This document shows, piece by piece, positions 1-64,000 of a stretch of DNA of 64,000 nucleotides. The notes beneath the pieces were generated by a model, which saw only the letters and a program-made list of their open reading frames with translations, searched no databases and was not told where the DNA came from. The stretch is from Ascidiella aspersa (Eukaryota). Positions within the stretch are counted from its first letter, which is position 1; the number at the start of each line of letters is the position of its first letter. Both the position numbers and the translations under genes were made by a program. The stretch lies in NCBI GenBank assembly GCA_963924565.1, contig OZ004608.1, positions 11,222,001-11,286,000 of the forward strand, in the 5' to 3' direction.

Positions 1-2
1 TA

Positions 3-1772
3 AGCACACTAACTGTAGGATGTCACAAAAATATCAATTTACCAAAACCTGTGCAAATAGTGTCAAATAAGGGTAATCTTCCAAATAGATGTTCATTTAA
101 TGCAAATTCTATCCCTCACAGTGATGCCAAAACCAACTTAACTCCTTTATGTACATCAACTAGTAGTTTTCTTGAGAATGCAACACCAACAAAAACCAAA
201 GCACAGCAAAGGCATTTCCAAAGCAAAACAAGTTTTACGCCATCTGGCACCGAGTACAATCCATGGAAAAAGCAAGAAAGTCTGAGTAAAAGAAGAAGAA
301 CTTTCAGTGGTTCCTGTGTTAATGCTCAGACTGGAAACCTCCTGAAGTTGAAGCCTACGCCTGTCGTACTTAAAAATACAACAGAAGTAATGCAGACAAA
401 TTTCACTCCAGGGGCAACAAAGCAAACAGAAACTGTGAGTTTCTTAGGAGGGAAATCATGCCAGGGCTTTAAGACTGCAAGTAACAAAGATGTTAAAATA
501 TCCTCCGAGGCTTGGAATAAAGCTAAAGACTTGATGAAATGTCTCGATAAACCGCCAATGGCTTTGTCTCAAAGAGTGCCTAATACAAGTCCTATTAAAG
601 TGTCTAAAGCTGCTTGGTTAAAGATTGAGTCACAAACACCTTGTAACATGAATGCCACTGCATCTAAAGGTAATTATGACACTGCATCTAAAGGTAATAA
701 TGCTACAACAGTAAAAAAATTAAAAATGGCTCTATGTCAAGGCTTTAAGACTGCTAATAATAAGGATTTGAAAATATCCAATAATGCATGGAATAAAGCC
801 ATACAATTTATGAACAATGTTGAAGGGCCCTCAATTGAACATCCTCAAAAGGTAGTTACGAGAAGTCCAATAACGATTTCAAAAGCCTCTTGGTCAAAGG
901 CAGAAAGCACATTGCAGAGCAAGGATCAAACGCTTACAAACATTAAGCATTGCAATATACAAACAAAGAAACAGCCAATCGTGCAAAACACTTCTTGTGG
1001 ATTTCCGGAAATTTCGAACAACTGTGGATTTAGCACTGCAAGTAAAAAAGCCATAACTGTTTCCAAACAAGCGTGGACCAAAGCAATGCAGTTCATGGAA
1101 AATGAATCATCTGCTCTGTCACCAAATTGTGGTAACCTTGAGGGTAACTTGAATCATATTAGTAGTGGTGGTTGCAAGCCAATCACTATACCCAAAGAAG
1201 CATGGAATAAGGCAAAACATGTTATGTCAAGTTCAAGTTGCATGGAGAATAAAATGGAGAAAACTGACAATATTACCGGTAAATCAGTTGCGAAAAACGT
1301 TGAAAAAATATGTAAACTAGAGAGAAAAGTGATTCAACCTGTTGGTACTCTAAAATCTGTAAAACCAAATAGTTTTACGACTCCAAAATCTTTGCAAAAT
1401 TTGCCTGAAAACAGTTCGGATTCTGGATGCGGAATTCGAACTCCTTCTTCCACAGTAAGAACAACAGATGACTCTAACCTGCTTAGCCAAAAAGCTGTTT
1501 TAAGGAGTTTCCCGTCTGCGAAAAGACGCAACAGTGCCTACAAGCCACCAAGGAGTAAAAGGGATAAACTTCAAAACCATAGCAAAAAAACGGGGCCTGA
1601 TATTGCACAAACAGTTGATTCTGAAAAGGAGAATGTTGTACCGTCTTCTCAAAAATCACCTGCTTGCAGGTCGATTGGTAAACGCCTGGGCATCAAAACG
1701 AACCCGGAAACTCAGATTATGATGTCTGACGAAAGTTTGCTTTTGGCGTTGGAGCTAATTGAAAACACATGA
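3..1772 (+). CDS. Terminal exon of a BRC-like-repeat protein (BRCA2-like RAD51-binding repeats), 5'-partial
   Basis: Frame is open from position 3 (STLTVGCHKNINLPKPVQ...) to TGA at 1770-1772, about 590 codons of S/T/K/N-rich disordered sequence. It contains GFKTASNKDVKISSEAWNKAKDLM (~459-540), GFKTANNKDLKISNNAWNKAIQFM (~735-815) and GFSTASKKAITVSKQAWTKAMQFM (~1023-1100), matching the BRC consensus FxTASGKxVxVSxxxLxKAKxLF, plus three half repeats and a SAYKPPRS motif. Candidate AATAAA at 2347-2352. Confidence 0.75.
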   Translation, partial: STLTVGCHKNINLPKPVQIVSNKGNLPNRCSFNANSIPHSDAKTNLTPLCTSTSSFLENATPTKTKAQQRHFQSKTSFTPSGTEYNPWKKQESLSKRRRTFSGSCVNAQTGNLLKLKPTPVVLKNTTEVMQTNFTPGATKQTETVSFLGGKSCQGFKTASNKDVKISSEAWNKAKDLMKCLDKPPMALSQRVPNTSPIKVSKAAWLKIESQTPCNMNATASKGNYDTASKGNNATTVKKLKMALCQGFKTANNKDLKISNNAWNKAIQFMNNVEGPSIEHPQKVVTRSPITISKASWSKAESTLQSKDQTLTNIKHCNIQTKKQPIVQNTSCGFPEISNNCGFSTASKKAITVSKQAWTKAMQFMENESSALSPNCGNLEGNLNHISSGGCKPITIPKEAWNKAKHVMSSSSCMENKMEKTDNITGKSVAKNVEKICKLERKVIQPVGTLKSVKPNSFTTPKSLQNLPENSSDSGCGIRTPSSTVRTTDDSNLLSQKAVLRSFPSAKRRNSAYKPPRSKRDKLQNHSKKTGPDIAQTVDSEKENVVPSSQKSPACRSIGKRLGIKTNPETQIMMSDESLLLALELIENT

Positions 1773-2610
1773 CGTCACATTGGCACAGTGATTTATTTTA
1801 TTCACTTAACCGCAGTGACACCCTGTTGTTGTTGTTGGGCGATTTTATAGTGTTTCTTACAGTACTATACGTATGAACGCGTGCTGATTACTCCTAGCGC
1901 TTTGTACTGATTTTGCAATTTAGCTTTTTCTTACCACTATTGTTCTATCCCACGCCACTTGCATGAATTGTTTTCGCGATTTTTCGTGTTTCACATTTTT
2001 TCAAATTTTATGCTGTTTGCCGTTGTTGCAATTTGCTTTTTGTTGCCACTTAAAGTTCTTCAGCTTCTCGAAGTTTTCTCTGTTACTGATACGGTAGAAG
2101 AGGACTGCGAAATGCTATTTGAAAGAGGCCGTAAAATGCGTACAAATACTCTACACTTCAGGAACAGGCGATCTCTTAAGTGAAAATTGTATTTTACAAC
2201 ACGAAAAACACAGTTTTACAAGACACAATCCACACTTAAATTACCTAACGGCTGAAAAGGCAAAAGTTATAACAGGGCAGAGGACACAACCGGAAAAATA
2301 GCGCAAAAACAAAACACTTTAAATTGCTAAAGTCGTATAAATAACAAATAAATACACAACAACAGCGGTGGCAAGAAATTATACCCTGTAATAGTTGAAT
2401 TTAAGAAAAATCCGCAAACTCAATGTTTGGCTTTTTAATTATATTTCAATTTATGAACATTTTTCCAACTTACGATTTCACTGTGTAACAGTAATCGGCC
2501 TACAGTATTTTTATTTTACCGTTAAATTATATAAAACAAAATATCCAACATGGGAATAGTCACAAGTGTAAAGCTCTTCCTGCGCGAGAAAAATCGCCAT
2601 TCTCGTTCGT

Positions 2611-5600
2611 CTATTCGGTGTACATCAATCCGGGGCTGTCTTCGTCAGACACCAGGTTCTGGTAAAGGCTCTGCTCCTTCTTTCGCTTTCTGTATCGCTT
2701 CATGCTGGTCACTGCCAGCGCCACGAGCACGTTAAGTACTACGAAGGCGATCACACCGACCGACGCCCACACAATTGACTCGGTGGTGGCGAGAGCGTCT
2801 GCGCTTGCTGTTGCTGGTGACTCTGTTTAAACGGAAGCGGTTATTTTGAAGCGCGACTTGCAATGCAACCACATCGCAGTAAAATGTAGAAATCACAACG
2901 ACTGGGTTATTTTAGCAGTTCCCATATAAACGGTTCTAAACTTTTCAGCGGGGACTCGTAAATTCCCTTTGGCAGACACGTTTCCATTTACAAAACGCGA
3001 TTAAAATAAACTACGCGAAACGTTAATTTACCTAATTATTACTCTACGCGATTAACAATATTATAGGACAAACGCTCATTAGTTTTTAAGAAAATGTCAA
3101 CTTTTCGCTGGGCTCGCTTAAATTTTGTTTGGTAAACACTATACCCACTTTTCCATTGACAAAACGTGGATAAAATGTATTATGTGGATCTTTCATTTAC
3201 CTACTTATAACCAGACCCGATCAAATTTATTTTAAGGACAAACGCTCATTATTTTTTTTTATAGAAAATGTTTATTTAGATAGAAGTAAAGAGGTAAGAT
3301 TTACCTGGAAACGTCACCTCGTAGCTGTACCCAAGTTGCTCGCTCGGTACAAACATTTCACCGTTTTTAACCGGCGGAAAGAATGGAACCATGTTGTAGT
3401 TGAGGTTGTGGCCGACCGGGGCGTCTTGCTCCGGGTAGTCCGACAACGTTCCATTGTTCCTGGTAAAAAAAGTTCAACAACATAAATTTTACTGCCTGGT
3501 TAAACTGATGTGCCCATAAACGACGTAGCGCAAAACATTAAATTCCGACGCAACACTACTTTCTTTTTGCTTTGTCTCAATTTTGAGATTACTGTTTTAA
3601 AAACGAGATAACAGTTTTAATAATTTTACTGTCTGATTGAAACGAAGCATTGCCTTAAATAACGCATTAAATGACAGTACATTATAAAAAACAGGAATTA
3701 CTTTTCCGTTGTAACATGTTTTCTAAGTGTGAATTAAGAGAGTAATTTAAAAGAGTTGATTGTTTTATATGCGTCATTTAATATGACCCTCGAATATAAA
3801 CGTCCTAAACCCCCCCATCGTAAGTGCTGTGCCTTAAAGCAAGTCATTCTCAGAATCCTACCTCTTTAGCCACTCGTCGAAGATAGCATCAGTGAAGGAA
3901 TGGAGCAGAACGAATATTGGGTCGTTGGTTGAGGCGTGGGTCGTTCCTCCGGTGCCGTTTAGGAAAAGATGGGCCAAGTTGTGCAGAGTTCGAACACCGA
4001 CTTCAAATTCACCGTCCGGTTTTGAATAACCTAAAGACAGGGGAAAATAAACTGGCTATAAAACAGTGTTTCGCAACCTTTTTTGGCTTGCGACACCCTA
4101 CAGAAATTAAAATATTGTATCAAGAAGCTTACCAATAGAGCAAAAATTAGAATCCTAACTAATTTGAAATGTGTTTCGGCACCCTTGAGCGTTAAAAATG
4201 GCACCCTATAGAGTGCCGCGGCACCCCGTTTGAGAACCACTGCGCTCTAGGGTGGACAATTGAGCATCAGGTATTTTATGTTTTTGAAGGCAATTTATGT
4301 TGTGAAAGTAAATCAGCCAAGAAAACGTAGGGTTGCATAAGCCTTGAAAGAGGCAAGTTTAAGTTATAGATATTTTGGTCGCTAACATACTTCGGATAAA
4401 ATTAAGTTTGCACAATGCATTTAAGCTAAGCTAAAATTTTAGTTTCTTTTGCAATACTCGGGTAAACTCGTACCTTCCAACGCGTTCCTAAAACTTCCAT
4501 TCGAGTTGGAAAAAAAGGGAAACGAGTCGTAGGTTTCCACTTGCACGCAGCTTGCCACGTCATCTGGCTCGGGAAGGTTCTGCACTGCTGGGCGTTCAAC
4601 GTTGCCACCGGGATTGCGAACAATTGGGCCTGGAATGCCCACAATGATAACATTATTAATTAAAAAGGAAGGAGTAATAATAAGCAACAAATTAAACATA
4701 ACTGTACAGCTTTCGGTGTACTAACTGTACAGGCTTACATAAATGTCGAGGACCTATATGCCAACGAACGGCGTTCATTGACGTACAATGTCAATCACCA
4801 AACATTCAATAGATACAGAAATGTTATTGATAAAGAAACATTCTGATCGTGAATTCCTTGCGTAACTTACAGGTAATTTTATTTTCGCTCTATATTTTTA
4901 ACCAGGAAAATTGTTATTTTGCTAGAAAGGGATGTAAAATGTTAAATCCGAGTATATTACCCTCTGCCGTTCCGTTGCACAACTTCAGGTTCTCGTTGTA
5001 CCAATCCATGCTGAGGCAAACCACTTCCCAATCGGCAAAACGCGAGTTGTTTCCTAACGACGTCGCATTGTCGGCACTTCGAGCGCCCATCAACTCGTCC
5101 GTGCAAATGTCACACTCTGAACCTGTCAATTAATTAGCGGGGAAATTAATGGGACTTATTTAATTAAGGTAAAAATTAGAGTGTCAATGGCATTACTTTT
5201 TAATCTATGGAAAATACCAGCTTGGATTTTAAACTGGGTTGTCACTTAATCGACATTAAGTTGCCAAAGAGTATTTGAAGTCGAAAAATATACAAGTGGT
5301 GCTTTAATTAATTTTACGCCGTATATAATAGGAACTACTAACATATCACCCATATCGATTGCTTAGTACTTCAGACTATTTTTAAAGCGTTTAATAAAAA
5401 AACAAATTTGCCATTTTTTTAACATTTTATTTTCTGCTGAAGATTCCTTACAAACCTAAGTGGTCCAACTTATAACAAAAATATACATGACAATTAACGC
5501 AGCCCTGCTACTTAATCACAAACGCATAGACCTCCTACCTCCGATGGCAAAGTCCCAGTATGGCAGTGACAGGGTCGGGTCCCCTGCTAGCACCTGCAAG

Positions 5601-7467
5601 TCGCGCTCGAGCCCAAGAAGATGCATTCTGTGCCAGGTGAGGAAGGCAGGGCCCTCGTGGGAGAAGTCGATGGCCGCGTAGGTCTGGCCTGGGATAAGCA
5701 CAGTGTCGCGCACTGAGTAGTAGTGCTGCCAGGTAAAAAGGTCGTACACCGAGATGTTCACGAACTGGGGCTCAGTTCCGTTCTCGCCCAACAGGTTGCT
5801 GGGAAAATATTGCAATAACGAATAAAAAGGTATTTGTGCGGTGGATTTGATTGACCCTTTGCGTTGGAAACATTTCTATTAGTTGGGCCGTGGAAAAAAA
5901 TCTGTTGAAACGTATATTTAGTGTCGAGAACTATGTGATTGCTTGCGCTGCTAGTCTGTGACAACTTTCAATTTTATTTTATCTATGACACAATAAAAGG
6001 TTTACTAAGACATGAAAAATAAGGATCATAACAAAAGCAGGAAATAAGGTTTGTTCAGACCTGGATTATTATACTTAAACGAAAGCATTGTTTAATTACC
6101 GCTAGGAGATCTCACGTTTCATTGCTAAATTTGAAAGTTTAGAGTTTGGACAATAAAGCATTTCGCCTTTAACGTCTATTTGGGCCGTTATTTTCACCAT
6201 TAAACTTATTGATAGTTTAGATTTCCTTAAAAAAATCATTTTAAATCTAATAACGGAAGATAATATTATATCGATATGATCTTTACAGTATAAGATGATA
6301 TCACGGACTAAGAATTCCAAAGGAATGCAGAAAGTCAGAAAAGATCTATTTATCTGACAAATTTGTAAAAAGTAAAAGTATAGATAGGTCTTGGTTCAAT
6401 TAAACTATTTTCAGGGCTATTGGTTAACAACATAGTAAATGATTCAAGACGCCCTTCCGTGTTTCATACCTGTAAAATTCGGTGGCGACCACAAAGTCCG
6501 GATGCGGCGCGGTCTTGGACTCGTCGAGGACGCTCAGAAACCTTTCTTGCTCCTCCGTTGTCATGTTTACGATGTTCCTCCGGACGTTGACCGCCCGTCG
6601 CTCCTGGCAACCGTCTCCTTGCCAGCCAATCTGGCACCGGGAGCAGTCAAATCCGCCGAAGTTTCCGTTGCACTCGCATGCCCTTTAAAGTAGATAGAAA
6701 GTATACCCTACTAAGACAGGGGTGGGCAAATATTCTTTAGATGCCGTAGCACGAGAAACAGAAAATGGTTTGAAAGGCCGGGTCAAAGAGAGAAATCCAA
6801 ACGGGAGGTAGCAATGAAGTCTTACTGACTTTTGTAAAACCCATCCCACGAAAGCGCGGTGGATGCCCTCAAAAAAGCTTTTATTAAAAATGAGAAGCAT
6901 ACCCAAAGGCTTGGCTAGAGTAGCACTCAAGTAAAATGATATAGGTCTAATCCATAAAGGCATTTTTTTATTACGAATAATAAATTGTTTCGTGCAGGCA
7001 TTAAGTAAATTTAAATTATGCTCTAAAGTCTATAAAGTATATGTACCTTGGGGATTTTCGGTATGTTTAGTATAAATTAGGGAAAAGCTTTTGCTAGTTG
7101 TGCATATGTGCATATACAAAGTAAAAAAGCACATTTCAAAACCATTGTCCATTTAACTGTCTCTAGCTTCTTACCTAGTGAAGAACCTTTCCGGCCACCT
7201 TTCTCTGTCGTCGATCCCGGCCAACAGATATTGCACTCCGTGACGTAGGTCTTCGATTGTGACGTCAGCGCAGCGGCCTCTTCCCTCCAGCTCGCCGCAC
7301 TGGGAGCCGTTCAGCAAGGGGCAGCACTCTTTCGAAACTATTGCGTCCACAGTGGCGCAAACCCTTGGAAACTGGCAACTTGCAAGGTGCAGTGCGGACA
7401 CGAAAAACAGCAGTATAACCGTGGGAAGGCTTGGCTGCATATTAGCTGAATGAAGTGCAGTCTTCAT
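2611..7467 (-). CDS. TYRP1: Tyrosinase-related protein (TYRP1/DCT family, Tyrp1/2-type), 8 exons
   Basis: Exons on minus: 7467(or 7440)-7175, 6682-6470, 5798-5539, 5122-4961, 4629-4474, 4030-3862, 3459-3305, 2822-2611, all GT-AG with matching phases. Signal peptide then QFPRVC and a Cys-rich domain ([15 protein letters not shown]). Metal site A WQHYYSV...[14 protein letters not shown]. Metal site [14 protein letters not shown]...[20 protein letters not shown] (LLH as in TYRPs, not tyrosinase LHH). Then DAPVGHN, a TM helix and a basic cytoplasmic tail. Confidence 0.95.
2968..3271. repeat. Diverged tandem duplication (~130-145 bp x2) in TYRP intron 7
   Basis: 2968-3097 and 3128-3271 share tttgg...tttccatt(t/g)acaaaacg...atttaccta...aggacaaacgctcatta...agaaaatgt. 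Confidence 0.7.
4064..4242. mobile_element. hAT-type MITE (CAGTG(G/T)TTCTCAA termini) in TYRP intron 5
   Basis: Starts cagtgtttcgcaacc and ends gtttgagaaccactg. Internal gcacc/gtgcc motifs are shared with the 48143 copy. No clear TSD. Confidence 0.65.
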
Positions 7468-8689
7468 TGTCTCGAACCTCTGCTGGTTGTTACGCTAGAA
7501 ACTTAAAAGTGAACGATCGCTACAAGTCTACTACTATACTTGAAACTTTTACTACCGAGTTGATCTTGCTTGTTGTAAACAGTAGACGCCGATGAATGAT
7601 GTGTCGTTGAAGTTGACAGCGATCCCTTATGTAGGTTTTCGACGTCGCGCCTTTTTCGATAAAGTTTTTAATAGGATCTTTGCTCCTTTGTTCTTTTGCA
7701 TTCTAAGACGCTAATCCTTTGCGTTTCATGTCTATTCAAACGGACGTGGGATATTGACTTGACTTTAGGAAACGGCAGAAGCTATTAACGCAGTTGCTCA
7801 CCGCTAAGATCTATGTTTTATAATCCGATCAACGTTTATTCGGATTTAAACGAGCAGCAACATCTCTTGCCAAGGCAAGAAAGCACATTCGCCGTATAGT
7901 TTGGATAAAAAACTGTAGAGATAGCCGACTCGAAAAAAAAACAATTGTTTTTTTATGAATTTCGAGTAGTTCGTCGATTTAGCTTTACGCTGTTTTAACC
8001 GTATAAGGTTTGTAATATTATTATGGAGTTTTTGTTTTGTGTGCTGTTCCAGTTTTTTAATGTAACTCAGAATTATACACCGTTTGTGACGGAAATATAT
8101 AAACTACAACAGAAATATATACATTGTTTTATATGGTCTACTCCAAAACATTGCGAAGGGACAACTGTCATAAATTTGCGATTTAAATATGGAAAAAAAT
8201 TATGACAAAAAAATTAGATTAAATATGGAAAATATATAGTGAAAACTTCATTGTCTAAAATGTACTTAAATAGTGTCTGAAGCCACAGCGAGAACTAAAC
8301 GAAAATGGTTAAATGACTCGAGGCGAAGGTGCTTTTGTCACACATGCGTAATATTGAGTTGTGCATTAGTTGTGCGTTATGCTAATGAGTATATCAACAT
8401 TAGCGCGCAAACGGTATTATATCGATGACATGCGGTCAATCGCTGCATGCCGACCGACAGTAGGCCAATATAGGATGTCGTCTCGCGCCTCAGTTATTAC
8501 AGCTACGTCCGCTGCCAGCACCAACCGAACAGAAAGTAAGCCAAAGATTAATGGCCGAAATGATCTCTGCTGTGTCAGGCGTGAGTCTCACACCCTTCCG
8601 GTAAAGCTTAGGTGGAGGTCTTAAAAAGTTACATTTGCTGCTGATGTTCGCGAAAAGCTTGCTTACTGGGTTTGTTTTATGTTGCTGAA
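7468..8689. promoter_or_regulatory. Candidate bidirectional promoter between TYRP and SLC2A8-like gene
   Basis: 1.2 kb between divergent start codons. Clustered CTTTG (TCF/Sox-like) motifs at ~7677-7722 and an E-box CACATG at ~8343. The motif calls are weak on their own. Confidence 0.5.
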
Positions 8690-11600
8690 ATGGCACCAAA
8701 TGCCCCTCAAGATGTAGAAGAGTCGAAGTCATTGCTGTCGGGAGACGGTCGCAAAGAGAAGTTGTGAGTTTTTTTACATGTTTATCTGTTAAATAAACTT
8801 ACATAGCTTTAAACATACGTTCAGCTTGAAGGGCGCACATGCTCGGCATTGTCTGTTTCAAAGAGCATAATACTGTGCCACCATATTAGTTTGATATTTG
8901 TTTGCAGTTCCGCGACTGACGCAAAGCTTAAACTCAAAGTTTGTTGCGTTGTGTTCCAGTCAGCATTACAGCGTTAAACGTTATTCAGCACATATGCTGT
9001 TGCGAATAAAATGGGTGGAAGTGTACATGGCTAATTCGTAATTTACACAGTCCCGCGCCAACGAGGAAACTGTTTGATCGATTGCTGTCCCAATTAAGTT
9101 AGCCTCAAACTATTTGAGATAAAATAAAAGCTTTGTCCATCCTATAGTTAAAAGTAGAATGCTTCATGCTCTATTTTGTTGGAGTATTTACAAATTTGAA
9201 CGAATGCCACCCAAGCTATGTGCATATCACCCGCATAGTTTTATGACTTGGTATCCAATCGTCCGCACGCCCTTGGTCCAATCCAAATGTTAGGCCTGTG
9301 TGGGGTTGGTGCGTTTGCTCAAAATCTCTCTGAAAAATAACAAGAAAGAGGACATATGCTTATAAATAAAATAAGCGACAGGCAATAATCTTTGCAATAC
9401 GGGAACTAAATGTAGAATATTTTAAACTCGAAGTCTTGCTGCTTGTGCTACACGAAGCCGCTGCTAAAACCACCAACCATTTTGTTACTAATATCGCCTA
9501 GAATTTGAGCAGACAATCAAGGGCCTTATCTAGCTAATGTAAAATTTGTTAGATCTAACATTAGGTAAAGAAAGGAAAATTATTAACAAGATAATACGAT
9601 TGGACATGAAGTCACTTTGCAGGCGATTTCTACGCCAAAATGTTTTCCGAAATATCGTAAGCTCTACCGACACCTCGTTAACTGTGCACCTCTCTTTTAC
9701 AGTGAAGAGAAGGGTAGTTTCGTCCTCTATGTATCGTGTTTCATCGTGCTGCTCGGGGCCGTTTCGGTGGGTGCCATGCTCGGTCTCACATCTCCAGTAA
9801 TCCCTGGTATCCAGGCGATGGGTCCAACGTCGCCCCTCTACCTCACCACAATGCAAGCGTCGTGGTTTGGGGTAAGTACTCAGTTGGTCAATAAGCACGT
9901 ACCGAGTAAAGGCTTATACAGTTTTTTTGCAAAAATAACTTCGGATAAAAGTTTTGTTTGTTTTTGGGATTTTTGCATGTTGACCTATCAAATTATAGGT
10001 TGTTTGGTATTGTTTCGTGGAGGGTATGCTAAAATGGCTCGTTTGTTTTGTTCTCAGTTGCCTTAATTTGTTGCGCTATTCCATTTGCTTTATTTTCTTG
10101 TGCTTTTGCTTTTCCATTTAAAACATTCACAGTTTCAAAGTTGCCATTTCTACGGAAGCCGTATAGGCCTAATAGCATAAACGTCTTTCGTGGTTTCCTG
10201 ACTGCTTCGACTAGGGGAGCTTGCAAGCTAAGTTTAGCATGTCTTATGACCTTGTAAACGCCCTAGCACTGTGTACGGTTTTCTACTCTAAAATTTCGGC
10301 AACAGCGAGACTATTCGTTGCTTGTCTTTATATGATATTTTAGAACAACATTACCTGATAACATTTTAACTAAAGTATCACAAGAACTAAAGTTGTGATA
10401 TTTTTAATTTTGCGATATTTTTGCTTACATTCATGTTGTCATCCTTATAATTGGCTGTTGCTCGCTACCCAGGCTTCGGTCACCGTTGGTGCTGTAGTTG
10501 GTGCTTACATCGCTGGTTTCATCATGCAAGCGATTGGAAGAAAATTTACGTCCGTCTTATCTGGAATCCCGTTTATAGTCGGCCTGATCGTAAGTATATT
10601 ATCGAAGCAAAAGACAAGTAGTTTTCGGAAATTAGAGCGATTAAGTTTTAATAGAAACTTACTTTTGATAAAAAAAAACAATTGGTAAGGTGACTTTTGT
10701 TTAAAATCGTCGAGAAAACATATTGACGTAATTTTTTTTAGGTTAATGGCAGGTTGGTCGAGTTTAACACCCTTAAAGCCAACTCACTTTTACTCCTTAT
10801 GTTCAAACTGCAGCTCGATATTCAGTTTAAGCAACATTAAACATTTACACGCCAACCAAACTATTCCCAGCGAAATGAACCTTTGTTTTTATTGAAAGTA
10901 CCACTTTTCCTGGTTGCGGGGTAGGACTTACTGCGGTCGCTTTCCCACGCGTCAGACACGTGGTGAAGACCACCTCATGCCCGACCCACAGAGGCGCAAC
11001 GCCCCCGACGATTGCTATAGTCAAAACATAACTGAAGAATTCGGTTTAACGAATTATAAACTTCCGTCCTGCGTCGTGTATAGGCCTACATTCTTAGAAC
11101 AGGTGTATGTTACGAGAGAATGAACAACGAAAGCATAAACTGAGTTTGTTTAAGAAAATACAACTACTTTTTATAACTTTTTGTTTATGCAATTACGAAT
11201 TATTATAACGTCGGAAAGATGTTCACCTGAGATAATAACAGGCCTCTTACGCAGACAAGGAATAATACATTTGTTTAGCTCGATTAAAATTTAATCAACA
11301 CTACAAAATTCGTAAATGTCCTGTATCGATAACGTTAGTTCGTTTATTGCTTTTAAGCCCAACAAAACATTCCAACAGTTACAGTTATAGGCTATTCAAA
11401 AAAACAAAAAGCAGTAAATTGTCTTTTTTTTACCCGTTGATCAATTCAATTCTTACATTTTTCTCCAAAAAACCATATATGTATTTTAATTAAAGTTCGT
11501 AAAATAAAAAAGGTCGAAGTCCAAATAAACCGAAGCAAAAGTAAACATTCCATTATGATTAATGGTATCTCCAGTTTAGGAAAAACTCTTCCTCCAAAAT

Positions 11601-14600
11601 AAAAAACAAACATGTTTCGATGAAATTTTATCAATGTTACTTTTACTACTTAACAATATCAAGTTTCAAAGTTGCGTTTTGTTTATTTTGTTGTAAAATA
11701 TATTTCAGATTATTTCTTATGCCTCTCAATTGTGGATGCTGTTCTTCGGAAGGGTATTGACCGGATTCGGGGTCGGCATTATTTCCCTCATCGTCCCGGT
11801 AAAGTTTTTTTTTTATCATGTAGTAAATTGCAATCACAGCACGATATGTGCGTAACACAGTTAAAATGTTTGCAACAAAAATACGGCTTGAGACCAATCC
11901 ATTAAGGGTTAATTAAATTTAGGCTCGGTGTGAGGTTGAAGTTTGATTACGTATAGTATGACAATGGCGTTGTTCAGAAACAGCAGACGTTAAACCGACC
12001 AACATTTACATTTAAACGTATACGTGTTGAATAGACGTACATCGGCGAAGTATCGACTGCCAAGATGCGTGGAATGCTGGGATCCTGCAATCAGCTCTGC
12101 ATCGTTTCCGGAATCCTGTTTGTTTACGGCGTTGGTAAATAGCAGCCTAAAACTGTTTACATATGTTATATATCGAACGACCGGCATAAACGCGACGGCC
12201 AGCACCTGGACCCTAAATGTTATTTTTACTTTACTCCTAAAGCATTGATATTTGTTTTTGTACATTTATTTGTCAAGCGCCCCAACAGTTCGTGACATAA
12301 CTTAGGCTAAAAATAAAAAGTATGTAAAAAAAGTACGAATTACTCTTAACTTGCCCTATAGTTTTACAACTAAAACTGTAAGCGCTGACTTACGCTGTCA
12401 TGCGCAACCTTCCGTATATATAGTCACAATAGCGCCTTGTTATATTGGAAAAGAAAGAAACACCAAAACTTCTTTATCACTTCGGCAATTTTGTATAGGT
12501 TCCGTGCTTCCTTGGAGGTCGATTGCGCTCGCCGCCATTGCTCCTCCTGCTCTTCTCAGTCTCCTCTCCCTCTTCATCCCAGAAACTCCAACCTACCTCC
12601 TCCAGAAGGACAAACCGGAGGCTGCAAAGCAATCGCTCACCAAACTACGAGCTGAAGATGTGAGTTGTTAACATAGGCGACTCCTTTAATCGGCAATTTA
12701 TTTGTCTTTAACCGGATACGTAACTCCACCAAACACACGCACGATGTCCACCCTTTTAGGTGTGAAACAAACGTCCTTCGTCACAAATTAAAAATTCATC
12801 AAAAGGTGGCACACACTAATTTGACAACGATTTGTATAATTGGTAAAAACATCAACATTATTGCCCAGTGATGATAATGACGATTAACGTCAGGTCTATT
12901 TAGGTTAATTTAGGACTTTTTGTCTGATCGATTAGTCGAGCATCTTTTTAGAACTGGAAAACGTGCTTGGTAATGTCACGAATAGGTAACATATTACCTT
13001 ACACGTGTCATATACTGTTATTAGTCAGACGTTGAACTGGAGTTCACCATCTTGGAGGAAGGTCTGAAGAACCAGGAGGAGCAAGCAAGTTGGCTGGAGA
13101 TCATCAAGGACAGCTCCCTGAGGACCCCGACTCTCGTTTCTTTGGGGGCGATGTACTTTCAGCAGATGAGCGGCATCAACTGCGTCATGTTCTACGCAAA
13201 GTCCATCTTTATGGTAAGCCGTTAGGAGGGTATACTTATATTAAACTAAAGTTCTATTCCTCGATTGGTTTTGTTTGTCAACTAACGAATGAAAAAGTAA
13301 TTTTGAAAACATCTTGTGCGATCCGTTTGTCGTGAACAACAAAACATGTGCACTCACTTTCAGACCGCCGGATTCAGCAACCCAGCACAGTTAACGGTGG
13401 CAGTACTTGCCATCGCGTCGACACAAGTTTTCTTTACAGCAATTTCGTGTGTCATCGTTGACAAGACAGGTAAACGTTTTGGGGGTCGGTGCCGATGCGG
13501 CAGCTGTTTTAACACCAGATTGTTCTCATGTTTTGGGTTTAGGGGTGGATATTTGGTGGGATTAAAAATATTGAATTAGGATTGAAATTATTAGGGAGAT
13601 GGTAATTAAGTCAGGGGTGGGGTTTGGGATTAAGTAGAAGGTTGTATATATAGGCGTTATTCTGGCTATTTAGGTCTTATTACGCCTATTAGATACCGAT
13701 ATTAGTCTTATTTCGGTCTTATTCGTTACTGTGTTTTATTTAATTTGCACCAACGGTACATTTTGTTATGAGATATTATTACCAAACCCCCGCTGTGGAC
13801 ACTAATAATTGAAATATGTTTAAAGTTGAGATCGCGATTGCATTTTATATTTATAGTTAAAGAATACAGTTAACAAGATTAATCGATTGCGATTTTTTTC
13901 AGGACGCAAACCTCTCCTTCTTATCGGAGCAGTGCTCATGACCCTCAGTTTAACGGCTTTCGGCGTGTACTTTGAGATCAGGGCGGAGAGCCAGCATGCT
14001 GTTAGTCACGTGATGAACACGACGCTGGCAAACGTCACAAACAACGTCACTTCAGCAGTCGCCACCGCTAGTGGCAGTAAGTAGAAACAAATTGGTTTAA
14101 GGTTTGAATAAATCAGTTAAAATGACATGTATTCTATGGGAAACAGGACAATAATGCACACAGGCAAATGTTTTTGTTTTGTTTGATTTTATTACTATTT
14201 CCTCTAATGGTGGACCAAATTGATAGTAAGTAAAAAAAATAAGAAAAGTAGAAAAGTGGTTATTTCTACCCATTTAAAAGGGATAGGTTCTTCCCATTTT
14301 CCAAAAGTTGTCAGGAAATATCGGACTTAATGAGTAATGTTCTGAGCCCAGTCCGTTTTGGCACTCCACAGGGGCCACCATGGATGTATGGCCCCAGTTA
14401 ATCTTGTTTGTGGCGTAGGTGTAGAGATCCCCCAGACCCCCCAAAAAAGTTTTCCTAAAAAAATGGGTTTGGATCACTCGCAAGTCGCAATCAAGATTAC
14501 TGACTCTTGTTGTAGTAGGCTACACGAATGCCTTACACCCATTCGCCTTGTTTTTGCAGGTAACCCATTGTCCTATCTCGCGCTTGTCAGCCTGGTGGTC

Positions 14601-14976
14601 TTCATAGCAGGCTATTCTATTGGCGTCGGGCCCATTGCCTGGCTTCTTGTTGGTGAAATTATTCCGGCCAGAGCGAAGGAGAGATCTGCTGGATTGTCAA
14701 CTGGTTTCAACTATTTTCTTGTGTTTATTCTTACTTTGGAATTCAGCAGTATGCTTGTAAGTAGGCCTATACCAAACCAGTAACACTTGTTCGTCATTTG
14801 TGGCATTTATGCATAACATTTTTGTCTAATTTTAGGTCGCATTTACTTCACAAGGAACTTTCTGGATATTTGCAACTAACTGCGCTCTGTCAATCCTCTT
14901 CACAGTTTTTATTATGCCCGAAACGAAAGGAAAGTCCTTGGAAGAGATAGAAGAGATATTCCGAAAAAAGAAATGA
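8690..14976 (+). CDS. SLC2A8: Class III facilitated sugar transporter (GLUT8/GLUT6, SLC2A8/6-like; MFS sugar porter), 11 exons
   Basis: Exons 8690-8763, 9703-9871, 10473-10589, 11709-11798, 12035-12134, 12499-12659, 13025-13213, 13364-13469, 13903-14076, 14560-14756, 14836-14976, GT-AG with consistent phases. Motifs: GRK loops, PTYIGE, PETP, QQMSGINCVMFY, GPIAWLLVGEI, PETKGKSLEEIE. The N-terminal ESKSLL dileucine and N-glycosylated loop 9 (NTT, NVT, NVT) are class III hallmarks. AATAAA near 15144. Orthology to SLC2A8 versus SLC2A6 is not resolvable here. Confidence 0.92.
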
Positions 14977-15723
14977 GCGTTACCTTTTTTAAACAAAAAA
15001 CATAGAAATATAAATGACAGCTGTTTCTGGGTACTGAGCTAGTAAAGAAATTCGGGATTCTTTTAAATGAGTTGCGTAAAACTTCAACCCCTTTGCAATG
15101 AAATTGTTCAACATATTTCCTTCATAATCGAACAACGATTCCCAATAAAGTGTCTACCGTTTTAATATCGGTTAATAGGTTCAATTTTTATTCAGTATTT
15201 TTGACGCCATAAAAACTGTTGTTTGTATGTTTGTTTAATTACATTAGTTTTATATGTTAAAAGCAGGCGCTGATGGTTCTTCACGTTTTGCTTTCGTTAT
15301 CTGTTTCGTTAGCAATCATATCCAGATTTATGCAGTTCATTATTACGCATCGTAGCACAAATAATGAAGCAAAATATATTCCTAGGTTTTTTATAAGAGC
15401 GTGTGTTTTTCAGTTGTTTATTGTCAGGTTTTAAGATCCTTTATCACAATTTTTCAATTATCATCTTAGTCATAAAATAGGGAAAGCACCTAACAATATT
15501 GGCGTGAGCTTTAAAATTGCAATCGTGGAAAAAAGCATCTACAGTGCTGCAAATGGTAGCAAAATAAGTGTTTTTTCGGCAATGAAGGCGATAAGTCTGA
15601 TGGCAACTATGTACATATATGTAGGCTTGATAACATATAGCTTATATTCCCGATACCTGTGATACATCTAAAGTACAAGGGTGAGAAGAAACGTTTCATT
15701 ATACCTTGCTCGATAAAAAATAA

Positions 15724-16189
15724 GGCACTGGTCTAAAATCCGGCGCTCTTTCACTATTGTACGTGAAAAGTTATGCAAAAAAAAAAAAAATAATACCGTA
15801 TACCACAACGCATATTGTTTGGGTTAGGGTGCGGGTTAGCGTTTGGGTGAGGGTGGGTCAAGTAATATTATGTTTATTATTAATAATAACTTGACCCACC
15901 CTCAACCAAACGCTAACCCGCACCCTAACCCAAACAATATGTGTTGTGGTATGCGGCATTTGAAGAAAAATTTTTTTTTATTAATTTTTACGTACAATAG
16001 TGAAAGAGCGCCTAAAATCCTACCACTTTTTTGTCCGTTGGTTTATACTGCTAAAATTGTTTCGGTTAGGGTGGCTCAAGTAATATTATTATATTTATTT
16101 TCTCACATTGATTCTGTCTTGCATTTTCATTTTTTTTTGACAGCTGATTTAGTTACTATAAAATAGTGGTAGGATTCTACACCAGTGTC
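15724..16189. mobile_element. MITE with GGC(A/G)CTGGT..AATCC termini, interrupted by a nested fold-back element
   Basis: Left end ggcactggtctaaaatcc|taccact, right end agtggtaggattctacaccagtgtc. Flanks aaaaataa / aagaataa resemble an 8-bp TSD. Confidence 0.7.
15742..16012. mobile_element. 271-bp fold-back (near-perfect palindromic) element with telomere-like core
   Basis: ggcgctctttcactattgtacgt ... acgtacaatagtgaaagagcgcc, with inner arms gtttgggttagggtgcgggttagcgtttgg / ccaaacgctaacccgcaccctaacccaaac. Exact TSD taaaatcc at 15734-15741 and 16013-16020. Confidence 0.85.
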
Positions 16190-18856
16190 AAGAATAATAG
16201 CTATAGCTGTGTGGAGAAGAAACCTACTTGTTTGAGCATTTTAATCACTTTGGCCTACTTGGTTAAATTGAAATCTATTTCTAAAATTTTACTCATTTTC
16301 AAAGTTTACTCAAAATTTTACTCATTTTAAATTACAAAACTTATAAAGCTTTAGCCTTAACCTGAACACAAATGTTGAGGTCCAACTTATATGTTGTAAA
16401 TGTTCTAATGTGTTTTGAGGGACGAAAATGATCTATCAAATTTCCTCAATAGTTTCAAAAACTAAAGCCAGCCTACTTCGATAATTAAAGCAGACAATTA
16501 GCAGATTGTCTTGGTAAGCGGGTAGTTGCTGTCTCTTCAAACTTCTTAGAGGTCACCGATACCCAACCATAAAAATATGTGATGTTGTTATTTGTTATTT
16601 CACTGTTGGATTACTAAGTCAAACAATTAAGTGCAACGTTAATTTGAAACAATGTGTCCCATATGATTAAATAAATAAAATTCCATGTAAATACCTGTGT
16701 ACGAGCAATCAGCATAAATGAATTTATGACACTTCATAACTTGTTTTCATCATTTTAATTAAAAATCATCTGCCTGGTTTTTAGGGTTAAACACAAAACC
16801 TGCTAATTATTCTTTTTTTACCTGCTTATTATTCTTCTGCTTATTATTTCTTCTTTTTTTCTGATATTTTAATTTAGAAGCCACCCTGACAGCACTAAAT
16901 TGAAAAACATCATATTCGTTAAACAAGTACAATAGTTAACTTTAATTTTTTATTAGTTTTACAAATTGCAAATTATCTTAAATAAAATATAATTTAAATA
17001 TCAATTATTCTAAAATAGGTATAGTTTGTTTATATCTGAAATATTATGTGTTGTAAAATGTATATTTTTTTACTTATGAATTTTAAGCATTCTAATTTTA
17101 TATATTTTCATTTTTACTGGACAACAATAAATAAAGTTCATGTATTTTAACATGCCTTAAGTAATTTTTAAATTTGAATTTAATATTCATATTAGGTGTG
17201 ACATGTGGTACTGACACTTTTTCATAGAGTGTTGTTTATGTTGTATTAGCATGTTTTTAGCTAAGCTCAACTGTAACATTAATAGGCCAGAAAGCAAAAA
17301 TAAAAAATAATTTGTTCCCTGAATTTTTTTTTACCACAACACGGCAATACAGGCTTCAGGTTTCTGTGGCTTAGCAGTGAACCGCGTCTAAGTACACAAA
17401 CCTAAACCAACAGGGGGATCGCTTTGAGCTCGACTGACTTTTAAAGTTCTGTCCATAGAGACTGGCTAGAGAAAGAGCAGTATACAGGTGGACAGGCTTA
17501 GCTTTTTTGTTAACGTTTTAACTTAAATCCTGTTACAGTTTTTCAGCTTTTTCAATAGGAAATTAGGCAGCCTGAATTAAAAATCAGATATAAAATCTGT
17601 CAAACCTGGTACATGTGCCAATTAGATAATCATATTTTTGCTTGTAATGTAATTAACTTTGCTTAAATATATAGTTAAATCAATAGCAAGCACAAAAAAG
17701 TTCATAGTTCAACTTTAAACCAGGTGGGTCAAATAATGCGCCTAACATATAATTTTGCTGCACTTTTTTGGATACAAAGGTCGCTGGCCTGTGTGCAGCC
17801 TGAGTCATACAGGGCTTTGATGCTGTTGACTTAGATTCGTTTGTTTGTGGAGAGGTTTACCGCTTAACAGGCTGCGCTATACCGTCGACGAATTCCGGTT
17901 CAATTGATTCTTAAAATGCCGCACGAGTCAGTTAATAAAGAAAACATTTTTTTGCGTCAATGACAACGCGCAGTTTCATTTCTTGTTGAATTAAGGTTTT
18001 TAGTCGTCAAACAAGTCGCGAAATGTTAATCATTTTTATCTAAAATAAAACGCAGACACAAATTTTAACGGCTCTAATTTGCAAGGGATTTTCCCTGATA
18101 AACCCAGGCATATATACAAATATCATCCACTTCATTATCGTCGAACACCTCCCGAAAACGTGTCCGGAATTTTGGGCACTAGCCCAATTACGTCGATAAA
18201 GCTTCGTTTTTCGAATCAGGCGGTTTTTGATTTCCATGTGAAGCAGCCTGCCTCTTTCAGCACCAGTCTTGCAGAAAATCGCGCCCAGTTTCCACAAAGG
18301 CCCGTTCGCACCGTTCACCAAAAGAGGCAGGGTTTCAGGGGGGCATGTTACCCCCTTCAGGGCCTTCAATTAAGCCGTACGTAAACGAGGTGCACTCTTG
18401 AAAAAAATTGCGCCTCGTAACCCTGACATTTCGCCAAGTCGCTACTCATCCACAAAATGTCGCATTCATCCTCGATTGAGCAACTGTAGCCGTGCGTTGC
18501 AGGTCGGGCTACGTGCAGGCTTTGTGGTGCACTGGGCCGACGTGTATCGTTCGATTAACGTCAAACAAGTTTAGCTTTTGCCGCAGCCGAGCTTTTGCTG
18601 TGCTCCGGCGAGGGGTGAAGTTTTTATCTCTGCGTTGAATCGTTTGCTCCTCTTTTTTGAGACAAACCAGAAGTTCAAGTGCTCCATTTGTTGTAGCCTT
18701 TTTGAATCCTTTAAAGAGACAACAGCCAGTCGAGATAATTTTTTAGATTTTTCGTCAAAATTCGCCGAAAAGTTTTGGCTTTTGTTTGTGTTAAACGTTA
18801 TAAACGGAAAACTATAGGTTCGTTTATTATCCATTTTATTCGGGTAGGAAAAGTTT

Positions 18857-18936
18857 TTTTTGTGATATGTGCTGCTTGTGAAGTTTTTGTGATATGTGCT
18901 GCTTGTGAAGTTTTTTGTGATATGTGCTGCTTGTGA
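18857..18936. repeat. Short tandem repeat, ~27-bp unit x3
   Basis: tttt(t)gtgatatgtgctgcttgtgaag repeated three times. Confidence 0.85.
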
Positions 18937-21900
18937 TAACTTTTAGTATGGTCAGGTGCTTAAAAAAGGCACGTTTAATAAAGTTAGTCGACAGGATTCA
19001 AGTATCCCGTTAAAAAAACTACTAAACTGTTTTTTTTAGTTAAAAAACCAAAACAGTCATTGTAACGTCGCTTCAAGAAGGTGAAGTTGTAGGTTGAGTG
19101 AAACGTGGCACAAACTGGCCAACGAAAGCAAGAGTTAAGTTAGACGTTTATTCAGCAACTGGGGAAAAAGGCTTCGTGTTTTTCTGTTTGCCCTCCATTA
19201 TGGACGGCGGCAAACACAACAAAAGCTAATTAGCTCCGGGACCAATGTAAATATTGACAAGCTCCAGCGTGGCTTTGTAATTGGGTTTGTCGTCGGTTGG
19301 AGCGCAATATGGTTAAATTGTGTAGCCTGAATAAGGCTTGGGAAATCTCTACAGGCATTGGCAAAGTGGATTTATTTACGAACTCGATTTGGGCCGGATG
19401 AAGGCAAACTTAGCTTAGTTAAAACCACCCAGCGAATGACGGACCTACCTTGAATTAGCCTATTGGTGGCTTGTTTTGTCATCATAAGCACGAAATGCGC
19501 TTTACCGAGAGTTATCGCAGTGGTTGCTTGTTATCGTTAGGCTTAGCGACTGTTAGCCTGATTCGGGTTTACTTCTCGAGGCTGCAAAGTCAAAAAGCAG
19601 ATTTCACGCCTGGCTTCCGCGCGCTCGTAAACGCTTAAAACCGCCGGATTATGTTTGGCCTCACGTGATACAGGCTCAGGTAATTTGTTTACGTGCCCGT
19701 GTGATGGGATTTTGCGGGCTTGGCCGTCGCTATTTAAAAACTGAATCGCCACGAAATAATGCAGAGGGATTGTTAGGCCTAGATTGTGTTTTGGCAACTT
19801 TTTATTAGGTAAGGTATTTTTGGTTGTGGCATTGTTCCCTAATAAACGCCTTGTGGCATGTAGTTTCGGATTCCTCACTATAGTTGGTGCGTGAGCGCTA
19901 AACGCTTTAAACAGCTTAGGTTCTATCAATTTTTCTAGTTTTGTACCAGTATGATTTTTATCCCAGCTTTGCGTTTCTCCGTGTCAGTGTGGAGAACTAA
20001 ACTTAAAGAAAGTACCTAATAGATAAAAAAAATACCTAATATATATATCGATTTGTAATGTAGTTTCACTTGTTGCCATCGATAAGTTTCTTGTGGTATA
20101 CCATTTCATTTATGCCGAAATTTTCAGCTAATCTCGTACCCTTTGTCAGGGGCAAAAAATTAGGTAATTGCTTTGAAGTTGACGTCAGACCGACCTTACC
20201 ATGTTGCCCAAACAACAAAAGCCCGGCTCATTTCCAAGCCATTACATCCCATCCAGCCGTATATAGTCAACGTGTGCGAGCAATACCTGACTTGTTCCGA
20301 CTCGGCTACGTCAAACAGACTCCCGCTTTCAGTGGAGATCACGTGCGCTTTATGATTGACAGATTAGCAACGATTTGTCTTCATAAATCGCTGTGTTTTA
20401 AGCTGATGTTGGCCCGACTGTTGACTGTTTTTTGCTCGATTTCTCGGTATGGCCATTTACTTGCGAGTGCTTTTATTTCTCTTAATGGCTCTAAGCTGAG
20501 AAATGAGTTTGGTAAATAAACAAAGGGCCAAACTACTGCATTGTACAGTTTTTGTAGAATAAACGTTGACATCTTATAGTGCAGAAAAGGTCTTTTCAGC
20601 GTAGTTCAAGTATTCCACCGGTTTCCCACAGAATAATTAGATCAATTAAATTGCTAATAATGCTTGTTGTCCATTAAGAACGGCGCATATTTAATTTCTT
20701 TACCCGAAACTCAAATAAATTTCTGGGTTAAGCTTGGAAAGTTCCAGACAGGAAATCTTACCTATATCAACAACGGTTTGAATTTGTCAGTCAAAATCAG
20801 TGTCAGCGCAAAAGTTTTATTTCGTGTTGCTTAAAACTACAGAAACGCAAGGGTAGTCGGCGTGAAACGAGGTAAATCCGGCGCGGTTGTGATTCTATGG
20901 CTCGTCCTAAATGAGATGTCGAGTGTTTACGAGTGGGACCACTCGCCTACGAGCGGATTAAAATCAGGAACATATACTGCTACCTTTTCCTGTGAATCAG
21001 CTTTTCTCAGACCACGGCGATGGTCACCGCGTCCTGTGAGACTTATCGCGGTTTTAGCGATTATTATTTTTTGGTCGTTCGTGGCGTTTGTTTTGTGTCT
21101 GCGACCACATCCAAGTAAAACATAAGGCAGGGTACAGTGAGTCTGTTGAACTCGACTATGTGCTATAGACTAATAGAATAAATGTTTTTTTTATTGATGT
21201 TGGAAAGCAATTTACGAGTTGACGTGCAAGACAGTCAGTGTATTTTTATAAGTCTGTTAAATTTTTCCTGATATATATCTAAAAAACAATCTTAACAATT
21301 GAAACTTTATCTGGTGTAAAGTATCTGAGTCATCCAATTTTCTGCAGTCATCAAAATTATTTTTAGAATGGCAAAGATTATCCGTTTGAAAGCTGTGTAG
21401 GGCAGAGAAAATTCTTCTTATTTTGCTTGTACCATTTCTAACAGGGACACATGTTAACTGCTGTAGGACCAGCTCAGACATCCCCGCTGCAGTAACTTTA
21501 TTTTTCCGGTTATTGTGATTCACAACATAAAAGCAGTCAAATGATGAATTTCAGCCGAAATTAGTCAGGTATTTCTTTTATCTCAGGGTGTGACTTTTTC
21601 CCACTACAGTATTGATTTGCCTTTCAAGTTCGTTTGAGTTCCAGCACAAAAAAAATCAGGCTGTTTTTTGTACAGAAAAATGTCATCTCCCGAAAATTTC
21701 TAGATACATTACGAGCACCCAAAGTGTGTTTTTTTTTGAGCACCTAAAGTGAAATACTTCTGTGCAGAAGGTTTTTGTCGGGACAAGAGATATTTTAAAC
21801 TGCGAATCACGTTGTCGTCGAAATTTGTCGGGCCATTCCTTTGGAAGCGAAGAATCCCGCTGCGGGCGATACAGCGACAATTACTGCTCGCGAGTCTTAC

Positions 21901-23562
21901 TTTTATAGCGCTCGGTCGGATCACAACAGGGTCCTCGAAATCGCCTTATCTCGATAGCTCGCTTTTGGAACGGATCGTCGCAGTACACCTGCAATTACAG
22001 AGACTGCCGCGGGCTTTTAATTGTACCTGTCGTTTCCCGAGCGGGGTGTAGTATTACGCCAATCCCGGACGGCACCTGGATTGCGTCAAATGGATTTGCT
22101 GCGCTCAGCAGACGACTTAGTTCGTACAGTCCAATAGACTTTACTTGTAAGCTGTGTTTGCCGAGTTTTCTTTGGTTTGCGCGTGTATTAGTCATCGGCC
22201 GAAATTCCTATTCTCGGTATTTGGGTATTGACTTTGTTAATTTGATTTCGGGCGTTTCAGCTGAGGATGCGACTTTCCAGGTAAAACCGTAGTCAGGCAT
22301 TTTATGTTCTTGTACTTGCGAAGTTGCGTCATTGGCGTATCATCGTTATCAAATAGTGGGCGTTTATTGCCTCATGGTTAGACCTTAAATATTCGTCAGG
22401 AACCCCGTCTTCTGAAGTGGCACTGCGTGTTTAATATAACATTGAAATGTACACTTTATAAAAGCAGCATCTTCAAAGTTCAGCTCCACAAAGTCGGGTC
22501 TTTCTTTAAAAGCCAATTTAGGCCCCAATTCGAGGAATACACAAGCAGCATGTGAGAGCCGGTGTCGTAATCGTCCGAAAACCAGTTGTTTCGAATTTCC
22601 ACACAGGGCTACAACAAAAGCCGGGCAGGTTGATGCAATTGCGCGCGATGAAAGGCGACGACGCCACAGAGAACACGCTGATTGAAGCTTTCACTGCCCT
22701 TCGTCCGTACGTACGCCACACGAGAGCGTATTGTTCCTGCATTTGTTAAAGTTGAGCTGGGCGTGTATCAAACTTAAAAGCCCGTGTTTTATTTTGCGCG
22801 GCGATTCGAATCTGACGTATTACAATAGTGCGGCAGCTACAAATTGCGACTGTATTTTTTAAAGGTGGTTTACACGTTAAGTGCGGTGTTACGCACCTGG
22901 CTGCTGTGTGCATTGTGCTAAGATAAACTACACTCCTTTGTCGGTCTTAGCGGTTTGATTTAAAGGTTTCTAAGGTTTTTATATTGACTATGTGAACATA
23001 CCTGGCTGTAAAACCAAAGGGTTTGTGGGCGTTTTTTTTTATAACCGATAATAGTGCACAACAGTCTTTAAAGCCTCGTCATGTAGCAGCGTTTCAACAA
23101 TGATGTTCTTAAATTAATCAGGCAATTTTAGGGGCGCTTTACGAACTATTCAATAGATGGCTATTTTTGGCTTGCGTTGTTATCAAACAAACAAGCTTGT
23201 TGTCGTGTTTACATATTGACCGAAAAACGTGCACATGCCGGGCGCCATACCTGTCCTAACCGCAGGAGGTAAAATAATTGGACATTCCGCCGGAAACTTG
23301 CCGTTCGCGAATTCCGCCTAAAGCAGCGAACCTTCTCGAGAGCAGCACCCTGCTTGTCGCGTGTGTTGACCTAGTGTGCGGTGGGCGGCCGTCGAGCGCT
23401 GTAAAATGCACCGCGGCAGCCACACTGGTGCCGGATGAGTTGCTCGGCTAGTCTACTTGATTTGCTACCTGCTTATCGAGGGCAGACAATTTTAAGCCAC
23501 GAAGAAAACGATTGGTTGGATTTGAATGGGTAGTCTTTTGAAGACGTTGGTAGGCTTTTTAG

Positions 23563-23717
23563 ATGTTATTTGTGATACTGTGTGTTAGCGGTGCGTTTTG
23601 GGTTTAATGTAGAGGCAGCGTGGGGTTCATGAACCGGCTTTACTCTACTGCCACTCCATATGGCTGCCCGGGCAAGCCTGTCTCCAATGGGAAAGAGAGG
23701 AGCCGCAACACAAACCT
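23563..23717. repeat. Dispersed ~155-bp repeat, copy 1 (SINE-like or structured element)
   Basis: Colinear with 28528-28681: atgttatttgtgatactgtg...gaggcagcgt...ccatatgg...caaacct. Confidence 0.8.
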
Positions 23718-24703
23718 TGGTAGTGACGTTTTTCTGTTTTTTGATTTGAAGAATAGTGCGATTTTATGGGTTCGCACCAAGTAGGAGTATTATTAGTGTT
23801 GTCTAATTTTTTTTTCTGGTCATTACCATTTTTTATTTTTATGTTTAATGAATTTTGACAGAGATATTTGCGATTACGTCACCACTTGTAATAAAACAAG
23901 CCCAAATGATATTAAAAACAACACCAACAAGAACTTGGTTTGAAGTGGGCTTGTTGTTAGTGAAGTTCGCGGCCGGAATACAACCGATCGACTTTCCTTG
24001 GTCAGCCAAATCTATTTCCAGAGCCGGTGTATGTTTTTCGGGCGGGGCTCGACGCGCGATTCTTATGTCTCTCGCCAGTTTTTGACGCCAAAAGGCCGAG
24101 GCCACACAAGTTGTACCGAACAGGGTCCGAGAGTTTACTTAAGGCCACGTGCGCGATAAGGACATTTATATTCCAGCCCCAAGATTTTGTTTTGTACGTA
24201 GGTGTGCACAAGCCAAACGTACGAGTACATTGACTCGGCAACGGCATTTTTATCAGCATCGTACGTTTAAGAAATATATAAATTGGAGCTTTTTTTCAAA
24301 GTACGAATAGCTGTTTTTATCGTCCGAAAAAAATCTGCGAATTTGTTTTCGATACTGAGTCATCAAACGTTTAACTTTAATACCCGACATTCAACCACAT
24401 GAAAATGTCACCTGTTTTTTTGTGCTTTCGCTGATCCCACGCATAACGTTTGCAAACCGCAACTTATAACCCGACCCCTGTTTACCTGCGCTCGCTTTAC
24501 CCACAAGTCGCCGCCTTTCTAGCCTGATGAAACTTGTCTGACCCTCCGTCGAAAAAAAAACACTGTCTGGCTTGGTTGAGGGCGTGCTCATCGGTTCGGG
24601 GAGATAAAATCTAAACCTTGCTGCACTTCTGCTTTGAAAACAACGTCTGGCGCGCCGGTTAAATCCTATAATCAGCAGAACACTTGCAGACAATATGCTA
24701 GAA

Positions 24704-24986
24704 CAGTGGTTCTTAACCTTTTTCCTTGCTGCACCCCTCTCAAATCACAAAAAAATTTCTCGCACCCCCTTTTAGATTTGCTTAAATAACAAAACCATTG
24801 TAATTTTATTTTTATACAAGTAACTGATAACACAGTGACATAATACCAAACTGTGAGTTTTACATTTAACTAATCAAAGAAATAAATTACAGTTATACAT
24901 TTTTTGTGTCTGCAGCCCCCGCACGGCCGCACCCCTTGGAACAGTTCTCGCATCACTTGAGGAGCACCCCTGGTAAAGAAACCCTT
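24704..24986. mobile_element. hAT-type MITE, family B copy 1
   Basis: cagtggttcttaacc...ggtaaagaaaccctt, TSD-like tgctagaa/ttctagaa. Interior homologous to 38081-38390. Confidence 0.8.
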
Positions 24987-27928
24987 TTCTAGAACCTGCA
25001 TTTGGAGCGCCGATTTCGGGCCAGAGCATTCCCATTTATGGATTGCTGCCTCATATATGCCGATCGTGGCGTGACGTGTTGCGGTCACGGCTGACTGGCG
25101 CTCGATCTTGGCCTAAATCAGCAGCCGACTCGACTCAGAGCTTGTTTTCGTGTCGTCGGAGTTTTGCGCGGAAAATGAAGAGATTCAATCGCTTTGGATA
25201 GTAGGGAAAGCTGTCAGATCGTTTGCGCGATCAGTCGCTTATCGACTTTCTCCGGCGGCAATTAGGCTTTCCCGATTTCGAGGCTTTTCGATTCCTAGAC
25301 GACGTAAACACGATGAACTTTGCGGTAATTTTCGAGGCTCGACTCGTGACCTTCTTCCACGTTCCGTTGCAGGGACGAGCGGCGCCTGACGCATTTTGGT
25401 GTATTTGTGAAGTTTCTGAGGCTCTGGATGCCATTTACGACGCTTCTTAATAGCTGGATCCCGAATCATAGAGCATAAAAAAGCGTTTGCCCTTTTCAAT
25501 TTTACGCAATTGAAACTGCAAATTTCCCGGTGGTTTTGTATTTGTTATGCTTCGCTGCGATACAAAGGCGCCTCGATGCAGGTGTCGTTCGTTTGTGATT
25601 TTTATTAAATTTACATTTCGACTGGAGTTCACTAGAACCATAGTACGGCGTTGGTGCACTGGTGAATGCGCTTCACTTATTAGCGTCGGTTTTGTAGTTC
25701 TTTAAAGTGATGGGAGAACTGTTTAGCTTTGAATGCTGTTAAACAGGTATTAATTTCAGTTGATATATTTTGTTGATGTAAAAGATTTGTTCGCGAACAT
25801 TAAGATTTTTAATGTGATGAATGTATCAAGTGGCATGTTCCAACAGAAATTTTGTAACCTAAACGCAGGGCGCTTGAAGCAAAATTGCCAAAAGTTGTGT
25901 TTGAATGTGGTTTTCCAAGACTGCTTTAAGATAAGGTTCTTAACCAACTGTCCCAAATGTTACAACCTTTTTGGTGTTGTCAATGTAGAAATTTAGTAGC
26001 TAAGGTATTCTGCAGCACACATATCCTGTCTGCTTTTAGACACAGCTGAAAATTCCCCTTTTAAAAAGACGCGACTGTTTTTTATTGAAGTGAAAGTTGT
26101 TCAAACGCGTCGTCAGCTTGCCGCCGGCAAATTTGGCAGTTTTATCAGAACGGCTGTAAATTGTGTTTCATGCAGTGTAGGGATGTAATGCAACCTATAA
26201 TATGTCAGTTAATCGGTCCAGCAGAATATCTCAGTCGAAGACAGAAAGACGAGTTGCCCAGCTATTTCGGTCGGGCGCCAAACGCACAAGCCCGTAATAA
26301 TTGCTGGTGCACCGTTTATAAATATGTTCAAGTGCTACTTGCGCGTTAATAAGGAAGCGTTGAATTGCATGTCAGTTGGGCGCCGCGACAAGCCATTGTT
26401 CGGCTCAACGGCGAAGATGTTGACCGACATAGCTGGTCCAAATGCTGTTTTCTTATTGTGGATATAATAAGTAAGCGTGGGATTATTTTGGGGCGACGAA
26501 CATTGTTTCTGTGTCAGGTGCCCAGTTCGATACTCATAGTTGAATAGATGAGTCCTGGCGTCAAGTCAGATTTTTTTCGGATTGTTTGCTGTTTATTGTT
26601 CTCGTCTGAAAATTAATTGCAATGAAAAAGTGTCGTACAGATGACAGATTTTCGCTAGAAACCCATAACAAAAGCGTTTAACTGTGGACTTTTCCTAAAA
26701 AAGCTAAGGCAAATGGGTTACTATTCTGAAATAGCTAATGTGGATGTTAAATTAGTTTCCCAGGCTGCGTGATATAAACTTCTGCTGATTGTAGTGGAAT
26801 ATCAATCGACCAGTATACAAAAGAAAAATATAAGATTTTTTGTACGCATAGCTAAGTTAGGAGTTTTGTCTTGATTTGACGAAAAAGGCGAAAACTCAAC
26901 TGTTTAAAAAAAAATTTATATGCCGTAAATTCTGCAAGAAATAGTTGTATTTTGGAAAAGCGGTAGCTTTTATGACACAGATCAATTATTCGTATACGGG
27001 CACGGTCAGCACAAAAAACGAAGAACAAGATAGATCGCAATAAAAAGTGGCGAGTCGTAATTCGAAACTGAATAGGAAAACCCGTATTTAACAAACCAAA
27101 GTAGCACTGTACAAGTCAGCATGCCCTGTTTAAAATGGGTTAGTGTAAGCCGTAAGGGGTCAATAAACGTTTCGTTGTAGGTTGTCGCAAGGGTTGTAGG
27201 TTAAACTTTATGTAAAAGTTCAGTAAATCTAAACACTTATGTTTTTGCCACTGAGTCTTCAGTTTTTTTAGACGTTTTACCACCAGCGAACAATCAAGGC
27301 CCCTGCCAAGCCACCTGTGCTGTGTGCTGTCAAGACCACAAGAAAGGGCAATGGGTTTTGCGGTTTGGGAAAAGATTAGAGCATCGGCACTTAAACCGAA
27401 ATCACGAAAAGGCCGTCGTGGTTGCCCGCCGCTAGTCCACTTAACCAGCCACTTAACCAGTCACGAGTTAGCGGAAAGGCCAGCTCATTAACGGTGCTAC
27501 TACTATTGGATTCTCACGTTGGTTACTGCTGTAAACTAAAAAAAAACGAGGTTTGGTGACCAGCAATAGTTAGTCCACTTTTGAAAGCTCTGCAGATATG
27601 GGTTTTACAAAAGTACAAGGTTACTGTATAGTATTAAAAATAGGGCCAGCAATAGCTCAGACAGACCAAAGCGTTAGTTACTGTGTTTAGACAATTACAG
27701 AGCATTTCCCACAGCTGTTTTTTGCCGAATTCCATGTATCACTTTTTGGTTTTAATGTGTGTAACAATTTACTTTGATATCCGTGAAATTTTATTTAGAA
27801 CCTAAATTTTGCAACTTGTGAAGTATTCACTGTATTTACTAACTTTATTCCAATAGGTATAGAGGCAAAATGACGGTATAATATTAAGTCCAAATTTGCC
27901 CTAAAAACATTTCCCGGAACTGAGAGAA

Positions 27929-54825
<26,897 letters not shown>

Positions 54826-55610
54826 GTGAAAAAAGAAGAGTCTTCTTCCGTCCGCCCTCGCCGCGCCCCCTTTTTTCTACCAATCACAGAGTTCCCGCTG
54901 CTGGCCAGTGACACGTGACGAAATGCCGTTGTTAAAATTGTTACTACAGATATATTACTTCTAACACTACTACTACTAGCCACTTTAGCTTATCATTGTG
55001 TAAACTGAAATGCAATTTTACCACCTGTTTTTGTTGTTTTATATTGTGAAATTGTACATCGCCCCGCGTTTTTTGGTACATATGCTAATTTGACGGGCCA
55101 GCGGTTGCTTTACAATCGTGCTGCAGATATCAAACTTTTACTGATGTACGTTTTTTTGTTTTTCGTTTACTGACCTCGCCCTCATCCACGCTTTTACTGA
55201 TTATCCCGGAATGAATTGTTTTCGGGGAAAATTCACTTTCCGCAAACCACATCTGTGCCAACTGTAATTTTTGCAATAAAAATGGTGTCTATATTGCAAA
55301 CTTAGTTTAACGTCTCATTCCCCAGCAGTTTAATAAATTCTAAAACTGTTTTAGTCAAGGTGTAATTTATAATATGTAGAAAATCTAAATATTGAGCTGG
55401 TTCCAAGTTCGAAATCTGGTCGAGCAGAGGCAAAAACAGAATTTTCGACAGAACAAGAAAGCAGAGCAATATAGCGTTGGCAGTTTAGTAAAATTCTACC
55501 AACGGTTATCTAACCTACGATAAAGGCTTATAAGAATGTCCAGAGATGACGCCATAACATATGTGTCTGAAATAGCAAGAAATCTGTTGTTCTCGCTCGA
55601 CTGTTTAGTG

Positions 55611-56367
55611 CAGGGGTCGGCAACCTTACGGTCCGCGCCCGCCGATGGAATTCATCCGGCCCGCCGCCTCTTTGACAAATTAGACACGAGTCTATTTCAC
55701 AAACTTTTCTATTTCACAAACGACTATTTTAACTACCTAATTGCGAAAAATTTTCGCGCTTCGCGCGAGTGTTCATTCTCCGTCCGGTTTGTTTACGCTT
55801 AGATGCTGCCTTTTTAACTGTAGACCAGCGATTTTTACCGTTGCGCCCAGGAAGACTGGCAAGTGAGTCGCGCAAAAACGGAAAACGTATCAAAAAATAT
55901 TGGACATTTTTAAACATTTTCTTATTTTTATTTTCGGCATTGTAATAAAAACTTGCAAGAAATTAAAAGAAATACCGGTGTAACCCCCCCAAAAAATCGC
56001 GCTCGCTTCGCTCGCCAGGTTTGCCTTGACTTCAAAAGTTAACAAACCCTGAGCTAAATTAACTTTAAATGTTATCGCGTTCCTCAAAGTAGTTTTATTA
56101 CACTTTTTATTAGTATTGGATGACGAACGTGTGAACTCAAATTTTAAACCAAACAAACGCTTTTTTCGCGCTTTGCGTCAACGCTTTACGGCCTCTGTAA
56201 ATGTAATTAAGCACGTTTTTAAATACAAAAAAAAAACAAGCCCCACCTGATTCACAGTTGTTTTAACATTTCAATAACACAATTCTTAGTTATCATTTTG
56301 TGCGGCCCGCAAAGACCTTTCTGAGTTTAGTTTGGGCCCGCGACTAGAAAAAGGTTGCCGACCCCTG
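55611..56367. mobile_element. hAT-type non-autonomous element (757 bp)
   Basis: Perfect 17-bp TIR caggggtcggcaacctt / aaggttgccgacccctg, exact TSD gtttagtg. Subterminal ggcccgc and internal tcgcgct motifs. Confidence 0.93.
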
Positions 56368-56605
56368 GTTTAGTGGGCCATATGTAGCTCTATGGACCCG
56401 AACGGAAGATTTACAGCTACCGAGCTGGAACTTGGCCCATTGGATATGAGTTTGCTGGCTCCATAGCTATTTTTAATTGCTCCATAGCTGAATCCGGAGC
56501 TATTGGTATGTGTTTGCTTGCTCCGTAGCTAGAACCGGGACTGGAGCCGGAGCCAAAGTTCCTTTACAATGACTCCCCAGCGCTGCTTTTAGGCACACTT
56601 TAGCG

Positions 56606-57100
56606 CAGGGTTTCCCAAACTTTTTTGGACGACGGACCACTATTTGTGAATCTTTTTTTTTCGCGGACCTCAATACAAAGCAAAAAAATAAAAAAAATAC
56701 GAGTTTTATTACGGTAATTTACAAAATTGACAACACAAATGGGACGGATGGAATTGCTTCTTTCTGCATAAATCATCAATTCTCGGAGGTGTTTGTGAAA
56801 AGCAAACTCGTAAGTCAGAGTCCACGGAAAGTCTGGACCTATATTTATTATTACGTCATAGACGAGGAATACGAGAATTTTTCGTAAACGACTTTTAGAC
56901 TACAACGAAGGCGCAACAAGTAAGATTTGCAAAACTGGATAGCAAAAGCTTTTGAAATAATTAAGTTGTGAATAACTGCGCCAATTATCTTTGAAAGAGT
57001 ACGCATACAAGACAACGTTTATGTGCAACTTTTTAATTTCTTGTCATATCGCCACGGACCACCTGTGCAGTCGTGGCGGACCACAGTTTGGGAAACCCCG
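56606..57100. mobile_element. hAT-type MITE (495 bp)
   Basis: TIR cagggtttcccaaact / agtttgggaaaccccg, exact TSD ctttagcg. Subterminal cggaccac repeats. Confidence 0.92.
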
Positions 57101-57445
57101 CTTTAGCGTTTTCTCTTCAACGCTTTTAAGACTAAATTCCCTGACATGTCATTACGTATCATAGTACCGGTATATTTGAGCCTTCAATATAGATTAACAT
57201 AATTAGTCCCTTTACTACTTTAATCTAACTAACCGCTAAACCGGATATTAAAAAGTCTATTTTTAGATTATCGATTTTTACAATTTTGTAAATACCCAAC
57301 GGTAACAAAGATTATTTTAAACATTAATACATGCCAAGGAAATGAATAAATCGCACGTCTTGATTATTTATTTTCTCTTGTTATTTGGGCAACACTGTAT
57401 AGTAAGCAATGGTGTCAAGGTTGTTTTCGATTTGTACCCCTTTGA

Positions 57446-57532
57446 ACCTGAATAGCTCACTAGGCAAGCGACGGTCTCGGCAGTGCCGGAAGTCTTGGGT
57501 TAGAACCCCGCTGCAGACTAGTTGTTTTTTTT
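57446..57532 (+). pseudogene. tRNA-like sequence (tRNA pseudogene or SINE head)
   Basis: A-box-like tagctcactagg, B-box-like gggttagaaccc at tRNA spacing, followed by an oligo-T run. The acceptor stem is imperfect and the anticodon cannot be assigned. Confidence 0.5.
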
Positions 57533-57904
57533 CCTTTAAATCAGCCAAAACTTAATACCCAACAAAACAAACAATTGTTAAGTGCATATTTTTACACTTT
57601 TAGGTGAACCGAACACCCCAGCTAAAGTTTTTAGGTGAACCGAACACTGCTTTTTTTTTCGGTAAATCCAAAGAGATTTTTAAGTATTATAAAATGTATA
57701 TTAATTTAATAGAAACATTAGTAATATTTTTAAACAACTCAACCATGACTCTGTAAAAAGAAAAAAATAACTATTCTTTTTTCTCCTTGTCTTCTCATCG
57801 TTACCGTTGCGTTTAATAAAATCACCTTTTAATTACTAAAAGTTGTAAAGGTTTTTCGTAAATAAAATAAAGTTAAACTGATCTGTAAAGAAAGCTATAT
57901 TTTG

Positions 57905-58095
57905 GGCGCTAGTCTAGAATCCTTCCACAACGACCATTATTTGGGTTAGGCTGCGGGTTAGCGTTTGGTAAGGTTAAGCAATAATATTAAATAATAATAC
58001 TTGACTCACCCAAACAATAACCAACACCCTAAGTCAAATATTGCGCGTCGCTTTAATAATTGTTTCAATGTGCATTAGGATTTAAGACCAGCGCG
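57905..58095. mobile_element. GGCGCT(G/A)GTCTA-terminus palindromic MITE, another copy
   Basis: ggcgctagtctagaatcc...ggatttaagaccagcgcg with the gggttaggctgcgggttagcgtttgg core, homologous to 33221-33427. Confidence 0.8.
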
Positions 58096-58611
58096 TAATT
58101 TGTAACTAATTTAAGAAAGAGTCAAGTGAAATAATTTTTTTGACCAATATATTTGACAGTTTGTTTTGATACTTACAATGATAACAAATGAACTAGAATT
58201 TTAATTTCAAAAGAATTACCAGGGGAATTTAAGTGCTTGTATTTTGTATTATTTAATTTGGTACTTGCTATGAGCAAACCTATAGGTAAACTTATCAGCA
58301 TTGGTCAACTAGCAGACATTACAAACTAAACTTATTTTAGTTGTATTGCAAATAGATTATTTTTTGCGTTAAAGAATTTCACAAAGCCGTGAACGATTTT
58401 CTGATTATTTAATTTTACACAAATCAATTTATCAAGTTTTTTCACATAGGTTTACACCCGCTTCCGACCGACAAATATCTCAAGTTCGTAACAAAAAAAT
58501 TTTGTGCAGGAAACCCCGGTTGTTGGTTCACCGGGAAAGCTTATTCAATTCAACATATTCGAAAAAAACTAATTTACCTCATTACAACAATTGTAATAAC
58601 TAAAACAGTCA

Positions 58612-59659
58612 ATGGCAAACCGCCACACAGGCATGGCAGGTGGCCTGGCTGGGGGAAGCACTTATACTTCCTCAACTTCAACATCCAGATCAGAGCGGAA
58701 CCTCACTACCCCCCTGGCAAGAGAACTTTTTGATGCCTGTCGAAACGGAGATCTCAGCAAGGTAATTCATTGATTTTTGGTTGGCTTATTATGCTTGTCA
58801 TTTTTTTGACGACTTATAGTAATTTGTCTAGTGTTTAAAGTTCTCATCAAATTTCCTCTCTTTTATGCACATTTTGTAGCTTTTACTTTAGGATACCAAG
58901 GCACCCGATTGCATTTGATTCCCTTGCCAAAGATTTTTGGGCCCAATGCCTGCCCAAAACTGACAGTCACTTACTTTGGCGTAAAATATGTTCTGTGTTT
59001 TTAATTCAAATTAAAAAAAGGTCATATATATAGGGCAGAATTTTAGCGCAAGATTTTGGTTAAAAAATTTCTTGGCCAGAACTTTTAGCGGCAGCAAATT
59101 ATGGATTGCGGTTGCATCTAGACTCAGCCCTGAATTTAAATTTATAAATAGTTACAACATTTACATTTTTTAACAGGTGAAAAAGTTGGTCACTACTCAA
59201 AATGTGAACGCTCGGGATGTTGAAGGCAGAAAATCGACCCCGCTTCATTTTGCCGCCGGTTTCGGACGCAAAGATGTGGTTGAGCATTTGCTACAGTGCG
59301 GGGCTAATGTACATGCGCAGGATGATGGTGGTCTTATTCCTCTTCATAACGCCTGTTCCTTTGGTCACGCTGAAGTGGTGCAAGTAAGAGTGATAGTGTA
59401 CCTTTTTGCCAGTTCTGTATGCACTGTTATAGCTTGCTTTTTGATATGGATTTAGTTATATATGCCTCCGTGCTTTCCATAATGTAAGTGAAACTTTGTC
59501 TTCATAAATTTAATGCCTTTTTGGGCTCTTCTGGTTGTGTTGCTTGGGTAAAACTACCCAAGCAACACAACCGTATGCAAACTTTCAACAATTATATAGT
59601 CACAAACTCACGTTGATGGCTGGTTTTCCCTGTTGTCTTCATACTATAAATGCTAATCC

Positions 59660-59697
<38 letters not shown>

Positions 59698-62600
59698 GTG
59701 TTATGTGTTGAACATTTTAAAGGGCTGTGAAATTTATTTTGAAGTACCGTTATTATTACAACTTGTTATTCAAATCCTCTCTTTACAGCTCCCATATACT
59801 CTGACACAGATCTAAGCTTTTTTTTATAAAAGTAGACTAAAAAGGCTTGCCTAAATGTGTTATGTGTCAAACGTTTTAAAGGACTGTCCAAGTTATTTTA
59901 AAGTACCATTATTGATGCAACTTTTTGTATTAATCCTTTCTTAACAGCTTCTACTGACCCATGGTGCCGACCCAAATGCCAAAGATAATTGGAATTACAC
60001 GCCTTTGCATGAATCTGCAATCAAGGGCAAACTGGATGTGTGTGTTGTGCTTTTGCAAAACGCAGGGGATCCCGCTATAAGAAATGCAGATGGAAAGACT
60101 GCAATTGAGCTTGCTGATCCATCAGCAAAGGTAAACTGTTATTTAGTGGTTGTTAAAATGGTATTATCTTGTATCAACATGCTTCAAATTTGCTTGTTTT
60201 GTAGCGAAGAAAAGTTTTGTAGTGAAAAAATACCTGAAATTTTTAGGATTTGGGAGTTAACTTTGTTAAAGATTTTAAATTATAGTTCAACATTTTTGCT
60301 TGTTTAATAAAACAATTTTAAATTTCATTAAATCTTGTTTGCAATATAGAACTTATTTGTAATGCCTTCATTGTAAAATTAGACATACATTTTTCCATAT
60401 AAAACATACTATGGAACCTAGGTTACCTTCCCATAGCAAAGCTGACAATTATTATTGTTCAAGGCTCTAATATTGATTAGTCACTTGGCACAAATCTAAT
60501 TGCCCCATTAAGGACAACAGGAGTATCTACTTTAATACTCCAGCCAACTGTAATATTGATCCATTTGCTATTTTAGGAACATCGGTTGCAAAGCATTCAG
60601 TTTTGTATGTCAATATTGTTTTACATTAATAGTTGCCCACCACATGCCCAAGTATATAAAAAAAATTTAAACACAGAAACATTGCTGATTAGCTATTTTA
60701 TTTTTATTTTATATAGTACTAATATATTTAAGATATCACATAAAAATGTTAAAATAATTTTGCTATGTGGTGTATGTAATTTCCTTTTCCTTCCAGGTTG
60801 TTCTATCGGGAGAATTCAAGAAAGATGACCTGCTTGAAGCAGCTCGAAGTGGCCAAGAAGACCAGTTGATGGAGTTGCTGACACCTCTCAATGTCAACTG
60901 CCATGCGAGTGATGGGCGCAAATCCACACCACTGCATTTAGCTGCTGGATACAACAGGGTAATGCAAAGGCCAAGTATCATAAAATTTAACTAAGTTTGC
61001 GATGACAATTTTATAATACAGCCCTGTTTTGTCTTCTCTTTTATTTAACCTTGGTTTCTAGTTTGTTTACCAATTGGGACTAATCCAATATTTGTATTGG
61101 CGTTGGCCTACACTAGAGTTTCTCAAACTCTGCTATGTTTCAATTTATCAGGGGCATCGCATAATCATTCTGTTTATTAACCAAACTCAAGTGCGCTAAT
61201 ATAATGCTTAAATATTGGATCATTCCCTGCAACATATCTTTTTACCTTAATTTTAATTGATGTTATAAAAAAAAAATACCAAACACTGGATGCGTAGCAA
61301 GTCTGACACATTTTTTCATAGGCTTCCTAAAAAATTAACAATAATTTTTTTATGCTTGATAAATGTTGTTTTTTGTGCAGGTTGGAATTGTAACATTACT
61401 TCTTAAACAAGGTGCTGATGTGCATGCTAAAGACAAGGGTGGGCTAGTTCCTTTGCACAACGCATGTTCATATGGCCATTTTGAGGTAAAATTGTTTAAC
61501 ATTTAAGGTTGTTTTTATTACTTAATTGATTTCAGACCTGAATGTTTAAAACAATACACTTTTTTCTTAAGTGAAATACAAAAATCTAAATATGTAAGTT
61601 TTTAGTTTTGTCAAAAAAATGTTTGCAAAACCAATAAAATGAACTTATTTATCAGGATTACCATTTGTTTTTATCAAAAAAATAACACAACTTAGGGGTT
61701 TTTAGATTTAGTTTACCTTAAATCATATTTCTTAACAAATATATACATATATATATATATAGTGGAATCTAGGCAGCTCTATTAAGGATTAAAACGAAAC
61801 AAACTTTCAGGTGTATGGCCCTTCTTTATTAATAGTGCTCCTTTGTTGTCAGACAATGGTTGTTGGACACTTCACACTGTTCCCTTATCCCCTTACAGCT
61901 TAATTCCCTGTAATGAGATAAATTGTTTACACAAGTACTTTCCTTCTGAATAAAAAGTTACCTGTATAAAAATAGGCTAATATAAGTTGTGTAAGTTAAA
62001 ACAGCAAAATCGTGCATGCTCTTAGAAATAAAGATTGCTAAAATTATCTCATATTTAAATGCAGTAGTTTATTTTCCAATTTTAACTGATCAGAATGGAG
62101 CAAAGACTGTGTTAATTATTGCTACCATCTATAATTCATTGTGCTCATACCAAAAGTCAGTTCAGGTCAAAATTACTTTAGAGAAATTGAAATACCATGC
62201 AACTGTTTAAAACGGTGATTATAAAACTGGGGATAATTATTGTAAATTAATTTGTTTTTAATTATGCGTTTGTTGACACTATAATATGAGGTGCTCCAAT
62301 ATTTGTCAAAATGTGGCAGGCAGGTAAAGAAAATTGAGACCCCATGGTTTAAAAGGTACCAGAGCATGGTTCAAACTTCACAGCTGTAAACCCTTCCGCC
62401 AGCATTTTCATGTTCTTTGTGAGTAGCGTCAAGTTGCCTCTAATGTTTGAACAGTCACGTCTGAAGCGCTGTTGATTCACGTTACAGGTGTTGACTGTAC
62501 AATAGCCACAGCACACTTGTGCCACTGCGCTGACTCACATCAAATTGAAGTGTGTTTATTGATACAGCCCTTTTTTGTCACTATAGGTAACCGAGCTGCT

Positions 62601-63565
62601 CATTAAGCATGGAGCCAATGTCAATGCAATGGATCTGTGGCAGTTCACACCCCTTCATGAAGCCGCCTCCAAAAATCGAGTTGAAGTCTGTTCGTTGCTT
62701 CTGGCCCACGGCGGTGACCCAACTGTTGTCAATTGCCACTCAAAAACTGCCATCGATGTGGCACCCAACAGGTGGGAATGATGTCATTTCTTGTCTGCTA
62801 TGAATAATTCTCTTTCCTTGATTATTGATTTCCAAGCCGTCCAACTACTGTCCTGTAGTTCAATGTGATGTTACATGTTGAAAGGAATTTAAAGGAAGTT
62901 TAATTTTAGTTAGTTTGTTAACAATGATTAGCTAAACCGCTGATTACTGTCCTGTGTATCAATTAAAATTTTTGGTGTTCCATTGGACTTTGTTTAACAT
63001 TGAAACTGAAAATCTGCCCAGCAATTTTCCGTGTTCAATTGCATTTAAAAAGTATAATTACAGTTAGTTGGTTAACAATGATTGGCTAAATCGTCAAACT
63101 AAGTTCATCCTTTATAAAGTATATTTTCATTGAAATAATATTTATTTGGAAATCTACGCCTATCAAGGAAAATCAGGTATAAGCATTTGATTAAAGGTGT
63201 CCAATCATCCAAGTTTTAAACATAAAAGTTAAGGAAAACATAACTATTTCATTTAAATGCCGGGCAAGTGTAAACAACAAAAGCAAACTTTAACCCGTTG
63301 ACAAAGAATCACATAGTAACTAGACCTTGTTAAACAAATAGGTTGGCATAAACTAAAAAGGGTAATATTTGCTTTCGCCAGGCAATTGCAAGAAAAGCTT
63401 TCCTACGAGTTCAAAGGCCATTCTCTGCTGGAGGCAGCTCGTCAGGCCGACATCACCAAAGTGAAAAAGAACCTGAGTATCGATTCTGTGCTGTTTCGTC
63501 ACCCGCATACAAATGAGTCAGTGTTGCACTGTGCAGTGGCATCACCATATCCCAAACGAAAACAG
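58612..63565 (+). CDS. TNKS: Tankyrase (poly-ADP-ribose polymerase with ankyrin repeat clusters), 3'-partial
   Basis: Exons 58612-58761 ([12 protein letters not shown]), 59177-59383 ([30 protein letters not shown]...[20 protein letters not shown]), 59948-60130 ([10 protein letters not shown]), 60797-60958 ([21 protein letters not shown]), 61381-61485, 62587-62771 ([15 protein letters not shown]), 63382-63565 (YEFKGHSLL). These closely match tankyrase ARC1-2. The gene continues beyond the window. The short N-terminus lacks the HPS tract. Confidence 0.96.
59533..59572. repeat. Perfect 18-bp inverted repeat (hairpin, 4-nt loop) in tankyrase intron 2
   Basis: ggttgtgttgcttgggta-aaac-tacccaagcaacacaacc. 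Confidence 0.9.
59694..59950 (+). repeat. Tandem duplication of the intron 3' end (duplicated splice acceptor) before tankyrase exon 3
   Basis: ~59694-59792 and ~59853-59950 align (aaatgtgttatgtgt...ttttaaagg...aagtacc...aatcct..ct.tt.acagct). A ~31-nt poly-T run precedes the first copy. Confidence 0.8.
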
Positions 63566-64000
63566 GTGAATATCACTTTTATCTTAAGCATATAGTTGTC
63601 CTGTGTTGTTTCGTAACCTTGTATTATTCTAATTTCTTCTAGTTAGATTATGTATTTTAGACATGTATAGCAAAGCTTTTAACAACAACAATTACTTTAA
63701 GCATACAAAGGCCCGATATATTTAAAGTAAATTTTGTGAAAACATTTTCTTATAATATTAATCATGAGTATAAAACTAAAATTTGAACTTGACCACATTA
63801 ATACTATACCAAAAACTAAGTGACAGAGGAAAAACTGAAATTTAAATTGTTACAAAGTCCGGATCTTTTATAAAAGTGTTATATGGCAGGTCCAATAGCA
63901 AACTAAGAACAAAATTGTCCCAATCACTTTCTCAAAATCCATTATCTAACCTCCGTGGAGTACAAAAAAGAGAAGGCCATGTCATTAATAATTTAACTAG

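What the first reader, a model, noticed from the sequence alone, without database searches (positions are those of the whole stretch)
459..1772. BRC-like repeat array at the extreme C-terminus of a protein, with no room for a BRCA2 DNA-binding domain
Seen: three full repeats (FKTASNKDVKISSEAWNKAKDLM, FKTANNKDLKISNNAWNKAIQFM, FSTASKKAITVSKQAWTKAMQFM) lie in one exon of at least 1.77 kb that ends in a stop at 1772. The convergent TYRP stop codon is only ~840 bp away. Known: in canonical BRCA2 the BRC repeats (FxxA hairpin plus LFDE helix, binding RAD51) lie upstream of the helical/OB-fold DNA-binding domain. Inference: this is either a BRCA2 with rearranged or missing DBD, or a different protein that acquired a multivalent RAD51-binding tail. 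Either would be an unusual recombination-mediator architecture.
Basis: partly seen in the sequence, partly recalled or inferred. Interest (0 to 1): 0.8.

Follow-up and report, generated by a model that had tools for sequence, protein, structure and literature searches.

The report
Sea-squirt mini-BRCA2 without DNA-binding domain
This is an expressed two-exon gene of a sea squirt that encodes a short (768 aa), mostly disordered BRCA2-type protein with RAD51-binding BRC repeats and a TR2-like tail but no DNA-binding domain, an architecture so far described only in fruit flies and mosses.

Summary
Window 468-1226 encodes three full BRC repeats (Pfam PF00634, E=2e-14) alternating with three half repeats, in one exon that ends at the stop at 1770-1772.

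RNA data show a two-exon mRNA. A 240-nt GT..AG intron lies left of the window. The transcript runs colinear through the stop into a 3'UTR, with no splice to downstream exons.

The protein is 768 aa. The repeats occupy about aa 335-595, so they are not at the extreme C-terminus. A 173-aa tail follows, carrying a conserved S-A-Y-K-P-P-R motif (human TR2 is KAFQPPR) and a conserved acidic terminal helix.

Six-frame HMM searches of the whole 308-Mb genome find no other BRC locus and no BRCA2 helical, OB1 or Tower domain. The only trace is one sub-threshold OB3-like ORF, which failed every follow-up and is probably antisense to a GPCR exon.

The AlphaFold2 model has no globular domain.

Ciona intestinalis LOC100185089 and one unnamed transcript share the same short layout and the same C-terminal end.

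Best reading: a noncanonical, DBD-less BRCA2 of tunicates. This is a new member of a kind known from Drosophila and mosses.

DBD absence is probable, not proven.

The scan had already noted the repeat grammar and the PP motif on this same stretch.

The parts
1..1772 (+). In-window part of coding exon 2 of the BRC-repeat gene. The exon starts 447 nt left of the window, at L001 1054. Coding exon 1 (29 codons plus 1 nt) is L001 726-813, also outside the window. The stop is at 1770-1772.
   Evidence: Open frame. A GT..AG intron at L001 814-1053 is joined in RNA contig X1 record 4. X1 record 5 runs colinear over the stop.
252..275 (+). Conserved E-Y-N-P-W-K-K-Q motif (E(F/Y)NPW in the homologues). 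Partner unknown.
   Evidence: Present in the window protein, in P0001 (EFNPWKKQ) and in Ciona P0003 (EFNPWVKN).
468..536 (+). BRC repeat 1 (FKTASNKDVKISSEAWNKAKDLM).
   Evidence: PF00634 best stretch. The AF2 model shows a hairpin plus helix at pLDDT 56-78.
588..632 (+). Half repeat 1 (SPIKVSKAAWLKIES). It has the helix module only, with no FxxA.
744..812 (+). BRC repeat 2 (FKTANNKDLKISNNAWNKAIQFM).
   Evidence: It aligns to a human BRCA2 BRC peptide, PDB 8c3n_B.
864..908 (+). Half repeat 2 (SPITISKASWSKAES).
1029..1097 (+). BRC repeat 3 (FSTASKKAITVSKQAWTKAMQFM).
1176..1226 (+). Half repeat 3 (KPITIPKEAWNKAKHVM). It aligns with the last full BRC repeat of P0001 and of Ciona P0003 but has lost the FxTA part.
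   Evidence: The AF2 model shows a helix at residues 547-565.
1518..1568 (+). Basic P-motif region AKRRNSAYKPPRSKRDK. It resembles the BRCA2 TR2/PhePP motif, with Tyr in place of the Phe.
   Evidence: N, S, Y, P, P, R and K are invariant in the three homologues. Human TR2 is 3296-KAFQPPR-3302 and the general motif is KxFxPP (PMC10622577).
1713..1769 (+). Conserved acidic amphipathic terminal helix QIMMSDESLLLALELIENT, the last residues of the protein.
   Evidence: Invariant Q, I, S, D, E, L, L, A, L and E in all three homologues, each of which ends just after it. AF2 pLDDT is 77-89.
1773..2360 (+). 3' UTR. RNA depth fades between about 2150 and 2360.
   Evidence: X1 RNA contigs reach L001 3649 and 3860. 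X4 stranded reads fade after L001 3360.

Best explanation
The gene encodes the noncanonical, DNA-binding-domain-less BRCA2 of a tunicate. It is a 768-aa, strongly basic, almost wholly disordered recombination mediator.

Shown:
- It is transcribed from the + strand, spliced once, and ends at the stop at 1772.
- It carries three Pfam-significant BRC repeats.
- It is the only BRC-bearing locus detected in the genome.
- Two distant homologues, one of them from Ciona, keep the same short layout and the same C-terminal end.

Inferred:
- The three full repeats bind monomeric RAD51, and probably the DMC1-like paralogue, through the FxTA hairpin and the following helix with its hydrophobic pair (LM/FM).
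- The conserved basic xAYKPPR motif binds across protomers of the assembled filament and stabilises it, as TR2 and PhePP do.
- DNA contact, if needed, comes from the basic disordered regions (net charge +50), as shown for moss BRCA2.
- The half repeats, which have only the helix module, and the acidic terminal helix are extra contact sites with unknown partners.
For: - BRC repeats: PF00634, E=2e-14, 3 stretches. Repeat 2 aligns to a human BRC peptide in the PDB.
- Gene model: the intron at L001 814-1053 is joined in an RNA contig. A 1,628-nt RNA contig runs colinear across the stop. Stranded RNA reads all lie in one direction at depth 3-11. No joint or loose end lies inside exon 2.
- Genome-wide six-frame HMM searches: PF00634 matches only here. 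OB1 and the helical domain have no match at E<=1. Tower matches only at E=2.4. The gene is single copy.
- The same method does find RAD51, a DMC1-like gene and two paralogues, and a 28-bit GH6 exon.
- AF2: 632 of 738 residues have pLDDT below 50. Only the BRC units and the terminal helix are confident, and there is no OB fold.
- Homologues P0001 (874 aa) and Ciona LOC100185089 (604 aa) carry only PF00634. They share the NS(A/S)Y(K/R)PPR motif and the terminal SDE(S/N)LL.A..L.E motif, and end right after it.
- TR2 and PhePP motif definitions come from PMC10622577 and PMC11436757. The DBD-less BRCA2 class is described in PMC12412785.
Against: - DBD absence rests on exon-by-exon six-frame HMM searches with no eukaryotic positive control. 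Short or divergent exons could be missed.
- One sub-threshold OB3-like ORF exists on contig C5 (21-23 bits against a cut-off of 24).
- The P-motif has Tyr where the literature calls Phe invariant. The similarity covers 7 residues and gave no hit in PDB profile searches.
- No binding data exist, and no complex model could be run.
- The AF2 alignment had only 3 sequences.
- Polymorphism shows only weak constraint: 8 synonymous against 14 non-synonymous SNPs.
Confidence: 0.7

Rival explanations
1. The BRCA2 functions are split or were missed. A canonical helical/OB DNA-binding domain is still encoded elsewhere in the genome, for example around C5:22053208, either as a separate gene that works with this BRC protein or as a second, highly divergent BRCA2.
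For: PF09104 (OB3) matches profile positions 73-136 at 21.3-23.4 bits, just below the cut-off of 24, with single-protein E=5e-5. The six-frame searches had no eukaryotic positive control.
Against: - phmmer of that 96-aa ORF against 1.84 billion proteins found only five low-complexity, multi-stretch hits, none of them BRCA2.
- It has no PDB hit at E<=10, although BRCA2 DBD structures exist.
- There is no OB1, helical or Tower signal anywhere in the genome.
- None of the nine neighbouring + strand ORFs is BRCA2-like.
- The ORF lies just downstream of a 7tm_2 TM6-7 exon on the opposite strand and overlaps minus-strand ORFs. It is probably the antisense of that receptor's tail exon.
Confidence: 0.12
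2. This is not a BRCA2 orthologue. The true BRCA2 was lost in tunicates, and an unrelated disordered protein acquired BRC repeats and a PP motif by convergence or exon capture.
For: Outside the BRC repeats there is no statistically significant similarity to any BRCA2. All non-tunicate-type hits come through the repeats. The tail gave nothing. Ciona's protein is annotated only as uncharacterized.
Against: BRC repeats are known almost only from BRCA2 orthologues. The order is the BRCA2 order: basic/NLS-like region, then BRC array, then a KxFxPP-like motif near the C-terminus (PMC10622577). It is the only BRC locus in the genome. Fly and moss BRCA2 show that loss of the DBD from a true orthologue happens.
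Confidence: 0.12
3. This is a decaying or non-functional remnant of BRCA2: a truncated gene that is transcribed but no longer acts in recombination.
For: Non-synonymous polymorphism is high, with 14 of the 22 listed SNPs. The third half repeat has lost its FxTA part.
Against: The 768-codon frame is intact, the mRNA is spliced and polyadenylation-competent, and the one indel polymorphism is in frame. Motifs are conserved at about 28% overall identity across three species, including the exact C-terminal end.
Confidence: 0.04

Closest known systems
Drosophila BRCA2 homologue (for example the D. guanche protein P0022, 831 aa; D. melanogaster Brca2 as described in PMC12412785)
   Same: It is a short protein with BRC repeats as its only Pfam domain. 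It has no canonical DBD, a basic disordered remainder, and is the only BRCA2-type gene of its genome.
   Different: The fly protein has more and more regular repeats (6 Pfam stretches, 148 bits). It has no alternating half repeats, and the helix position has Leu or Met rather than Trp. The tunicate-type terminal SDESLL..LE helix and the NSAYKPPR motif are not seen in P0022. The lineage is unrelated, so the DBD loss is independent.
Moss noncanonical BRCA2 (Physcomitrium patens PpBRCA2, 391 aa; PMC12412785)
   Same: It has an NLS plus BRC repeats, no DBD, few or no introns, and disordered regions proposed to bind DNA.
   Different: In moss the repeats are packed at the C-terminal end. Here a 173-aa tail with a TR2-like motif follows them. 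DNA binding was shown for moss and is only inferred here.
Canonical vertebrate BRCA2 (BRC repeats, helical/OB/Tower DBD, exon 27 TR2)
   Same: It shares BRC repeats with the FxxA hairpin and a hydrophobic pair, and a C-terminal basic KxFxPP-type motif (human 3296-KAFQPPR-3302 against S-A-Y-K-P-P-R here).
   Different: The protein is about 4.4 times shorter than the 3,418-aa human BRCA2 (length from PMC3240595's abstract). It has no helical domain, OB folds or Tower, and so no DSS1 site. No PALB2 WD40 partner was detected in the genome. It has Tyr instead of Phe in the P-motif and Trp in the repeat helix.

Membership tests
BRCA2 (canonical) | One or more BRC repeats (Pfam PF00634) with the FxxA module and a following hydrophobic pair | tested here: met
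   53.1 bits, E=2e-14, 3 stretches. The FxTA module is followed by LM, FM and FM in the three repeats.
BRCA2 (canonical) | Helical domain, OB1-OB3 and Tower DNA/DSS1-binding domain in the same protein | tested here: not met
   Pfam finds nothing on the protein. The full gene model leaves no room for it. AF2 shows no folded domain. Genome-wide searches with PF09169 and PF09103 find nothing, and PF09121 matches only at E=2.4.
BRCA2 (canonical) | C-terminal filament-binding P-motif (FxPP/KxFxPP, TR2) with an invariant Phe | tested here: inconclusive
   The motif is S-A-Y-K-P-P-R flanked by basic residues and is conserved in 3 homologues. It has Tyr, not Phe. No significant database match was found. 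Binding was not tested.
BRCA2 (canonical) | N-terminal PALB2-binding helix | not tested
   Exon 1 gives only a chance Pfam hit. No PALB2 WD40 was found in the genome. No BRCA2 N-terminal sequence was on hand for comparison.
Noncanonical (DBD-less) BRCA2, as defined in PMC12412785 | BRC repeats present, canonical DBD absent from the protein and from the genome | tested here: met
   Caveat: one unverified sub-threshold OB3-like ORF on C5.
Noncanonical (DBD-less) BRCA2, as defined in PMC12412785 | Only BRC-bearing gene of the genome, so it stands in for BRCA2 | tested here: met
   PF00634 matches only at this locus. A protein self-search finds a single copy.
Noncanonical (DBD-less) BRCA2, as defined in PMC12412785 | Binds RAD51 and promotes RAD51 focus formation and homologous recombination | not testable with these tools
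   RAD51 and a DMC1-like gene are present in the genome. No complex prediction or experiment was possible.
Noncanonical (DBD-less) BRCA2, as defined in PMC12412785 | DNA binding through disordered regions | not testable with these tools
   Only composition is available: net charge +50, pI 9.7, basic clusters.

The most novel reading that the evidence does not exclude
Tunicates as a clade, the sister group of vertebrates, run homologous recombination with a mini-BRCA2 that has lost the whole DSS1/DNA-binding domain and apparently also its PALB2 partner. This would be a third, independent origin of noncanonical BRCA2, and the first within chordates.

In this lineage the protein has also evolved a new repeat grammar. 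Full BRC repeats alternate with SP-prefixed half repeats that have only the helix module. All six carry Trp at the helix contact position. A Tyr-type P-motif and a conserved acidic terminal helix complete the layout. Together these may define a different way of switching between RAD51 monomer delivery and filament stabilisation.
Probability: 0.35. Interest if true: 0.65.

Novelty: new member of a known kind. Interest (0 to 1): 0.5.

Why it matters
A 2025 paper (PMC12412785) states that most BRCA2 orthologues have the canonical DBD, with Drosophila as the exception, and adds mosses as a second case.

Ciona is an experimentally tractable model with CRISPR and accessible gametes. The question of what the DBD, DSS1 and PALB2 are needed for could be tested there in a close relative of vertebrates.

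The tail also offers a natural variant (Tyr for Phe) of the filament-stabilising P-motif. The conserved terminal helix has no known partner.

Tried and rejected
- Downstream DBD exons: rejected by RNA contigs and stranded reads and by the convergent tyrosinase-family gene 838 nt away.
- Upstream DBD exons: rejected. Only one 29-codon exon precedes, and a C2H2 zinc-finger gene lies on the other strand further up.
- The OB3-like ORF on C5 was followed with Pfam, phmmer against 1.84 billion proteins, PDB, neighbouring ORFs and opposite-strand ORFs. It found no support and is treated as probably spurious, though not formally excluded.
- Tail homology searches gave nothing: PDB phmmer, PDB profile, and a word search on residues 560-738.
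- A profile search with the three homologues found no further members of the short family, only BRCA2 fragments matched through their repeats.
- Tandem Repeats Finder sees no DNA-level super-repeat, only a 24-nt duplication at 651-702. The duplications are therefore old.
- The paper on Fanconi genes in Ciona (Stanley et al. 2016) is not held. Literature searches found nothing on tunicate BRCA2 domain structure.
The protein atlas could not read new sequence.
- The joined two-exon protein was not sent to any search.

Full report
**Observation**

Frame 3 of the window is open from base 3 to a TGA at 1770-1772. The Pfam BRCA2-repeat model PF00634 scores 53.1 bits (cut-off 20.3), E=2e-14, in three stretches. 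Repeat 2 also aligns to a human BRCA2 BRC peptide in PDB entry 8c3n.

Three half repeats lie between and after the full repeats: SPIKVSKAAWLKIES, SPITISKASWSKAES and KPITIPKEAWNKAKHVM. They keep the helix part but lack FxTA. Full plus half repeat form a roughly 92-aa super-unit; units 1 and 2 are 47% identical and unit 3 is 30% identical to unit 1. The duplication is old, because Tandem Repeats Finder sees nothing at DNA level except a 24-nt duplication at 651-702. All six units carry Trp where the homologues have Leu, Phe or Met.

The window is G000:C2:11222001-11286000. The frame continues 447 nt to the left. The open frame is L001 1056-3272, 738 codons.

Public runs of the same organism were laid on L001:1-4800.
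- X2 and X3 have even depth over the intron and behave as DNA.
- X1 has no depth in the intron. It holds a 1,091-nt contig that joins L001 622-813 to 1054-1952 across a 240-nt GT..AG intron, so I read it as RNA. That is an inference, because its kind is not on record.
- A second X1 contig (1,628 nt) runs colinear from L001 2022 to 3649. It goes straight through the stop at 3270-3272 and 377 nt into the 3'UTR.
- X4 is a stranded RNA-seq run. It covers exon 2 at depth 3-11 with every first mate on the minus strand, which in the usual library type means RNA from the + strand. Depth fades after L001 3360.

No joint and no loose end lies inside exon 2. Only about 6% of X4 was read, so a rare isoform is not excluded.

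The phases fit. Exon 1 (L001 726-813) gives M-A-C-D...I-V-K plus one base, and exon 2 completes an Ala codon. The CDS is 2,307 nt, which is 768 aa. I did not send the joined protein to any search; exons were searched apart.

Upstream, on the other strand, lies a C2H2 zinc-finger gene. Downstream, a convergent tyrosinase-family gene (PF00264) ends at 2611-2613, 838 nt from our stop. There is therefore no room for DBD exons on either side.

**The protein**

The BRC array spans about residues 335-595 of 768, so it is not at the extreme C-terminus.

The protein is very basic (net +50, pI 9.7), with an acidic last 23 residues.

AlphaFold2 was run on exon 2 with a 3-sequence alignment. Mean pLDDT is 37.6, and 632 of 738 residues are below 50. 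The only confident elements are the three BRC hairpin-plus-helix units, the helix of half repeat 3, and a terminal helix at 725-737 with pLDDT 77-89. No OB fold or other globular domain appears.

**Relatives**

A word-based search found three proteins. Two share the whole layout: P0001 (874 aa, from a public assembly, organism not given) and "uncharacterized protein LOC100185089" of Ciona intestinalis (604 aa). Both have PF00634 as their only Pfam family.

At about 28% overall identity, the three share the following features:
- a basic cluster after PTSPIL;
- an E(F/Y)NPW motif;
- the BRC repeats;
- an invariant N-S-x-Y-x-P-P-R-x-K motif;
- a terminal Q-I-x-x-S-D-E-x-L-L-x-A-x-x-L-x-E helix, after which all three proteins stop.

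The shared end is independent support that the stop at 1772 is the true C-terminus.

A profile of the three found no further members. It found only BRCA2 fragments matched through their repeats, among them Drosophila BRCA2 homologues of 831-1,034 aa that also carry only PF00634.

**Is there a canonical BRCA2 or a DBD elsewhere in the genome?**

Six-frame HMM searches of all 308.6 Mb gave the following.

| Family | Result |
|---|---|
| PF00634 (BRC repeat) | this locus only |
| PF09103 (OB1) | no match at E<=1 |
| PF09169 (helical) | no match at E<=1 |
| PF09121 (Tower) | one chance-level hit, E=2.4 |
| PF09104 (OB3) | one sub-threshold hit at C5:22053208-22053399, 21.3 bits, E=0.036 |

As a 96-aa open frame the OB3-like hit scores 23.4 bits, against a cut-off of 24. 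I followed it up.
- phmmer against 1.84 billion representatives gave five multi-stretch low-complexity hits, none of them BRCA2.
- phmmer against the PDB gave nothing at E<=10.
- None of the nine neighbouring + strand frames is BRCA2-like.
- The frame overlaps minus-strand ORFs just downstream of a secretin/adhesion-type receptor TM6-7 exon.

I read it as the probable antisense of that receptor's tail exon, but it is not formally excluded.

The method does find intron-split genes here. It found RAD51 (387 bits, one open frame on C6), a four-exon DMC1-like gene on C8 and two paralogues, and a 28-bit GH6 exon. No PALB2 WD40 domain was found. The BRC gene is single copy. The searches had no eukaryotic positive control, so DBD absence is probable, not proven.

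**Organism**

The evidence points to a tunicate. The best named relative is from Ciona. A GH6 domain in an animal genome fits the tunicate cellulose synthase; this rests on established knowledge and on the title of PMC6523144, seen. An earlier scan note calls this genome a cellulose-making sea squirt.

**Mechanism**

Shown: the gene is expressed, spliced and intact, and its motifs are conserved.

Inferred from the families:
- The FxTA hairpins occupy the RAD51 oligomerisation pocket, and the following helix with its LM/FM pair gives the second contact, as in BRC4.
- The tail motif S-A-Y-K-P-P-R matches human TR2 (3296-KAFQPPR-3302) at A, P, P and R, with Tyr for Phe. It sits among basic residues, as does the KxFxPP consensus that also covers PhePP (2404-KVFVPPFK-2411). 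Those motifs bind across protomers and stabilise RAD51 and DMC1 filaments (PMC10622577; PMC11436757; PMC11229353).
- That literature calls the Phe invariant, so the Tyr form is a variant whose binding must be tested.
- DNA contact may come from the basic disordered regions, as shown for moss BRCA2 (PMC12412785).
- The partners of the half repeats, the NPW motif and the terminal helix are unknown.

**Comparison and novelty**

PMC12412785 (2025) defines two classes, canonical BRCA2 and noncanonical BRCA2 without a DBD. It lists only Drosophila and mosses in the second class. I found no paper on tunicate BRCA2 architecture, and the one likely source (Stanley et al. 2016) is not held.

This gene meets the tested criteria of the noncanonical class and fails the DBD criterion of the canonical one. 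It is a new member of a known kind, with lineage-specific features: half repeats, Trp, a Tyr-type P-motif and a terminal helix.

**Constraint**

Of the 22 SNPs listed inside exon 2, 8 are synonymous and 14 are not. Random change would give 21% synonymous. The one indel polymorphism is a 3-nt in-frame deletion. This suggests weak purifying selection, as expected for a fast-evolving disordered protein, but it is not statistically strong.

**Limits**

Only one reads call was allowed, so the C5 ORF could not be tested with RNA.

Noticed in passing
L001 160-650 (G000:C2:11220660-11221150, 850-1340 nt left of the window): A very high-copy repeat lies just upstream of and overlapping the 5'UTR of the BRC gene. 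DNA word depth reaches about 94,000 against about 100 in the flanks. Many loose read ends fall at 651/652. The RNA contig of the gene starts at 622, inside the repeat's end.
   Followed up: no
G000:C5:22053208-22053399 (+), L005 1474-1761: A 96-aa open frame matches the C-terminal half of the Pfam BRCA-2_OB3 model just below threshold (23.4 bits against 24). It has no other BRCA2-like signal around it and no BRCA2 hit by phmmer. It lies downstream of a 7tm_2 receptor exon on the other strand.
   Followed up: partly
G000:C6:9074080-9074814 (+) and G000:C8:22213323-22215460 (-): The best Rad51-family match (387 bits, whole domain) sits in a single 349-aa open frame, so RAD51 may be intronless here. 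A second recombinase, DMC1-like, is split into at least four exons. Two weaker paralogues lie on C9 and C7.
   Followed up: no
whole genome G000: No PALB2 WD40 domain (PF16756) was found at E<=1 in six-frame search, so the usual BRCA2 partner may be absent or too divergent.
   Followed up: no
window 651-702: A 24-nt tandem duplication (2.2 copies, 89% match) encodes ASKGNYDT/ASKGNNAT in the linker between half repeat 1 and BRC repeat 2.
   Followed up: no
window 1444 (L001 2944) and SNPs across L001 1054-3272: There is an in-frame 3-nt deletion allele in DNA run X3, and SNP density between individuals is high: 22 listed in the exon, 8 synonymous and 14 non-synonymous.
   Followed up: partly
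window 2611-7467 (-): A convergent tyrosinase-family gene. It has a signal-peptide exon at 7171-7467, a copper-site exon at 5516-5815 (PF00264) and a last exon at 2611-2772 with a transmembrane segment and a cytoplasmic tail.
   Followed up: partly
L003 300-6000 (-), 4-10 kb left of the window: A multi-exon C2H2 zinc-finger gene with Gln-rich stretches lies divergent to the BRC gene.
   Followed up: no
window 252-275: The E(F/Y)NPW(K/V)K motif is conserved in all three short BRCA2-type proteins, upstream of the repeats. No known partner or family matched.
   Followed up: no
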